DNA from: a virus
Taxonomy: Duplodnaviria; Caudoviricetes
Length of the DNA stretch: 64,000 bases
IMG/VR virus record: IMGVR_UViG_3300028888_000006
Coordinates: 1 to 64,000 of that record
Strand: one strand, 5' to 3'
In this document: piece after piece, positions 1 to 64,000 of the stretch
Numbering within the stretch: position 1 is the first letter of the stretch
Layout: each line of letters opens with the position of its first letter
Program-made: the position numbers and the translations under genes
Notes under the pieces: generated by a model
The model's database searches: none
What the model was told of the DNA's origin: nothing
What the model saw: the letters and a program-made list of their open reading frames with translations, nothing else

Positions 1-2
1 CG

Positions 3-389
3 TTGACCATCCAGCCCGTGGACCTGAAGACCAGTTCGATGCCCGCCTACGACTTCCCGGATCATTTCGTGAAGATGCGGTACGACATCCAGGGAGACGA
101 ATACTCTGACGTTCTCCGCATGGTGCTTGACAGCATTCCGGAATATCAGGATTACACCATCCTTCCATATCTTTTCACCGATGTGAGCCGCACGGACATG
201 GTTCCGGTCACTTACACCTATGATCAGACGGCTGGCTTGTCCTTCACGAAGGGAGACAAGACCTACACTTACAAGAGATGGGATGACCTGCTCGACGAGA
301 TCATCACATATGAGGAAAGCGAGTCGAAGGTTCCGAACTATATCACGACTGTCGGTCCGAATGACCTGATGGCCATCATCTCGAGATAG
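3..389 (+). CDS. hypothetical phage protein (5'-partial)
   Basis: Open from the window edge to TAG at 389; co-directional with the downstream genes. Confidence 0.6.
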   Translation: MTIQPVDLKTSSMPAYDFPDHFVKMRYDIQGDEYSDVLRMVLDSIPEYQDYTILPYLFTDVSRTDMVPVTYTYDQTAGLSFTKGDKTYTYKRWDDLLDEIITYEESESKVPNYITTVGPNDLMAIISR

Positions 390-397
390 GAGGTCGG

Positions 398-841
398 ATG
401 GGAAGGATTATCATTCCGCTTTATTATTGCAAGTCTAAGGTCCCGCTCGTCCTCTTCAGAACGGGCGGAGACGAGAAGCGGATCGGTTTCATCGACACCG
501 GTTCAGAGGTTTCCATGTTCGATCCGTCGCTCATGGATGAAGGATTCGAATCCGTGGAGTCTTCCGGCGAGACGAATTTCGTCGGAGTGAACGGCGAGGG
601 AGAATCCACAAAAGTCGAGCTCATCAAAGGCGATGTTGTATTCAGCGAGAAGAACGGAGAACGCCATGCTGTCGATACTCTTGGCGTCACCTATGATTTC
701 TCCGCCTTGACCGATGCGTTCCGCAGGAAGACCGAGAAGAATATATCTATTTCTGCAATCTTCGGCTCAGACTTTTTGAAGGAGTATAACGCAAAGATTG
801 ATTATAAGAACAAGACATTGACAATTGATCATGAAATTTGA
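398..841 (+). CDS. retropepsin-like (clan AA) aspartic protease
   Basis: FIDTGS catalytic motif and C-terminal AIFGSDFL motif; single-domain size; GGAGG upstream of ATG. Confidence 0.8.
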   Translation: MGRIIIPLYYCKSKVPLVLFRTGGDEKRIGFIDTGSEVSMFDPSLMDEGFESVESSGETNFVGVNGEGESTKVELIKGDVVFSEKNGERHAVDTLGVTYDFSALTDAFRRKTEKNISISAIFGSDFLKEYNAKIDYKNKTLTIDHEI

Positions 842-998
842 GACAACAGCCGTTTTATATAAGGTTACAGACAAATTGAATGAACTGCGAACCCTCCTCG
901 ATGATTATATGTATCGGGGAGGGAATATTCCTGAAGAAGATCATAAATACTGCCGGAAGGTTTATGATTCTATTTGCAAGACACTTGATTTGCTATGA
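831..998 (+). CDS. small hypothetical protein (55 aa)
   Basis: Hand-translated MKFETTAVLY...DLL; overlaps the previous gene end and is ATGA-coupled to the next gene. Confidence 0.55.
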   Translation: MKFETTAVLYKVTDKLNELRTLLDDYMYRGGNIPEEDHKYCRKVYDSICKTLDLL

Positions 999-1132
999 GT
1001 TGGAAAGACAAGAACTTCGGTAAGTCCCCGTTCGATCCGGACTACCGAGATAACTACGACGCGGATGCTGACCGCGAAGCCTATGACGAGGCGTGCGAGG
1101 AGAGAGAGCAGAGAAGGAGAGAAAGTAACTAA
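995..1132 (+). CDS. small charged hypothetical protein (45 aa)
   Basis: Hand-translated MSWKDKNFGKSPFDPDY...; ATGA coupling. Confidence 0.55.
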   Translation: MSWKDKNFGKSPFDPDYRDNYDADADREAYDEACEEREQRRRESN

Positions 1133-1143
1133 TTACGGCCCTT

Positions 1144-1284
1144 ATGAATAAAGAAGAAAAAATAATTGAAGCCGCACGGGAATGTGCATCTTGCTATTTC
1201 ATTAAGGAATGGAAGGACAAACTACCGACCGCGATGGCTGAATTAGACCGACTTTTGAAAGATTACTACAAAGAAAAAAGGTAG
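1144..1284 (+). CDS. small hypothetical protein (46 aa)
   Basis: Hand-translated MNKEEKIIEAARECA...; fills the operon gap. Confidence 0.5.
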   Translation: MNKEEKIIEAARECASCYFIKEWKDKLPTAMAELDRLLKDYYKEKR

Positions 1285-1303
1285 TTACTTTTTCGGCCCT
1301 ACT

Positions 1304-1432
1304 ATGAACTTTGAGAATTTGAAACCGCTAACGAAAGCCGATGCCGGAGCAACCGCCATTGACCTTATGTCGGGGAAGTGGTTGGTATGGGACGGAGAGC
1401 GGTGGTTGGAACTTATCTATTTTCGGCCCTAA
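1304..1432 (+). CDS. small hypothetical protein (42 aa)
   Basis: Hand-translated MNFENLKPLT...WLVWDGERWLEL. Confidence 0.45.
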   Translation: MNFENLKPLTKADAGATAIDLMSGKWLVWDGERWLELIYFRP

Positions 1433-1443
1433 TTGATTGAGAT

Positions 1444-2121
1444 ATGAACTACGAAAAGAAATACAAGAACGCCTTGACGATTGCGCGGAGCCGTTTCAAA
1501 ATTGAGAAGGACGAGTCGGTATTGACTTGCCTTGGAATGATGTTCCCCGAACTCCGCGAGAGCGAGGAAGAGATGACGCGTAAAAAAGCAATAGCGATAT
1601 TAAAACAACAACGAGACTATTGGAGTTATGACGGGCCAATAGATAAATTTCCGCCAGCAACGCCGAGGAAAGACCTTGTTGATGCCATTGATGTCGCTCT
1701 ATCATACCTCGAAAAGCAGAAAGAGCAGAAGCCCGCAGAGTGGAGCGATGAGGATGAAAAGATGCTGGCCGATATCATTTTTAAGTTGGCCGGGTTTATG
1801 GGGAATGGAAAGAATATTGCTTGGCTCAAATCCCTCCGTCCGCAACCGCAAGGAACATATAAGTTGATTGTTCACAACATTTACGAAATGTTGAAGGATA
1901 AGGATTTCTTCGATATTACACCAAGTCATCGTGTCTCTTTACTTAATGACATTCGTGTTAGGTGTAAGAATGCTGACGAACAAGCTGAAATCCTTGACGT
2001 TCCTTCTTGGAAACCCAGCGAGGAACAGATGAAGGCACTTGAAGTTGCCTTCCGAAAGGACGGGGATGACAATTATCGAAACGCTATCAATTCTTTGTAT
2101 AACGATTTGAAGAAGTTATAG
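1444..2121 (+). CDS. Bacteroidales-phage modular hypothetical protein
   Basis: MNYEKKYK start, FPELRESE, WSDEDEKM, WLKSLRPQ and WKPSEEQMKAL motifs, which recur in Bacteroidales phage proteins. Confidence 0.75.
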   Translation: MNYEKKYKNALTIARSRFKIEKDESVLTCLGMMFPELRESEEEMTRKKAIAILKQQRDYWSYDGPIDKFPPATPRKDLVDAIDVALSYLEKQKEQKPAEWSDEDEKMLADIIFKLAGFMGNGKNIAWLKSLRPQPQGTYKLIVHNIYEMLKDKDFFDITPSHRVSLLNDIRVRCKNADEQAEILDVPSWKPSEEQMKALEVAFRKDGDDNYRNAINSLYNDLKKL

Positions 2122-2123
2122 CC

Positions 2124-3101
2124 ATGACAAACACTGAACTGTTCGCCAAGATAAAGGCCGAGATTGACAAGAGATACGCCGAGTACAGAGAAAAGATGAA
2201 GACCGACGACTTCACCTACTACGAAGGTATGGCTGACGCTCTTGACCTTTTCGAGCAATTCATTGACACCCTGGAATCGGAAAAGCCGATTAATCCAGAA
2301 GCGGCCATGAAAGAAATTGAGGAGAAGATTGCCCTTGTTAAGCAGAGGGGAACTTGGGACGGAGTAGATGTCGATAAGTTCATGGACGAAGTGAGAGGCA
2401 GAGAGCCGGAAAAGCCGATGGTTCTGGAGGAGGAATTGAAGAAGGAGATTAAGAAAAAGTATGACCAAGCAAAATGGGGATATGTTGATGGGGTTGGTTC
2501 TGTGGTTATGGACAAAGGCCAATTTATCCGTATCGCCCGTCACTTCGCCGAATGGGGTGCTAAACATCTTGCCAGCACCGGCAAAACATTAGCGATTAAA
2601 CCCGGCGATGAGATAACTATCAATGGCCACAAGATTATCTACGACAAGGATAAGGGCTATGTAACGATAGTCAAAAGCGAAGAAAGTGTCCCGAATGACC
2701 TTGAAGAGGCGGCGAAGGGTTATAGAGAAACAAAAATTGCCAATGGTTATTTTTTCAAAATAAAAGGGACGAAACCATTATGTTATTTGGATGACTTAAT
2801 ACCCGCCTTCATCGCCGGAGCAAATTGGCAGAAGGAGCAGATGATGAAGAATGGAAATGTAATCTTGTCCGAGGAGGACTTTGATGCAGAAAAGGAAAAG
2901 TCGGTGGAGTGGGGCTACAGTCTATGCAAAGAGCAGATGATGAAGGAGGCGATTCATTACGTTGTTCAAGACGATTTGGATTCTCACGGGGCGTCGTATA
3001 ATATTCCTTTTATCCGTATAGGAATAGCCGCACTTAAACCGAAAGGTATTGGAGTAGGCGATAAGGTTCGCATCATCATCGTAAAGGAGGACGAGAAATG
3101 A
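2124..3101 (+). CDS. modular hypothetical phage protein
   Basis: 325-aa ORF with DLEEAAK, AFIAGANWQKEQMMK and GDKVRIIIVKED segments typical of mosaic Bacteroidales phage proteins. Confidence 0.75.
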   Translation: MTNTELFAKIKAEIDKRYAEYREKMKTDDFTYYEGMADALDLFEQFIDTLESEKPINPEAAMKEIEEKIALVKQRGTWDGVDVDKFMDEVRGREPEKPMVLEEELKKEIKKKYDQAKWGYVDGVGSVVMDKGQFIRIARHFAEWGAKHLASTGKTLAIKPGDEITINGHKIIYDKDKGYVTIVKSEESVPNDLEEAAKGYRETKIANGYFFKIKGTKPLCYLDDLIPAFIAGANWQKEQMMKNGNVILSEEDFDAEKEKSVEWGYSLCKEQMMKEAIHYVVQDDLDSHGASYNIPFIRIGIAALKPKGIGVGDKVRIIIVKEDEK

Positions 3102-3274
3102 CCGAAGAAGAATTAAAGGCATCTGTTCGGGAAAAGATGTCGAAAAGCATGAATGAAGGATTAAATCCACTCATCCCGAAGGTTGTTGAGATTATCGCAT
3201 CCGCATATCAAACTGGTTTTTGGGCAGGATTTGACATCGGGAAAACCGTCCAGCCAAAGGAGGATGGGAAATGA
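3098..3274 (+). CDS. small hypothetical protein (58 aa)
   Basis: Hand-translated; ATGA coupling at both ends; AAGGAGG upstream. Confidence 0.6.
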   Translation: MTEEELKASVREKMSKSMNEGLNPLIPKVVEIIASAYQTGFWAGFDIGKTVQPKEDGK

Positions 3275-3332
3275 GCGACTACGACTTCTTGAAGATTTGC
3301 ATTGAAATAACTAACTATCGGGAGTGGAAAGA

Positions 3333-3524
3333 ATGAAACCATTTAGGATAATACTAATCGCAAAAGCGATATTTCTATCACTCGTCTATATACTTCTTGT
3401 TATCGTGGTATATGTCGCCATAGCGAAACTATCTGGAGATGACATAACTCTTGAAAGTGTAACGTTAACGATTGTGACTTCTGCGATACTATTACACTTC
3501 TTGGACAAAGAAGATCAAGAGTAG
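3333..3524 (+). CDS. small two-TM membrane protein
   Basis: Two hydrophobic stretches; ATG at 3333 preferred to GTG at 3324. Confidence 0.55.
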   Translation: MKPFRIILIAKAIFLSLVYILLVIVVYVAIAKLSGDDITLESVTLTIVTSAILLHFLDKEDQE

Positions 3525-3541
3525 AAAAAGGAGGACGAGAA

Positions 3542-3778
3542 ATGAGCAAGGCAGAAGAACGAGCATTGGTGGCATATCCAGATTATCCGACTATGGATGG
3601 AGGATATGTTACTCAAAGACGGCCAAGAAAGGTATTCGTTCAAGGATACAAACAAGCCGAGAACGACATCATCTCAATCATCGGAACACGCCTCTCCGAA
3701 ATTATCGGTGATGCACAACCGAAACCCGCACTACGGGCAGAACTGGAAGACCTAATCAAACAAATTAAGGATGAATAA
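3542..3778 (+). CDS. hypothetical phage protein
   Basis: MSKAEERALVAYP...FVQGYKQAE pattern common in Bacteroidales phages; strong SD. Confidence 0.7.
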   Translation: MSKAEERALVAYPDYPTMDGGYVTQRRPRKVFVQGYKQAENDIISIIGTRLSEIIGDAQPKPALRAELEDLIKQIKDE

Positions 3779-4208
3779 GGTGTTTCTATACAACGATGTG
3801 TCCGGCTATGAGAAGGAATACCAGTCGGTAAGCGAAGCGGCGAGGATTCTTGGAATACCTCGCTCACAACTCGAATACGCGATGCGGTCTGGCAAAAAGT
3901 TGTGCGGGTATCTTATCCGTTCCTTCTCCGTCCATTCTAAGGAGGTGAAGATAAGCAATGACCCGGTTCGTATCGAACTGGACATCCCGCATTATGCAAC
4001 AATTGAGGGTAAACACTTTGTGGCCGTCAAGTGCGAGAACAAGACGAAATGCTCTGAATGCGACATCTTCAAACTCGACCCACCGATGTCTATGATTCAG
4101 TCTCCATTGTGCTATAAGTACAACTGCGGGACGCACAAGATTGTAGATGTTTGTTCAAGATACAAGTGTATATGGAAAAGAAAACGAAAAAGTACATCAT
4201 TGAAATGA
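3771..4208 (+). CDS. NUMOD1-like HTH plus Cys-rich domain protein
   Basis: EYQSVSEAARILGIPRSQLEYA...LCGY resembles a NUMOD1-type HTH; CSEC and further Cys residues in the C-terminal half. Confidence 0.6.
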   Translation: MNKVFLYNDVSGYEKEYQSVSEAARILGIPRSQLEYAMRSGKKLCGYLIRSFSVHSKEVKISNDPVRIELDIPHYATIEGKHFVAVKCENKTKCSECDIFKLDPPMSMIQSPLCYKYNCGTHKIVDVCSRYKCIWKRKRKSTSLK

Positions 4209-4630
4209 ACGAAAGGCAAGCCCGGCTGTTGTCCTGGGCCCTGGACACGCTTCCGCGCTTGATTGAGGGTCAGGAACATTCCTTCCAGGATCTGCTCGAA
4301 CAAGCTTGGGAAAAGCGTTGCAAGGAGGCCACCGGGAAGATGATGGACGACGAGTTGGACGGCGGCTGGTATCAGATGCGCCATGATGCCGAACAGGCCT
4401 GCCTGAAAATCAAACGCCGCTTCTGGGGCCTTCCGCCGAACACGCTGAACGGAATCCACTACGATGATACGGCGGACATCCTTTGGGATATGCACCAAGC
4501 AATCCGTTACCAACTTTGGAAGGATAACCCCGACCCGAACAAATCAACCATCACCGTTGATGCTTTTCCGGCACACCAATTCGGGAATGAACCACTAATC
4601 AAAGTAACGAGCAAAGATGACCAAGACTAA
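4151..4630 (+). CDS. hypothetical phage protein
   Basis: Long ORF in the operon; true start may be the internal MEKKTKKY. Confidence 0.65.
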   Translation: MFKIQVYMEKKTKKYIIEMNERQARLLSWALDTLPRLIEGQEHSFQDLLEQAWEKRCKEATGKMMDDELDGGWYQMRHDAEQACLKIKRRFWGLPPNTLNGIHYDDTADILWDMHQAIRYQLWKDNPDPNKSTITVDAFPAHQFGNEPLIKVTSKDDQD

Positions 4631-4799
4631 CTACCTACTCTGCCCCGGCGAGGCTTGTCCCTTGCGAATGACTTGCCGGAGACATCAAGAATGGCTCAAC
4701 AACGAGGATGACGAGGCAGACGAAATGGAACCAGCGTACAATTATAAGATTGGAAATTGTGAAAGATTCGACATCAATAACTACTATTACGGCGGTTGA
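4617..4799 (+). CDS. small Cys-rich protein
   Basis: CPGEACPLRMTCRRH...CERF pattern. Confidence 0.5.
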   Translation: MTKTNYLLCPGEACPLRMTCRRHQEWLNNEDDEADEMEPAYNYKIGNCERFDINNYYYGG

Positions 4800-4959
4800 T
4801 GAACCGAAGGGATTCATTACATTCGGACCAAGAGATAGTTTTTATGCTTGTGTCCAAGTATGTTATGTGCCTACCAACGAGCAGATTGCAAATATTCAAA
4901 AATATTTTGGGTGGGATTTTATTACTCCAGAAGAATTGAAACGGTACAATGAAGGCTGA
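4708..4959 (+). CDS. hypothetical protein
   Basis: Fills the gap to the next gene but overlaps the previous ORF by ~90 nt; start uncertain. Confidence 0.4.
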   Translation: MTRQTKWNQRTIIRLEIVKDSTSITTITAVDEPKGFITFGPRDSFYACVQVCYVPTNEQIANIQKYFGWDFITPEELKRYNEG

Positions 4960-5395
4960 TTTGATTGAGAGATTGTCTTGGCAAGACATCAAGGAGATTG
5001 ATGAAATTCTTTTTCAACTATGTAGTGATGACTTTTGCGATGAGGAAGAATATTATTCCAAAGTGATCACAAGGTTGAACAAGCAGAATAAAACACTGCC
5101 AGCTTGTAAGGATAGGTACAAAGAAATCCTTCCGATCGCTGAAAGTATCGTTGGTGAGAAAAACCGGAGGGAGCGAACATTTGAATTGACTGTTCTTAGA
5201 TGCATGATTGCAAGTCGCCTTAAAGAAGAGGGGTATACGCTCACAAATATCTCAAAAGCAATGGGTTATGATCATTCCACGGTCATATTCTATTTTAAGA
5301 AAAAGGCAGACTTCTTTGCCCTTCCGCTGATGTACGAGCGAGAAGTAAGATGGTTCAAAGCATTTGATGAAGCGTTGAAAAATGAAGGAAATTGA
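4949..5395 (+). CDS. HTH protein with DnaA C-terminal-like motif
   Basis: GYTLTNISKAMGYDHSTVIFY resembles the DnaA domain IV 'rDHSTV' signature. Confidence 0.65.
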   Translation: MKADLIERLSWQDIKEIDEILFQLCSDDFCDEEEYYSKVITRLNKQNKTLPACKDRYKEILPIAESIVGEKNRRERTFELTVLRCMIASRLKEEGYTLTNISKAMGYDHSTVIFYFKKKADFFALPLMYEREVRWFKAFDEALKNEGN

Positions 5396-5594
5396 AACAA
5401 CCGAACAGTCCATGTACACAATCATGCGTGAGATGGACCTCAAAACTAAACTTATCGTTTCAATTGACAGCTGGACGCTGGCAAGAAATTATGCATTAAT
5501 TCTCGAGAAAGATTTTGGTGTCAAGTTTCGAGTCAGAAGAATGCAGACAAGAAATACGAAAAGAAACTTCATTCTTGTCGAGCGCATCCGTTAA
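5382..5594 (+). CDS. small basic protein, possible DNA-binding protein or excisionase
   Basis: 70 aa with Arg/Lys-rich C-terminus; convergent with and overlapping the integrase 3' end. Confidence 0.5.
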   Translation: MKEIETTEQSMYTIMREMDLKTKLIVSIDSWTLARNYALILEKDFGVKFRVRRMQTRNTKRNFILVERIR

Positions 5595-6804
5595 CAAAGT
5601 CTATAACCGTTCTATTGGCAGCATCCACGGCCTGCTGATTGAATTTGACATATATGAGGGTGGTCCTATTTCCCGATGAATGCCCGAGTGCCTGTGAGAT
5701 GACATCCAACGGGACACCCGCTTCATAGGCAAAGGTGGCCCAGCAATGGCGTGCGTAGTAGGTGGAGATTCCCGGAATGACGGGCTTGACGGTTTTTATT
5801 AGTCGTGGTGTACCGAACAGGTCCTCGGGGTCCGGGACCATCTCCACCACTTCCTCGCCTATCATCTTCAGGTGGTCGTTCATTTCGTGGGCGAAACTTT
5901 TATAGTGTTTGCATCCATCCATCGCCATAAGGAGATAGTTACTGCCCTTGTATCTTTTCAGGAGTTCCTCGGCTTCCGGTTCTATCCGGATCGAATATTT
6001 CTTGTGCGTCTTCTCGCGGATATACTCGAGGCGTCCGTTTACTAAATTACCCTTGCGAGCCAATAACAGGTCCTTGGAGTTGATTCCGATGAGATAAAAC
6101 ATGAGGAGGAAGTAGTCTCGGAACATTGCGTTCCTTCCGGATGCCGGATAGTCGAGGAACTTTCTGAAGAGTTCCACCGATACGCTCCGTTTCCTTGTCG
6201 GTTCCTGCCTGATGGAGAAGTTCTGGAACGGATAGGACGAGATGACATTCGTGTGCAGTGCGTAGTTGCACACCGCCCGGAGACTCCGGAGATAAATTGC
6301 CCGACCATTCACCCCCTGAGTCTTCGCCAAAAACATCTCGAACTGATGAAGCCATTTCAAATTTATGTTTTCCATCTTCAGTGCCTTACCTCCGAACGCA
6401 AGCACTTTCGCGAGAGTCGTACGATAGATTTCTTTCGTTCCCTCCGTAATATCGGTCGCAAGATATTCCGCAAACAAATCTGAAACAAGATGAACTGGTT
6501 GAATAACTTTCTTTTCCGTTATCGCCTGCTTGATTTGTGGGGCCGTCATTGAATCGAATTTATCATCTATGGATAGATAGGCAATAGACTTATCGATGGA
6601 TGATTTCTTCTCTGTTAATCTTGCATTAATAGCATCACAACCGGCTACACGAACAACATGATTACCATCCCATTCATTCGGCTTTACGCGAATACCGGTA
6701 GGAATCATAGCCGTAGTCCGATTATGATAGATAGTGATGACGATGCTTCCTTTCCCGTCCTTCGCCTTCCCGCGAAGATCCAGGTAAAACCTTGTTGTTG
6801 CCAT
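5569..6804 (-). CDS. int: tyrosine recombinase / phage integrase (Bacteroidota type: arm-binding, SAM-like and catalytic domains)
   Basis: N-terminal FYLDLRG..KDGK..I.I.I.HN...IPTGI.V...EW arm domain; catalytic GIN.KD, YIREKT, TYYARHCWAT, ALGHS, TTLIY. ATG 6804 lies just downstream of a TAnnTTTG promoter. Confidence 0.93.
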   Translation of the reverse strand: MATTRFYLDLRGKAKDGKGSIVITIYHNRTTAMIPTGIRVKPNEWDGNHVVRVAGCDAINARLTEKKSSIDKSIAYLSIDDKFDSMTAPQIKQAITEKKVIQPVHLVSDLFAEYLATDITEGTKEIYRTTLAKVLAFGGKALKMENINLKWLHQFEMFLAKTQGVNGRAIYLRSLRAVCNYALHTNVISSYPFQNFSIRQEPTRKRSVSVELFRKFLDYPASGRNAMFRDYFLLMFYLIGINSKDLLLARKGNLVNGRLEYIREKTHKKYSIRIEPEAEELLKRYKGSNYLLMAMDGCKHYKSFAHEMNDHLKMIGEEVVEMVPDPEDLFGTPRLIKTVKPVIPGISTYYARHCWATFAYEAGVPLDVISQALGHSSGNRTTLIYVKFNQQAVDAANRTVIDFVNGCARQE

Positions 6805-6820
6805 ATTGCGTGTGTTTGGA

Positions 6821-6828
6821 CAAATATA
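6821..6828 (-). promoter_or_regulatory. Bacteroidota primary-sigma -7 element (TATATTTG) for int
   Basis: Matches TAnnTTTG, 17 nt upstream of the int ATG. Confidence 0.65.
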
Positions 6829-6837
6829 TAAATTTGT

Positions 6838-7079
6838 CTGCAAACAATTCCGCATAGCGTCATATGAGCCTGGAAGATGGATGTAGAAACAAAAATCCCG
6901 ATACTCAAGGTAATGAAACTAATCAAATGCTTGAATATCAGGACTTTACGATGTGGAGATAAGGGGATTCGAACCCCTGACCCCCTGCTTGCAAAGCAGT
7001 AGAACTCTCCGCTTAATCACATGACAGTCACATAAATACGAAACCGCAGAAATTATCCTGCAAAATATTCTGCAAAATG
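6838..7079 (+). repeat. candidate integrase arm-type sites, CYGCA(A/G/T)A direct repeats flanking attP
   Basis: CTGCAAAC 6838 and CCGCATAG 6850 on one side; CCGCAGAA 7044, CTGCAAAA 7058 and CTGCAAAA 7070 on the other; 12-14 bp spacing. Confidence 0.55.
6954..6999 (-). other. attP core: 3' half of tRNA-Ala(UGC)
   Basis: Minus strand CTGCTTTGCAAGCAGGGGGTCAGGGGTTCGAATCCCCTTATCTCCA comprises the anticodon arm (TGC), T-arm (GGTTCGAATCC) and acceptor 3' strand with U70/A73. No D-arm or 5' acceptor strand upstream; 150 bp from int. Confidence 0.88.
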
Positions 7080-7310
7080 TACTCGTTTTTAGAACAGCAT
7101 AACGATGGTAGCTGGTGGTACCATCCGGGATGCACTTACGAAACAGAAGGGAAAGCAAAACAGGGATTCAAAAAGATGTTTTGGTGGGATTTAGACAGAC
7201 CGCACAAAATCATATCGCATTCGATTCCTTTCCCTCAAGATATTTCTCGATGCACATTTGATATGGTGCATTTCAATTTTGCTGGTGGAAAATTTTTTAC
7301 ATTACAATAA
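7077..7310 (+). CDS. hypothetical protein (Trp-rich)
   Basis: ORF track; tightly packed with the next genes. Confidence 0.55.
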   Translation: MYSFLEQHNDGSWWYHPGCTYETEGKAKQGFKKMFWWDLDRPHKIISHSIPFPQDISRCTFDMVHFNFAGGKFFTLQ

Positions 7311-7311
7311 A

Positions 7312-7491
7312 ATGAACGACTTGATTTGGAAGAAGATTGTTCCCGGTAAGCAATATGATGAACAGATTCTGATGATCGATGTGACTCATCGCAATTATCC
7401 TAGAACTGGATTCGGTAACCGCTGGATGGGAACAGCAACGCACTACATTCCTGTGAAATTGTTGGAGAACATCTTGGAATACGAGAAATGA
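7312..7491 (+). CDS. small hypothetical protein
   Basis: ATG 7312 directly after the preceding TAA; ATGA-coupled to the next gene. Confidence 0.55.
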   Translation: MNDLIWKKIVPGKQYDEQILMIDVTHRNYPRTGFGNRWMGTATHYIPVKLLENILEYEK

Positions 7492-7961
7492 ACTACGATC
7501 TGACAAACAAAGAGAACAGGAAACGTTTCATCAATCGATGCAATGCTCTCCTGAAGAATCAGCGGAACAATGTCTGTCTGATTGATGAGTCCAACAGAAC
7601 TCTGAATCAGAACAGATATATCCATGTATTATGTAGGATACTTGCACAGGATGTCGGAGTTTCTGAGGAGTACGCCAAGCAGGTTTACTTTAAGGAATTG
7701 GCAAATCCGAATATCTTCATCACCTGCACAAAGGATCCGCTAACGAATTCATTCATCAAGATTACCCGAAGTACCGCAGATCTCAACATCAACGAGATGA
7801 GAAAGGCAATTGACGGGTTTATCCGGTGGGCGGCGGAAAATGGTTATGTGTTGCCTGAGGCTACGCTGAATGATGATGGAACAATGACATTCAATGACGA
7901 CCAGAATAATGAAGCGTTCCATCAAGCGGAAATTGAAACAAGTAAGGAGGAATGGATATAA
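7488..7961 (+). CDS. NinB/Orf-like recombination-associated protein
   Basis: RTLNQNRYIH and RSTADLNINEM...IDGFIRWAAENG.VLP match the NinB/YbcN-type pattern. Confidence 0.65.
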   Translation: MNYDLTNKENRKRFINRCNALLKNQRNNVCLIDESNRTLNQNRYIHVLCRILAQDVGVSEEYAKQVYFKELANPNIFITCTKDPLTNSFIKITRSTADLNINEMRKAIDGFIRWAAENGYVLPEATLNDDGTMTFNDDQNNEAFHQAEIETSKEEWI

Positions 7962-8107
7962 TGGATAATACATTGATTGGAATTGATGAGTTCGATGAAT
8001 TGAGAGATAAGTTGGAATCCATCATTCTGCAATTCGCAGAAAGACATTTTCACGGTGTGTCGCTCAAGATTGAATTCGTATTTGGAACGATAACGATAGA
8101 AGTATAA
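7961..8107 (+). CDS. small hypothetical protein (48 aa)
   Basis: Hand-translated MDNTLIGIDEFDELRDKLE...; TAATG coupling; ends at the terminator. Confidence 0.5.
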   Translation: MDNTLIGIDEFDELRDKLESIILQFAERHFHGVSLKIEFVFGTITIEV

Positions 8108-8140
8108 CAAAAGGGAGATGCATCACTGCGTCTCCCTTTC
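8108..8140. terminator. intrinsic terminator, probably bidirectional, at the convergence of the two genome arms
   Basis: AAAGGGAGATGCA-TCAC-TGCGTCTCCCTTT hairpin with A/T runs on each side. Confidence 0.8.
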
Positions 8141-8231
8141 AACAAACTCTAAACACCAATTATGAACAAATCATTCGTAATAAAGATAGCGAATAGAAGC
8201 CGTCATAAAGCAGGTGTAAATGATTTGCTTA

Positions 8232-11200
8232 TTAATATTGCGCATCATTCTGATAATAGTTAATAAGCGGGCTTGGATCTATGAAATTGTCCACTTTCTT
8301 AAACATTGAAACAACTGGCAACTCACGGAAATATTTATACGCCTTGACATGCCCACGGTATCTACCGGATTTGATTGTCGTCATATAATTTGACGGGATG
8401 CACAGCTCAAAAGCGTTGATCATATTCTGGAGAGGGCCAATTGCCGCGAACGGAGATTTCAAGATATGAAGCGCCTCATCAACAAACATGGGCGTCGGTG
8501 CCATCGAACCTATTTCCGTGCGAAGTCGTAACATTTGCGAAAGAATCGTCTGATCCCACCATTTAAGCGGAATAAGTCTATCGTCATCATCGACATCGGG
8601 CGGCGGAATCTTTCCAAGAAGCATGCAAGCAAGATACAGTCCGGCAACTGTCGCGAGTTCAGCAATGGAGCGATGCACATTGGACTTCTCGTAAGGTGTC
8701 ATCTTTGCCCAGTTCAACTGATAGGAAGTCTTCAGCGCCTTCATGTCGTCGACAAGTCGAGTCAAGAATTCTGCACTTTGCTCTTCTGACACTTGATCTT
8801 TTGCTCCAGTAACTATGTCATGAAGCAAACGGAATGTGGTATGATGATAGCCCTCGTTGTATTCACCCTTCAAGGCATTGTACTGAACATCGGCGTATCT
8901 GCGTTTCAAAGCAGGAGCAATCCATTTACGATACATGATGAGCAGCGATCCGAGAGCGTATTGCTGAACAGCACTGCGGTCATCAAGATTATAGATACCC
9001 TGTAGCTCAAAGTTCAAACCGGCGACAGCCTTGGAGAATTTCTTCTCATCCTCGATTGTTAACTCACTTCCGTCGGCTTTTCTGTATCCAGGTTTTAGCG
9101 CGAGATAAGCGCCGGTCTTGTTTGTCTCATCAGTATACTTGACTTCATAAGCATCCCACAAGTTACTTTCCTTGCCTTTAGCATCCTTCATCTTGAAGTT
9201 TTTCGCAACAGCAAGTGCGGTAGTGGAAGCAAGGAAGTCTTCACCCATAGTCAGACCAGCATACAGAAGGCTGCTGTTGAATACGCGACTTGCTCTTGAC
9301 TTTTTGTACTTCGTGGTCTTATAATCACGACCATTGTCCTGATGAACATCAAACTTGTCAAGCCAGAGTGAGAGCTTATTATCATAATCGGTCTTACCGG
9401 TTTCTGCAAGTCTATCTGCGGACTGTGCGGTCCAAATACCAGCCGCCCAGGTCGCGTCTTTAGCAGAGAAATGATGATGACCGACAGTTTCCAGAAGAAT
9501 CTGTGTGACACCGGTGCTGATATTAGCAATACGCTGCGGAATATTGATAGCCATCTGCGAGTAAGAAGTGACTCGATTGATGAAATCAACAGCCTTTCGC
9601 TTGGAAATCCTTGTGTTGCCGATGGTGCCTTCATTCCGCTGGATATGTCCATAGACATGCATCTGGAAGAAATCATCAAGAGCGCTTTCGATGTTGGTTC
9701 GAGCCTGTTTCTTACTGAACGGCTCACGATAGATAACATCGTCTGTCTCGATGCTTTCGCGCTGCGTTCTCGTGCCAGTACGCTGAGTCACGTCTCGCTG
9801 GGAAGCCATATATTTGGCATTCTCAAGGATACCGATGACATTATTGAGTTCACCATATTCGAACGCCATACCAGCATAAGCCATGATGGAGGTGGCTACA
9901 TCATCAGACATGTCGTCATAGGACTCCTTCTTTCCCTTGGCAAGATAATGGACAGGAAGCATATCTACGCGATTGCCTTCGAAGTCGACTCTGACTTCGT
10001 AGTTATCGTAGTCGATGCTGTCGGAAGTATCAAGGATATCATTACGGATACCTTCCCAGACTTCTACGGCTTTGCTCTTGATACCGTCAGACTCCTTCAC
10101 GCGGTCCCAAGTGTACTTACGAAGCATTACAATCTTACGATTCTGAAGGAGAGAATCAGGGACATACTTGTCTGCCTCCTTCTTGATGTCAAGCATCGTA
10201 TTGTAGAACTTCCACTTTGCGGGAGAAAGCTTTCTGGCTTCTTCGACACTGATATATCTACCAGTCTTGTGAAGCTTGCCGTCATCTTTCTTTCCGTCGC
10301 ACCATTTCTCTCCATCATAACGCTTCATCTCAAACATGAAACTCTGGTCACGAGAGCCGGTTTCCTTACGAAGTTCTTCAATGGCCTGTTCAATTCTCGG
10401 CTTCACAAGGGCAGCACGACGACGCGCTGAATACTTTGCCTCCCTGGTTACATCGTCAATCGCCTTAAGAACATAGTCGTTACAGTCAGCGATGGAATGA
10501 AACCAGCGAGAAGCAAGAGATATGTCTCTGTCAGCACGGCGGGCCATTTCCTTGATGGTAATCTGCCGCCCCTTGTCTTTACCAATTTCGACAGTAACTC
10601 CATGTTCGCCATAGACATTGGAAAGCATCTCTTCGAAATACTTCATCGCAATCGTATTATAATAGCGGAAGAATTTCTCGAGAGCACCAGCAGTTTCATT
10701 GATGGAATTAGTAAGCAGAACGGAATCCTGAATCTCGCCATCAACAATTGCCTGGCGGACATCTTCCATCACCTTAGAGAAACTGTAAAGCGTATCACGG
10801 ACAAGATTTAGTCTCTTGCAGATACGATTTACCGGCTGACCACCATTTACCGCAGTCTCAAGTGCCTTTCTTGTTTCTTCCAAGAAGTCCAAGGAGTCCT
10901 TCATGTAAGTGACGACGGCGTCTTCGGTCTTGTAGTTCTTGATAGCGGCTTCGAGCTTGGCAATCTGTCGTTGAGTTGCCTGAATAGCGGGAGACTTCTG
11001 CGCCTTCTCCTTGTCGTAACCGATACGGTTCTGGAAAATGAACAGACGCTTGGTCTCGGTCTTCAGAAGCTTGTTCAAAATGTCGCTCTTTCCGGTCAGA
11101 TCTTTCTTGATCTTCTTCGTCTGTGCGAGCAGTTTACCTTGTGCATTAATATCCTGTAATGTGCGATCATCGAGAATCTTCCCACCGAGAAGTTCACGGG

Positions 11201-14200
11201 CAAGCTTGGAAGCGACACGATTTGCATCGAAGATAGCATTCTGCACTTCGTCACGACGGAACTGGCGGAAGAAATTCTTGATGAAATCCACAACTCTATG
11301 GATGAGTCTACGAACAGGGCTCGTCTCGATTTCCTGTTCCAAGAACAGGTTCTTCGCGACCAGTTTTCCAGCTGCTTCAAGAACCATCTTTTCTCTGTCA
11401 TCCCGATATGCTTCGACGTAATCATCGTACTGACCTTCGAATGCTTCACGGAGAGCGTCTTCATTTCCATCAAGAGCGTTAAGAAGTCTGCTTACAAGCG
11501 GATTGTCGTGACCAACCATCTCGATGGCCAAGTGAGAGAATTCTTCCGGTAATGCCTGCTCGCCACGATAGCCTTCCGCAATGCGAATCATCTCAAGCAA
11601 TCCTTCCGCTGTAACAGTCGCAGTGTCGAAGTCCGTGACGCCAGCAAGAGCAATACGAGTCTCGAAGTCGGTAAGAACACCGACGGACACACCTTTCTCG
11701 CGAAGGATATCACGAAGCTTCTCATTCAGTTCGACATATACCTGCTGTCTTCTTGCTTCGCGGATACCGGCAGGAGAACTCGGAACATTTACAGTAATCG
11801 GATTACCGTCTTGATTGCGACGAGCAATGGAAAACATCTGACCACCAGTCGGCTCATCATCAGAAGTAGAAGTGCCAAGCATGGCTCCCTGCAATGCAGG
11901 ATTGGCAGCAAAGAGCGCAGATAAATCTGCGCCAGTTGCGGGAGAAGGAGCGGGCATTTCCCCATTCTGCTTCACGGCATCGGCGGCTTTCGCTTCAAAT
12001 TTACGAGTCTGCTCCACCTGTTGAGGCTTCGGAAAACCGCTGATTGCGGGCCCACCCATCACAGAAGCAGGGCTAGGCAGTCCACCGAAATTACCAACAG
12101 TACCTCTGCTCTGACCAGGACCACCGAATACCTGTGCAGGACTAGGAAGACCGCCAAATGAATTAGCGTATTCCATAAAGTCACTTCCAGACATCGGGTC
12201 CCCACTCGAATTAGATTGAGCCCAAGCATTTTCTTCGGGTTCATCAAGAACGCCCCACGCAGAATCATTACCCGGAACAACCGACTCTATGAATAGATAA
12301 CTTTCCTTCGGATTATACTGAAGCGTCTTCTGCCCGCCACGAAGGACAATGCCGAGTTTCTTGGCAGGAACAATGGTTGTTCCATCGGCTTCTTTAACAA
12401 CGCGATACAGCTCCTGTTTCTTTTTTCCTTCACCGAGATTGGTCTCTACGACTATATAGCGATAATCTTCGATCTTGAACTTTGAATCATCTGTCAGTAA
12501 ATCCCAGCCAAGTTTGTTGCGAACGCGATTCGGAATCTTCGCCGGGCTTATCTTCGGGAGAAACTTGTTGTCTCCCCAGTGATTCATTATGTACTGATTG
12601 ATGAAATTCTCTTCCTCTTCACTTCCATCAAGCCAGTTGTCACGAAGGATATCCTGAAGCGCATCGACATAACCAGGGGTATTCAGTATGACCGAGAACG
12701 GAGCGAAATGCGCGAACTCGTACATTCCATATCCGAAGCCGCTGTTGAACAGGTTGTATTTGAACAAGTCAATGGCAAGGTCTCGGATTTCCTTTTCCGG
12801 ATTGTTCAACATATCGCCCCAGTATGCGCGAATAGCATCAGCGGTTCCTTCGACTGCCGGTCCGTTCATGCTGAAAATGAGGCGAGGATTGGTACGGGAA
12901 TTCTCCGGAGAAGTCGCAGTAAGCTTCTCGAGGAAAATATTACCGACAAGCATTTCAGCCGCCTTGTCAGTTCCAGGATTCTGCTTTGCCTTCTCGATTC
13001 TCTCTTTCAGATCCTTGACCGACTTCGGTACATCAACGAGAATGCGTTTCTGTTCGGCCTTCAAGTCGCCATTGACAAACTTATTATTCTTCAAGAGCTT
13101 GAAGAGAATCATCTCCTGACCGATATGCTCGACAATAGTAGCACGCTTCTTCTTACCGATATGATACATATCGGCAATCTTCGAAATCGTGTTGATCCAG
13201 TCGGCTTTTGCCTGCGGGAAGAACTGCTTGAACATATCAAGCGAAGAATCCATCATCAGGGAATTCAGCGCCACAACTTCCTTGAGATCGTCACCAAGAG
13301 CGGACATGATGTATTCGGAATCCATTCCAGCATCGACTGTCCTTCTTGCAAGAACATCACGCATGCCGCTGATTCTCAATTGGTCATCGCGCTGCTTCAA
13401 AACTTTTTCACGGAACTTGTTGAGGTCGATGACCTTCTGCGTGATATCTGCAATGGTAGAGCCTATTGCGCCGGAATCAGATTCGGGTCTGGTACGGCGA
13501 GTAAACTCGGCAAGATTACCGGCTGCATCGGAAAGATGAGCAAGCACGGCGAGAATGGCGGTTTGCTGATTGATGAGATTAACATCCTGCGATTTCAGAA
13601 CCTCGTCAAAAGTCATCGGAAGAGCGGCAATGTAATCATTCTCCATCATACCTGCGACCGCCTGAACTGCACCGGTATTCTTCCCCATGAACGGAAGCCG
13701 CTTGTCTTTGAACTGTTCCTGCAACTGGTCAACGAGCGTATTCGCCTCTTCCTTGAGAGAAGAAGCATCACGGCCTTTTAGCCTATTGATGAGTTCAACA
13801 ACCGCAGGCTGATTCATAATCAGATGGACTTCTTCCTCGTCGATACCTGCGGCGAAAAGGAACGAAGTGATTTCCGCCATCTCCTTTGTCTGATTGAGAT
13901 ATCCGAGAATAGGATCCTTTCCGTTATCAACGGCTGCATTCAGCAGACGAGCAAGACCGAGAGAAGCGAGATTGCCCTTCATGTTCTTGACCGAGAACAA
14001 CTGACCAAGTTCTTTTCCAAACAGAGATATCCGGACAGGGCCGTACTTTGTCTGCATCGGAACATATCTCATATCAAGTCGCTGCATCATCTGCTGGGCG
14101 GAATTATACAGGGCGTAAATACCAATCATCTCGGCGCCACCCATCAGATAGTCGAAAGCGTCAGCGGAATGCGTCAGAGAATACGGGGCTTCCGAGCTCT

Positions 14201-17200
14201 CAACAGAACGGACAAGCGTAGTCAAGGCGAAGTCATCCAACGATGTCAGTTTCTTGTAGAGAGAAACGGCGTCACGAAGAGCAGCGTTCGCAATATCTGA
14301 AGACATTCCAAGTCCGCCGTCTTTCTTTGCGGTTGTCATCGTCTGGAACATCTGACGCTTGTTTTCATTGGATCGGGCAAGACGGACAAGATGCAGGGAC
14401 TTGGCATAAATCTTCGATTCCTCGCAGCCACCAGGAATAAGAACGCGACGAGAGCCAGCGACAGAAGTCAACTGAGCTCGAGTAAGTTGAATCATCCTGT
14501 TGTGACGAGCACGAGCGGAGTTTTCAAGCGGAGACTTGGACTCGTCGTATTCGACCATCTTGACCTTACGGTACTTCATTCGGTCAGGATTGGAATAACT
14601 CGTAGCCCACTTCTTCCAGGTATTGAATCCGGCAAGAGCTTCATTCAAATCTTTGTTACGGATATTGCTCAATGCAAGGCGAGCTGCATTAGCATCGTCA
14701 GACAGACCAAGCAACTTATCGTAGTCGGCATTCAACTTCTCGTCATCCCAAACGACATCGTATTCTGGCAAGTCGACACGAAGTTTATCACCATCGAAGT
14801 CCTGACCGGTTGTGACCATCGCTTCTTTGGCAATCTTCATAGAGCCGCCTTCGAGTCTGGAAGAGAACCATTTGATGCGAATCGGAACGGTTGAATGTTC
14901 GGCGTCAGAAGGAGTACGGGAAGCATCTCCAAAAAGCGCTTCTTCAGGGATTGTCCTGTTGTCTATGAGCTCCCGAAGTCTTTCCGGAGTAATCTCGCCA
15001 TTCTCGTCAGCAAACTCACGCAACGCATCCGGAAGCGGAGCACCAGCATCGAACCATTTCAGACGCTTGTTCTTTCCAGTACCTTCGAATTCCACTCCGA
15101 GTTTATAACTCTCGGGAAATCCACCCTCGTAAGGACTGACATCGGCCTCCATGCCAAGAGCCGTAGAGACAAGGATGTTCGTTCCTTTAGTCTTGATCTT
15201 CGTCATTCGCTTCTTAATGATGGAAGCGAGAAGCTGCTGAACCTGATGCTCGACATTCGGAGAGAACAGCGGCATTGCGAATGTTCCGTTCTTCAAATGC
15301 TGAAGAGCGAACTTCATTTCACGAGACTGATACGGTTTGCTCGCCAATTCTTCCTGGAACAGTCTTTCGAGCTCGTCAGAATTGCTGAAAATTTCCTGAA
15401 CCTTCTTATACGAATCGATGATATTGGCGGTCTTGATTTCGTAATACATCTGTCTCGCTTCCTTTGCGGACATCTGCTTTCCGTTCAGCTCGACCATATC
15501 GCCATCCTGGATGTTCGCCCAGACGGTCTTCTCCTTCTGTGAAGCGCGGGCAATTCTGTCATCCATTCCGTGAGGAGTAGTGGACGCGGCGATACCGTAA
15601 TACTTGAACGGGATCTCGTGGACATACCATTTCTTCGACGCAACGGTACTCGTGATATAGTTCTTGATAGACTGTTCGTCTTTCAGGATATGATTGCCTT
15701 CTTTGTCTCTCTCGAATGGACGAATAATGGAATGAGCGCCGACCTTTGCACCGGAATGGAAGAGAAACATATCCACTTCTTTTCCTTGCTTCTTCAGTTC
15801 AGACTGCGCCAGGTCAAAAGCACGAAGCGGAACGGACTGGGCTGACAGACAATATTTAGACAGAGCAACAGGGAGAAGGACAACCTCGGAATACTTGTGC
15901 AAGAAAGTCAGTTTGACAGGTTTCTGATTTTCACTTTCCGCAGCATCAATATGTTCAAAGCCCGTAGCAACCGGCTTGATATTCTGCATGAAAGTATCGA
16001 TATCTCCTTTTTGCGGATGTCCGTGAATGATATTCTGATAAGCGGTTTCCTGTCGTTCAGTCCAGAGATCGGTCATCACCATCACGGACCGATAGGATTC
16101 GAGCGTTCTGAATCCCTGACCATCTGTGGTCTTGATATCAGAATATGCTTTCTCCATCTGCTTGTACTGGATTGGAGAGATTAATTTCGCATCAAGCAGA
16201 TCCTTCAACATGCCGAGGATGTCGTCCTTGAAAGCAGACTGCGTTTTCTCGTCAGCCACATACACAACATTCTGACTTTCTTTTCCGACGCGCTCTCCAT
16301 TCCAAGTAGCCTTGGTGTACAGAGAACTGTGAGGAGCATGCGTCAGCATATTACGCTTCTCGAAGTCGATGAGTCCGTCGAAGTTATGCAGACCGCCATC
16401 CCAGAGTTTCACCATCTGAAGACGAGCGTAGAAAGTATTGAAGAACCAGTCGTCCAACTGACGCTGCTTTTCGGCGGACAGAGAAGAAACCTTTCCATCT
16501 TTCGAATAGAAACCGTAACTGCGAAGATTATAATTCTTCAACATCCCGGAATCTTCGACGGTCTTGATGTCTTTCTCTTTAATTTTCGCCAACTGGTCCA
16601 CAACGCTCTGTTTGACGAACCGTATTGCATCGGCGGGATCTTCAATGGACTTATATTGCTGGCGAAAATCGTTCGTATTGAATTCCGGGAATATCTGGAA
16701 CTTCATTCCGTTCTTCTCATAGACGGAAAGAACAGGACGATTCTCGCCGTTCGGATCGTTCTTGACACGTTCCTCGATGGCGGCAATGCGATCAAGTTCG
16801 CAGAGAACTTCATCGGCAAGAGCATCAACTAATTCAGACTGATAACCGTATTCGCCAGTAGACTCATCAAGCAGTTCGCCAACTTTCAGTCTCGGAGCGT
16901 AGATAAAGTTATATGCCGTCGAGTAGTCAGACTGGATAGGAAATTCATATGCGGCAAAAGGCTCTGTTCCACGGGAGAACATGCGTGACGCTCCGAAGAA
17001 CTGGATGAGCGAATTCGTCAGTTTCTGCTCTCGTGTAAGACTGGCATACTCAACATGATTGAACGCCGCGATATCCACAAGACGCATCGCACTGCGAATA
17101 TCTGTCTGGCGAAACTTGCCGTCTTTGAGCCATTTCAGCCAACCGACAATCTGTCTGTTTTCCCCATTTCCGATTGCCATCCCTTCATAGCGGAGATATT

Positions 17201-19097
17201 CCTGCTCGAGCCTTTCCTGGTATTCCTCTTCAGAAAGATGATCGGTGTTTGCGAGAATGTCGAAAACCTGATGAAGAAGGTTGGTGTTATTGTATGTGGA
17301 CATAGACTTGCCGTCGTTGTTCACGCGGGCCTCAACCTCATCATACTTCGCAAGAGAAAGACAATTGTTGATATGTCGCAATTCGTCAGCGGCGGTGTTG
17401 TAGAAATACTGTCCAGTCGTCTGTTTGCCTTCTTTTGCCACCTGCTCGGCACGAGCGAAAGCATTATCCATCCAAGAAACAAGCTGATATAGCTTATTCC
17501 TGCCAACAAGATTCTTGACATTGCTCCAACCGGCAGTGAAGCCGTAACCTTTCTTTGTCATCGTCTGCCCAGCAATCACGGAGATATCCGAAGGACTGAT
17601 GGAGAATCCGAGACCGCGAAGATACTTCGACACCTGAATAGGCACTTCCGGATGCTGGCGAAGATATTCCTGCATCGCCTTTTCGGGGGCAAGAGCCTCA
17701 TAGTCATGAGCGGTATGCTTCGGCGGCTTGTCGCCTTCGACCATACGAATGTTCTTTGTTCCGTCGAGAATATTGTCCTTCAGTTCGCCAAAAGACTTTC
17801 TGATCGATTGAATCGCAGGAAGAGATTTCAAAGAACCGAAACCGACATAAATACTAGTATCTTCATCGAGCACATAACCGGCTTGCAGGTTAGTGCCAGC
17901 CTCGCGCATCAACGAATGACCCTGCGAACGTGTATTTGCAATATGCGGGGTATATGCTCCATCTTCAAGATTCGTATAAACATAGACGGATGCAGCCTTC
18001 TTGAAGTTACAGAAAGTAGTCGTCTGTAATCTCGGATTCGCCTCCAACTGACGGATGAATTCGTGAAGCAAAGGGTTCTGGTCAGCGGCAGCATACAGAT
18101 CTTCCATCATTGTATCAGGAGTAGAGTTCGTAAGAGCCCGAGTAATTACAACAGCCGCCTGACGAGGGCTCAGCCACTTACCAACACCAAGGTCGTCTTT
18201 CTGCCATTTGCCACTCGAGTCAGTCTTCTTGATACGACTCAACATCCGCTTGGCACGAGGGCCAAGAGTCTGCATCAGCTTGAATGTACGGAAATCAGCA
18301 TAGCGGTCTCCCTTGCTTGATTCTTGATTGTCGGTCTCTTCTCCGTCCACTTCATTGTCGAGAGGCTCGTTCAGATCTTCCTCATCTTCAAAGTTAACTT
18401 CAAGATTACGGACATTGACGACGAATCCTTCATCCTCTCCAATCTTTACTGCGGCTAACGCGGCAAGCCTTTCCTTGTTGTCAAGAATAGTCTGATACTC
18501 GCCATAAGTATATTCTGCACGCTTCTGAGCCGCGGCTCTCATTTCCGGAGTAGCATCAGGACGCTTACGCTCAAACACAGCCATCATAGCTTCAACGCTC
18601 GGATACCGTTTTGCATAGGTATCAAAAACACGTTCCATGATGACAGTGAAACCGTTCTTCTTGCCATCCGCTTCGTCCTGAATCAACTGCTGACGAGTCC
18701 GTTTTCTCGTATCATCTCTTTCCAGTGCATCTAATTCATCACGGAAATCACTGGCAAGCATGTCGATACGAGCATCCAATTGCTCTGGAGTATACAGAGT
18801 GTACAAGGTAGTATACATCTTGTTGATGTCATCCCTGTCAGCAGTCGCTGTTGTCTGCGTAAGCTGGGCACGCTTGAGCTCATAATTCAGGAATCGCGTA
18901 AACACGCCCATCTCTGATGGAGTAGCAGGAATCCAATCGTCCTCATATTTGTCGTTATGCCTACGCTTAAAAAGCTCGAGCGCCTGAACGAGATGTTCAT
19001 CGTTCCAGTGCCTATCGGCATAGTGTTCCTTAAAGCCATTGAATCTCGGGTCTCTCCGATAGAGAGTCAGATCAGGACAAAGATCGCCTACAATCAT
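8232..19097 (-). CDS. giant virion-packaged two-barrel RNA polymerase (crAss-like vRNAP) fused to a large C-terminal cargo region
   Basis: ~3,620 aa; DFEKR, TDGQG, FLHKYS, SGAKVG, RTP and GQDFDGDK motifs in the order seen in crAss-like vRNAPs; zincin-like LPEEFSH in the C-terminal part. ATG 19097 follows a TAnnTTTG element. Confidence 0.88.
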   Translation of the reverse strand: MIVGDLCPDLTLYRRDPRFNGFKEHYADRHWNDEHLVQALELFKRRHNDKYEDDWIPATPSEMGVFTRFLNYELKRAQLTQTTATADRDDINKMYTTLYTLYTPEQLDARIDMLASDFRDELDALERDDTRKRTRQQLIQDEADGKKNGFTVIMERVFDTYAKRYPSVEAMMAVFERKRPDATPEMRAAAQKRAEYTYGEYQTILDNKERLAALAAVKIGEDEGFVVNVRNLEVNFEDEEDLNEPLDNEVDGEETDNQESSKGDRYADFRTFKLMQTLGPRAKRMLSRIKKTDSSGKWQKDDLGVGKWLSPRQAAVVITRALTNSTPDTMMEDLYAAADQNPLLHEFIRQLEANPRLQTTTFCNFKKAASVYVYTNLEDGAYTPHIANTRSQGHSLMREAGTNLQAGYVLDEDTSIYVGFGSLKSLPAIQSIRKSFGELKDNILDGTKNIRMVEGDKPPKHTAHDYEALAPEKAMQEYLRQHPEVPIQVSKYLRGLGFSISPSDISVIAGQTMTKKGYGFTAGWSNVKNLVGRNKLYQLVSWMDNAFARAEQVAKEGKQTTGQYFYNTAADELRHINNCLSLAKYDEVEARVNNDGKSMSTYNNTNLLHQVFDILANTDHLSEEEYQERLEQEYLRYEGMAIGNGENRQIVGWLKWLKDGKFRQTDIRSAMRLVDIAAFNHVEYASLTREQKLTNSLIQFFGASRMFSRGTEPFAAYEFPIQSDYSTAYNFIYAPRLKVGELLDESTGEYGYQSELVDALADEVLCELDRIAAIEERVKNDPNGENRPVLSVYEKNGMKFQIFPEFNTNDFRQQYKSIEDPADAIRFVKQSVVDQLAKIKEKDIKTVEDSGMLKNYNLRSYGFYSKDGKVSSLSAEKQRQLDDWFFNTFYARLQMVKLWDGGLHNFDGLIDFEKRNMLTHAPHSSLYTKATWNGERVGKESQNVVYVADEKTQSAFKDDILGMLKDLLDAKLISPIQYKQMEKAYSDIKTTDGQGFRTLESYRSVMVMTDLWTERQETAYQNIIHGHPQKGDIDTFMQNIKPVATGFEHIDAAESENQKPVKLTFLHKYSEVVLLPVALSKYCLSAQSVPLRAFDLAQSELKKQGKEVDMFLFHSGAKVGAHSIIRPFERDKEGNHILKDEQSIKNYITSTVASKKWYVHEIPFKYYGIAASTTPHGMDDRIARASQKEKTVWANIQDGDMVELNGKQMSAKEARQMYYEIKTANIIDSYKKVQEIFSNSDELERLFQEELASKPYQSREMKFALQHLKNGTFAMPLFSPNVEHQVQQLLASIIKKRMTKIKTKGTNILVSTALGMEADVSPYEGGFPESYKLGVEFEGTGKNKRLKWFDAGAPLPDALREFADENGEITPERLRELIDNRTIPEEALFGDASRTPSDAEHSTVPIRIKWFSSRLEGGSMKIAKEAMVTTGQDFDGDKLRVDLPEYDVVWDDEKLNADYDKLLGLSDDANAARLALSNIRNKDLNEALAGFNTWKKWATSYSNPDRMKYRKVKMVEYDESKSPLENSARARHNRMIQLTRAQLTSVAGSRRVLIPGGCEESKIYAKSLHLVRLARSNENKRQMFQTMTTAKKDGGLGMSSDIANAALRDAVSLYKKLTSLDDFALTTLVRSVESSEAPYSLTHSADAFDYLMGGAEMIGIYALYNSAQQMMQRLDMRYVPMQTKYGPVRISLFGKELGQLFSVKNMKGNLASLGLARLLNAAVDNGKDPILGYLNQTKEMAEITSFLFAAGIDEEEVHLIMNQPAVVELINRLKGRDASSLKEEANTLVDQLQEQFKDKRLPFMGKNTGAVQAVAGMMENDYIAALPMTFDEVLKSQDVNLINQQTAILAVLAHLSDAAGNLAEFTRRTRPESDSGAIGSTIADITQKVIDLNKFREKVLKQRDDQLRISGMRDVLARRTVDAGMDSEYIMSALGDDLKEVVALNSLMMDSSLDMFKQFFPQAKADWINTISKIADMYHIGKKKRATIVEHIGQEMILFKLLKNNKFVNGDLKAEQKRILVDVPKSVKDLKERIEKAKQNPGTDKAAEMLVGNIFLEKLTATSPENSRTNPRLIFSMNGPAVEGTADAIRAYWGDMLNNPEKEIRDLAIDLFKYNLFNSGFGYGMYEFAHFAPFSVILNTPGYVDALQDILRDNWLDGSEEEENFINQYIMNHWGDNKFLPKISPAKIPNRVRNKLGWDLLTDDSKFKIEDYRYIVVETNLGEGKKKQELYRVVKEADGTTIVPAKKLGIVLRGGQKTLQYNPKESYLFIESVVPGNDSAWGVLDEPEENAWAQSNSSGDPMSGSDFMEYANSFGGLPSPAQVFGGPGQSRGTVGNFGGLPSPASVMGGPAISGFPKPQQVEQTRKFEAKAADAVKQNGEMPAPSPATGADLSALFAANPALQGAMLGTSTSDDEPTGGQMFSIARRNQDGNPITVNVPSSPAGIREARRQQVYVELNEKLRDILREKGVSVGVLTDFETRIALAGVTDFDTATVTAEGLLEMIRIAEGYRGEQALPEEFSHLAIEMVGHDNPLVSRLLNALDGNEDALREAFEGQYDDYVEAYRDDREKMVLEAAGKLVAKNLFLEQEIETSPVRRLIHRVVDFIKNFFRQFRRDEVQNAIFDANRVASKLARELLGGKILDDRTLQDINAQGKLLAQTKKIKKDLTGKSDILNKLLKTETKRLFIFQNRIGYDKEKAQKSPAIQATQRQIAKLEAAIKNYKTEDAVVTYMKDSLDFLEETRKALETAVNGGQPVNRICKRLNLVRDTLYSFSKVMEDVRQAIVDGEIQDSVLLTNSINETAGALEKFFRYYNTIAMKYFEEMLSNVYGEHGVTVEIGKDKGRQITIKEMARRADRDISLASRWFHSIADCNDYVLKAIDDVTREAKYSARRRAALVKPRIEQAIEELRKETGSRDQSFMFEMKRYDGEKWCDGKKDDGKLHKTGRYISVEEARKLSPAKWKFYNTMLDIKKEADKYVPDSLLQNRKIVMLRKYTWDRVKESDGIKSKAVEVWEGIRNDILDTSDSIDYDNYEVRVDFEGNRVDMLPVHYLAKGKKESYDDMSDDVATSIMAYAGMAFEYGELNNVIGILENAKYMASQRDVTQRTGTRTQRESIETDDVIYREPFSKKQARTNIESALDDFFQMHVYGHIQRNEGTIGNTRISKRKAVDFINRVTSYSQMAINIPQRIANISTGVTQILLETVGHHHFSAKDATWAAGIWTAQSADRLAETGKTDYDNKLSLWLDKFDVHQDNGRDYKTTKYKKSRASRVFNSSLLYAGLTMGEDFLASTTALAVAKNFKMKDAKGKESNLWDAYEVKYTDETNKTGAYLALKPGYRKADGSELTIEDEKKFSKAVAGLNFELQGIYNLDDRSAVQQYALGSLLIMYRKWIAPALKRRYADVQYNALKGEYNEGYHHTTFRLLHDIVTGAKDQVSEEQSAEFLTRLVDDMKALKTSYQLNWAKMTPYEKSNVHRSIAELATVAGLYLACMLLGKIPPPDVDDDDRLIPLKWWDQTILSQMLRLRTEIGSMAPTPMFVDEALHILKSPFAAIGPLQNMINAFELCIPSNYMTTIKSGRYRGHVKAYKYFRELPVVSMFKKVDNFIDPSPLINYYQNDAQY

Positions 19098-19118
19098 ATC
19101 TTCATATATTAAAACACA

Positions 19119-19126
19119 CAAATATA
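19119..19126 (-). promoter_or_regulatory. -7 promoter element (TATATTTG) upstream of vRNAP
   Basis: TAnnTTTG 22 nt upstream of the ATG. Confidence 0.55.
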
Positions 19127-19205
19127 TCGAAAAGAGCGCCCATGTTTTCAGGAGTAACAAGGACGCTTATTCAAAATCAGTATATTGATATGCTCAAGAA
19201 TTAGT

Positions 19206-19213
19206 TATCTTTG
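19206..19213 (+). promoter_or_regulatory. -7 promoter element (TATCTTTG) for the antisense small gene
   Basis: Canonical Bacteroidota TATCTTTGCA, 17 nt upstream of ATG 19230. Confidence 0.75.
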
Positions 19214-19229
19214 CAAAAACACAATCGAT

Positions 19230-19439
19230 ATGGAAAACAAAAACAATAACCCTCCTTGGCTTGGATGCGGAATAGTCACAGTGTTATTGGTCGCCTTGGC
19301 AATCATGATATTGAGAAGTTGTTCGGAACTTGCATCCGGATTGGTCCAAGAAAAAGGTTTCTGGACATGGGTGCTGGTTATAGGCGGAATAGCACTTTTC
19401 GTCTTTCTCATCATGAGAGCAGACAGGGGCGGGAAATAA
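19230..19439 (+). CDS. small two-TM membrane protein (moron-like), antisense to the structural module
   Basis: 69 aa with two hydrophobic helices; own promoter and downstream hairpin. Confidence 0.75.
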   Translation: MENKNNNPPWLGCGIVTVLLVALAIMILRSCSELASGLVQEKGFWTWVLVIGGIALFVFLIMRADRGGK

Positions 19440-19452
19440 ATCCTGCCCCTGT
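19423..19452. terminator. hairpin between convergent genes
   Basis: ACAGGGGCGGGA-AATAAA-TCCTGCCCCTGT 12-bp stem. Confidence 0.6.
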
Positions 19453-19455
19453 TCC

Positions 19456-22400
19456 TTAACACCGAAGTGCAATTTCTTGTTCTTCCGGAGAAGCCGTATT
19501 AAACTCAACTTCTGTCCAACCCTTCTCAGACAAACTGTTCCGCTGTTCTTCCGTGAGATTCTGCCAATCGTTAACTGGATTGACGGGAATTCCAGGGATT
19601 GCGGGTGGACCCTGAACCGGAATTCTGTCAGGAGCTGGCTCGGCATCATCGGCGAACCAATCGTCTTCGTCTCTATTTGAATAACCGATAACCGCGCCAC
19701 GTAAAGCTTCAGGAATAGGCGGCATGCCTGTTTCTGGTGAAGACTGCGAAACCGCTGGAGTTTCCTCCGCTTTTACCTGCTCGGCTGTCATAGGCTTGAA
19801 CGACTTGCTCTCGTCATCCCAAGCATTGAAATAAAAATCAACACCTTTCGCACGAAGCATCTTCGCATTGGAAGTGATGATACCATTCACGATATAATCA
19901 TCGAGCTGGTCAATCGTACCGCCTTCTTCTTTCTGACGAATCTGAAAAGACACTTCCATCTCGGCAATCTTGTTGATGAGCCAATCTGGAGTAATCTGAT
20001 CAGAAGTACGATAGGAGTGTTCTTCCTTTCTTGTTCCATCATCTTGTTTTACCCAAGTGACAATCTTCAACGCCGGTCCTATGTTCGTGTAGTTGCCTAT
20101 TTCCAGATACAGGTCATGCAAGTCAAGCAACTTGACAAGTTCAGTTAGCTTGTTACGAAGCTTTCTGTTCTCATCTTCGTAATTCGTTCCGACTTTATTC
20201 GCCGCAGCGGTCTGCTCTGCAATGCTGGAAATCAATCCACGAGCCCTGACGAACAAAGGATTGGCACTTTCAGAAGTTTCCGGAGTGAAGTGCTCGACAT
20301 TCAAACGAATAGGAATGTATGCATCGTCTCCATTGGGCGACATATAATACAACGCGCCTTTGTGCTGACTGTTGAAAGCAGAAGTGAAAGTGTTCGGAGA
20401 AACTTTCTGCAATGCATTTTCGTCTCCGCGAACAACCTGAGCAACTCCGTTTCTGTTTATAAAGACAATCGGGGCAGATGCGTCATATCCTGGAATATCA
20501 CGAATACTTTTCTCCTCATTACCAGTATAGTCATAATCTATCTGACCAGCACGTTTTGCCCAAACCTTCGACTTCTTGCTGAACGTAAAGATTTCGTTCG
20601 GATGAGCATCAATGAACTGGCGATATTCGGAATCAATTTCACTGCGAAGACTCGAAAGCCCGAAATATTTCGAGTTCTGACCGGAAAGAATAGTCAAAAT
20701 CTTTCTTTGGCCATTCTTGGTCGTAGTCACGAGAATCTGATACTGGCCTTCGTATTTCGGGAAAACAGGATCAATGACAAGTTCAATCTCGTCTCCGACA
20801 TTCAACTCCGTAGCAACAGTCTCAAAAGCGCCAGCATCCTTTAATGCGTTCCAGATTCCAGTAAAATCCGCGCTGCTTTCTATCTGCTTGTCGGCATCAC
20901 TTAGTTCTTTATCAGAATTCAGATACTCGGGGAAATCACTGTAATCGGCATCTTTTCTATCGATCTCGCCGTCTCGTACCTTTGTAACCTGACCTGTAGA
21001 AATTTCAGGAACGCTTGTGCGATAATACGGTATCATTCCGCTAACCATCTTGTTCTCGCCGGGAACTTCCGCCTTGTCGTCGAGCTGTTCTGCTTCCTGG
21101 GCAAGTTCGTCGATAGTCGGATTCTCCGCCATAGTCGTAAATCCAAGCGAATCGGAAAGCGGTTTCTCTTCACCAGGTGTGAATGTTGGTGCGGGTGCGG
21201 GAGTCGGATACGGATTCTGCACGGATGCAGCGGTGGGAGCTGGTGCGGCGCTTGCTGGTTGAGCAGCGTCATATCCTGTCGGAGTAATTGCGGGCTGAGG
21301 GGCCTGAACAGGAGTCTGGCTCAATGAATTACGAGAACCGGTCTGATTTTCCGCATTCAGATACTGACGCATCGTATCACGCATAGCCTGCTTCATCGCT
21401 TCATAAACGCCATCAGAAACAGGAATGAGCCCGCTAAATGTATTCTTAAACTCGTCAAGCGGCATGAACACGCTGTCCGGCATATTAATGAGCTCTTGCT
21501 CTGAATTGGAATTACGGAGCAAATCGTTCATCGCGCTAAACAGCATCCTCGGAGTGACAGCGACATTTGTAGAAATGAAATTATTATTCTCTGTATATTC
21601 GCGGAAGCGATCATGCCGACGCTTCATATTCATGAACTGCTTGATAGCTGGATTCTTCGCCTCGGCAGAAGCAAGCGTCTTGGCAAATTCAATTTTATCT
21701 TTGGCATTCTTCTCAAGATACGCTTTCTTCACCGCCTCAAAAGTATCAAGACCTTCAGTCTCAATATCATTCATCTGAGCAATAGACTCATCATCAATCT
21801 GCTCCTGAGTGACAGTTTGTTCCGAATGTTGCTGCTGTCCACTTTCGCCCTGAAGCGTAATGAGTTTCTGATAGAAAACGGCTCGACTGTTAGCGAGCTT
21901 CTGCATATCGTTTATTTTCTTGACGAGCTCTTCATCTCCGTCGGCGTAGTTCTTCATGAAATCAATAACCTTATTCGTCTCGTCACGGAGCGACTTCGGA
22001 ACATTCATAGGAAGACCGATCATGCTGAACAATCTTTCGTAAGACTGCTGGACTTGCTTGAATCTCGCATCTCGCCCCTCGTCGGTTTCTATAAACTTCC
22101 AGTCTTCGTTGAAAGCGGACTGAATCCCGATAATCGGCTCGATCGCGTCCATCGTCTCGCCGAATAATCTCAAGAAGCGATTCTCATAGGATTTTATCTG
22201 CTGGGCGGTAAATACCATCTCCTTGATAAGTTCGTCAGATGCACCCTCGGGAGCGCGGGCAATCATGTTCTGATAAAAATCGCGATACTGATTAATGGCG
22301 CCCTGTATTTTATTGGCCTGCTCTTTTACTTTACCGACAATATCTTCCGGAGATAGATTCTTCGTCCAGGCATAATCCTCAAATCCCTTCTTGCCGCTTT

Positions 22401-24435
22401 CAACAGCGCTCTTGATGCTCTCCGCTTCGGACGCGGAAAGATTTCCGAAATGAGAGACTATCTGTTCGAGGTCGCCAAGCTTACCGGCGTCGGCAAACAT
22501 GATGACATCATTTATGAGCTGCTTGTCATCCGCAGTATGCCAAGCATATTCGTCATCATCGGCTACCGCCTTTTCCATGTCATTGTCATATTTCAAATGG
22601 CGGATATAACCTCTCCAGCGAGTCTGGAATTCCTTTGAATTGACAATGTTGTTAAGTGTCTGAGCAGCGGCTCTTGCAGATTCAGTCTTGTCTTTTGCGT
22701 CTCGATATGCCTCAACGACGCCACCGCTCCATCTTCTTCCGGGAATACCGAACAAGCCGGTAAGTGCGCCAATTGCTCCCTCCTGCCAGTTTTTGGGATC
22801 ATTCAAATAGTCTTTGCCTCCAGTATACATACCGGCAAACCATTCGCGAACAGAATTGATCGCTTCGGGATCATATCCGTCGTTATTGAAAGTGGCAAGA
22901 TTTCTGGACGCAACTTCCTTGGCTCCGCTAGAAACAGTTCCTTGCGCCATTTCTTCGAACGACTCGGAACCGGCAACCTTCAGTGCTCCGAGTGCGGTTC
23001 TTGTTGCCACGTTCCCGGTAGCATTATAATTTCCAACTAAGTCTTGAGCGGTTCTCCTCAATCCACCACGAACGCCTTTCGATACTCCTCTGGATGTCTT
23101 CCATCCGCCAGACAACATTCGCCCGAACTGTATCGCATTGGATGTAGTCAGAATAGGAAGATTAAGCAGGAATGTCGTCGAAGACAATCTGTCTCCCTGT
23201 TCTTCTGCAAATTCTTTTGCCGCCTGATATTCTGCGGTGACCCTTTGCTGGCGCTTGTATAATTCATCTCTACCGGCATCAGTCAAAGAGCGAGTTTTCC
23301 TTATGCCATCCGGCGTTTCAAAAGACTGGGTATTTACCCAATCCGTATTGCCGCTTTCGAGAATGTCGTTTTCAAGATTGCCATATTCTCTGGCATATTG
23401 ATCTTCCCAATTCCTGTTGTATTCCTCCAAGAATTCATTCTTAGCCATGATGCCCTCGACAGTGCCTTCGCCCATTGCTCCAATCGCGGCGCCGTAAAGC
23501 TGTAACTTGGCGCCGAATTTATTCAATGCTTTCGCGGCATTTCCAATATTTGACACCAGAGCCTCGGCATCAATACCCACGGCGGTTCCTCTCGCAACCG
23601 CTTCACCTGCACGAGCAAGAGCCTGCTGCGCCTCGGTAGCGGTTCCTTTCTTTACGGCTTCGGCTGCCGCCCGCATAAGCGTAGCGGCTTCGGAATCACC
23701 TTCTGCCGCCGCAACTGCACCCTTCATGATGTTATTGGCAAGTTGCTTCGAAAGACCCGCCCCAATCAGCTTCGACCAAGCCATACCGCCGACCATTGCG
23801 CCGACAGTAAAGCCAAAGTTCTTCAGGATGGAATCGCCGATGAAGTTCGCGGTCCCCATATGCTTCCACCATTCACGCTGATATCTTTCTGAGCGCTCTT
23901 CAGCAGTACGGTAATTCGGGAATACGTCTTCCGCCCAGTTCTGGATTTTAACGAGCTGGTTAGAAAGCCAATTGTTGACTCCGGCATCCATAGTATCCAT
24001 GAAACTCCGCCCGTCGCCATCGGCATCAGCAGCGAGTTCGTAAAGAGAAGAGCCAAGACCGAACACAGTACCAAGCGTAGTGTTAAGCGCCGTAGTGACA
24101 GCTGTAACACCGCCTTTCATCAAACCAGTTCCAATCTTGGAGAATCCGCTCTGTTCTATTGCACGGCTTTGCTCGACATCAAGTTCCGGATAGAAATCAC
24201 TGTCATATCTCGACAATCCAAAACCAGCCTCCTTCGCTTCTTCCGTGTAGTCTCTCGCGATTGTATTCGATAATGGATTCGCACGAAGAATATCACGATA
24301 TGAAGGAGTGGAAGGTTGCGAAGATACTTTTCCAACCTTTGGCTTTTCATCTTCGGACAGTTCAAAAGAACCACTCTGATAATCCTGCAAAAGCTTTCCA
24401 GGATCTTCCTGAATCATATTGTTATCAAGTGCCAT
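19456..24435 (-). CDS. large virion cargo/ejection protein (1659 aa)
   Basis: Gly/Ala-rich amphipathic N-terminal helices and a Pro-rich linker; lies directly upstream of vRNAP as in crAss-like genomes. Confidence 0.75.
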   Translation of the reverse strand: MALDNNMIQEDPGKLLQDYQSGSFELSEDEKPKVGKVSSQPSTPSYRDILRANPLSNTIARDYTEEAKEAGFGLSRYDSDFYPELDVEQSRAIEQSGFSKIGTGLMKGGVTAVTTALNTTLGTVFGLGSSLYELAADADGDGRSFMDTMDAGVNNWLSNQLVKIQNWAEDVFPNYRTAEERSERYQREWWKHMGTANFIGDSILKNFGFTVGAMVGGMAWSKLIGAGLSKQLANNIMKGAVAAAEGDSEAATLMRAAAEAVKKGTATEAQQALARAGEAVARGTAVGIDAEALVSNIGNAAKALNKFGAKLQLYGAAIGAMGEGTVEGIMAKNEFLEEYNRNWEDQYAREYGNLENDILESGNTDWVNTQSFETPDGIRKTRSLTDAGRDELYKRQQRVTAEYQAAKEFAEEQGDRLSSTTFLLNLPILTTSNAIQFGRMLSGGWKTSRGVSKGVRGGLRRTAQDLVGNYNATGNVATRTALGALKVAGSESFEEMAQGTVSSGAKEVASRNLATFNNDGYDPEAINSVREWFAGMYTGGKDYLNDPKNWQEGAIGALTGLFGIPGRRWSGGVVEAYRDAKDKTESARAAAQTLNNIVNSKEFQTRWRGYIRHLKYDNDMEKAVADDDEYAWHTADDKQLINDVIMFADAGKLGDLEQIVSHFGNLSASEAESIKSAVESGKKGFEDYAWTKNLSPEDIVGKVKEQANKIQGAINQYRDFYQNMIARAPEGASDELIKEMVFTAQQIKSYENRFLRLFGETMDAIEPIIGIQSAFNEDWKFIETDEGRDARFKQVQQSYERLFSMIGLPMNVPKSLRDETNKVIDFMKNYADGDEELVKKINDMQKLANSRAVFYQKLITLQGESGQQQHSEQTVTQEQIDDESIAQMNDIETEGLDTFEAVKKAYLEKNAKDKIEFAKTLASAEAKNPAIKQFMNMKRRHDRFREYTENNNFISTNVAVTPRMLFSAMNDLLRNSNSEQELINMPDSVFMPLDEFKNTFSGLIPVSDGVYEAMKQAMRDTMRQYLNAENQTGSRNSLSQTPVQAPQPAITPTGYDAAQPASAAPAPTAASVQNPYPTPAPAPTFTPGEEKPLSDSLGFTTMAENPTIDELAQEAEQLDDKAEVPGENKMVSGMIPYYRTSVPEISTGQVTKVRDGEIDRKDADYSDFPEYLNSDKELSDADKQIESSADFTGIWNALKDAGAFETVATELNVGDEIELVIDPVFPKYEGQYQILVTTTKNGQRKILTILSGQNSKYFGLSSLRSEIDSEYRQFIDAHPNEIFTFSKKSKVWAKRAGQIDYDYTGNEEKSIRDIPGYDASAPIVFINRNGVAQVVRGDENALQKVSPNTFTSAFNSQHKGALYYMSPNGDDAYIPIRLNVEHFTPETSESANPLFVRARGLISSIAEQTAAANKVGTNYEDENRKLRNKLTELVKLLDLHDLYLEIGNYTNIGPALKIVTWVKQDDGTRKEEHSYRTSDQITPDWLINKIAEMEVSFQIRQKEEGGTIDQLDDYIVNGIITSNAKMLRAKGVDFYFNAWDDESKSFKPMTAEQVKAEETPAVSQSSPETGMPPIPEALRGAVIGYSNRDEDDWFADDAEPAPDRIPVQGPPAIPGIPVNPVNDWQNLTEEQRNSLSEKGWTEVEFNTASPEEQEIALRC

Positions 24436-24437
24436 AC

Positions 24438-26753
24438 TTATAATAGTTCTTCAGCTTTTTGACTCTGATCTCCAATGTATTGCTCATGCTGCTGCCCGAT
24501 AGCCTGCCGGATACGAGCCGCGGAAGGATTAGCAATCTTATCCATTACGGCACGATACAGCATCTCCTGATATTCCTTATCGCGCAGAATTTCTCTCGGC
24601 GTAGCGGGCCTGGTGCTTCCGTCTTGGCGAATAATGCTCGGGAATCCACCGCCAAGAATCATTTTGCTCTGATCGCTCCAAGCTTCAGCCTGAGATCTGC
24701 TCATCTCATAAACAGACTCAGGATGATTAATAGGAAGAAGCAGATAATCAATCATCTCGCTATTACTCATTCCTGTTTCTCTCAAAGGAGCGGTGAAGTT
24801 ATTCTCGAATAACGAACCAAGCATCGTAGCATCTACCATAAATGTCTTCCCAGGATTGACTGAAGTTTGGATGCGAACCATCGGTCTTTCGCGGGAAAGG
24901 TCTTCAAGTGTAGCGGAAATGTTTGTCAGCGTATCATCACGCAGTTCGGTTCCGTTATTTTTCGTCCCAAAAATCTGCTTGATGTCCGTTATGCCTTCAA
25001 GATTATGACCGGTATTACCATCAGTTACCTCATAGAATGCGAATCTTGAAGACTTGCCGTGTTTCTCATCAATATTGCTATTGTATTCTCGGATAATAGC
25101 CCTGGCAAGGTTTTTCTTAGCATAATCATGAGAGGAGTCGTTGGCAATTACTACAGCAGAGAAGTCGCCCTTCTTTGCTTTCGTCAGCATGTAAGAATAG
25201 AAATCTTCCCATGGAGCCGTCTCGGGAAATTCGTATTTTTCGCGAAGCCGCTTCTGGTCCTTGGGACTAATGGCATATTTTTCGGCGTCCGGGTTCGCTT
25301 CCTTAAACTGTTTGACATGCTGAAGATATTCCTCTCTTGCTACACTAAGTTGTCTTGAAGCATCTTCCTTCAGATTGCCGTTTTTATCCTTAACGGCAAT
25401 GGCATACTTTTCATCAATTCCGAGACGAAGCGCATCTTCTTTGTCCATTTTCCCGATTTCAACAACACGCGTCGAGCCATCCCGAAGCGTAACGGTATAA
25501 TTCTTTTTCTTTGGATCAATGGCGATGTCGAAACCGCCATAGCCATGACGAATCTGCGCTCTCATTTTCGTTTCGTACATTTGGGTGGCCATTTCATACT
25601 CATTGGCCACAGTAGCCGAACGACCCGTTCCCGGTAAAACTATCGTCCTTGTCTGACCATCCTTATAACCCTTTGCTTCAGAACGTGTTGACTTAATCCA
25701 GTCATTATAGACAGGAGATTCCATCGTGATTGTTTCGCCGGTATTATACATTCCTTCCTGGCGAAGTTGTTCGCGGGCAGCCTTTCTTGCCTCCGCCTCC
25801 GCGTCAGCCTGGGCATCAATCTGTTTCTTCTGACGATAAGTATCGAGATCAATATTCGCTTTCGCTCTCGCGGCTCGAATCTCCTGATTATAGGCATATT
25901 CATTGTCCTTCATGAATTCGACGTCGCTCTTCCCAATCGCCTGAGAAAGACCAGCCTTCCCGTATTTGACGAGGCGGTTGAATTCGTCTTGAGAAACATT
26001 GCCAGCCGCCCCAGTAGAATCAAGATGGGACTGAAGGATAGAAGCGAGAATTGTCGCGCCCATCCTATCCTCGTCGGTCCCAAGCGCAGAGTAAATAGTA
26101 TTGTCGCCAACGGCAAGACCGGCAGCTGCTTCAACTTGTGCGCTTGTAAATCCATTCTTCTGCAAAACAGGGATGTATCCCGCGAGTTCGGGATACTTGT
26201 CGAGGACTTCCGGATTTGAAAGCAATTCCTGCGCCCTCGCCTTTGCGTCAGCCGCGACTTCATTCATGAACTGCTCGCCGCTATAAGAATAATAATCCTG
26301 ACCGAATCTGTCATTTTCCAAATATCTGTCAAGAAGCTCAAGGCCAGGATCTGAACCCATTACCATGTCGGGATGTTCGTGTTTCGTCTTCCAGTATTCA
26401 CTACTTCTATCTTGACGAGCCTTGATTGCGGTCCCGAGACGCGTAATATCACTCGAATAACCAGCGCGAGCAAGAGCAAGATCCCGACGCGTGCCAGCGT
26501 TGTAACCGCGCTCCCAAAGATTATTCTGAAGGTTAGCAAGCTTCGTAGAATAAGAATCATACAAGCGCCTTGCCTCGGAATCCTCTGGTTCGTGCATAAT
26601 GTACTGACGGAGAGCCTCCGTTTCAGTCATCAAGGTGTCATAAGAATCCTGTGCCGCATTATGCGCCTCGACGGTCTGCATAATGGGCTTTGACAACTCA
26701 TCGTATGTAAACGGCTGGAAATACGAGCCGCTTGTAACTAAAAACTTTGGCAT
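24438..26753 (-). CDS. virion cargo/structural protein (771 aa)
   Basis: N-terminal FQPFTYDELSKP motif typical of crAss-like internal proteins; synteny. Confidence 0.7.
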   Translation of the reverse strand: MPKFLVTSGSYFQPFTYDELSKPIMQTVEAHNAAQDSYDTLMTETEALRQYIMHEPEDSEARRLYDSYSTKLANLQNNLWERGYNAGTRRDLALARAGYSSDITRLGTAIKARQDRSSEYWKTKHEHPDMVMGSDPGLELLDRYLENDRFGQDYYSYSGEQFMNEVAADAKARAQELLSNPEVLDKYPELAGYIPVLQKNGFTSAQVEAAAGLAVGDNTIYSALGTDEDRMGATILASILQSHLDSTGAAGNVSQDEFNRLVKYGKAGLSQAIGKSDVEFMKDNEYAYNQEIRAARAKANIDLDTYRQKKQIDAQADAEAEARKAAREQLRQEGMYNTGETITMESPVYNDWIKSTRSEAKGYKDGQTRTIVLPGTGRSATVANEYEMATQMYETKMRAQIRHGYGGFDIAIDPKKKNYTVTLRDGSTRVVEIGKMDKEDALRLGIDEKYAIAVKDKNGNLKEDASRQLSVAREEYLQHVKQFKEANPDAEKYAISPKDQKRLREKYEFPETAPWEDFYSYMLTKAKKGDFSAVVIANDSSHDYAKKNLARAIIREYNSNIDEKHGKSSRFAFYEVTDGNTGHNLEGITDIKQIFGTKNNGTELRDDTLTNISATLEDLSRERPMVRIQTSVNPGKTFMVDATMLGSLFENNFTAPLRETGMSNSEMIDYLLLPINHPESVYEMSRSQAEAWSDQSKMILGGGFPSIIRQDGSTRPATPREILRDKEYQEMLYRAVMDKIANPSAARIRQAIGQQHEQYIGDQSQKAEELL

Positions 26754-26756
26754 ATC

Positions 26757-29363
26757 TTAACTCTTAACTTTTTCCCATTTACCGGTATTAGGATTATAGA
26801 ACATGGCACCGTTTGGACCGACACGATAACCAAGATAAGCAGGATTCGTATTTATCTGATTCATTGCGAAATTCTCCTGACCGATCCCGGACAACGCCTG
26901 CAATCCATTGCTAATCTGATTGCTGATTGCTTGATATTTCTCAGCCTCAGCCTGATTGTTCAATCTTTGAACCATCAAATCGTTCTGCGCATTGTACGGA
27001 GCAAGTCTGTTAATGGCGTCTTTTCTCGCCGCATCAACGGTATAATCAAATTGAGCCCTCTGTGCTTCCGCCTGATTATTGGCGGCGATAACTGCATTCC
27101 GTCTCTGGTTATTCGCATCCCACGCCTGAATGAACCCCGTACCAAGATTACCGGTAAGATTGTTATCTGCGGCAAGAATAGCGGCTCCAGTAGAAGGGCC
27201 TATGCCGGAATTACGAAGAGCACGATTCGTTGCATTGCCCTGCGCAATCTGGGCGTTCGCAATCATGTTCTGGTCAATCGGATTATAAACCTGATTCTGA
27301 AGGTTGATTCTTCCTTCCGGCAACTGGGGATTGATATGCGGAGCGGTATATCTGTCCGGTTGCTGAAAAGCATTATACAAACCAAGAAGACCGGAACCGA
27401 TTGCTCCAGCATAGCGAGGCCAAGTGGGAAGAAGATTAACATTGCGTTCATCCATCATATCGCCAGCGACTTCATTACCAGTATTTGTGGGGTTCCTGCC
27501 GAAATCGACCAGCGTATTTTCATACACTTCATTGAAGGGACGAGTATCTCCGCGACTAATACGAAATCTCGTGTCAGCCTCAAGTGCGCTTTGTGGGACA
27601 TGCAATTTGAAATCAGGCATTCCGAGATTAGCCCCTTCCGGAGAGTAAGCGGTGCCGGTTGCGAAATCGAACAAGGGACCGATAACACGAGGCAATGAGG
27701 CTACGGGCTGCTGAGCTTGTGTCGGAGCAACTTGTCTCGCGAGATTGTCTACATTCGTACTGAAATGATAAATACCGCCAAGGTGGTCTCCTCTTCTGCG
27801 ACGATACATCTGTTCCCAGTCAGGACGAAGCGCGTTGCCATTAAACAACTTCTGGACGCCGGCATGGGTTCTCTCGTCAAGAAGTCTCAAATAAGCCTGA
27901 ACTTCGGGGTCCTGATAATGGTCAACGACATAATCCGTGAACTTTCTATACGCTTCGCTATTCTCAAGGTCTTCAATAGTCTTGAATTCTGTGCCAAGCG
28001 GGAAATTCCTGTCGATTGCATATGTTCCGGCAATACCACCACGCCTTGTGCTTCTGTCATAACGACGAAGAGCGTTCATCAACCTTTCGAATCCGCCTTC
28101 ATCAAAACGATTGATTTCACCGCCATACTTCAGGAACGGGCCGAAATCTATTTCTTCAACACTAAAGTCTTCCGCCTGAACCTTAGGCGTAGTCACTATG
28201 GGAGCAGCGGGAGCGATAGGAGCCTGTACAATTTGAGAAGAATCCGGCTGAGCGACAACTTCATCGACAATAATACTTGGCGTAGGCACTTGGGGAGGAA
28301 CAATCAATGACGGGAATCCGCCGGTCTTTCCTTGATATCTCAGATAAGCATTACTGAGAGATTTCTCTGCGTCGGATACTTTTCTTTCTTCCACAGCGAT
28401 ACGGGCATCTGTCTTGTCTTTTTCTTCGCGTAAATCCCGCAAGCCCTTAGCCGTCTGGCGTATAGCAGTCGCCATACGCTTGGAATATGGAGAATTAGGA
28501 TCGCTATATATTCCACCTTCATTTTCAGCAAATTCCTGATACTGCTGCAACAGGTTTTTTTCCTGTGCATTAATCGCAGAATTTAGTATTCTTCCGTTCC
28601 TGCGGAATAAATAGTCTCCAGCTTTTCTTCTCCACAAATCTCCTTGAGCTCGCTGAAGCGTCTGCCTAGCAGCATCATATTGTGCGCGGGCAGCATTTGA
28701 TTCCGCAAGAGATGCTAGAATGGACTCGACATCATCTTCCATATTTTTCTTAGGACCACCGGAAGCAAAAGTACGGAGAAATCCACCATTATCCATCATT
28801 GGCATTTCTTCGGCAGGCATAGGCTCAGCGGGCCCAGTCATCTGTTCTTCGGGGACAATTTCTGAAACAGGAAGTCCTGCGGCACCACCATCCTGATCTG
28901 TGCCGGATGTCTGTGCAAGCATTGCCTCCAACTGCTCAAGTTCTTCAGGAGAAAGCTGAGCGAGCTCATCTTCAAGTTCTCTCTGCTCTTTCGCCTGCTT
29001 CTGTCCTTCCTGAGCGTCGGCAAGTCTTCCGAGGAGAGCCTCGAGACCGTTTCGTGAAATCGGATCAAGCGGTCTCTCCTCTGCTTCGGAGAACAAATCA
29101 TCAGCTATCTTGGAATACAGCTTACCGGCATATTTCTTCGGAAGATTGTTATCAACAAGAAACTGTTCTTCGGCTTCAATGTTATCGGAGTAAACATAGT
29201 CCTTGTACACCGGTTCGCCTTCTTCAAGGAGATTCGGATTGCCTTCAGGATCGACTCCAATCTGAACGCCACCGTTGGGGTTCTCCTCGTGGGAACCACC
29301 TTCGTTGACTCTCAGATAATCTTTCGGCGCAAAATATCCGCCATGGGTATCAAACTTCGACAT
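26757..29363 (-). CDS. cargo protein C1-like structural protein (868 aa)
   Basis: EGGSHEENPNGGVQIG...LLEEGE motif; Asn/Gln/Ala-rich C-terminus; downstream of the muzzle. Confidence 0.7.
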   Translation of the reverse strand: MSKFDTHGGYFAPKDYLRVNEGGSHEENPNGGVQIGVDPEGNPNLLEEGEPVYKDYVYSDNIEAEEQFLVDNNLPKKYAGKLYSKIADDLFSEAEERPLDPISRNGLEALLGRLADAQEGQKQAKEQRELEDELAQLSPEELEQLEAMLAQTSGTDQDGGAAGLPVSEIVPEEQMTGPAEPMPAEEMPMMDNGGFLRTFASGGPKKNMEDDVESILASLAESNAARAQYDAARQTLQRAQGDLWRRKAGDYLFRRNGRILNSAINAQEKNLLQQYQEFAENEGGIYSDPNSPYSKRMATAIRQTAKGLRDLREEKDKTDARIAVEERKVSDAEKSLSNAYLRYQGKTGGFPSLIVPPQVPTPSIIVDEVVAQPDSSQIVQAPIAPAAPIVTTPKVQAEDFSVEEIDFGPFLKYGGEINRFDEGGFERLMNALRRYDRSTRRGGIAGTYAIDRNFPLGTEFKTIEDLENSEAYRKFTDYVVDHYQDPEVQAYLRLLDERTHAGVQKLFNGNALRPDWEQMYRRRRGDHLGGIYHFSTNVDNLARQVAPTQAQQPVASLPRVIGPLFDFATGTAYSPEGANLGMPDFKLHVPQSALEADTRFRISRGDTRPFNEVYENTLVDFGRNPTNTGNEVAGDMMDERNVNLLPTWPRYAGAIGSGLLGLYNAFQQPDRYTAPHINPQLPEGRINLQNQVYNPIDQNMIANAQIAQGNATNRALRNSGIGPSTGAAILAADNNLTGNLGTGFIQAWDANNQRRNAVIAANNQAEAQRAQFDYTVDAARKDAINRLAPYNAQNDLMVQRLNNQAEAEKYQAISNQISNGLQALSGIGQENFAMNQINTNPAYLGYRVGPNGAMFYNPNTGKWEKVKS

Positions 29364-29366
29364 ATC

Positions 29367-30197
29367 TTATTTAACTTTTACTCGATAAACACATCCACCA
29401 TTTGTCATTATTCGCTGTACATTGGAAGGCCTTTTCTCTCTCTGAATCGCCTTCTGCCCAAGAACCTTGTCTGCATATTCCTTGATGCTCTGCTGTCTTC
29501 TGATAGGACCGCCTTTGGCGACAGCATTAACGGCATTTTGTCTATGGATATTGTCTCCAATCCGTTCGTGAGCTGCTGCAAAGTTCTGTCGTGAAGCATC
29601 AGCAGCAAAGTCTGCATCAATCTGCAATGTCTCCTGCCTTGTCTTTGCGGCGGCGTTTCCAGTCAATACTCCGCCAAGACCAGTTCCAAGACCAATCACA
29701 CCACCCGCCAACGCACCCCAAGGTCCACCAATTTGCAATCCAGTCATTGCTCCGGAAAGCGTGGAAGTGGCAACAGAACCAACCTGCTGTCCAGTAGTCA
29801 TTCCGCGGATATCCTGATAGTTGAACTGCGGATTGAAATTGGTCTGAGCATAGTCATTCGCAAGCTGGTCATAGTTGTTATAATTGACATTACCGGCATT
29901 ACGGAGATCAGCAATCTGATTCTCCTGCATCGTGGTGTCACGAATCTGTGCATCCTTGAATGCATTGGACAGGAGGGTAGTTGCGCCGGTCAAACCAGTG
30001 ATAATGCCACCGGCAACAGCTTGACCCTGCTGAGCACGAAGGGCAGAATCCTCGGCATTATATTGGTCTTCACGCCCATACCAAGAATCATTATCATTGG
30101 CGGCATAAGCCTCGGCTAATTGCGCTCGCCTTCTTGCCGCGTCTTGATACGACCCGACAAAAGACTGATTGTACATATTATCCCACCAAGTTGCCAT
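29367..30197 (-). CDS. Gly-rich membrane-active cargo protein
   Basis: GAMTGLQIGGPWGALAGGVIGLGTGLGG glycine-zipper segment; TAATG-coupled to the muzzle gene. Confidence 0.7.
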   Translation of the reverse strand: MATWWDNMYNQSFVGSYQDAARRRAQLAEAYAANDNDSWYGREDQYNAEDSALRAQQGQAVAGGIITGLTGATTLLSNAFKDAQIRDTTMQENQIADLRNAGNVNYNNYDQLANDYAQTNFNPQFNYQDIRGMTTGQQVGSVATSTLSGAMTGLQIGGPWGALAGGVIGLGTGLGGVLTGNAAAKTRQETLQIDADFAADASRQNFAAAHERIGDNIHRQNAVNAVAKGGPIRRQQSIKEYADKVLGQKAIQREKRPSNVQRIMTNGGCVYRVKVK

Positions 30198-33100
30198 TAT
30201 TCAAAATATTTAACAACTATATCATGTAACTGCATCAGGTACTTACCGTCAACATCGTTCTTGCGGAAAAGCAGGTTAATCCAAGGATTACGAATTCGGT
30301 CCATACCATGCTTGTTCGTTCCTTCCTTCAGAGCTCTCGGGATAACCAGTCTCCAGATGCGGAACTTCTTTCGAACATCATCACGATTAAACTGTTCGTG
30401 AGCAAACAGAGTAAAGCCGGTATCCTGATATTCGTCCCAGACCTTGAAGTCCGTAAATGTTTCCCATTCCTTGTAAGTATCGTCAATATCTCCATTGATG
30501 AGTTCGGTTTCGGAAACAATGGGCTCGGCATTGTCGTCAAGCACTTCGAAGAAGTCTGCCCTGTAATCAATGTTCGTCCAAATCTTGTCACCGAACGGAT
30601 CAGGAGTGACGCGATACTGTGTCCAGTAATCGTACTGCTTCCCGAAGAAGTTACAATATAAGCCCTCGTTCTGAAGCCAGAGTTTATTGTCCCGGAACGA
30701 CACGAGTCGGTCTTCGACATTCGTGATCATCGGGACCTCTCGATAATCGAAGAAACTGGTGAATGCACCGAGCGTTTCATTGTAAACGAGACAAGGCTTG
30801 TCGTCATTCTTGCGGACAAGATAGATATCCGAGTGAACCTTATCGTAATACGATACAATATTATTGAATGTACTCGGAGCCCAAGGCTCAATATTGTTTA
30901 TCTCGCGGAACCAAGCACCAAACCCGAGACGCGTGGAAAGATTGTCAATAGCCTGACCATTGAATGAGCAGAATGCCTTGTTGATATTATCAACGAAATA
31001 CAATGCATTCTTGCCTTCGATGATAGACCACTTGTTCACGCAGCCGTACTTGTTCGTGATATAACGCTTGCCGTCAACCTTGCCAGAGTTCGCAATCTCA
31101 ACAGGAACTCCATCCTGCGTGGAAAGCTGGGTTCTGGAGTTGAACAGAATCTCGGATATGCCGCGATCCTGGAAAGCGATTATACTATTGCCCATTCTAC
31201 GAAGAGCCCGACAAACACCTTTATCACCATCAAGTTTCAGCGTGCTTGCGAGTGTGACATGAGACCATTCGTCAATGTCTTCAGAGTCGTGCTTTTCAAG
31301 CGACCATGTAATGGAAGAGCGATAAGAATCGAGATTGAAATCAGAATCCAGATCCCGCTGCACAATGAAATTATTGTGCTGGGAATAGACCGGATTAATC
31401 TGCCCGAACTTCTCGGCATCAATGGACGCCAAATGACTCACGCCACGCTGCAAGTCAGTTCTTCCGTCAATGTTCACATGTGTCTCGATCATAACAGATG
31501 TGATGTCGACGACATTGTTAACAGCACCGGTAGAATACGGCTTTGTTTTCAGACAGTCCCATCTCTGGAAATAAGTATCACCCTGGTTTCCAATCAAGAT
31601 ATCGCTGATGCCATCGGCGGTCATATCGGATACAAGATGTTGAGGACCGGCTATGATAAAGCGATTGTTCTGAACAGCAGACTCCGTCGTCCCTCCGTAT
31701 CTGGTGTCATCATCGAACGGGTAATATATTTCCCCGATGTACAGATAACTATCGTCTTCACCAATCGTTCTCGCCGTATTCGTGATAGGATTACCAGAAA
31801 GCGCAAATGTCCCCTGGTTAACGGAATAATCCTTGAAAGGATAAAACGCATCTTCGCTCTTCTTCGCCCAAGGAAGAACACAGCCAGTAATATCAGAAGT
31901 ACGAGTAGGCAGTATTACGGATTCATTCACATGACTTGAAAAACGGGGCAAGATTGTCTGGACATATCCATTCAGAATATTCGTCGGAAGGCTCATGACA
32001 AGATGCGGACTTGACGAATAAGTTATCTGAACAGGGATGTCGGAGAACATCGTATTCTCCTGATTATCATCAACAATGATAAAATCCTGATCATCAGCGG
32101 TAGCGAATGAGCCAGAAGAATAAAGTATCGGATAACGAAGCTTGGACGGCATCGAAAGCGATTCGTTCACAACGCCGTCATAATATCTCGTCTCACCACC
32201 GACCTTAAGACCAACATACTGGCTTGAAGTATAATTGAAAAGCCTAACGGACTCCAGGTCATAAGTATTGTTCGTCACATTGAGGTTATTATACCATGTG
32301 ACATTAGAATACTTTAAGTTGGCAAATGTCTTGGAATGAAGCTCAGAATATGTCTCATCAACCTGAGTGAAACTTCCATCCTGATTCTGATCATTGGAAA
32401 CAAACGTCGTAATACTTCCAGGATGGTGCCACATGTGTAACCAATAACGACGAATGCTTCCATCGCGGATATAATCAATGGAATCCCAAAGCCGCCTGTT
32501 CTTTGTAGAATGATGGAACTCGGGAGCATCATCGGATTCATTTCGCTCGGTAATACCATATTCCCTCCACAGTGGCCAAGAAAGAATTCCGTTCGGAGCA
32601 CCGAATTTCTGATTAACAAGGTTTTCGCCAGCCAATTTACCGGGAGAAGCATCAACGGTGTAATCAGATATTACGCTAGATATTTTAGCCACGCCAACTA
32701 TACGAAGCTTGTACTTATCGGCGTTATCAAGAAGCATCGCCTCATGGTCAAATTCGGGCGAGTTAAGCGTGATTGTATTCTCGTCGATGAACATCAAATG
32801 CTTCTTATAATATGAAGGAGCATAATCCGGCGAAGAAGAAACATCAACATCTGACACAGAGTACCATCTATCAGTCTGTCCGCGCTTGATATTAAGAGCA
32901 GCCCTAGAATCAGCATTAGCGACAAGACCGGTATTATATTGGAAAAAATAGTCAGTTTCCATATTGTCGTGCGTTGCAACGCACCACTGATAGAAAAGAC
33001 CATCTTGATCAAGCGGAACTATATACTGAGATGGAATAGAATATTCAAGCAACTTGGAAGCGATACAATTATGGAGATGATTCTTTGTATCATTTCCACG

Positions 33101-36100
33101 ATATTTCCCATAATCGCAAGTTGTTGTATAAATTGTAATTGCGAAATTACCAGAAGGAACAGTATATGTTCTCGATATGTCCTTTTGAATTCCAAGAGGA
33201 GACCATCGCAAAATTTCAGAAGCAAGTTCCTGTAACGCAAGCACGAATTGCTGCGAATAAAAATCGTAATTGTTTAATTCGCTAATCGCCTCGGGCGTAA
33301 AGGAGATTAATTTTGCAGTAACAAGAATAAAACTCCCATAATTTTGGTATACCGCACCTCGCGTTGCGATCTTATATAGTATAACGAAATAATCGAAATC
33401 AAGCCCACTGTCAAAAACCTCGTCATACGAAGAATTGTCAGAGCCATAATTTTTTATACGATAATATGGATTCGGATCCTCATCAGTAGTCCAGTAGTTA
33501 CACTGAATCTCGCCGGTAGACACGGTAGACTTATTGATTGGCTGGAAATGCTTCCAAGCATAATCAGACTGCCTCGGGCGACTTATCCAAGAAGACGAGG
33601 AGTAGGTGCGATTCTTAAACCTGTCCCAAACATTGAAAACCGTAGGGTTGATGATGCCCTGCGCCTTTACGGATCTGTCAGCATTCGTAGCTTCAGCAAT
33701 CATAAGATTTGCCGTAGTAAAGCCAATTTCTTTAATGAAAGAAACCAGCTGTGCCGGGAGCGAACACTCGACAACCACACGATGAATCTTGTTCCCATCT
33801 ATGACAGGATACTTATCGTTTACCTTGTCGCCAATCCAGAAGGCTTCGGTCATCGTTCCGTCGCCGCGCCTAAAGCTTAAACCAAAACGATATTTTTCAC
33901 CGCCCTTGAATGTTGTAATCTTGGACGATGAATCTACCAGCTGGCTATTGTAGACATAGTTTTCTCCGGAATCATATGGAATGTCTGGCTTATTAGTGCT
34001 ACCGTCGGAATACACGAATCGGATACAATCATTCGCAAATCCCTTCTCGACATCGGAGAACATCGTCGCCTTTATGATTGTCTCAAGATCGTTGTAATAT
34101 TCTTTTCCTACAGACTGAATATCGCCAAGGAACAGCGTCTGATCTTTGTGTGTCAGTGTAGAAGCCCTTACAAACTGGCTTCCAAGATAGAGAAGACGCG
34201 AAGAGTCTATAGACACAAGATGAGAATTGTCATCAATGACAATAACCTCGCCCACGTTCGTCGTCCCATCAAATACGATATACGATACCGTCTTCCCGTC
34301 AAGCGCACTACGGAATACAGAATAAATCCGGAAGTGATCGAACCTTGTATCAAGATTGGAAAGACGGAGCGTGACAGCGTTCATGTTCGTGCCGTCAGCG
34401 GAACCACCGGTGTTAACTGGCGATAGATAAATCAAATCGGAAATCCAAACATATCCGGACTCCTGACCATGCTTGTTATAGTAGGTCATGAGATACTGGA
34501 CAACGCCATTCGCTCTTGTATTTCCGGAATTGCTCTTCGATACATCTACCTCAACGCCAAAATTGACGCTTCTATTTGAATCGAAGTAAGTACCATCTGC
34601 CCACCTTACTCTTTCTTCAGATCCTGATTCAGCCATGAAATTCATGAAACGAAGCGGATGGATGCCGTCCACCCAGTATATCTTCTGGATGTCTTCAGTC
34701 TCGTAATAGACAACGGACTCTATCGGATGGTCAAGCGAGAACCCGAGATTTCCGGAGAAAAGCATATCAGACTTGAAAGAGTCGCCATCGTAATCTATCC
34801 TGTAGATATAGTCAACAGATTCTTTCTCTTCCGTATCTTGATCGATATCGGAACCGCTGTTTACGACAGTGACGGTGCATCTGGCATTAACGGTAGGATT
34901 ATCCTTCGCGCGGACAGTAATGACAGCAACGCCAACGGCAAGCGCCTGGATGTGGCCATCTTCGCCGACAGATACAATGCTCGTATCGGACGAGGACCAC
35001 AAGGACATTTCGGCGGCAATAGTCCGATGGCCATCCTCGTAAGTGACGGTAGCCACAAGATTACTGGAGGTTCCGACCTGCATTCTGACATTGCTGCTCG
35101 ACAGACTTATCGACCTGACATTCAATTCGGGGTGATTCGGATCGGCTGACGGGATATCAGACTCGTCGTCAAATACAGCAACGGTTACAACATCCTTTAT
35201 GACACCGCCGTCAACAGACGCGGTAATGGTAGTGTACCCGGCTCTGATACCGGTGACATTACCACTCGCATCGACAGTCGCTATAGACGAGTCCTGACTT
35301 GTCCAAGTCACGGTCTTGTCGGTAGCATTGCTCGGAGTGATACTTGCCGTCAGTTTTGCGGAAGTATTCTTTACAAGGTTGAGGCTCTTCGGAGAAACCG
35401 AAAGATTGGTCACCTGGATGTAACCTCCGACAGAAACCTGACAGGTGTCTGTATATCCACCGTCTACCGTAGTTACAGTAACAAGAGCATTGCCTTTGCC
35501 AACGCCGACGACATTGCCATTCTGGTCAACAGCAACGATATCGGAATTCGAACTCGACCAAGAGACATCCTGAATATATGCGCCATTCGGATAAATGGTG
35601 TAACTAAGATGCGCCTTGGCTCCGACGCCGAGACTGAGCGTATTCCTGTCAAGCTTGATTCCGGTAACAGCCTTATTGATGGGCACGAGATAATCCGTCG
35701 GGTCTTCAACGACGTGAACGGTCAGAAGTCTCGTTACGTTCGGGAATTCCTCACAATAGACATTGTAGTATATGACGCCGTCCGGAACATCGGCATTTGC
35801 GCGGATGTATATACGATACTTTCCGTTCTCGGTTGTATCGCTGAAAACGGAGACATTCGCGGTGGTCGTTCCATCAAGTCTCTGAACTTTGATGCGCCCG
35901 CCAACATCGCCATTGGAATTCTTTCCGAAAGCAAGAACAACTCCATCTGCTCCGCCCTTCTGGACAACCTTGACATTCTCCGAAAGCTCTATCTCGACGA
36001 CATCCGTTGGCTCTGGAGTCACTGGCGAGATATACTTTTCGTAATGCCCACCAAGTACCTCAACCCAGACTGGATAATAGATATACGGATTGGACTTGAG

Positions 36101-37030
36101 GTAGAAGGTAACCGGGACGATACCGTAATCATAGCCGCGGGCTATGCGGACAAAGTCTTTCTCTGAATTGATAAAGGATACGACTCTTGTCTCAGGAATA
36201 ATCCATCCTATATCCGTCGTATGGTCTTCAATCTGTTCGAATTCATCATTGTCGTAAACGACTAAACTCGTCTTGAACGGATTCTTCCTTATTGCTGTAG
36301 ATTCGTAAATCGAAATATCGTCGTTATAATAGAACTCGATGCTGTCATTTCCACAAACAAGCCGAAGACCTTCATCTTCTGTTTTCTGATTGACGACATG
36401 GACGGTGCAGGTTGCGATGCCGAATTCCGGGTATGTAGGATTGTAGACCTTTATATGATATGTACCGGCAGAGTGAGCCTTGAACCATGTTATCGTATTC
36501 GTTCCTCCAAACTCCTGCTTGTATTCAAGCGTGAGTTTATTTACGGACTGCTCGTCAGGAACGAATTCCCAACGACCACGATAGTTCTGTGACTTGACGA
36601 GTTCGCTCTTGTAATCGCCACCCATACCCCTTGCGCGGACGCAGAACAGCTGGTTCTTCTGAACCGTTACTTCTTCCGGCGCAAGAAAGATAGTATAAGG
36701 GATGTGATAGTTTTCTCCAGGAACCTCGTCATTGGCAACGACATTGACATTCAATATCGCATATTTACTGCGATCTACAACCGAATAGACACGAACAGTA
36801 GTAGAACCGGCGGATACACCTTTGATAGTTATAACCGTATCATAGTAATCCTTATACTTGGCTACGGAACCGCCAACATAGCGAACGACATCCTTGTCTT
36901 CGACTATGACCTCGACGACACTCTTGTCTACAGCGCCGGTATCAGTAATTACTTCGGCCTTGATCTGGACCTGTTCATTCTTGTTGACAACGACGCTGTA
37001 TTTTGATAACCGTATGCTTGCAATGGACAT
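30197..37030 (-). CDS. tail muzzle / stabilization protein lacking its N-terminus and carrying ~740 aa of Ig-like (Big_2) domains
   Basis: From 34813 down: DYIYR...GNLGFSLDHPIES..YYETEDIQKIYWVDG, FKGGEKYRFG, GDTYFQRWDCLKT, ETHVNIDGR, KKFRIWR...RIRNPW. N-terminal Big_2 repeats (V.W.SS...A.VD..G.V.G...G). Confidence 0.88.
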   Translation of the reverse strand: MSIASIRLSKYSVVVNKNEQVQIKAEVITDTGAVDKSVVEVIVEDKDVVRYVGGSVAKYKDYYDTVITIKGVSAGSTTVRVYSVVDRSKYAILNVNVVANDEVPGENYHIPYTIFLAPEEVTVQKNQLFCVRARGMGGDYKSELVKSQNYRGRWEFVPDEQSVNKLTLEYKQEFGGTNTITWFKAHSAGTYHIKVYNPTYPEFGIATCTVHVVNQKTEDEGLRLVCGNDSIEFYYNDDISIYESTAIRKNPFKTSLVVYDNDEFEQIEDHTTDIGWIIPETRVVSFINSEKDFVRIARGYDYGIVPVTFYLKSNPYIYYPVWVEVLGGHYEKYISPVTPEPTDVVEIELSENVKVVQKGGADGVVLAFGKNSNGDVGGRIKVQRLDGTTTANVSVFSDTTENGKYRIYIRANADVPDGVIYYNVYCEEFPNVTRLLTVHVVEDPTDYLVPINKAVTGIKLDRNTLSLGVGAKAHLSYTIYPNGAYIQDVSWSSSNSDIVAVDQNGNVVGVGKGNALVTVTTVDGGYTDTCQVSVGGYIQVTNLSVSPKSLNLVKNTSAKLTASITPSNATDKTVTWTSQDSSIATVDASGNVTGIRAGYTTITASVDGGVIKDVVTVAVFDDESDIPSADPNHPELNVRSISLSSSNVRMQVGTSSNLVATVTYEDGHRTIAAEMSLWSSSDTSIVSVGEDGHIQALAVGVAVITVRAKDNPTVNARCTVTVVNSGSDIDQDTEEKESVDYIYRIDYDGDSFKSDMLFSGNLGFSLDHPIESVVYYETEDIQKIYWVDGIHPLRFMNFMAESGSEERVRWADGTYFDSNRSVNFGVEVDVSKSNSGNTRANGVVQYLMTYYNKHGQESGYVWISDLIYLSPVNTGGSADGTNMNAVTLRLSNLDTRFDHFRIYSVFRSALDGKTVSYIVFDGTTNVGEVIVIDDNSHLVSIDSSRLLYLGSQFVRASTLTHKDQTLFLGDIQSVGKEYYNDLETIIKATMFSDVEKGFANDCIRFVYSDGSTNKPDIPYDSGENYVYNSQLVDSSSKITTFKGGEKYRFGLSFRRGDGTMTEAFWIGDKVNDKYPVIDGNKIHRVVVECSLPAQLVSFIKEIGFTTANLMIAEATNADRSVKAQGIINPTVFNVWDRFKNRTYSSSSWISRPRQSDYAWKHFQPINKSTVSTGEIQCNYWTTDEDPNPYYRIKNYGSDNSSYDEVFDSGLDFDYFVILYKIATRGAVYQNYGSFILVTAKLISFTPEAISELNNYDFYSQQFVLALQELASEILRWSPLGIQKDISRTYTVPSGNFAITIYTTTCDYGKYRGNDTKNHLHNCIASKLLEYSIPSQYIVPLDQDGLFYQWCVATHDNMETDYFFQYNTGLVANADSRAALNIKRGQTDRWYSVSDVDVSSSPDYAPSYYKKHLMFIDENTITLNSPEFDHEAMLLDNADKYKLRIVGVAKISSVISDYTVDASPGKLAGENLVNQKFGAPNGILSWPLWREYGITERNESDDAPEFHHSTKNRRLWDSIDYIRDGSIRRYWLHMWHHPGSITTFVSNDQNQDGSFTQVDETYSELHSKTFANLKYSNVTWYNNLNVTNNTYDLESVRLFNYTSSQYVGLKVGGETRYYDGVVNESLSMPSKLRYPILYSSGSFATADDQDFIIVDDNQENTMFSDIPVQITYSSSPHLVMSLPTNILNGYVQTILPRFSSHVNESVILPTRTSDITGCVLPWAKKSEDAFYPFKDYSVNQGTFALSGNPITNTARTIGEDDSYLYIGEIYYPFDDDTRYGGTTESAVQNNRFIIAGPQHLVSDMTADGISDILIGNQGDTYFQRWDCLKTKPYSTGAVNNVVDITSVMIETHVNIDGRTDLQRGVSHLASIDAEKFGQINPVYSQHNNFIVQRDLDSDFNLDSYRSSITWSLEKHDSEDIDEWSHVTLASTLKLDGDKGVCRALRRMGNSIIAFQDRGISEILFNSRTQLSTQDGVPVEIANSGKVDGKRYITNKYGCVNKWSIIEGKNALYFVDNINKAFCSFNGQAIDNLSTRLGFGAWFREINNIEPWAPSTFNNIVSYYDKVHSDIYLVRKNDDKPCLVYNETLGAFTSFFDYREVPMITNVEDRLVSFRDNKLWLQNEGLYCNFFGKQYDYWTQYRVTPDPFGDKIWTNIDYRADFFEVLDDNAEPIVSETELINGDIDDTYKEWETFTDFKVWDEYQDTGFTLFAHEQFNRDDVRKKFRIWRLVIPRALKEGTNKHGMDRIRNPWINLLFRKNDVDGKYLMQLHDIVVKYFE

Positions 37031-37042
37031 ATGTCTAATCTT

Positions 37043-37312
37043 TTATTCGCCAGTATTCGTTTTCACTGCATCGTCGTGAAGGAAAAGGATGATGTGATTC
37101 TTCAGAACATTCCAGCCGACAACCTTACCAGGAAGTTCCGGAAGCGGAATCTCCTTGGTTCCTCGTTCGTTGGTCACGGACAGAAGAGTGTCGTGATCGC
37201 GGGCAATGATGCGGATGTTATGATTCTCGTATGCAGAAGATTCGCCTGCCTTTGAAATGGACAGGTCGCGGTTCATGCCTTTGTTCTGTAAGACGAATGC
37301 CTTCTGTTTCAT
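37043..37312 (-). CDS. N-terminal segment of the muzzle/stabilization protein
   Basis: KGMNRDLSISK...AYENHNIRI...LLSVTNERGT matches the conserved start of crAss-like stabilization proteins. Confidence 0.8.
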   Translation of the reverse strand: MKQKAFVLQNKGMNRDLSISKAGESSAYENHNIRIIARDHDTLLSVTNERGTKEIPLPELPGKVVGWNVLKNHIILFLHDDAVKTNTGE

Positions 37313-37315
37313 ATC

Positions 37316-38053
37316 CTAATGTCTTTTCCAGTATTCCTTCGCACCATTGTCGAAGAACGCCTTCCAGTGCTGGTTGTTTCTCGGAAGCAAGGTCTTGAAC
37401 GAATTGAACAGCGTTTCCGCCTTGTCGAGATCGAGACGGGAGAATTCGTTCTGAGCATCACCCACAGACCAGCAATACTCCTGCTGCGCATTGGCAAATA
37501 CCTGCTGCGATATCTTCCCCATATCGAACTGGATAGTGAACCACTGTAGTTTAATGTAGTTCTCAAGTCCGCGAAGGAAAGACGCGTTGTCGGGAAGAAG
37601 CGGATAGCCCTCCTCGTCAACAGCGAAACCGCGATATGCAACTTCGACATCAACATCCTTCGTGGAGGTGAAGATGACCATTCCCTGCGTCTTATAAGTG
37701 AGTTCACCCGTGAGCAAAGCATCCGGCTTGATATCGGACATATGGAACGAATGACCGGAATAGCGATAGACCGGACCGAAGAATCCGGGCTTTCGGCAAC
37801 AGTCGAGCCAGCGTTTTGCGTGCTGACGACCAGCCATTCTTACCTGGATCATCTCAACGAAATCACAGGGTAACTGACCGCGCCAGTTATGGATATCAAC
37901 AATTGCCGTCTTCTCGTCATACAGTGCCGGAGTTCCCATCAGCTCGATGAAATCTACGGCGTATTCGACTGCGGTCTCGAAGGGGATGTCCCGCATCATC
38001 GGATGACGCATCACCCTGTCGAGAATCCTTCGTATGTTTGTAGTCTGGTTCAT
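37316..38053 (-). CDS. tail tubular / ring protein 1
   Basis: ILDRVMRHP...RGQLPCDF...DEEGYPLLPDN...YCWSVGDA; immediately upstream of the muzzle. Confidence 0.8.
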   Translation of the reverse strand: MNQTTNIRRILDRVMRHPMMRDIPFETAVEYAVDFIELMGTPALYDEKTAIVDIHNWRGQLPCDFVEMIQVRMAGRQHAKRWLDCCRKPGFFGPVYRYSGHSFHMSDIKPDALLTGELTYKTQGMVIFTSTKDVDVEVAYRGFAVDEEGYPLLPDNASFLRGLENYIKLQWFTIQFDMGKISQQVFANAQQEYCWSVGDAQNEFSRLDLDKAETLFNSFKTLLPRNNQHWKAFFDNGAKEYWKRH

Positions 38054-38508
38054 ATCATTTCATTTCCATATTCCATTGGAACCCACGGACAGTCATAAGA
38101 CTGATACAGTTCCTTCATCTTCTTGAACAGCTTCCTGTTTGCCACGAATCCATAGCACCTCAGGTTCTGCGTCTTGTCTCTTTTCGGAAGGAAGGCAAGA
38201 CCGAATGCATTGGGCTCCCCATCGTAATGTCCTTTCTCCCAGTTGTAACTTCCATAACCGATAAATTTCTTTCCCATAAATCGTGGTCTCCTTCGTATCG
38301 TCACCGCTGCAACCGTTCCAAATCCGCACGGAAGGTCTACTGCGCCTTCCTTTTTCAAATCTTCAGCAAGCAGACTGCAATATTCCTTGACGATAGCCGT
38401 ATATGTATGTAGGTCTACCGGCTCATTCTTTCTCGTCCTTCTGACATACAGCTCATAGCCATCGGTCATGTCAGGATATCTTGCCTGCCCGCTGAATGCC
38501 AGTTTCAT
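38050..38508 (-). CDS. IHF/HU-like protein of the crAss-like tail module
   Basis: VDLPCGFGTVAAV...F.ANRKLFK; position between ring genes. Confidence 0.6.
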   Translation of the reverse strand: MKLAFSGQARYPDMTDGYELYVRRTRKNEPVDLHTYTAIVKEYCSLLAEDLKKEGAVDLPCGFGTVAAVTIRRRPRFMGKKFIGYGSYNWEKGHYDGEPNAFGLAFLPKRDKTQNLRCYGFVANRKLFKKMKELYQSYDCPWVPMEYGNEMI

Positions 38509-39263
38509 TCTTCAGCCTCCTGTCTCGGTTTATATGTGCTGTTCTCGACAGGTCTCGGGTGTCTCTGCGGCGTTACAGCAGCGTCAGCCAATCCGTCCTT
38601 TGCATCGTTCTGCTTATCTTCCGGTGCATATCTGGAACCCATCATCTCCTGAACGGTGAGTTCGACGCAGGAAGGAATGAGCGCACTCTCAAGCGGAAAC
38701 TTCATCTCAAGGATATTGCACTTGCCGCTTCCGTCACCATCACAAGACAACTCAGCCGCCTTCCTCGGGTCGGAAAACACGGTAGTCATCCTGACCTTCT
38801 CCAGATACATGAACTGCGGATGATTGCCGGTTATGTAAAGGTGCCCGTCATTGCTCTTTGCGGCATAGATGATATTCTTCAGCCACTTGTTATATCCGAC
38901 ATACGGCATTCTTTCCGGCGGAATAAAGGTCACGGTAGACTGAATCATATCGCTGATAGTGGAAAGCGTCGTGTTGGACACATTGATTGTATCCGGGATT
39001 TCCTCAATGGAATGAAGCCAGAGCCCAGTACATCCAGAAGGCAGCATCTCTGTCGGCTCAAGCGTAAGACAGATGTCCTGAAGATTCTCGTCGGACATTG
39101 GTGTGAATGTCTGGTTGCGAGAATTCTTGTACTTACGCTCGAGTAGCAAGTTCCGGATATGCGATGCAAAGAAGATGGCATGCTCCTCGGTGAAGTGAGC
39201 GTCATCTGTCTTTTCCTTGAGCAAGTCAAGGACAGAATAGACTATTTCTCCAAATGTAGCCAT
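38505..39263 (-). CDS. tail ring protein 2-like
   Basis: TFGEIVYSVLD...RMPYVGYNKW...FSDP...FPLE...P.DK.ND pattern; synteny. Confidence 0.75.
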   Translation of the reverse strand: MATFGEIVYSVLDLLKEKTDDAHFTEEHAIFFASHIRNLLLERKYKNSRNQTFTPMSDENLQDICLTLEPTEMLPSGCTGLWLHSIEEIPDTINVSNTTLSTISDMIQSTVTFIPPERMPYVGYNKWLKNIIYAAKSNDGHLYITGNHPQFMYLEKVRMTTVFSDPRKAAELSCDGDGSGKCNILEMKFPLESALIPSCVELTVQEMMGSRYAPEDKQNDAKDGLADAAVTPQRHPRPVENSTYKPRQEAEE

Positions 39264-39264
39264 A

Positions 39265-39651
39265 CTAAATTACTCTTATATAGTCATCCTGCGTGTACCT
39301 GTCCTTATTCGGAATGGCATTACCATTCTCGTCCACAGCATAGTCCTCCGTAATCCTGTTCTTCAGTACGCCCATGTACTCGTTGCGACCAATCGTAACC
39401 TTGTTCGTGCAGAACACGGAATAAGGAAGCAGGCATCCGCCATTAGAGAACAGTTTACGCAGCGCGTTGTCTACGGCATTGTAATCCTCCTCGGAGAAGA
39501 ACCGGTGCGTGCTATCAACGAAATCGACGAGGAACAGGTAAAGCATGAAGCGGGACATCATTCCCGGCTTAATGTAACCAGTGTTCTTCAGGATATCGAA
39601 GTATTTGGTTGTCGTATCAAGGGCTCTGCCCTCGTCAATTACCTGTAACAT
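39265..39651 (-). CDS. tail hub protein B-like
   Basis: YFDILKNTGY...CLLPY; follows the hub-A-like gene. Confidence 0.6.
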   Translation of the reverse strand: MLQVIDEGRALDTTTKYFDILKNTGYIKPGMMSRFMLYLFLVDFVDSTHRFFSEEDYNAVDNALRKLFSNGGCLLPYSVFCTNKVTIGRNEYMGVLKNRITEDYAVDENGNAIPNKDRYTQDDYIRVI

Positions 39652-39658
39652 AGTTCAA

Positions 39659-40273
39659 CTATCTACAACCGCAACCAGAAGGACGAGCGCTTGTCGGCAC
39701 AAACGGGTTGTCCGGAGAAAGAAGGAACTTGTTCCAAAGGTCGGAAACGAGGTTCCAGTCACAAGTGGACAGAGCCATCTTCAGTGCCTCCCAGAGAATG
39801 GCGAAGTGTTCGAAGCCCGTAAGATCCGGGCAGGGATTACAGCCATTGAACAGAGAGTTCACATAGGACATCCCCGTATTATAGAACGCCTTCCAATCGA
39901 GAATGGCGCCAATCTTCACCTGATCATCGTATCCGCAAGGATAGTTAGGAATGGAATGGGGAAGAGTACCGTCGCAGTTGACAATGACATAGAACAGACC
40001 ATTCCTGAAAGTGGACGTTCCCATATTCATCCTACCGAGAGCGGACTCTGCGACAGAAAGACGGACAGCCCTGACCTTGTTGTCGTCGTTCGTGTTCTCG
40101 TATATGCAGACTGCCTTGCTGGACGGCATGGAAGCGGCATTCGCATTTTTATAATACTCGAGATATACCGACTTGATATACATGTTCTTATAGATATCGA
40201 CACGTTCTATCTCGCAGTCAATCAGAAGACAACTGTAATCATCGGATATTCGCAGCTCGTTGAAAGTAACCAT
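39659..40273 (-). CDS. tail hub protein A-like
   Basis: MVTFNELRIS.D...LLID start, PCG.D and C-terminal CGC; ATG 40273 follows a TAnnTTTG element. Confidence 0.65.
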   Translation of the reverse strand: MVTFNELRISDDYSCLLIDCEIERVDIYKNMYIKSVYLEYYKNANAASMPSSKAVCIYENTNDDNKVRAVRLSVAESALGRMNMGTSTFRNGLFYVIVNCDGTLPHSIPNYPCGYDDQVKIGAILDWKAFYNTGMSYVNSLFNGCNPCPDLTGFEHFAILWEALKMALSTCDWNLVSDLWNKFLLSPDNPFVPTSARPSGCGCR

Positions 40274-40289
40274 AACACATTTATTTGTC

Positions 40290-40297
40290 CAAATGTA
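40290..40297 (-). promoter_or_regulatory. -7 promoter element (TACATTTG) for the tail genes
   Basis: TAnnTTTG 17 nt upstream of the ATG, directly after a terminator. Confidence 0.55.
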
Positions 40298-40335
40298 AAA
40301 AGAAAAGGAGCTTGGATTCCAATCCAAACCCCTTT
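40298..40335 (-). terminator. intrinsic terminator
   Basis: Minus strand AAAGGGGTTTGGATT-GG-AATCCAAGCTCCTTT followed by a T-rich tail. Confidence 0.75.
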
Positions 40336-40359
40336 ACTTACAAAGGATAACCAAGTCTG

Positions 40360-41103
40360 TTAAAGCCCGTAGTGTTCTCTCAATATCCGTTCCATCTCGG
40401 AATTCCATCCCTTGACCGAATTGGATATCCACATCTTCTTACCTATCGCATTCTTGAATTCATCCACGTCCAACTTCCTCTCCCATACCTTATACTGATA
40501 ATCGTTCGGTTCTTCCTCAATCACAACGTATTCAGAATCAGCATAATATGTATTGAAATACAACTGTTCCACGACACGGGATTTCTCATCACATTCATAC
40601 TTGTCATAGATGGCGAACAGTTTATCCCAATCGTACCAGACGGGAAGATGACACACCCAGTTGATGGTGGGAAGCCTGTTTTTCATCAGGATCTTCTTCG
40701 TGCGATAGTTGTCCACTACCCAGGCGTTCGCCGACGTGAACGAGCCTTCTATCTGCATCTTCCTAGCCTTCGGCTTTTTCACGTCTTCCAGCGTGAAGTC
40801 CCTGACGGCATAGATATCGTCGCAGGTGTAGATGAATCCCTCGGATTTAGGGTAAGCATTGAATACCGTCCTGAATTTGTTCACATGGTCGATGTGCGCC
40901 CAGTAATTTCCCTTGCCGGGCCATTTGACTCTCGGACATTTGATGAACGATATCTCACCTCCAGTATCAACTATCGGATGATAGTCGCCGACAATGACGA
41001 TATGAAACTCTTCCTTGAAATGCTTTCTCCACCCAGTGACCGCGAGTTCCAGTTCCGTACCCTGTGCATCCTTGGCGAGATACGGTATGACTACGAGTAT
41101 CAT
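40360..41103 (-). CDS. glycosyltransferase-A / Stealth-like nucleotide-sugar transferase
   Basis: VVIPY...ELELAV.GW...IVIVGD...FIYTCDDIY: N-terminal strand and DD motif of the GT-A fold. Confidence 0.55.
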   Translation of the reverse strand: MILVVIPYLAKDAQGTELELAVTGWRKHFKEEFHIVIVGDYHPIVDTGGEISFIKCPRVKWPGKGNYWAHIDHVNKFRTVFNAYPKSEGFIYTCDDIYAVRDFTLEDVKKPKARKMQIEGSFTSANAWVVDNYRTKKILMKNRLPTINWVCHLPVWYDWDKLFAIYDKYECDEKSRVVEQLYFNTYYADSEYVVIEEEPNDYQYKVWERKLDVDEFKNAIGKKMWISNSVKGWNSEMERILREHYGL

Positions 41104-41118
41104 CTCTTCCAAATAAAC

Positions 41119-41144
41119 TGGGGCGAGATTATCCTCCCGCCCCA
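41119..41144 (-). terminator. hairpin after the auxiliary capsid gene
   Basis: TGGGGCG...CGCCCCA stem. Confidence 0.45.
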
Positions 41145-41165
41145 AATTCAACTTTGCGATTCAGC

Positions 41166-42185
41166 CTAAACGGGAGTCGCAGAAGAACCGGCAACACCAG
41201 CCATAGCAGCGGCGAGGGCATCGTAGATGTCTTCGGCTTCGCTAGTTGCCTGGGAACCGGAACCGGAGACCTCGCAAGCGAACTGAATCATGCGCGGGCT
41301 CTTCTGGACGTTCTCGGCGGAACCCTGCCAGAAATACTCGACGGAAACCAGGTCATAGGACTTGGACAGGTCCACGAGCGGAGTCGGCTCATAATTCATC
41401 GGATAGGCATAGCTGCGCTTGTCATCGCCACGCTCGCCCATGGTAAACGCCTCGAGATCGGCGATGCCATAGACGCTGGGGATGACAGTGTAGCCGGAAA
41501 CGTCACTGTCGGCAACGGTGTCGGTACCCCAAGCGATATCGTCGAGATTGGCGTCATGCATGACGAAAGCCACGGAGAACGGATACTGCTCGTTGCTCTT
41601 CAGGCCACGACGATACTTCTGCGGAGTCTCCACAAGGACGACACCGGCGGCAGCACCGGTGGCGGTACCAGCCTTGGCGATAGCCGGAGTGACTTCAGAG
41701 CCGTTGCTGAACACGCGGGCAATCGGGAAGTCTCGCTTCGGCAGGACAAGGGCGATAGCCTCAGCCAGAGCCTTATGGAAGGCGGCAGCATTGGCGGTGT
41801 TGGTAGCGTTACCAACGACAGTGGCAACAACACGATAGGTGTCGTTCATGTCGTAGGAGCCGACCTGATGGAAGGTGATGATGCAGGACAGGGTCTTGCC
41901 AATGAGATTCGCAAGGGTGACCTTGTTGGTATCGATGGCAAGCGTATGCTTCTTCAGCTTGATGTCCATGTCCGCAGCGGCAGTGTTCTTCAAGCTGACG
42001 ATGTTCTTCGGATAGATGATATCCGTGCGAGTGAGCTGACCGTCGCCGTTGAAGTACTTGAAGAAAACCTCGCCGGTAGCAGCAGTGCCCATCGCCAGCT
42101 CACCGGCGGCATCAGGCTCCCCGCTCTCGAGGAAGCTCTTCACAACATAAAGGTTGCGAGTCTGGTAAGTGTTGAAATTTGCCAT
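41166..42185 (-). CDS. auxiliary capsid protein
   Basis: FNTYQTRNLYV...TRTDII...IADLEAFTMGERGD..R...YP...YDL...Y...VQKSPR; strongly C-ending codons like the MCP. Confidence 0.8.
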   Translation of the reverse strand: MANFNTYQTRNLYVVKSFLESGEPDAAGELAMGTAATGEVFFKYFNGDGQLTRTDIIYPKNIVSLKNTAAADMDIKLKKHTLAIDTNKVTLANLIGKTLSCIITFHQVGSYDMNDTYRVVATVVGNATNTANAAAFHKALAEAIALVLPKRDFPIARVFSNGSEVTPAIAKAGTATGAAAGVVLVETPQKYRRGLKSNEQYPFSVAFVMHDANLDDIAWGTDTVADSDVSGYTVIPSVYGIADLEAFTMGERGDDKRSYAYPMNYEPTPLVDLSKSYDLVSVEYFWQGSAENVQKSPRMIQFACEVSGSGSQATSEAEDIYDALAAAMAGVAGSSATPV

Positions 42186-42217
42186 AAGCTTATGAGTTAT
42201 TTATTGGTTTCGATTAG

Positions 42218-42907
42218 TTAGGAAAGCCAAACTGCCTTGGCCCTTCTGACAGCCTCCTCGAGAATCGCCTGATGGAGATGCTCGTTGAGCTTGCAAGTCT
42301 TGGCCTCGCTTTCGCCTTCGATGGTGAGTCCGTCTTCCAAGTCACACAGGATGATTGGTTCGGGTTTCTTGATGTACCGCACCGTATACTTCCCGATCTC
42401 GTAGTCGCTGACGAGTTCGGAGTATCGGGAAGAATACAGGCTGCTTCCAATTGCATCGGATGCACCGTAGGCAAGACGGAGAACCTTTTCGGTATTCTGC
42501 TTCCTGAACGGGTTGCGGTATGTACGCCAGAATTCATCCTGTGTCACCGGGGTCACAATCGCCGATTTCTCGCCACAGCCGTCCACGGATATCTTACACA
42601 TCTCGAGCGTAATGAACAGAAGGTCTTCGGGCAGTTCGTACACCTTTGAATTATCCACGATCCCGGGAGCGTCTGATGCCTCGCAGCAATCCTCCTGGCA
42701 AACAAGGTTGGCGAGATAGCTCGTCAATTCCTCGGTCTCCTCGAAAGAATGCTTGATGCTTCCGTTGTACAGACCAATGACGACAGCGAACTCGGCTTCG
42801 GTAAGAAAAACACTCTTTTCATAGGAGTTATGACCGGGAGCCTGATTGCTGGTTATGTTCTGGTACAACAGGTCAAACCCGTTCTCCCATTCTTCGCAGT
42901 TCTTCAT
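42218..42907 (-). CDS. tail ring protein 3/4-like
   Basis: FDLLYQNITSNQAPG...YEKSVFLT.A...NPFR...Y.VRYIKKPEPII...LHQAILEEAV. Confidence 0.8.
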   Translation of the reverse strand: MKNCEEWENGFDLLYQNITSNQAPGHNSYEKSVFLTEAEFAVVIGLYNGSIKHSFEETEELTSYLANLVCQEDCCEASDAPGIVDNSKVYELPEDLLFITLEMCKISVDGCGEKSAIVTPVTQDEFWRTYRNPFRKQNTEKVLRLAYGASDAIGSSLYSSRYSELVSDYEIGKYTVRYIKKPEPIILCDLEDGLTIEGESEAKTCKLNEHLHQAILEEAVRRAKAVWLS

Positions 42908-43815
42908 TTGGCATTACGGTTCTTTCCGACCTCGCTCTCGAGGATGAACTTGATATCCTGATGGGACGGAAGGTTAAGATACTTGGCGGCGATGGACAGC
43001 GTCGGGTCTTCACCCATATCGCACAGCGGGGAATTGTCGGACTTCAAATAGTAGTGGTCGCCACGCTTTGAAAGAACGCCGATTTCCGTACCGCGACGGA
43101 TGAGGACCTTGGCGTGAAGGAGAGGATCGGTAATCTGGGCGAGGAACTTCTTCGGGTCGCTTTCGATGAGCGAACTGATACGGGACTTGAGGAACACAGC
43201 CTTCTCGTTTGGCGAGTAAGGGCGGGCGTCAAGAAGTTCGACGAGGACACGCATGGTGTCAAGGTCGTTCTCGACTTTCATGAATTCCTTGTAGCTCTGC
43301 ATCTTCGCATCCATCTTGGCGGTCTCGATGGAGTCTTCCTCGTTTTCACGGACCAATTCGAACTGATAAGTGTTCTTAGGTCTGTCGATGCGCTCCTGAA
43401 CAGAAGGGGCGATAAGGTCGCTGTTGGCAAGAAGAACCTTGTACTTGATGTAGTCCTCGGGATCGGCGAGGTTCAAGTGCAGGCCCTCCTTCGCATTGTC
43501 AATGCGGACCTTGTAGTCGTCCCAGAAGTTGTTCTCCTTCTTGTAGACAGACAGAGCGTTGTAGTCAAGGCCAAGGGCTTCTTCAAGGAAATCCTTCTCC
43601 GCGTCGGTAAGCACATTCTTGTACTTGCCGGTGGAACGGAGAACGGGAACCACGAACACGGAATACGCACCGTCAACACGGGAGCCGTAGGCAACATGGC
43701 TCTTCTCGAGCCCGTTGTCCTTCGGAACCCACCTGACATAGATGCGTTCGTTCCGTAGCGGATTGACCTTGACTTCGCTCATTTCTTCTTTAGCTTTTGC
43801 AGTTTTTCTTTCCAT
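42904..43815 (-). CDS. conserved crAss-like protein downstream of the MCP
   Basis: LRNERIYVRW...NNFW...LNLADPEDYIKYKVLLAN...IAPS. Confidence 0.75.
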   Translation of the reverse strand: MERKTAKAKEEMSEVKVNPLRNERIYVRWVPKDNGLEKSHVAYGSRVDGAYSVFVVPVLRSTGKYKNVLTDAEKDFLEEALGLDYNALSVYKKENNFWDDYKVRIDNAKEGLHLNLADPEDYIKYKVLLANSDLIAPSVQERIDRPKNTYQFELVRENEEDSIETAKMDAKMQSYKEFMKVENDLDTMRVLVELLDARPYSPNEKAVFLKSRISSLIESDPKKFLAQITDPLLHAKVLIRRGTEIGVLSKRGDHYYLKSDNSPLCDMGEDPTLSIAAKYLNLPSHQDIKFILESEVGKNRNAK

Positions 43816-43840
43816 AATTATCTTCTCCTATTGTTACAGA

Positions 43841-45373
43841 TTAAGCCTGAAGGATAGCGGGGATGAGGGAGACGCAACGGGTCGGATCGAGAATGATCAG
43901 ACCGAGCGTAGCCTTGTAATGGACTACCGCGGAATCCTCGTCGTAGGAAGCGAAGTTGTTGTTCGTCTCGCCGGTGAACGGATTGGCGAACGGGCCCCAC
44001 TGATAACCACGAAGTTCCGGCATGCCCTTCACCACGCACTTCTGCACATTCGGCTGGTCCTCGTCACCGGCATAGAAGATGTCGTAACGATAGGACTCGG
44101 CGGTACCGCCCAGCGGGTGCATGATCTTGTTGGTCTGGGTGTCATCCTTGGAGGAATCGATCATGATGGTGACCTCAAGACCGTTGGAAGAAACCCACTT
44201 CGTGACCTGAAGGTCGGCGATGGTAGCGGCGTTGCCGTTTGTGAAGTTGGTCTCCGGGCCCTTGGTGATGTAGGACGGGGCGGAAGCAGAATAGATAGGC
44301 ATCCAGCCAGACATCTCACGCTTCGCAGCCTTGGAGAACTGATCGGCACCATGCTCACCGGTACGAACGACGAACTTGCGGTTCTTAAAGTCCAGACGAC
44401 CAGCGGAAAGACCCATCAGAGCATCCGTCATGAGGTCGATGGAGAACTTGTTGTAATACATTATGTTACCCTGAGCCTGCTGCTGGCGGAATCCGAAGCC
44501 CTGCTCATTGGGCAGACCGGAGATACCGAAGTTGGAAATCTCGCCATTCTCGAAGCGGGTGGAGACACCGCGATCGAGGGCGTTGTTCTTGTACTCGGCC
44601 CAGGTCTTCTCGATTTCCCAAGTCACGTTGTAAATCCAGCGATCAACAGTGGTGCGCTGAATCTTGCCGTTGACTTCCTTGGTGATAGGGATGCGGCAGG
44701 CGAGACGCTTACCGAGTTCACGACCACCGATCTTGTGCTGGAGACGGACGCGGCTCCAACCCTGACGCATGGAAACGGGGGCGGAGAAGCGGACATCACC
44801 GACCTTGCGGGAGAAATCCTTCTCGATAGGAGCGTAAGCCCAGCTGAAGCGCTCACCGGCAAGCAGACGCTCGACGGGAATACCGTTGGCCATGTGAGCA
44901 CCGAACGGCTCGACAAGATAAACGGTGTTGGTGCCTTCGGCGTGACCAGCCTCCTTCACGATAACGGGATAATCCTCGTTGTAGTTGCCCCACAGGACTT
45001 CGCCGAGAGCAAACCAGTCGGTCTGGAAAACGAGATAGAAAGGTTCGAAGCCGACGCCGACATTGTCAGTGCTGATGTTCGGATCGACCTTGGTGCCGTC
45101 ACAACGACGGGCTTCGACGAGCGGGATAGCCCGGCGGGAGTTAGACGCGATGTTCCAGAAAAGATCGGAGTCGTCGTCATACTGACGCACGGGAACCTCG
45201 CGGGACAGATAGGTGTCGAGAGTCGGAAGCTGCATCTGACTCATGAGGACAACCATGATGTCACTGGCCATCTGAGGATTGGAACGGAAGATGTTATAAA
45301 GGTGATTGTCCTTCGTAACAGTTCCGCGCCAAGCGGTGATACCAGTCATAGCGTTTGTTAAGGGTCCTGGCAT
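43841..45373 (-). CDS. major capsid protein
   Basis: 510 aa; W.G..T.DNHL N-terminus, TGEHGA..F, HPLGG.AESYRYDI and C-terminal DPT....LIP.IL; high-expression codon bias. Confidence 0.92.
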   Translation of the reverse strand: MPGPLTNAMTGITAWRGTVTKDNHLYNIFRSNPQMASDIMVVLMSQMQLPTLDTYLSREVPVRQYDDDSDLFWNIASNSRRAIPLVEARRCDGTKVDPNISTDNVGVGFEPFYLVFQTDWFALGEVLWGNYNEDYPVIVKEAGHAEGTNTVYLVEPFGAHMANGIPVERLLAGERFSWAYAPIEKDFSRKVGDVRFSAPVSMRQGWSRVRLQHKIGGRELGKRLACRIPITKEVNGKIQRTTVDRWIYNVTWEIEKTWAEYKNNALDRGVSTRFENGEISNFGISGLPNEQGFGFRQQQAQGNIMYYNKFSIDLMTDALMGLSAGRLDFKNRKFVVRTGEHGADQFSKAAKREMSGWMPIYSASAPSYITKGPETNFTNGNAATIADLQVTKWVSSNGLEVTIMIDSSKDDTQTNKIMHPLGGTAESYRYDIFYAGDEDQPNVQKCVVKGMPELRGYQWGPFANPFTGETNNNFASYDEDSAVVHYKATLGLIILDPTRCVSLIPAILQA

Positions 45374-45423
45374 AATGCTATAAAGTTTGGTTAAACAAAA
45401 GTTTTTCTAATGGCCTCCGGCTT

Positions 45424-46554
45424 CTATCCCATGTCCACTTTCCATCCACCATCCAGCAGGTTCTCATTGCTGATACCCGTGCCGGACATGTACTTCAGTG
45501 AACCATCGGAATCGAAAGCCGAAGAGTTAATCTTTCTTTCAAGTTCACGGATGCCCTTGTTCTTCTCGGCGATTACCTGCTGTTTGGACAGACCGCTGAA
45601 ATCCTTTCCGCCGTTGGTCAGGACGAACCACATCCCGATCTGCTTGAGGAATTCCATCGGATTCTCCTTCTGGAACTTCTGAACCTGCGTGAGCAACTGA
45701 CCCGTATCAGGGTCCTTGTACACCGGTTTAGATACAGCATCGAAAACGCTCTGTCGCGTCTTCTTGTCCAGTTTGGTTTCGCCAAGAACAATGTCATCTT
45801 CAAGAATCATCTTACGGAATTTCGCCTCATCCTGCTGACGAGCCTTCTTCATGTTCTCGGTCCGTTCCTTCGCATCCTTCTGGATCTTGTCATATCCATT
45901 CTGATAGAAGGTACGCAGAGCCTCCAGAGCATCTTTCGCATCCTCGATATCGCTTCCGGACTTGAAGGACTTCTCCACTTCCTTCGTTGCCTTTTCCTGC
46001 GAATAGCCACGGTTGAGAAGGTCGTTGAAGATAAGCTCCTTCCGCAGGTTCTCTCCCTGTTCGCCCTCGTCGGAAATCGCTTCGTCATTCACGGAGCCGA
46101 GATAGGCGAGCGTCTGCTCGTACATTTTCACCGTATCAGGGGCAATTCCGTTTCCAAGAGCCTGGTCAATCCTTCTCTGCCGCTCGTCCATCTTTGACTG
46201 AATGGCCTTTTCGAAGAGTTCGCCGAATGCTTCCGGCGTAGTGACCGCTGATAATTCTTCGTCGCTGAACTCGGGAAAGATGCCATCATTCTTCAGAGCA
46301 GTGGCTATGGAAGAATAGATGGATGGAGAAGAACCATCACCCTGGGGACTGATGGCATTTTCCTCGTGTTCCTCTTCCTGACCTACTTTCTCCGAAGAAC
46401 TTTCGTTCTCCTCGGTCGGCGTTTCTTTCTGTTCCTGTTCTTCCTCCGCAGGTTCTTCATTCATTTCCTGCAAAGGTTTCGTCTCATCAAAGAGCTTCTC
46501 GGCTTCCTCCGGAGAGAGAAGTCCGCTTGAAAAATCAAAACTAAATTCTTCCAT
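45424..46554 (-). CDS. acidic scaffold-like protein upstream of the MCP
   Basis: Highly acidic N-terminus and coiled-coil; conserved position; ATG 46554 after AGGAG. Confidence 0.7.
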   Translation of the reverse strand: MEEFSFDFSSGLLSPEEAEKLFDETKPLQEMNEEPAEEEQEQKETPTEENESSSEKVGQEEEHEENAISPQGDGSSPSIYSSIATALKNDGIFPEFSDEELSAVTTPEAFGELFEKAIQSKMDERQRRIDQALGNGIAPDTVKMYEQTLAYLGSVNDEAISDEGEQGENLRKELIFNDLLNRGYSQEKATKEVEKSFKSGSDIEDAKDALEALRTFYQNGYDKIQKDAKERTENMKKARQQDEAKFRKMILEDDIVLGETKLDKKTRQSVFDAVSKPVYKDPDTGQLLTQVQKFQKENPMEFLKQIGMWFVLTNGGKDFSGLSKQQVIAEKNKGIRELERKINSSAFDSDGSLKYMSGTGISNENLLDGGWKVDMG

Positions 46555-46575
46555 TTTTTCTCCTTTTGGTTTGCA

Positions 46576-46583
46576 CAAATTTA
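46576..46583 (-). promoter_or_regulatory. -7 promoter element (TAAATTTG) for the capsid operon
   Basis: TAnnTTTG 22 nt upstream of the ATG. Confidence 0.55.
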
Positions 46584-46600
46584 TCGAAAGGCGATAATGA

Positions 46601-46635
46601 AATTACCGCCATAAGCGATTTGCTTGGCGGTAATT
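46601..46635. terminator. inverted repeat / probable terminator
   Basis: AATTACCGCCA...TGGCGGTAATT perfect 11-bp arms. Confidence 0.55.
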
Positions 46636-46665
46636 AAGAATGTTATTTATTGTAAAATGAACCAG

Positions 46666-47049
46666 TTACATCCGAACGATTTCGACGGTTATTCCATGAA
46701 CAGCCTGCATCAGTTTCCATTTCAGTCGAAATCCCTCAGTCAATGGAGCCGTTTTCCCTTTGACATCAACCACATGTTCCTTGCCTGTTTTCGTCTCAAC
46801 ATACACAAAATCAGCAAGATAGTGAGTCGCCTTCTGAATAGAATACTTGACCTGCTTGGTCTTCGTCTTCAGCTGGACGGTCCGTTCTCCCCACACGGCA
46901 GGAATAATTTCGTACGGCACCTGCATACGGAGATTGGATATCTCACCGTTCTCCTGTAACTGTTTCAGATACAAGTAATAATTGCCTTCCTTAGTAGAGA
47001 TGAACTTAATCCCGTCATAGACGACGGGTTTGTTATGATACTTCGACAT
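46666..47049 (-). CDS. DUF1064-like PD-(D/E)XK nuclease
   Basis: SKYHNK...DGIKF.S.KE...L.MQV.YE...YLADFVY...VVDVKG. Confidence 0.85.
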   Translation of the reverse strand: MSKYHNKPVVYDGIKFISTKEGNYYLYLKQLQENGEISNLRMQVPYEIIPAVWGERTVQLKTKTKQVKYSIQKATHYLADFVYVETKTGKEHVVDVKGKTAPLTEGFRLKWKLMQAVHGITVEIVRM

Positions 47050-47063
47050 CTATCTTATTCAAA

Positions 47064-47510
47064 TTATTTGATGATTTTTAGAATAGGCAACCAGTATTTT
47101 CTAAATATCCATAGAAGGCTTAGAATAAGACCAGCAAGAAGCCACCAGAAAGAGTTAATCTTCATCTTCTGACCGATTGTCAACTCACGCTCGATCTTTT
47201 TCTCTACAGTAGTTGTATCATGGACTTCGCGAATGCTTATGCTGTCACGCCATCTATCCCTGAACACATATCTGTCCTTGTACTTCTCGACATAGACCGT
47301 ATCGCCTTTCAACCATTCACGGATGTAAATAGAATCGCGTGTAATCAGCGTATCACGATGATGGACATCTTGATAGACATACTCTACCTTTATCTTTTCT
47401 GCGATCTCAGGGGAACAACCGGGGAGAGCCTGAAACGAACACAATAAAATAAACACTAATAAAATACTAATGCCTCTCCCCGGCTTCCCTAAGTGCAGGC
47501 TATTGTCCAT
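47064..47510 (-). CDS. lipoprotein with C-terminal TM (spanin-like)
   Basis: Hydrophobic signal plus Cys (LPGC), RDT/RDS beta repeats and C-terminal TM; downstream of the endolysin. Confidence 0.6.
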   Translation of the reverse strand: MDNSLHLGKPGRGISILLVFILLCSFQALPGCSPEIAEKIKVEYVYQDVHHRDTLITRDSIYIREWLKGDTVYVEKYKDRYVFRDRWRDSISIREVHDTTTVEKKIERELTIGQKMKINSFWWLLAGLILSLLWIFRKYWLPILKIIK

Positions 47511-47611
47511 CCTTCAAAACCTAAATTGACAGATGCGAATTCGTACGCGGCGGCATAATCTTCGTATGGCCCGAAACACCTCTCATCACTTGTAATCACC
47601 CAGTAGTTCAT
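47489..47611 (-). CDS. small hypothetical protein (40 aa) in the lysis cassette
   Basis: Hand-translated MNYWVITSDERCFGPY...; ATGA-coupled to the endolysin stop. Confidence 0.35.
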   Translation of the reverse strand: MNYWVITSDERCFGPYEDYAAAYEFASVNLGFEGWTIACT

Positions 47612-48054
47612 GCTCTGAATCCGTAAACCTTCTGTTTCACACCATACTGAGGCAACACATCAAAGTGAAGCCAACTGACGCCTTCCTCGACGCGAACATT
47701 GCACGGAAGGAGACTCGCTTTTTCCTTGATCTTCATTCTCGCCTGCTCCGCAGTCATTCCGGTAATGTCGAAATCACCAGCCTTTCCAAGACAGTGAGCG
47801 GAAAGATAGACGCCAGACTTACCACGCACGACAGAACACCGATTGCACCGGAGACCACGCTCGGTCTTCCCCTTCCCGTTGCACCACATGGGGCGCTGGA
47901 GGATGTCCCGCCGGATAATCAGCAAGCAGTGCAGGAAATCGGTGTCCAGGAATTGCCAAGAAGCCTGTCCCCACTTCGCAAGCGTGTGAGGACAGACGAG
48001 TTCATCAATGTCAAAGTACGGCCTGATCGCTAAAAGTATCTCGTTGCGAGTCAT
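47608..48054 (-). CDS. peptidase M15-family endolysin
   Basis: RGLRC...SAHCLGKAGDF (SxHxxxxAxD) and WLHFD Zn ligands. Confidence 0.88.
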   Translation of the reverse strand: MTRNEILLAIRPYFDIDELVCPHTLAKWGQASWQFLDTDFLHCLLIIRRDILQRPMWCNGKGKTERGLRCNRCSVVRGKSGVYLSAHCLGKAGDFDITGMTAEQARMKIKEKASLLPCNVRVEEGVSWLHFDVLPQYGVKQKVYGFRA

Positions 48055-48500
48055 TCAGATACCTCCTTCACAAACTGGCCCTTGTCATTGCGGGCCTGAT
48101 TGGATGCATTGATGCTTCTCCGGCTCGGGACCACATCGGGGCGAATCTCGCGGACTGCATCACGAAGTTCTTCATTTTCTTTCCGCAACCGGCTGTTCTC
48201 ATCGCGGAGCTCCGCCACCTCTTTTTTTAACGCTTCGTTTTCATCCTTGACCGCAGAAACATCATCGCGCAAGTCCTTGATATCGTCCTTCAGGCTGTTG
48301 ATTGTAGACTGATAGACTTCATCAATCATCTTGCGTATGTTCTCGATCTGGGCATTCTTGGCCTCCTCGACTGTCTTGTCGGCTTCGGCTTTGCCCTGTT
48401 TGACGCGTGACTTCACCGTCAGTATCCTGACGAGCCAGCCACCAGCAATGATGACGGCTATGATGTCAACGATAATTCTAAAAATGTCCAACTTTTCCAT
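48051..48500 (-). CDS. holin-like membrane protein with coiled coil
   Basis: One N-terminal TM and a long heptad region; coupled to the endolysin. Confidence 0.6.
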   Translation of the reverse strand: MEKLDIFRIIVDIIAVIIAGGWLVRILTVKSRVKQGKAEADKTVEEAKNAQIENIRKMIDEVYQSTINSLKDDIKDLRDDVSAVKDENEALKKEVAELRDENSRLRKENEELRDAVREIRPDVVPSRRSINASNQARNDKGQFVKEVSE

Positions 48501-48517
48501 ATAGAATAGTTTTAATG

Positions 48518-48934
48518 TTATTCCTCAAGAACACCGCAGTCGACAAGGATTGCGATCTGCTCAAGATTGATTTCCTCGCCCGGGATAGAAGCGACGAACT
48601 TGTCCATTTCCACGGGCTTGATTGACGCTTCCATTTCCGTCTCATCTATCTTCTGAAGAATAAGATTGGTTTCATCAACAGCCTTGAGATAATCGTCATG
48701 GCCTTCGACGGGCTGCTTTTTCTTGCGAAGTTCAATTACGGCATTGCGTTCTTCCTTCCAGTCTTCCTGAAACTTCATGACAAGTTCCTGCTTGTCAGCC
48801 TCAACATCCTTGACAATCTTACGGAGTGCAAGATAACTCATAAGGATGCCGCTCTTGATGTCAGAATCGGAAATCTTGCACAGCTTGATACCGGCAAGAA
48901 TGTCAACGAGTGTTTTGATTTCAAAATACTTCAT
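48518..48934 (-). CDS. hypothetical helical protein (possible fibre chaperone)
   Basis: ORF track; follows the fibre genes. Confidence 0.6.
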   Translation of the reverse strand: MKYFEIKTLVDILAGIKLCKISDSDIKSGILMSYLALRKIVKDVEADKQELVMKFQEDWKEERNAVIELRKKKQPVEGHDDYLKAVDETNLILQKIDETEMEASIKPVEMDKFVASIPGEEINLEQIAILVDCGVLEE

Positions 48935-48939
48935 ATAAC

Positions 48940-49149
48940 TTATTTTATTCCACCATTTTCCTTTATGGTCTTTTCGATAGACTTTGCAGCGCGATAAATC
49001 GCGTAGCCGTTAGCAACGAAAAGAAGACCGGCAATGACATCGAGAACATGTTTTGTTTCAACACTCCAAACTGCGGCGCAAGTAACGGCAGTCATAAGGC
49101 CGTAAATAAACAGAGCTCCTACGAGCAAAAACATTTTAGATGATTTCAT
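48940..49149 (-). CDS. small two-TM protein (holin candidate)
   Basis: Two hydrophobic helices and a charged C-terminus. Confidence 0.55.
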   Translation of the reverse strand: MKSSKMFLLVGALFIYGLMTAVTCAAVWSVETKHVLDVIAGLLFVANGYAIYRAAKSIEKTIKENGGIK

Positions 49150-49160
49150 ATCTCAGATAA

Positions 49161-50450
49161 TTAACTTGCGGTAAATGTGAATGTACCAATTCTTTGATTA
49201 TTACCAGGAGTTGCAGTAACATCAAGTAATATCGTATAACTCTGGCCGCTAACAAACGAAGGGATATTTTCGAAATCATTACCTTCTCCACAAGTCATCG
49301 TTACAGATACAGTAGAATCATTTGTAGGAACCAAGACATTCTTTTGACAGGAATCTGTCGCAGAGCCTCCAACAAGAATACTTGCCGTAAGAACACCAGA
49401 ACCTCTTTCTGTGGTTCCAAGGCGTTCTACACTGAATGTTGCCGTCACAACATTATTGCTGCAAGACGCACCGGTAGGAGCAAGAACAAGACCCGTAACG
49501 CTGGTAATAAGATTCACATTCACTCCAATGGCGCCAGGCAAGGCAATAGGAGTATAGCTGGAAAGTATACTGTCAGAGCAGTCAATCCAATACTGAGAAA
49601 GATCCTGCGTACCAAGTCTGTCAAGAGCAATGCCGCTAGAAGATGAAGACCTGAGAAGGACGATTGTTGCAGTAAGACCAGTCTGCGCACTTGTCCAAGG
49701 AGAAGCTGTCGGATGATTACTATAAACCAATTTGGTCATATCAACCATCCATGTTCCGCTCGTATAGGAATTCTGATAATACAAAGGGCGAGGAGCATGA
49801 TTGGGATCATCTTCGAAACCAAGAGCGGTAATATATCCGTCAATGATTATGCACGGATACATTTCGGCCAACGCCGCCTGCTTATTCTCGCTGGCAATCA
49901 GAATATCAGACAAGTCGACACCGGTTTGATTTGATTCGGAATATCCGACTGTGATCCCGGTAATCCCGTTTACGGAATCATAGTAACCAGTAATAGTCCC
50001 AGCAGAATTAAAGGAGGCGTAAGGATTAGGAACGGCATTAGAACTGTATCCGTCCCAGTCATGAAAACGGAATGCTTCTCCCTGAGAAAAGCCACGAGGC
50101 GGAAGATATGTGAAATCAGAATCGTGGATATTATCCCAAGTAGCGGTGTCTTGCGTAATTTGTACATCAGACAACTGAAGTCCGTAATAGATACCGGCAT
50201 TATTGTCTATTACAGTTCCTTTGCGCATTGCATCAGTAAGAATACCAAGATATGGGACCTTTGTGTTTCCGCTCATGGTATAATACCGAATAGGCTTATA
50301 CTTTGCCCACTTGTTTATATTGGAACTCCGTTCAAGATTCCCGATATCATTGCTGTTGTCGGGCAGAACAACCTGTGCGTCATTGATACTGATACCGGTA
50401 TCCGGATTGGTACTGGTATCGATATATATCCGTGTTGATGTATGTGCCAT
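49161..50450 (-). CDS. putative fibre / receptor-binding structural protein
   Basis: NINKWAKYKP and P.G....FRFHDWDGY motifs seen in Bacteroidales phage tail proteins; Ser/Thr beta-rich. Confidence 0.65.
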   Translation of the reverse strand: MAHTSTRIYIDTSTNPDTGISINDAQVVLPDNSNDIGNLERSSNINKWAKYKPIRYYTMSGNTKVPYLGILTDAMRKGTVIDNNAGIYYGLQLSDVQITQDTATWDNIHDSDFTYLPPRGFSQGEAFRFHDWDGYSSNAVPNPYASFNSAGTITGYYDSVNGITGITVGYSESNQTGVDLSDILIASENKQAALAEMYPCIIIDGYITALGFEDDPNHAPRPLYYQNSYTSGTWMVDMTKLVYSNHPTASPWTSAQTGLTATIVLLRSSSSSGIALDRLGTQDLSQYWIDCSDSILSSYTPIALPGAIGVNVNLITSVTGLVLAPTGASCSNNVVTATFSVERLGTTERGSGVLTASILVGGSATDSCQKNVLVPTNDSTVSVTMTCGEGNDFENIPSFVSGQSYTILLDVTATPGNNQRIGTFTFTAS

Positions 50451-50472
50451 AGTTATTCGTCCTTTATGTTAA

Positions 50473-52599
50473 TTACTGAGTTCCACCAGCCGCAATCCAA
50501 CCGTCGGCATACAGATTACCATTGACGTGCAGGGCGCCATTGTCGTATGTGAGCGTAACGCCGCCAATTGTAACGCTTGTAGAGAAATCTGCATCAACGC
50601 CATAGACATCAGAGAATCGCTTCGAAGAACTACCAAGCGCGGAGGTATTGTTAGATGCCGGTAACAGATCTACGGAACTAAGCGTAACATCGTTGGTAGA
50701 GAAAGTCTTTGCGCCGGTAATGGTCTGCGTTGTTCCCTTCGTAACGTATATATCTGAAAGGTTCTTGATGAAATGACCTATAGTACCGCTGGAATAAGAC
50801 GCGCTGTCATCATATCCAATATGGGCTGCATTAGTAGGGATATTGAAACTTGCAGTCCCAGAGGCGGGATTGTAATTCCCAGCAGTGAACGCACCGGCGG
50901 CAAGAGAAAGCTGATAAATATCGATATCAACATTCCCGGATGTACCAATCGACGTCCCGTTTACGGAAACGCCGGTAATTGTGCCAATGTTACTCGTCTT
51001 CGAATTCCAATTGGAAATATCAGATGAGGTTATACCATAAGCGGCATCATCATCAGTCATGACAGTGCCAAGATCAACAAGACCAGAAGAACCGACAACT
51101 GCACCATTCATCCTGATACCAGTTATCGTTCCTACATTTGAAGTCTTGCTGTTCCAGTTAGTAATATCAGACGATGTAATTCCATAAGCGGCAGAAGCTG
51201 CAAATACAGGATCCGTTTCAACTGAAGGAGTATCACCTCCGCCAACAGGGGCGATAATATCGTAAGACGTTCCGCCAGTTCCACCAATTCTGATAGTGGC
51301 AACACGAACGCCCTGAGAAGCAGGGAGAAGATTGCTGATTTCAACGGAACCGCCAGCTGCATTCCATCTCGAAATATCGCTCGTGGTAATGCCATACGCG
51401 GGGCTCGCGGTAAAAATCGGATCGGTTTCAGAGACGGGTCCACTTCCCGCAACCGAAAGCACGCCATTGGTAATGCTTAATCCACTACCTACGATAATGC
51501 CACCCGGAGTAGAAGTTGTTGCATACTTAAGCGATATCTGCCCACTTGTAATATCAATACCAGCGCCAGGAGTATAAGAACCGCCACCTCCACCAGAGCC
51601 ACCAGAACCTATACCGCCAGCAGCGATCCATCCATCGGCATATAAGTTCCCGTGGAAATACCATGCTCCATATTCTTCTTTCCATTCGACCTTAGAAGTA
51701 GAACTTGTAAGCTGGAATGATTTAACGCCAGTAAGGTCCTGAGCTTCAGAGGTGGTGCGAACAGGCGTGGTTCCGATATAGCCAGAAACACCACCACCGC
51801 CTCCACCCGTAACAAGTTTAGCTACCCACTTGGAGGCGGAAGAACTATAGACGAGACTATCTCCATCCTGAACGGCGCTACCATCAGCACGAAGAACTTT
51901 CTGGCCGTCATTCTTGACGTCAAGAAGCTGACGGAGATAGCTCGAGCCGCTGGGACCAGTACCTCCGGGAACAATAACATACGCTCTTCCTTCGCCATCA
52001 AGTCGAACAGCATAGTCATTACTACCGGTTTCCTGATAGCCAAGAAGAATACCTCCAAGTCTATCAGATGTGGCAGGCTGAAGATTGAATGTACTCGTAA
52101 CAGACAGTGTACCATCAGGTAATATATCGAGACCGCCGCCAACACGGATACCCCCTAGACGAGAAGCCGTAGCGGTAGGCAGTTCGTACTGAGAAGAATC
52201 ACCGGGATCACCTTTTGGACCTTGTGGCCCAGTAGGACCAGCAGGACCCTGAGGACCAGTAGCGCCGGTAGCACCAGTGGCTCCGGTGGCGCCAGTAGCA
52301 CCAGTATTACCTTTTTCTCCCTTCAGTGATGCAAGGAAGTCGGCCTCGGTTCCAGTATGGCCTTCGTCAAGCCAAATCTGATAAGCGGATTTGCCATCCT
52401 GCCCGGATGCGATATCATCAGGAAGATAGTCATGGATGAGCTTCCGAACACCAATCTTCTTGTTGATGCCCTCCTGAACGATGGCAACTATCTCGTCACC
52501 GTCTAGTTCGTGAGCAACAGGAAGGTCCGTGTCGCGAACTCCCATTGTGGCAAGCTGCTTGCGGATTTCCTCAATCTGTGCTTTGGTAAAGTATTTCAT
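50473..52599 (-). CDS. trimeric fibre protein with collagen-like and head-fibre repeats
   Basis: N-terminal FTKAQIEEIRKQL...VRDTDLP; (Gxy)n tract; AT..RLGGI..G repeats; ETDP.F.AS.AYGIT.SDI..WN repeats. Confidence 0.85.
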   Translation of the reverse strand: MKYFTKAQIEEIRKQLATMGVRDTDLPVAHELDGDEIVAIVQEGINKKIGVRKLIHDYLPDDIASGQDGKSAYQIWLDEGHTGTEADFLASLKGEKGNTGATGATGATGATGATGPQGPAGPTGPQGPKGDPGDSSQYELPTATASRLGGIRVGGGLDILPDGTLSVTSTFNLQPATSDRLGGILLGYQETGSNDYAVRLDGEGRAYVIVPGGTGPSGSSYLRQLLDVKNDGQKVLRADGSAVQDGDSLVYSSSASKWVAKLVTGGGGGGVSGYIGTTPVRTTSEAQDLTGVKSFQLTSSTSKVEWKEEYGAWYFHGNLYADGWIAAGGIGSGGSGGGGGSYTPGAGIDITSGQISLKYATTSTPGGIIVGSGLSITNGVLSVAGSGPVSETDPIFTASPAYGITTSDISRWNAAGGSVEISNLLPASQGVRVATIRIGGTGGTSYDIIAPVGGGDTPSVETDPVFAASAAYGITSSDITNWNSKTSNVGTITGIRMNGAVVGSSGLVDLGTVMTDDDAAYGITSSDISNWNSKTSNIGTITGVSVNGTSIGTSGNVDIDIYQLSLAAGAFTAGNYNPASGTASFNIPTNAAHIGYDDSASYSSGTIGHFIKNLSDIYVTKGTTQTITGAKTFSTNDVTLSSVDLLPASNNTSALGSSSKRFSDVYGVDADFSTSVTIGGVTLTYDNGALHVNGNLYADGWIAAGGTQ

Positions 52600-52606
52600 A
52601 TCTTAT

Positions 52607-55051
52607 CTATTTCTTTGTTCCTGTTCCTCTTGTCCGTGCGATTTGCTTCTGGGCTTCGATCTTCTTAAGCTCGATTTCCTTCTTATCTTTTCGCTCGTCA
52701 TCCTTGGCTCGTAACTCTCTGTCGAACTGTCTGATAGATTCAGCAAGTTTCTCTCTTTCGATATCAAGTTTTTCATGGACTAACTGTTCGTCGTTTTCCT
52801 CTGCATAAATACCAAGACGGAGATACTCTGCCTGGGAGTTGATTTCCGCGACACGGATCTTGGTCTCGTTGTCGCGCTGGTTGAGCGTATCCTTCTGCTG
52901 CATCTCGGCCATCTTCGCCTGCTGTTCAGCCTGGATCTTCTGCTGCTCGATCTGCATCTGCTGCTGCTGGGCTTCCTGCTGCTGCTGCTGAATATCCTTC
53001 TCGGATTTCTCCAGAATTCGCACTTTCTCCTGCATGGAAGTGGAAGAATACATGCGAAGAAGTGCAGAGAACCGCGCACCATTCTGTGCCATCGCCTGTG
53101 CAATTGTCTCAATCTGGGATGACAGTTTTTGCGTATCCTGAGAGTTGTCAACCACGAGGCCATAATCGGACTCGCAGAACTCGTCGCCGTCTATCTCCAT
53201 AATCTTACGGGAATAGTCGGAAAGGATATACTGGAACTTCTTGCTTCTTCCACGGAGAGAAGCCTTCGCATATTCGATGAAGCACTCGATGACGCGTCTC
53301 TTGGTGTCGTCATGCTTCTGGAAAAGCCAGTCTGTGATATAGGAGGACTGAAGGACGGCACGCTCGATGCCGCCAACCGTTTCTCGGTTATAAGTATTGC
53401 CCTCCCGCTGACGATTGATGCCGACTAGATCGGACATGGAATCCTTAGTCCACTGGAGCAGTTCAATGTAATTCTGAATGGATTGACCCCAGTCGGCATC
53501 GATATATCCCTTGCTCGCATTGTTCAGACCACCGGCAAGTTTACCGGTAGCCGCGCCCTTGTTACCTTCGTTAAAGGAGTCCTTGATGAGAACCTTGTTG
53601 GACCGGGCAAAGTAAAGCCACTTCTCAACCTCCCAGTTCTTCGGTTTCATCGCAAGATCCATCTCGAGCAACTTGCCCCAGTTCGTGGCGATAAGGTCCA
53701 CGAGTTTCGCATGGATGGCGTCGTACATATAATTGTACGGCTTCATCATGTCTATAAGGGAATACGGCTTGGACTCGTTGAGATTGTAGATAGTGCCGAC
53801 GATACCGAAGTGGCATCTCGACGGATTGGAAATTGAATTGTGCTGTACAAGGCAAGGACGCATTCCGATATAGATATCCTCACCGATCTTCGTGCCTTCC
53901 CATGCTTCATTAACCCAAAGCACCGTTGCCTCCTCTCCGGAATCCTTGTCAGGGATATAGGTCTCGGGATAGAAATCGAAGACTTCCTCGCCGGTTACGG
54001 GGTCGAAGGACTTGACCTTGTATATCTTTCTCTTGGATTTCCACCAGACATGGATGACGCGGACATTTCCGGCGACATCATACGGAAGAAGGTCGGAACC
54101 TATCGTTCCGCTCAGTTCCGGGAACGCATCGTAGACGAACTCGAGATTGTTACCCTCAACCCAGATACCGTTCTCGCCGGTGATTCTACCGACGAAAGGA
54201 TATGCGTCATTGATAGCGCCCTCGGCTGTAGTAGGAGATGCTCCACCGAATTCCGGAAGGTCATCAGAAAGTTTCTTGATATCGCTCGGGCTCAGCTCAT
54301 CATAATAGAGCTCGACGATCTTTCCGCGAGAAATGTAGTCTTCGTATATAATGACATCCGCATCCTCGACACGATTGGAATAACCGCTGCCGAAGATGCG
54401 AAGTTTGATGGGGTTGAGCCGTTTCAGGAACGGTTCTCCACCCGCAATGCCGCACTGATATATCTCACTGCCAAGACAAGCGTCAACAAAACCATCATTA
54501 AAAGTCTGTTTGAAATTGAGTTCCTTCGAATAATGATGGATGAGTTCGTTCGCACGAATCTCACGCAGGTCCTGCCAGTTATAATCATAGTATTCCTGGC
54601 CTTCCTGAATCTGCTTCTGAGCCTGCTGATCATCGATGGACTGATCCTCGACGATACCCTGCACCATCTGGAAAAACTCCTGCTTCTTGTCTTCCTCTAT
54701 CTGAGAGATGGAATAAGGGTTGGTGACGATGACATGCCAGTCGAAAACGCGTGCGGCTTCCTCACCACGGAGCGTGTTTATCTTGGAGTTGATGATTGGA
54801 TAATGCTGAATCTTGTCAGGAATGAACGCTGAGGCGATATTCCCAGGATTCAGCACTGCGGCTATGTCTTCCATGTGAATGACGCCATTCAGAAAATCGT
54901 AGTTGATCTTCATGCTGACGGCGCTCTTTCTCACCGGAGAGTAATTGAAATATGTCCTATTACATCCCCAGTCCACATTCTTCTTTCTCCAGGAATCGTT
55001 CTTCGCCCTGAAGGATAGCTTCTGGTTGGGGAATGTTGCTCCTAAATCCAT
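52607..55051 (-). CDS. portal protein
   Basis: 814 aa; FPNQKL...K...W, HYPII.SKI..L.GEE, W.NEAWEGTKIG, SLIDMMKPY, GINRQREG; follows TerL. Confidence 0.92.
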   Translation of the reverse strand: MDLGATFPNQKLSFRAKNDSWRKKNVDWGCNRTYFNYSPVRKSAVSMKINYDFLNGVIHMEDIAAVLNPGNIASAFIPDKIQHYPIINSKINTLRGEEAARVFDWHVIVTNPYSISQIEEDKKQEFFQMVQGIVEDQSIDDQQAQKQIQEGQEYYDYNWQDLREIRANELIHHYSKELNFKQTFNDGFVDACLGSEIYQCGIAGGEPFLKRLNPIKLRIFGSGYSNRVEDADVIIYEDYISRGKIVELYYDELSPSDIKKLSDDLPEFGGASPTTAEGAINDAYPFVGRITGENGIWVEGNNLEFVYDAFPELSGTIGSDLLPYDVAGNVRVIHVWWKSKRKIYKVKSFDPVTGEEVFDFYPETYIPDKDSGEEATVLWVNEAWEGTKIGEDIYIGMRPCLVQHNSISNPSRCHFGIVGTIYNLNESKPYSLIDMMKPYNYMYDAIHAKLVDLIATNWGKLLEMDLAMKPKNWEVEKWLYFARSNKVLIKDSFNEGNKGAATGKLAGGLNNASKGYIDADWGQSIQNYIELLQWTKDSMSDLVGINRQREGNTYNRETVGGIERAVLQSSYITDWLFQKHDDTKRRVIECFIEYAKASLRGRSKKFQYILSDYSRKIMEIDGDEFCESDYGLVVDNSQDTQKLSSQIETIAQAMAQNGARFSALLRMYSSTSMQEKVRILEKSEKDIQQQQQEAQQQQMQIEQQKIQAEQQAKMAEMQQKDTLNQRDNETKIRVAEINSQAEYLRLGIYAEENDEQLVHEKLDIEREKLAESIRQFDRELRAKDDERKDKKEIELKKIEAQKQIARTRGTGTKK

Positions 55052-55120
55052 AAATCTGCACAGTTTACATGGCGAATTTATTCTTTAATCCACCACGAAC
55101 TACACAGATAAATGAAACGC

Positions 55121-57370
55121 TTACAGGTCGAAAGCTGATTTATATTGCGGGCCCAACTTCTCAAGATGCCGCTTCCAGTCCTTGTCGAAGAAATCATCAT
55201 CTGACACTTCGTCACCGGTGGATTCGTTTGCGCTCGGGGAGCCGCCATACAACACAATGAAATGTTCTCTGTAAAGCATTACCTGCGCGAGAGCTGAAAC
55301 ACGGTCCGTATTGACTTCCGGAGCATATGAAATCAACTCCTGGAGCAATGCGCGATTACGAAGGCGATACAACTGAGGGACCTCCTCCTGATGGACTTCG
55401 CCGCGTTCATCCTTCACGTCGACAGTGTAAGTCTTGTTCAGCCAGTCTTTGATGAGTCCATTTGCAAAGAAGTTGACACCAGCGTTGACGGTGACACCTT
55501 TAATGGCAGAGCCGAACATCGAATACTTCACGAGTTGCCTTTCGCGAAGATAATCAGGACAGTCTGCAAGCATCCAAGTGCATCTCTTCGTTGCAAAATA
55601 CGAGAACAAGCCCTTCTTATTTGACTCGTACAGACAAGTAGCATTGTAGAATATGCATAACAGTCTTACTATCTCGTAATTGTCATTGGCGAAAGGCTTT
55701 CGTCCAGTATATTCCGCAACTATAGAGTCCGTGAACAAGTCAAAGACGAAGCACGAGAACAACGAAGATGATTCAGCCTGATCATTATCAACCGGGTCAA
55801 CTCCTATGATATACCGATGTGTCGGAATTGTTCCAGAACACGGCATCTCGAATATTTCAAGGGCTCCCTGCTCGGTATTGTCTACGGGCCATTTCCTGAT
55901 GGGAACATCATCTGTCGCCCGGAACTGGACATTCCCACCAACATCCACAAGCGTTCCGACATATACATCATCATAAGCACGCGGATCCATATCCAATTGA
56001 CGGATACGCTCATTCAACATTACGACAGGGAAGAAGTTAGACTTGACCTTCAGGATTGCTTCCGCAGGTGTGATAGGCATCTGGGCGATACGGGAAAGAA
56101 GCGAAGCAGCATCGCCACCCTGCTTGACCATGTACCGCTCCATCAGTATCTCCATCAATGCAGCAACGACATCAGAATTCCCGTCCTTATCCATGCATCC
56201 GGCGCGGGAGATATATGACGGGAAGAAATAGGCGAACTTACTCGAGCCTTTACCTGCTTTGTCGAATACATTCTCCAGAGCATACACCTCATATGCTTCA
56301 GGATTGTACAGCATCGTCTTGATGCCGGAGAAGTCAGACTCCTTATCACCGGCTGTACCGACAGCAATTAACTGGGCGAACACATTCGAGCCTTCCTTCA
56401 CGGAGTCTCGCACATTATCCCAGACCTCCTTGAAGTTCTTATACGAACCCATCTCCTCGAAGTAGATGAAGCCTCGCTTGCCTCGAACTTTACCTTCATC
56501 ATCCTTCACGGATACAGCCATTACCGAATTTAGGGAGCCCTTGATGTTGCCGTTGCTATTCTTATAGCCCATGATCCAGGTCATCTCCGCCTGCGAACGC
56601 TTTACCATCAGCCTTGGAAACTCTGTATTTGCGGCGCAGAAGTCAACCATCGGAGTGAACTTGGATAGCGTTCCGTCCTTCTCGGCGAGATATTCGCGGA
56701 GATACGCAGTAAGAATAGTTGTGACACGCCGCTTATTCTCGCTGTTCTCGCCAAGGAGAAGGTTATGATTCATGTCGCTGGCTATCGTGAAAGACTTGGC
56801 ACAACCTCGACGAGCCAGTTCCATACAATGCAAGCCAAGCATACGCGCCTGCTCGCGATAGTGATAACGATAGTAAATGCCTTCCCAGAAGTCAGGGAAA
56901 TCCTCAACACGGAGATAGATTCCAGATGTCTCAGACTTTCTATTCAACATGATCGGAGAATAGTTCAAGAAGAAATACAGTCTACCAGGAATCCATTCTC
57001 CGTCAGATTCACGGACATATCCGTCGCGACAACGTTTTACTTCTTCAGTAAACCACTTACCATACTCGCTATTAGGATTTGAATTCGGCTTGAGAAAAGT
57101 GTAACATCCATTCTCCTGATAGAACTTCGCAGCAGGACGGAAATAATCCATATCCTCCAGGATATGCGGATGCGTGATGTCAACAATGATTCTGCCTTTG
57201 TCGTCCCTTGGTAAATCCTTTGCTCTTGGTCTTTCACCAATCATCCACTTCAAGAGTGGCACAGTATCAATAAAGTCCAAGAATTGCTCCTGGACCTCAT
57301 CTGGAAAGGTTTCAAGCCACTCAGAAGTAATCGGGGTTTGAAACTTATTCGTTGGAATTATGATACTCAT
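55121..57370 (-). CDS. terL: terminase large subunit
   Basis: ARRGCAKS Walker A-like, IYFEEMG Walker [16 protein letters not shown] nuclease motif, [11 protein letters not shown]. Confidence 0.95.
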
Positions 57371-57801
57371 AGTCCAGTGCTACCAAATCCTCCACTACCT
57401 CTGCCGGTTTCATCAAGATCATCAACCTCCACCCATTCAACTCTCTCGTATTTGGAAACAACAAGTTGTGCTATCCTATCTCCATTATTTATTGTAAATG
57501 GTTCTGTAGAAAGATTAACAAGTATAACTCCAATATTACCACGGTAATCGGCATCAATAGTTCCAGGCGTATTCAAAACAGTAATACCGTGTTTTGCGGC
57601 GAGTCCGCTTCTCGGTCTTACTTGTGCTTCGAAACCACGAGGAAGAGCAATCGACAAATCAGTCATCACGACTTTTCTCTCAAGACTCCGAAGCGTTACC
57701 GGCTCATCTAAAACAGCACGCAAATCCATTCCGGCAGATTGCTCTGTGGCATATTGAGGAGCCGCTGCGTCAGGATATAGTTTCTTATATTTAATTGTCA
57801 T
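57367..57801 (-). CDS. dut: trimeric dUTPase
   Basis: [38 protein letters not shown] motifs. Confidence 0.97.
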
Positions 57802-57818
57802 ATAATCAATAAGTTAGG

Positions 57819-58340
57819 TTACACGTCCTCGCCAACAGCCTTACTCGAATTTCCTCTTGCTTTGTCATCTGTTTCGAAATCCTTTGCCAGCGACTTCTCT
57901 GCTTCAACAAGCGCCTTCGACAATTCCGGAATCTGCTTAAGCGCATTAGTCATTGCGGCAACGGTCTTGTCAGAAAACGTTGTTTCGCCGAGGAACGTGC
58001 TCAACTTGTCAATTCCCTTTCTCATCCCTTCGAGAAGAATGGCCGCAGAGGTTATAGTCTGTTTGCGATAAATTGTCATAGCGTCACGAAGAAGTTCCGG
58101 CGGATTCCAGTCTTCGCCGAGACCTTCCTGCATCTTTATTTCTTTCGCCCGTTCTTCTTCATTAACGAGATACATGTACGAACTTCTCGGATCGCACATG
58201 AACCAGAGATATGATATCTGCTTCCAGAACTCCTCCTTCTTCTTGGATTTGTCTTTCTGGAACAGCTCGCGAATTGGCCTGACGAGAAGAGCCTCGTCAG
58301 CAATCTTGAATTCCATTCCGTCAAATTCAATCAGTTTCAT
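57819..58340 (-). CDS. conserved crAss-like protein, putative terminase small subunit
   Basis: DKSKKKE....ISYLWFMCDPRSSY; helical; upstream of TerL. Confidence 0.55.
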   Translation of the reverse strand: MKLIEFDGMEFKIADEALLVRPIRELFQKDKSKKKEEFWKQISYLWFMCDPRSSYMYLVNEEERAKEIKMQEGLGEDWNPPELLRDAMTIYRKQTITSAAILLEGMRKGIDKLSTFLGETTFSDKTVAAMTNALKQIPELSKALVEAEKSLAKDFETDDKARGNSSKAVGEDV

Positions 58341-58509
58341 ACAGGTCTTTCATTATTTCGCGGTTAAGAATATCCATAGCAATAACGCTGTGGTTTCTCA
58401 GTATTTCCCGGTCAATTTCAGGCATATTACGATAAAAGACAAAGCAAAGCGAATATGCGGCATATATATCGCCAGTCATTGCGAATCTAAGGCAATCAAT
58501 AAGTTTCAT
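58327..58509 (-). CDS. small hypothetical protein
   Basis: ORF track; overlapping-coupled in the operon. Confidence 0.45.
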   Translation of the reverse strand: MKLIDCLRFAMTGDIYAAYSLCFVFYRNMPEIDREILRNHSVIAMDILNREIMKDLYETD

Positions 58510-58687
58510 GTAATTGCTTTCTTATAGCTTCGTAAAACATCGACAAAAGTCTTTCTCCGCCTATGACTCCTGGAGCAATCTCCCACAATCCCTCTCCAAT
58601 CTTCCTTGGGTAAGGATTGGCAGAAAAAACTTGTTTCGCTGCTTCCTCTATCTGTTCGAGAGACAAAGGTTTATATCTTTCCTTCAT
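58496..58687 (-). CDS. small hypothetical protein
   Basis: ORF track; overlapping-coupled. Confidence 0.55.
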   Translation of the reverse strand: MKERYKPLSLEQIEEAAKQVFSANPYPRKIGEGLWEIAPGVIGGERLLSMFYEAIRKQLHETY

Positions 58688-58835
58688 TTTGCTTGTAGGT
58701 TTCCATTAATTCCTGTGCGAACAGAGAACATTCACGAGACACTTCGGTGAGCAAATCTACTGGAATTTTCTCCTTGTACTCGATTATCTTATCCCATATT
58801 CTGAAAATATGAGCCGCCGCCTCGCTATACTTCAT
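58671..58835 (-). CDS. small hypothetical protein (54 aa)
   Basis: Hand-translated MKYSEAAAHIFRIWDK...; fills the gap with ATGA coupling. Confidence 0.5.
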   Translation of the reverse strand: MKYSEAAAHIFRIWDKIIEYKEKIPVDLLTEVSRECSLFAQELMETYKQNEGKI

Positions 58836-59116
58836 CGCTCATTCTTGTTATATTTCCCCTCTCGCTTATCATAACAATCCTTCTTTGCGGATGTCGAAGA
58901 TTTCATCGGAGAAGAAGAAGAAACGGAAATCGGCGTAAGGCAAAAAGTTCTCGACGGTTCGACGACAACAGCGCCATAAGAAGAAGCAGAAATAATCTTC
59001 CTTAAATTGACAACTTCATTGGAAAGCCGAATGTTATCGCTAATAAGGTCATCAATCCTATTCTCCATTTCACTGAAGGAGTCCCCCGTCTGCCCCGTCA
59101 AATTCTTCCACGACAT
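58832..59116 (-). CDS. hypothetical protein (short coiled coil)
   Basis: ORF track. Confidence 0.45.
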   Translation of the reverse strand: MSWKNLTGQTGDSFSEMENRIDDLISDNIRLSNEVVNLRKIISASSYGAVVVEPSRTFCLTPISVSSSSPMKSSTSAKKDCYDKREGKYNKNER

Positions 59117-59474
59117 ATTCTATATCTCTGTCCTGAATGAACAAATACTCTACATCATTGATTACGATGAGAGGAATCTCGTAAGTGATACTAAGATTGT
59201 CTGACTGTATATTTTCAGCCTCATCTATTGCTCCGGGAATATGTTTCGCCTTTGCGTAACGGGAGAAGTTAATCTTTACTACATCCCCTTCCTTGATATC
59301 TCGGACTGTCCCGCCGACAGCGTATACCCTTTGGAACGGATTCATCGAACCGTCAAGCTTTCGCGTATCAATGATAAGACTTCCCTTGGAGGCATACTGT
59401 TCACCTTTGTATCGAACTGCCGTAGTGATGACGCCCGTAAACAGAGGGCGAACTTTTTTAATGTTGAATGACAT
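59070..59474 (-). CDS. GroES-like co-chaperonin
   Basis: VRPLF..VI, V.AVG..V.DIKEGDVV and YLFIQDRDI.YVV match the cpn10 pattern. Confidence 0.65.
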   Translation of the reverse strand: MSFNIKKVRPLFTGVITTAVRYKGEQYASKGSLIIDTRKLDGSMNPFQRVYAVGGTVRDIKEGDVVKINFSRYAKAKHIPGAIDEAENIQSDNLSITYEIPLIVINDVEYLFIQDRDIEYVVEEFDGADGGLLQ

Positions 59475-59599
59475 AGTTAAATTTTTAATAAAGTGCCGGT
59501 GCGGAACAAATAAGTACTACATGTATGGAACCCTATCGTGATTTCTGAACCGACGACCGCTTCGGTAATTCACATCAGCGTTTTTCCGGCACTATGGTT

Positions 59600-60061
59600 T
59601 TACTTTTTTGGAATGACCTGTCGGGCTGATTTCTTTCCATCCTGCCCGACAAGCCAGACTCTTTCATACATTTCATTTCCTCGTTTCTTCTCGAGAGGAG
59701 GAGGAGTCTCACCGGAGAGAATCGCAGCAGCCGTGGATTCGATGTCACTCTGTGTCCTTCTGCTCCGGTAAGAACTCCTGGGAGCCATTTCGATTTGCTG
59801 CGACTCGTTGGCTCTCCACTTGAGATAGTTACTGTAAACCGGTCCAATCCTTCCAATGAATGGAATGTGCCTCACCTTGACATATTCTTCGAACTTGTCC
59901 TTCGAGAATATCTTCCTCGGATTATCGAAGGGAAGAGACCTCGCATCGGCAAAAACAACCTCAAAAAAGGATGCGAGGATTCTCTTCACTTCTTCCTCAG
60001 ATACATCATGGCGTGAGGATATCTTCCTGTATCTCTCGTATTCCTTACGGTTCCTACCCAT
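59600..60061 (-). CDS. HU/IHF-like DNA-binding protein
   Basis: KISSRHDVSEEEVKRILASFFEVV helix pair and IPFIGRI. Confidence 0.55.
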   Translation of the reverse strand: MGRNRKEYERYRKISSRHDVSEEEVKRILASFFEVVFADARSLPFDNPRKIFSKDKFEEYVKVRHIPFIGRIGPVYSNYLKWRANESQQIEMAPRSSYRSRRTQSDIESTAAAILSGETPPPLEKKRGNEMYERVWLVGQDGKKSARQVIPKK

Positions 60062-60449
60062 TGTTTATGGGATTGGACTTGGACGACCAGTCAAAAACGA
60101 TGCACAACATGAACCTCGGGTCTTCCGTCATGTGCGGGATATAAACGCTGTTAATATGCCCGTCGACCAGAAATTCGGAAGAACGCAGTTTTCCGAGAAT
60201 CATCTGGAAATGAGCCTGAGACATACCAAGCGATTCGCGCATGTCCTTTCTCGAGTTCTGCGACCAAAGCACTTCGCGAAGAACTTCCGGATCCGGAATG
60301 CTTTCCTTCAGCTTGAAATACTGGATTAGTATCCGAGCCGCAACATCCTTCTCCCGTGAAGACAGTTTCAGCGATGGAAAGAACTCAAGAAGCGCACGAA
60401 AGAACGAGGTTTCTGTGCATTTCTGCGCTATGAAGTTATTCGGCTTCAT
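60054..60449 (-). CDS. winged-helix-like protein
   Basis: LSSREKDV...KDMRESLGMSQAHFQMILGKLRSSEFL. Confidence 0.6.
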   Translation of the reverse strand: MKPNNFIAQKCTETSFFRALLEFFPSLKLSSREKDVAARILIQYFKLKESIPDPEVLREVLWSQNSRKDMRESLGMSQAHFQMILGKLRSSEFLVDGHINSVYIPHMTEDPRFMLCIVFDWSSKSNPINNG

Positions 60450-60747
60450 CGGGTTTCTCCTCGGATTGCGCCTGGTTCATCGCCTTGTCAAAGGAATACA
60501 GAGCGTCTTCGATGTGCTTGCTGGTCCACTCGACGAACTTGTCGTTGTACATCTCGGGATGCTCCATCACCTTGAACAACATGCTCAAGAAGAACGAAGT
60601 GTAATCGAAATCGCGATTGTTCAGTGCCTCCATCGCCTTCTGATATTCAGCGACGAGCTTCTGATACTGGAGATGCAGTTCGCCGAATCTCTTGGCGAGT
60701 TCATCATAGGACAATTTAGGCTGTCCGGGTTTTTTCTTTTCTTCCAT
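60436..60747 (-). CDS. hypothetical coiled-coil protein
   Basis: KLSYDEL...LFKVME pattern. Confidence 0.7.
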   Translation of the reverse strand: MEEKKKPGQPKLSYDELAKRFGELHLQYQKLVAEYQKAMEALNNRDFDYTSFFLSMLFKVMEHPEMYNDKFVEWTSKHIEDALYSFDKAMNQAQSEEKPDEAE

Positions 60748-60771
60748 AGTCTTACTCTTTAGAATGATATG

Positions 60772-61170
60772 TTATTTTCTTTTCTTAAGTCTTCGTTTCA
60801 GTTTCATGGCTCCACTTCCTCTGGAGAGGGCCCAGTCAAACCATCGTTCGAATTCTTCATCTGGAACGGATTTGTAGTCGAAGAGACCGAAGACACGAAG
60901 ATACGAGATCCCAATCCTGCCCGCCATTCTGTACAAAACCGTTCCATATCTTCTGAATTCATCTTCCGGATCTCCAATTCGTCTGGTAAAATCGAAGCCG
61001 AATCCGTGAATTCTTTCTTCTCGTTGTCCGAGACGGTTGAGGCGCAGAAAGGCTTGGCGTCCGATGGAAGCGTGGTAGTCATTTCTAAATCGGCAATATG
61101 CTTCATCTGCATCCAGGCATCGAATTCGTCCGTAGAAGATTTGTCCATCTCGCCTTACAATTTGTTCCAT
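60772..61170 (-). CDS. hypothetical basic protein
   Basis: ORF track; fills the operon gap. Confidence 0.5.
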   Translation of the reverse strand: MEQIVRRDGQIFYGRIRCLDADEAYCRFRNDYHASIGRQAFLRLNRLGQREERIHGFGFDFTRRIGDPEDEFRRYGTVLYRMAGRIGISYLRVFGLFDYKSVPDEEFERWFDWALSRGSGAMKLKRRLKKRK

Positions 61171-61370
61171 TCAATCTCCTTCCGCTTCTTTTCCCTTCGT
61201 TCCTCCTCGGCGAGCCACTCGTCCATCGTGCATATACCAATGTTCGTGGAACGGCATTTACCGCAGTAGGAGCCGTCCCATCCCTCAAATGCGAGCGAGT
61301 CGTCGACAACGATGCAAAGGGAGTGGCAGCTCCTACAGTAATAAACAAGTCCTTCGTCGAGCTCCTGCAT
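61155..61370 (-). CDS. small zinc-ribbon protein
   Basis: YYCRSCHSL...YCGKCRST (CxxC...CxxC). Confidence 0.75.
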   Translation of the reverse strand: MQELDEGLVYYCRSCHSLCIVVDDSLAFEGWDGSYCGKCRSTNIGICTMDEWLAEEERREKKRKEIEWNKL

Positions 61371-61372
61371 TT

Positions 61373-61516
61373 CTATTCCTCATCAAAGTATGACAACAGG
61401 TATGTGCCGTCAGGAGATGCGAATATGCTGACGATGTTCTCCTTTTTTATGCCGTGATCATTCACGAATTGATTGATTGTCCGCATATCGTTTGCGGCGA
61501 AAGTGAACATTTTCAT
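61373..61516 (-). CDS. small hypothetical protein (47 aa)
   Basis: Hand-translated MKMFTFAANDMRTINQFVNDHGIKKENIVSIF...LSYFDEE; first gene after the promoter. Confidence 0.65.
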   Translation of the reverse strand: MKMFTFAANDMRTINQFVNDHGIKKENIVSIFASPDGTYLLSYFDEE

Positions 61517-61537
61517 AGAAAACTCATTTGGTTACGG

Positions 61538-61545
61538 CAAAGATA
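61538..61545 (-). promoter_or_regulatory. -7 promoter element (TATCTTTG)
   Basis: Canonical TATCTTTGC, 22 nt upstream of ATG 61516 and downstream of a terminator. Confidence 0.75.
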
Positions 61546-61608
61546 ATAAACCGTTTCGTAAAATGAAAACATTTTTGTTTCATTTGTTATAACAGAAATA
61601 GTTACACG

Positions 61609-61634
61609 AAAAAGGAGGACCGTTAAGTCCTCCT
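61609..61634 (-). terminator. intrinsic terminator closing the right-hand cassette
   Basis: Minus strand AGGAGGAC-TTAACG-GTCCTCCT-TTTT right after the stop at 61637. Confidence 0.8.
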
Positions 61635-61636
61635 GA

Positions 61637-62026
61637 TCATCTGCATCCGAGTTCGCAAATCACTTCCGCCAGTGCTTTTGCCGTATCTCCGGAGATATAC
61701 GCTGGTCGCTCCGAATCCAACGGCACCCCGAGAGACTTCGCTATTGCATCCGCGAGATGCCTGACTTCGTGGACGAACGTCGATTGGAACTCCTCCCCTG
61801 AAGTGGTAGGGCCTATCAGGATAACCGCCCTTCTCCTTTCCTGATTGGTATAGGTGAAGCCACAGTTGTACTCGCAGGAAAGCATCAGGTCTTCCGCCTG
61901 TTCCATGATGCTGTTCGGAGCATAGGCATCGTACAAGCAGGCAAGGACGCCCTCGATATCATAGCGCTTTGTACAGAACAGGAAATCTACTGTCCAACGC
62001 CCAATCCCAATGACACGGTGAATCAT
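61637..62026 (-). CDS. HExxH zincin-like protein
   Basis: STFVHEVRHL...SE..AY..G. Confidence 0.7.
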   Translation of the reverse strand: MIHRVIGIGRWTVDFLFCTKRYDIEGVLACLYDAYAPNSIMEQAEDLMLSCEYNCGFTYTNQERRRAVILIGPTTSGEEFQSTFVHEVRHLADAIAKSLGVPLDSERPAYISGDTAKALAEVICELGCR

Positions 62027-62029
62027 CTT

Positions 62030-62431
62030 TTAGATCATATCTGACCAGACAATCGGAACGCCCTTGGCATTGCAGTCGGCGATAAACCTGTCGAAAGCAA
62101 TTCCGGGATAGCCGTCACGATCGTCCAGCAGGTCCTTAACGTATATTGCGGCACGGGCTTCATCCGGGATGGAACTGCCCAAAAAGTCGGAGATGCACAT
62201 ATTGAAGACATAGACTACGTCGTATCCGTTGTCGTTCTCCACGTTGACTCCGTGGACCCGCATAGCTGTCTCGACCTGTTCCTTGGCCCGCATCTTGACT
62301 TTGTTCCCGCTCATATCTCGCATCTTGCTCACCGCCCATTCACACATCTTCTTGGAGAAATGATGGCCATATATGCTCAGGTACGCAGAGTATCCGTCAG
62401 GAAGCAAATCGTAATAATCCATTCTTTCCAT
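62030..62431 (-). CDS. conserved Bacteroidales phage protein
   Basis: YGHHFSKKMCEWAVSKM...YDVVYVFNM..SD...SSI.DE...D.DGY...W.DMI. Confidence 0.8.
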   Translation of the reverse strand: MERMDYYDLLPDGYSAYLSIYGHHFSKKMCEWAVSKMRDMSGNKVKMRAKEQVETAMRVHGVNVENDNGYDVVYVFNMCISDFLGSSIPDEARAAIYVKDLLDDRDGYPGIAFDRFIADCNAKGVPIVWSDMI

Positions 62432-62472
62432 AGTAAGAACAATTAAGGGGCGAGTTTCCCCGCCCCGGTTGA

Positions 62473-62706
62473 TTAACGCATCCGACGCATGGAACCACGC
62501 TCTCGCATGCCGTCCTGTTCGTCGTATTCTTCGCGGCGAGACATTCCGCCACGCTCTGAGTACTCGTCCTCCATCTCCTCCGTGAGTTCACAGATGGTCT
62601 CGAAGGCTTTCATCGCAGCTTTCAGGTGCTTCTTGCCCTCTTTCAGGGCGTCCTTGTAATCGTAGTAATCGTCGCCACCACGCTTAAGGATTCTAACATA
62701 TCCCAT
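62473..62706 (-). CDS. small charged protein
   Basis: Glu/Arg/Gly-rich with MRER C-terminus. Confidence 0.7.
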   Translation of the reverse strand: MGYVRILKRGGDDYYDYKDALKEGKKHLKAAMKAFETICELTEEMEDEYSERGGMSRREEYDEQDGMRERGSMRRMR

Positions 62707-62709
62707 TTC

Positions 62710-63201
62710 TTATTCCTCCTTTGGTTTGGTTCCAAGGATTGCGGAGAGCATCTGCCTCATCTCCACCACCTCGTTTCGAAGCGCGAACAGCTCCCTCGCC
62801 TGTTCCGCCTCCTTCTTCAGCTCCGGATTCAATTCCATCGACAGATGTTCGTAATCGGAATACAGTTTCTGTTTCACCGACACTTGATCCAAGTCCTGCT
62901 TCAATGCGGATTTTGCGGCATCAACCTCACGGATGACAGCGTTCTTATCCGTAGAGATGAACAGTCCTCGGTCCGGAAAATTGGCGACAACCCCATTAGC
63001 AGGAAGACCAGCGAAAGAAAGTGTTTCATCACCTATCTGAACTGAAAGGTCAGTGACAGGCCCATTCATTAGTGCCATCGGCTGCTGCGGGTTGTAAGTT
63101 GGCATGTGCGTATTCACGGAGACGATGCGTCCATCCGCAACACGCGGAGTGTTCTTGAAGAGAATGGAGACAATGCTCCCCTGTGTCAATCCTTGAAACA
63201 T
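62710..63201 (-). CDS. conserved Bacteroidales phage protein (beta N-terminus plus coiled coil)
   Basis: MFQGL.QG...LNPE pattern. Confidence 0.8.
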   Translation of the reverse strand: MFQGLTQGSIVSILFKNTPRVADGRIVSVNTHMPTYNPQQPMALMNGPVTDLSVQIGDETLSFAGLPANGVVANFPDRGLFISTDKNAVIREVDAAKSALKQDLDQVSVKQKLYSDYEHLSMELNPELKKEAEQARELFALRNEVVEMRQMLSAILGTKPKEE

Positions 63202-63226
63202 AATTTCGATAATTAATTGTTAATCT

Positions 63227-63571
63227 TTACGCCGTAGGAGCAAGAGGCGAGACAAGCTGGAAAATCCCGTTAAACCAGTCGTACCAGACTTCGATGACGC
63301 CGGCGCCGACCAGATCAGCGGCAGTCACATTCGTACCACCGAAGAAAGTCAGGTTGCGCGTATTGCCATTGAGGGTAAAACGGATGGGAAGAGTTCCAGT
63401 AGTCCCTTCCGGAATCGCGGATGCAATCCGGATAACCACCTCGCCCACCTTTGGAATCCTGCGGAATCCGAGTGCGAAGTCAACGGACTCCTCGCCTACC
63501 GTAATCCCGTTTGTGAAGAGATAGGGGACGCCGCTGACATTCGTCGTTACATTGACATTCATTCCAAACAT
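63227..63571 (-). CDS. beta-rich hypothetical protein
   Basis: TN..GVPY..T.G.TV...IP.GTTGTLPI.F...T.AD..G.G. Confidence 0.75.
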   Translation of the reverse strand: MFGMNVNVTTNVSGVPYLFTNGITVGEESVDFALGFRRIPKVGEVVIRIASAIPEGTTGTLPIRFTLNGNTRNLTFFGGTNVTAADLVGAGVIEVWYDWFNGIFQLVSPLAPTA

Positions 63572-63583
63572 GGCTACAAGGAT

Positions 63584-64000
63584 TTAGAAGTAGAGACCAT
63601 TACCAGGGAAGCCACCGATACCAGGAGCACCATAGTAACCATTGAATCCACCCTGATAGTAACCGCCGCTCACATACGGGGTCACATTCACGGCCTGAAG
63701 ATTGGGCCATTGGACGGTAGCGGTACTAGGCTGCTTGCACTTAATGTCGTCAACCTCCTTTGCGAGAGAAGCGAGAGCAGCATTAACGGGAGCGATCGCG
63801 CTTCCGAGAACTCCTGTAGTGAAGTTCTGCGACTCCAGCTGAGCAACCTTCGCGGTAAGAGCAGTAATCTCGCGGTCCTTGCGAGAGGACTCCAGCGCAT
63901 CAATCTTGTTGTCGAGAGCCAGATAGTTCCGGTTCATCGTGTCAGTGAGCGCGTAAGTCTGCTGGCAGGAAGAAAGCTGGTCGGCGGCTGACTTGGCAGC
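63584..64000 (-). CDS. coiled-coil protein with Gly/Tyr-rich C-terminus (5'-partial)
   Basis: Frame stays open from 63937 to the window end (AAKSAADQLSSCQQT...). Confidence 0.75.
   Translation of the reverse strand, partial: AAKSAADQLSSCQQTYALTDTMNRNYLALDNKIDALESSRKDREITALTAKVAQLESQNFTTGVLGSAIAPVNAALASLAKEVDDIKCKQPSTATVQWPNLQAVNVTPYVSGGYYQGGFNGYYGAPGIGGFPGNGLYF

Follow-up and report, generated by a model that had tools for sequence, protein, structure and literature searches.

Organisation of the locus

The window analysed here is the first 64 kb of an IMG/VR record of 98,613 bp, which is rated complete and has direct terminal repeats of 127 bp; the source phage is referred to as G000. The window encodes on its minus strand a tyrosine integrase of the IntCTnDOT type with 411 aa (int, 5569–6804), assigned from Pfam, PHROGs, and homologs. 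Upstream of the int start, at a distance of 148 bp, lies a 47-bp attP core (6953–6999, minus strand). The plus-strand genes of G000 run from ~83 kb via the ends of the record up to 5594, with small early genes at the end of this run. They are followed by int on the minus strand, three small plus-strand genes including a NinB homolog, and then a long minus-strand block. The small ORFs on the P-arm side occupy 7077–7961 (plus strand) and are the same neighbours in relatives; the one at 7488–7961 is a homolog of NinB-family recombination mediators by profile match. A giant ORF of 3642 aa (8232–19160, minus strand) is a homolog of the putative RNA polymerase genes of crAss001, with 27% identity over 70% of the query to the crAss001 features annotated as putative RNA polymerase or a subunit of it. 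An initial annotation of this DNA had placed phage genes on both sides of the module, and this holds, with the early genes on one side and the homologs of NinB and RNA polymerase on the other. The convergent gene at 5382–5594 and int share 26 bp at their 3′ ends (5569–5594).

The portal of G000 is 53–55% identical to the portals of cr128_1, IAS virus, DAC15, and Kolpuevirus/Kehishuvirus isolates. In PHROGs, the portal belongs to phrog_6547 (E = 1e-129) and the large terminase to phrog_6681 (E = 3e-97). By its portal, terminase, giant RNA polymerase homolog, and genome of ~100 kb, the source phage belongs to Crassvirales. The cultured relatives closest to it by portal belong to the family Steigviridae.

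The integrase

The int ORF spans 5569–6855 on the minus strand; homologs agree on the ATG at 6804 as the start, and the product then has 411 aa. Pfam finds Arm-DNA-bind_5 (PF17293, E = 6e-8), Phage_int_SAM_5 (PF13102, E = 6e-12), and Phage_integrase (PF00589), the last with 27.1 bits, which is exactly the cut-off, and PHROGs places the product in integrase families. The ORF, this three-domain set, and the PHROGs placement bear out the initial annotation of a Bacteroidota-type tyrosine integrase. Among 14 control genomes, PF17293 matched in B. thetaiotaomicron only. A sequence search of the PDB with int gave only a weak XerC-like match.

No variation at the residues K265, R352, H375, and Y385 is seen across 41 aligned members of the integrase family. 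The canonical Arg I position is occupied by Asn (N242) and the His I position by Tyr (Y349), and both positions are backed by a pairwise alignment with a second integrase that carries the canonical residues. R258 and R263 are invariant in the 41-sequence alignment and could stand in for the missing Arg I, as reported for IntDOT, in which the canonical Arg I is likewise absent and conserved arginines lie further on (PMC8138268). Integrases of the CTnDOT type may be without the first arginine and use another further downstream (PMC8138268).

The search for homologs of int detected 487, many of them on contigs of 93–103 kb, i.e. of phage size. Against six relatives the dN/dS of int is 0.10–0.13, and the gene is under purifying selection. 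The nearest deposited integrases in the GenBank phage collection are 36–39% identical, and the named ones come from temperate Bacteroides phages outside the crAss-like group; no close homolog was found in any crAss-like phage of that collection.

The attachment site, its arms, and the int promoter

The attP core is identical at 47 of 47 positions to positions 28–76 of tRNA-Ala(UGC). It covers the anticodon stem and loop, the variable loop, the T arm, the 3′ strand of the acceptor stem, the discriminator, and the first C. Its 6954–6999 portion (minus strand) is present as an exact 46-mer within the whole tRNA-Ala(TGC) genes of the contigs L002 and L005. The 46-bp copy of the tRNA 3′ part described near int is thus real, and the identity in fact extends to 47 bp. 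No second copy of the core was found in G000. A whole phage tRNA gene at the core was considered and rejected, as ARAGORN finds none in the window. Outside the window, at 83247–83325, G000 encodes one whole tRNA-Met. By analogy with known sites, crossover would fall within the anticodon loop, where a 7-bp overlap had been placed by the initial annotation.

Each arm carries a pair of TTGCAGA-like direct repeats with a spacing of 12 bp. Those of the P′ arm (6837–6855, minus strand; single copies at 6837–6843 and 6849–6855) overlap the promoter region of int, and those of the P arm (7057–7075, minus strand) abut the start codon of the plus-strand gene at 7077. Paired motifs with the 12-bp spacing are present on both arms in every free-form relative that was read. 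The P arm has two motifs in most relatives and one in G000 and its relative L013, in which the second copy is one base off. The P′-arm group is present in nine of nine free-form relatives and is not found on the non-phage flank of the recombined contig L046 described below. The background of the motif is 0.44 per kb per strand, and the paired repeats are candidate arm-type integrase sites. As a genome-wide promoter element the motif was rejected, with 32 matches against 22 expected, and its exact copies in the genome occur only beside attP and at 8024. This third exact TTGCAGAAT copy (8024–8032, minus strand) lies in the gap that separates the RNA polymerase gene from the NinB block, ~1 kb from attP, and may serve as one more site for the integrase or for regulation.

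Between the arm repeats and the core, a conserved P-arm block (7000–7051, minus strand) is near-identical in G000, L004, L007, L008, L014, and L017. This is a putative accessory-factor site, to which such a factor may bind. A candidate −7 box of the TAnnTTTG type for int (6821–6828, minus strand), 16 nt before the ATG, was read from the sequence and recurs in most relatives read. The canonical gap between TTTG and the −7 box is 19–21 nt, and the nearest TTTG, by reading of the sequence, is 12 nt upstream. The earlier description of a host-type int promoter is therefore sustained for the recurrent −7 box and not for the spacing.

Conservation of the module among relatives

The position of int and attP, with the early genes on one side and the block of NinB and RNA polymerase on the other, is constant across all relatives examined, and the integrases of these syntenic relatives are 53–94% identical. 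The same 47-mer is present in G000, L013 (integrase 94% identical), and L003 and L008 (80%), where the flanks are down to 65–77% identity. A different T stem is found in L004 (94%), L007 (90%), and L014–L017 (75–79%), so that close relatives carry one or the other of two T-stem variants. L009 (70%) has the other T stem and both strands of the anticodon stem changed together, and the latter change is shared by L046; part of the variation of the core is compensatory. L012 and L023 (59%) have an altered acceptor strand, and L010 (53%) has the 3′ part of tRNA-Val(TAC) in place of that of tRNA-Ala. Such variants occur intermingled in closely related phages. The core therefore does not seem to be decaying but to be held in match with different target tRNAs. 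The int homologs on the mid-size contigs P0003, P0089, P0104, P0002, P0040, and P0031 are all in the free attP form.

Recombined relatives

The initial annotation had proposed a search for attL and attR junctions. Relatives that appear to be recombined at the same core were found (L046, L023, L024, L034, and L035), but no such junction was found for G000. Searches of 185,579 species genomes, metagenome contigs, and IMG/VR found no junction of its own core type; in IMG/VR, which was scanned with two variants of the core, all matches were relatives in the free phage form.

L046: This 113,451-bp contig (ENA ERZ28653738, WILK20-1_SAMEA7016614 scaffold_445) comes from a single assembly and is split into a phage side of ~98.5 kb and another side of ~15 kb. 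The order runs from the crAss RNA polymerase through NinB to a P arm and a core that resemble their counterparts in the free phage L009. Past the core there is a terminator with a 12-bp stem and then ~9.6 kb in which neither a P′ arm nor int is present. When this flank was compared with the whole G000 genome and all loci of relatives, no similarity was found. Its first gene is lipoprotein-like, from a family of >2000 homologs, some of them on contigs of up to 945 kb, and Bacteroidota is the commonest of the recorded phyla in this family. The flank gene has a 99% identical counterpart, P0331. Housekeeping genes were not found in the flank, and NCBIfam named none of its genes. L046 looks like the attR of an inserted prophage, of which one junction side is seen. 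Read in this way, it would imply that the unusual anticodon stem of the phage copy is present in the host tRNA as well.

Tandem junction: The second structure is present in four assemblies from at least two projects (L023/L033, L024, L034, and L035); the L023 contig is ENA ERZ28593074 LIJU20-1_SAMEA104395224 scaffold_175, of 121,594 bp. Here the integrase end of a 48-kb temperate phage is directly followed by 14 nt that form the end of the core, and then by the P′ arm, the crAss int, and the syntenic early genes of a relative. The 48-kb phage (L023 8419–9925; L037–L045) is common and unrelated to the crAss-like relative. Besides an IntDOT-type integrase of its own, it encodes a portal of the SPP1 type, a Phage_cap_E capsid, RecT, and a reverse transcriptase. 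The attP of its free form contains the final 14 nt of the same tRNA-Ala. Elsewhere the 48-kb phage is found inserted next to a bacterial GH97 gene, where the target has another sequence, and in L042 and L036 the sequence past its core is unlike the arms of either phage. The simplest reading of the junction, of which one side is seen, is that two prophages occupy one tRNA-Ala gene; the tRNA rebuilt by the crAss prophage would then be the target of the second phage. Alternatively, the 48-kb phage could have inserted into free crAss DNA. This is rated lower, because a cointegrate of ~146 kb would be well above the 93–103 kb contigs of the clade.

Repressor and excision factor

The initial annotation had called the module complete and had suggested that a repressor be sought in the rest of the genome. 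The word complete was an overstatement, since neither a repressor nor a clear excisionase was found: HTH_3 has no match anywhere in the G000 genome, and the profile searches of G000 gave only weak helix-turn-helix hints for an excisionase, although divergent regulators may be present. The sole candidate for a small DNA-binding or excision factor near int is a 145-aa protein (3771–4208, plus strand), which we regard as a lead only; it matches HTH_8 weakly (22.3 bits against a cut-off of 22), and HTH_17 is below its cut-off. In the relative L004, whose integrase is 94% identical, an HTH_3/HTH_19 gene (12378–12692) lies near int, and with the lack of an HTH_3 match in G000 this would make the candidate repressor variable within the lineage.

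Probable host

Of 185,579 species genomes, one contains the exact 46-mer, as do two metagenome contigs; each of these matches is a plain tRNA gene. The species genome has Spo0A and is without SusD, and is thus Bacillota-like; a contig with an array of ten tRNAs that also has the exact 46-mer is a weak Bacillota lead. The comparison of the 46 bp with tRNA genes, which had been expected to name a Bacteroidota host, has therefore yielded exact tRNA-Ala matches, but only in Bacillota-like contigs. In L002, a Bacillota-labelled MAG, a frame at 3–455 abuts the 3′ end of the matching tRNA-Ala (627–702). By eye it resembles a replication-initiator helicase, and it may mark another element inserted at the tRNA.

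Shine-Dalgarno motifs precede 6 of 71 phage genes, which is the background of random windows and is as expected for phages of Bacteroidota. Together with the integrase type and the nearest cultured relatives, which infect Bacteroides, this use of Shine-Dalgarno motifs leads us to infer a host within Bacteroidota. That the host is instead a Bacillota bacterium, as the exact 46-mer matches in Bacillota-like contigs alone would have it, we consider extremely improbable. The relatives known by portal and RNA polymerase infect Bacteroides, the arm domain of the integrase is of Bacteroidota type, the phage does not use Shine-Dalgarno motifs, and the flanks of the inserted relatives appear Bacteroidota-like. 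In addition, genes for tRNA-Ala(UGC) are commonly located inside rRNA operons, which MAGs tend to lack, and for this reason the tRNA-Ala gene of the true host may be missing from the collections. Two Logan contigs start 29–30 nt before the 3′ edge of the core. The Logan assembly graph has k = 31, and these starts hint at branching of the graph where a tRNA in the same sample, possibly that of the host, stops matching the phage.

Lysogeny and alternative explanations

We consider it likely that 5569–7075 serves a temperate crAss-like phage as a functional integration module in the style of lambda. The N-terminal arm domain of the integrase would bind the paired arm sites that flank the core, and its remaining domains would bind the core itself, i.e. 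the anticodon stem and loop of the tRNA copy. The integrase would then recombine attP with the tRNA-Ala(UGC) gene of the host. With the complete 3′ portion of the tRNA supplied by the phage, insertion would rebuild an intact tRNA at the junction beside int (attL), and the 3′ half of the host gene would be displaced to the far end of the prophage (attR). The record from which the window is taken would represent the excised and packaged form. The binding of the arm sites and the activity of the G000 copy are predictions from sequence. The branch of crAss-like phages with int and attP probably lysogenises its hosts, and for G000 itself this is probable. At the level of the lineage, the temperate reading of int and the tRNA-Ala attP in the initial annotation gains from the synteny, the selection on int, the core that tracks tRNA variants, the arm repeats, and the recombined relatives. 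For the clade, the balance of evidence leans towards crAss-like phages of ~95–100 kb, apparently from animal guts, that would be truly temperate. An IntDOT-like integrase whose active site is non-canonical would insert them into Bacteroidota genes for tRNA-Ala or tRNA-Val, and they would form tandem prophage arrays with unrelated siphophages for which the rebuilt tRNA is again a target.

The module could also be real while the recombined contigs reflect something other than crAss lysogeny, with L046 being a chimera or the product of homologous recombination over 47 bp and the 48-kb phage targeting the free crAss attP. This is unlikely on the evidence as a whole, even though only one junction is seen per structure and L046 rests on a single assembly. 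The 48-kb phage has the final 14 nt of this tRNA-Ala in its attP, and a full T arm would be available to it in the crAss core; yet the tandem junction shares only these 14 nt and the same join recurs across the four assemblies and at least two projects. A cointegrate of 146 kb would be far above the 93–103 kb of the clade, and its unbroken assembly suggests that the joined molecule is the main form in the samples concerned. The identity of 48 nt in L046 is shorter than the k-mers expected of such assemblers, and this explanation leaves the selection on int, the arm repeats, and the co-variation of the core without a cause. It is very improbable that int and attP are a cassette that was recently acquired or hitch-hikes, or a relic in decay without a role in the life cycle. 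In its favour, GenBank crAss-like phages have no close int homolog, the best phage matches reach 36–39%, and int is antisense inside a run of plus-strand genes. Against it, the module keeps its position down to 53% integrase identity, its dN/dS is ~0.1, and the core is perfectly kept where the flanks have diverged. The GC content of the int/attP module is 47.7% and that of the genome 46.9%, without a shift of composition that would mark an insert, and no repeats bounding int and attP were found. The relatives examined include none in which int and attP form a separately bounded insert, so the separate mobile element that the initial annotation had weighed against its own reading is probably not what this module is.

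Relation to known systems

The IntCTnDOT subgroup, with IntDOT of CTnDOT and IntN1 of NBU1, and the integrases of Bacteroides phages (BS-TP2, Bacuni F1/F2/F4) have the same PF17293-PF13102-PF00589 layout as int. To judge from the title of a reference in PMC8138268, NBU1 targets the 3′ end of a tRNA. In contrast to its IntCTnDOT relatives, int also has His I replaced by Tyr and is 36–39% identical to the nearest phage integrases. The carrier differs as well: here it is a Crassvirales genome of 98.6 kb, whereas those integrases are carried by an ICE, a mobilisable element, or a siphophage.

Lambda-type attP sites with the anticodon loop of a tRNA gene as their target were reportedly described by Williams in 2002. 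The G000 site resembles these in its identity from the anticodon stem to the 3′ end of the tRNA, in the location of int on the P′ side, and in the repeated motifs on both arms, and the tRNA would likewise be rebuilt upon insertion. It differs from them in that no excisionase was found for the G000 module and in that the crossover is placed by analogy.

With crAss001, DAC15, IAS virus, Kehishuvirus, and Kolpuevirus the source phage shares the portal, the terminase, the giant RNA polymerase homolog, and a genome of ~98 kb. Unlike the cultured and named crAss-like phages, which are described without integrase and lysogeny, the source lineage has int and attP. For crAss001, no integrase and no evidence of prophages were reported (PMC6235969), and according to a 2023 review the evidence does not support true lysogeny of crAss-like phages (PMC10136315). 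Later catalogue papers count integrase genes or ‘prophages’ among crAss-like genomes and do not describe the sites, and in one of these papers integrase modules are rare in Steigviridae. By title and abstract, the three papers found to name both ‘crAss-like’ and ‘attP’ deal with other subjects. New here are the synteny of the module, the selection on int, the variation of the core, the paired arm repeats, and the recombined relatives.

The mechanism itself is a classic one found in textbooks, and the interest lies in an under-described phage group with testable sites and contigs. The persistence of crAss-like phages has been debated for years, and int, the attP core, the arm sites, the target tRNA, and the named contigs make lysogeny directly testable. 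Moreover, int with attP is a possible tool for site-specific integration in Bacteroidota. An integrase homolog with 28.5% identity is also present at 79276–80424 of GenBank MT835494.1, an unannotated 99,778-bp phage record from human faeces, whose size suggests another integrase-bearing crAss-like genome.

Follow-up and report, generated by a model that had tools for sequence, protein, structure and literature searches.

A crAss-like phage with a candidate attachment site and a probable tRNA-Ala(UGC) target in small-genome Bacteroidales

The phage genome analysed here carries, beside a tyrosine integrase gene, the 3' end of a tRNA-Ala(UGC) gene. On balance we favor the reading that this is the core of an attachment site (attP) whose target is the tRNA-Ala(UGC) gene of a small-genome genus of Bacteroidales, and not a gene in a 16S–23S spacer. 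The target is probably linked to rRNA genes in part, because the genes that match the cores of sister phages exactly follow a tRNA-Ile gene, with 16S visible in two cases; a stand-alone twin of the gene is equally possible. The window (the whole stretch of 64,000 nucleotides that was analysed) is the first 64 kb of a record of 98,613 bp with direct terminal repeats, and the phage is a complete 98.6-kb crAss-like phage. Its MCP shares approximately 50% identity with the MCPs of Kolpuevirus and of the DAC15-type crAss-like phages of Bacteroides, its portal and terminase belong to crAss-type families, and its virion RNAP-like ORF comprises 3,642 aa. Runs containing the phage are sheep and bovine gut metagenomes.

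The elements of the integration module, all on the minus strand, are as follows.

5569..6855, minus strand: tyrosine integrase, heterobivalent, of Bacteroidota type (Pfam and PHROG matches; 621 homologues)
6833..6858, minus strand: TATGCGGAAT / TTTGCAGAC boxes, candidate arm-type sites of the near (P') arm (sequence; putative function)
6892..6947, minus strand: 18-bp hairpin with U-rich tail, terminator-like (RNA fold -25.2 kcal/mol, z = -5.7)
6953..6999, minus strand: attP core, tRNA-Ala(UGC) positions 28-73 plus one base, 47 nt (sequence, identity to complete genes, conservation in relatives)
6996-6999 and 6985-6988, minus strand: inverted repeat CTGC/GCAG around the anticodon loop (sequence)
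6989..6995, minus strand: anticodon loop TTTGCAA, candidate 7-bp crossover (overlap) region (sequence; attR of an island in contig G858:C27)
7041..7080, minus strand: tandem TTTTGCAG(A/G)AT boxes, candidate arm-type integrase sites of the far (P) arm (sequence; putative function)

The integrase (428 aa) contains Arm-DNA-bind_5, Phage_int_SAM_5 and Phage_integrase domains (PF17293, PF13102, PF00589; phrog_1), and the R..HxxR..Y-type columns are kept in an alignment of its homologues (A1). The listed ORF begins 17 codons before the methionine at residue 18. That methionine (ATG at 6804) is invariant across the 21 homologues of the same alignment, and the 17-codon extension overlaps the candidate arm sites and a TAnnTTTG-like box; on these grounds the true start is probably at 6804 rather than 6855. 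The closest phage relatives of the integrase belong to temperate phages of Bacteroides. The attP core lies approximately 100 nt upstream of the integrase on the same strand, with NinB and the virion RNAP on one flank of the att–int module and small early genes on the other. The presence of phage genes on both sides of the core means that it is seen in the unintegrated attP state, as neither attL nor attR.

The core comprises 46 bases of tRNA-Ala(UGC), from position 28 to A73, at 6954-6999 on the minus strand. Read from 6999 to 6954 it gives the anticodon stem CTGC, the loop TTTGCAA (6995-6989), GCAG, the variable loop, the T arm and the acceptor; the anticodon TGC lies at 6993-6991, the T arm is perfect (AGGGG / TTCGAAT / CCCCT), and the acceptor 3' strand is TATCTCC, with U70 at 6957 and A73 at 6954. 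The anticodon and the two alanine identity bases reported by the first-pass annotation are thus confirmed. The 5' half of the tRNA is absent, and neither ARAGORN nor Rfam detects a whole tRNA in the window. Together with the next base (C), the 46-mer is identical over 47 nt to genuine, complete tRNA-Ala(UGC) genes elsewhere (L002, L005), and the core is kept at the equivalent place in related phages. The match is far beyond chance: this is a real copy of the 3' end of a tRNA gene.

In all relatives the block of identity begins at position 28 or 29, and a symmetric stem surrounds the 7-nt loop; phage cores show compensatory CTGC/GCAG or ATGC/GCAT stems, as do host tRNAs. The crossover is probably in the anticodon loop, the anticodon-loop sublocation that Williams's classification of tRNA integration is said to recognize. 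The inverted repeat around TTTGCAA, together with repeated TTGCAGA/TGCGGAAT boxes on both sides, leads us to read the region as a putative heterobivalent, lambda-like attP. Boxes resembling TTGCAGA/TGCGGAAT surround the core in relatives and are found at the attL of an integrated relative (contig G618:C5, described below), and the TATGCGGAAT / TTTGCAGAC boxes adjoin int in both L045 and G618:C5. The terminator-like hairpin, in the region 6870-6960, starts approximately 7 nt past the copied tRNA end, and inspection by eye reveals an equivalent hairpin and T-run just 3' of the copied tRNA in L012, L014, L042 and L247. Its probable role is to give the tRNA gene rebuilt on integration a terminator brought by the phage.

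Which gene is the target? A scan of GTDB with one genome per species returned no exact match to the window's own 46-mer in any Bacteroidota representative; the host gene of identical sequence that the first-pass annotation had proposed to look for was therefore not recovered, and exact Bacteroidales genes were found for sister phages only. The sole GTDB match is a 1.5-Mb termite-gut MAG labelled Bacillota (G001), in which the tRNA-Ala gene is stand-alone and encodes CCA, with a phosphoglucomutase gene upstream and a terminator downstream; no 16S or tRNA was found within 6.6 kb upstream of its 23S. In JGI metagenomes the G001 contig and a 10-tRNA array are the only places where a proper D-arm stands ahead of the core. 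We judged both to be coincidental matches in non-host contexts. Downstream of the tRNA-Ala of G001 (contig G001:C48, L002 1-455), an ORF with an SF3 (RNA_helicase) domain is 5'-open and cut off by the contig end; it may mark the border of a further element in that tRNA. That ORF and the 47-nt exact identity are what could recommend the non-Bacteroidota lineage of G001 as host, a proposal that we consider exceedingly improbable: capsid and integrase alike are of the kind found in Bacteroidota phages, SusD is absent from G001, the phage copy continues CAT where the G001 tRNA encodes CCA, the samples with the phage are from sheep and cattle guts, and among 30 relatives of G001 no match turned up within three mismatches.

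Other searches for carriers were less informative. Complete tRNA-Ala genes with the phage-type acceptor (TATCTCCA) in IMG/VR all lie in tRNA arrays of jumbo phages and were set aside as irrelevant; large phage contigs in that collection (L018-L033), up to 389 kb long, carry long tRNA arrays and a tmRNA gene along with the TATCTCCA-acceptor tRNA-Ala(UGC). In four gut runs the core reaches a depth of thousands-fold from the tRNA-Ala genes of many organisms and Logan contigs break there, and these runs gave no usable att junction. Nothing useful was obtained from PLSDB, which was searched for Bacteroidota records bearing rrn.

We searched 401 genomes of Bacteroidales (the order of Bacteroides genome G032) with an acceptor-anchored pattern, allowing up to two mismatches. 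Ten genomes matched, of which eight have the acceptor ATTCTCCA. All 13 scanned loci of the ATTCTCCA-type genomes are 16S–tRNA-Ile–tRNA-Ala–23S spacers, with five per complete genome. For ordinary Bacteroidales this bears out the premise of the first-pass annotation, namely that tRNA-Ala(UGC) usually lies with tRNA-Ile(GAU) in 16S–23S spacers, Bacteroidota included. It also provides a ground for supposing that attB lies inside such a spacer of a multi-rrn Bacteroidales host, so that the prophage splits one operon and has several identical targets. The spacer copies possess the first 22 bases of the core, the whole anticodon arm included, which might suffice for strand exchange. Against this, they differ from the phage core, in either of its variants (see below), at 6 of 46 bases, the acceptor stem included, and the acceptor strand would mispair in the rebuilt tRNA. 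A phage hairpin after the tRNA end suits a terminal tRNA gene and would be polar on 23S, cutting it off, which argues against a true spacer. In addition, no homologue of the integrase was found in the 401 genomes of the order, and the exact matches of sister phages, to which we now turn, lie in loci without 23S. We regard integration into a canonical spacer as very improbable.

The phage-type acceptor TATCTCCA occurs in just two of the 401 genomes, both members of one family with genomes of 1-3.6 Mb. A tRNA-Ala(UGC) of this type was present in 30 of 151 genomes of that small-genome family, and in 60 of 121 genomes of the genus of G618. The phage cores themselves fall into variants. Variant A, with the T arm AGGGG/CCCCT, is found in the window and in L007/L043; variant B, with the T arm GCCGG/CCGAC, is found in L012 (whose integrase is 94% identical to that of the window), L042, L014 and L016; L044 and L247 have an ATGC/GCAT anticodon stem. 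Variant B is carried by two host contigs (G858:C102 and G925:C11), which share 47-49 contiguous nt with L012, L042, L014 and L016, with as many as 4 identical bases beyond the end of the tRNA. The core of L044 is exact over 48-49 nt in three more (G858:C27, G858:C41 and G934:C10). Variant A of the window is one T-stem base pair away from the tRNAs of six to seven candidate-genus genomes (AGGAG/CTCCT), and has only 24 contiguous bases in common with the closest of these.

The surroundings of the exact-match genes bear directly on the nature of the target. Upstream lie tRNA-Ile and 16S in G925:C11 and G934:C10, and tRNA-Ile in G858:C102 and G858:C27; the upstream sequence of G858:C41 is too short to classify. 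More broadly, 59 loci from the family and genus comprise 38 that are Ile-linked (tRNA-Ile(GAU) 10-300 nt upstream, the 3' end of 16S usually at the contig edge), 13 that are stand-alone (no tRNA-Ile or 16S within 1.4 kb) and 8 that are ambiguous because they lie near a contig end. A 23S gene within 1.4-1.5 kb downstream was found at none of the 59 (by blastn, with Rfam applied to 15 loci, 11 Ile-linked ones among them), and a search for 23S anywhere in five MAGs of the candidate genus gave none. A hairpin and T-run follow the tRNA-Ala directly in Ile-linked and stand-alone loci; stand-alone copies have promoters of TAnnTTTG type. As the MAGs lack 23S, we infer from the sequence downstream of the tRNA, which on some contigs continues for more than 100 kb, that the rRNA genes of the candidate family are unlinked. 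In the family of G038/G618 (L156-L183, L205-L233, L238-L242) the 16S–tRNA-Ile–tRNA-Ala unit ends in an intrinsic terminator, and many genomes carry an identical stand-alone tRNA-Ala(UGC) besides; the other sampled Bacteroidales have the canonical arrangement.

These data divide the proposal that attB lies in an rRNA operon spacer: the sister-phage matches do follow tRNA-Ile, with 16S visible in two of them, and no 23S lies within at least 1.4 kb downstream. The corollary that the phage sits between the 16S and 23S of one rrn copy falls with the latter, given the terminator after tRNA-Ala, and the several identical rrn targets that had been anticipated reduce to about one to three, not one per rrn operon. 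A further alternative holds that the phage uses a stand-alone tRNA-Ala(UGC) exclusively, one that has a promoter and a terminator to itself and is in no way linked to rRNA genes. It draws on the 13 stand-alone copies of the candidate family and genus, on the stand-alone position of the tRNA in the sole genome that carries the 46-mer exactly, and on the integrated relative in G618:C5, which occupies a stand-alone tRNA-Val. Every exact-match sister-phage gene that can be read is nonetheless Ile-linked. Moreover, within one genome the stand-alone and Ile-linked copies have the same sequence (for example in G849), and the integrase could hardly distinguish them. Exclusive use of stand-alone genes is, in our opinion, unlikely.

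A search at E <= 1e-30 identified 621 homologues of the integrase, the best 120 of which are 55-94% identical and nearly all metagenomic. Thirty-five contigs carrying six close homologues all show the free NinB/RNAP–att–int layout, and the relatives in IMG/VR are also in the free NinB–att–int form. The uniformity of this arrangement is the argument for a module that functions without chromosomal integration, as a relic or in dimer resolution or episome maintenance, with the tRNA piece a leftover. We think this very unlikely to be the case. The integrase is intact and is conserved across the 621 homologues; the cores are perfect tRNA copies that track host variants, compensatory stem changes included; and one relative has been assembled in the integrated state. 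Where phages have integrases that are 94% identical and nearly the same flanks, the only difference is a patch in the T arm, which suggests repeated resetting of the core to the tRNA of the local host.

The integrase clade is not confined to alanine. More distant crAss-like relatives have cores derived from tRNA-Val(UAC) (L045), tRNA-Arg(UCU) (G863:C1) and tRNA-Pro(UGG) (L243), so that targets across the clade include Ala, Val, Arg and Pro. G863:C1 (L199-L204; 117,941 bp) is apparently a whole free crAss-like genome, binned with a MAG of the candidate genus. In IMG/VR proviruses of 40-60 kb, integrases that are 38-42% identical stand at the provirus edge, with a complete tRNA-Gly or tRNA-Pro gene approximately 120 nt upstream; this order is the attL layout expected for the integrase family.

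The integrated relative shows this same order. On G618:C5 (L190-L195; 108,567 bp) a complete tRNA-Val(UAC) gene, which has a host promoter, is followed 150 nt on by an integrase 57% identical to that of the window, and then by a replication module (PolA, primase, DnaB-like helicase), an endolysin, TerL, MCP and tail genes to the contig end; TerL and MCP are 71% and 73% identical to their counterparts in the window. On the opposite side of the tRNA are 56 kb of housekeeping genes (alpha-2-macroglobulin, Mur ligase, PPDK, GH2, topoisomerase IV A and Dxs), which also contain a Thr–Tyr–Gly–Thr tRNA cluster. A tblastn search for a portal homologue on the contig returned none. Positions 1-52,300 of G618:C5 belong to an integrated crAss-like prophage, of which the contig holds the attL half, at a stand-alone tRNA-Val(UAC).

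A second insertion involves the tRNA-Ala of sister-phage type itself. Contig G858:C27 (L234-L235; 25,367 bp) carries tRNA-Ile, a complete tRNA-Ala and a 24.8-kb island at 211-25,118 that encodes Ig-like surface proteins (Big_2/Lcl_C), a UvrD helicase, DUF3871 and a SAM_5-type integrase (26% identical). The island ends in a 42-nt direct repeat of the tRNA (attR) that starts exactly at the anticodon loop. An element unrelated to the phage thus uses the Ile-linked tRNA-Ala, with crossover at the loop. The contig begins 98 nt before tRNA-Ile, leaving 16S outside, and holds little beyond the island and its att sites. On a further contig, G925:C11 (L237), a partial tRNA-Ala with an island-type flank is found at 53,601, 12 kb from the complete 16S-linked gene at 65,473-65,546 and in inverted rather than direct orientation; an inversion and a second element are both possible explanations. 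No crAss-like phage integrated at tRNA-Ala was found among the 35 homologue contigs, in IMG/VR, or in approximately 400 family, 400 order and approximately 200 genus genomes. The literature searched on Crassvirales yielded mention of integrases in some members, and none of a tRNA-Ala or rrn-linked attB.

Taken with the arrangement of the candidate hosts, the favored reading, a tRNA-Ala(UGC) target in a small-genome Bacteroidales genus, predicts the following course of events. The integrase would bind the CTGC/GCAG inverted repeat of the anticodon stem and exchange strands within the 7-nt anticodon loop of the host tRNA-Ala(UGC) gene. Positions 28-73, as copied in the phage, and the phage-borne terminator would then rebuild the gene at attL, with int adjoining, and after integration the phage hairpin would replace the host terminator. 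The host would most likely be an uncultured small-genome Bacteroidales genus of ruminant and other animal guts, and the prophage would lie just downstream of a 16S–tRNA-Ile–tRNA-Ala unit or at the stand-alone twin.

A bolder scenario can be built on this reading, one that is possible although the balance leans against it: that this branch of crAss-like phages is truly lysogenic in a Bacteroidales genus with unlinked rRNA genes, at the tRNA-Ala that ends the 16S–tRNA-Ile–tRNA-Ala unit, that attL lies approximately 250-400 bp from 16S, and that its prophages are counted as free phages. If so, assembly of a prophage would give a contig of phage size that retains almost no host flank, and lysogeny in Crassvirales would seem rarer than it really is. 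G858:C27 illustrates how assembly can leave an insert on a contig of its own. The suggestion in the first-pass annotation that such prophages are hidden in assemblies survives on one side of the site, upstream of attL, where contigs break in 16S approximately 250-400 nt away, and not on the other, beyond attR, which runs on freely.

Phages of the crAss-like group are usually treated as non-integrating; attB and its context would yield a host prediction, one animal-gut genus of small-genome Bacteroidales. The context also offers a concrete junction for long reads, and a reason for finding one prophage side at contig edges. The idea of a phage that splits an rrn operon is corrected accordingly: in the likely hosts tRNA-Ala is terminal, and the phage would supply a replacement terminator.

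Several known systems provide points of comparison. The attP of phages with lambda-type heterobivalent tyrosine integrases copies the 3' part of a tRNA gene. The window resembles these systems in the arm-binding N-terminal and catalytic domains of its integrase, in an int gene that adjoins the core, in repeated arm-type boxes on both sides, and in a block of identity that runs from the anticodon stem past the tRNA 3' end; it differs in that the carrier is a crAss-like phage of approximately 100 kb, the likely target ends a 16S–tRNA-Ile–tRNA-Ala unit, and recombination is here a prediction. Temperate Bacteroides phages and proviruses (BS-TP2, Bacuni_F1 and the IMG/VR proviruses at tRNA-Gly and tRNA-Pro) have 36-42% identical integrases and the same order of a complete tRNA followed by int, whereas their genomes are small and of siphovirus type and their targets are other tRNAs, none of them normally rRNA-linked. 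Closer still are G618:C5 and the free relatives with tRNA-Val, tRNA-Arg and tRNA-Pro cores, which belong to the same lineage (MCP 71-73%, TerL 71-73% and int 52-62% identical) and share the att–int layout; these target other tRNAs, and the sole integrated example is at a stand-alone gene. Finally, the exact-match genes resemble the canonical 16S–tRNA-Ile–tRNA-Ala–23S spacer in having 16S and tRNA-Ile upstream, and depart from it in that an intrinsic terminator and ordinary genes come after their tRNA-Ala, in place of 23S.
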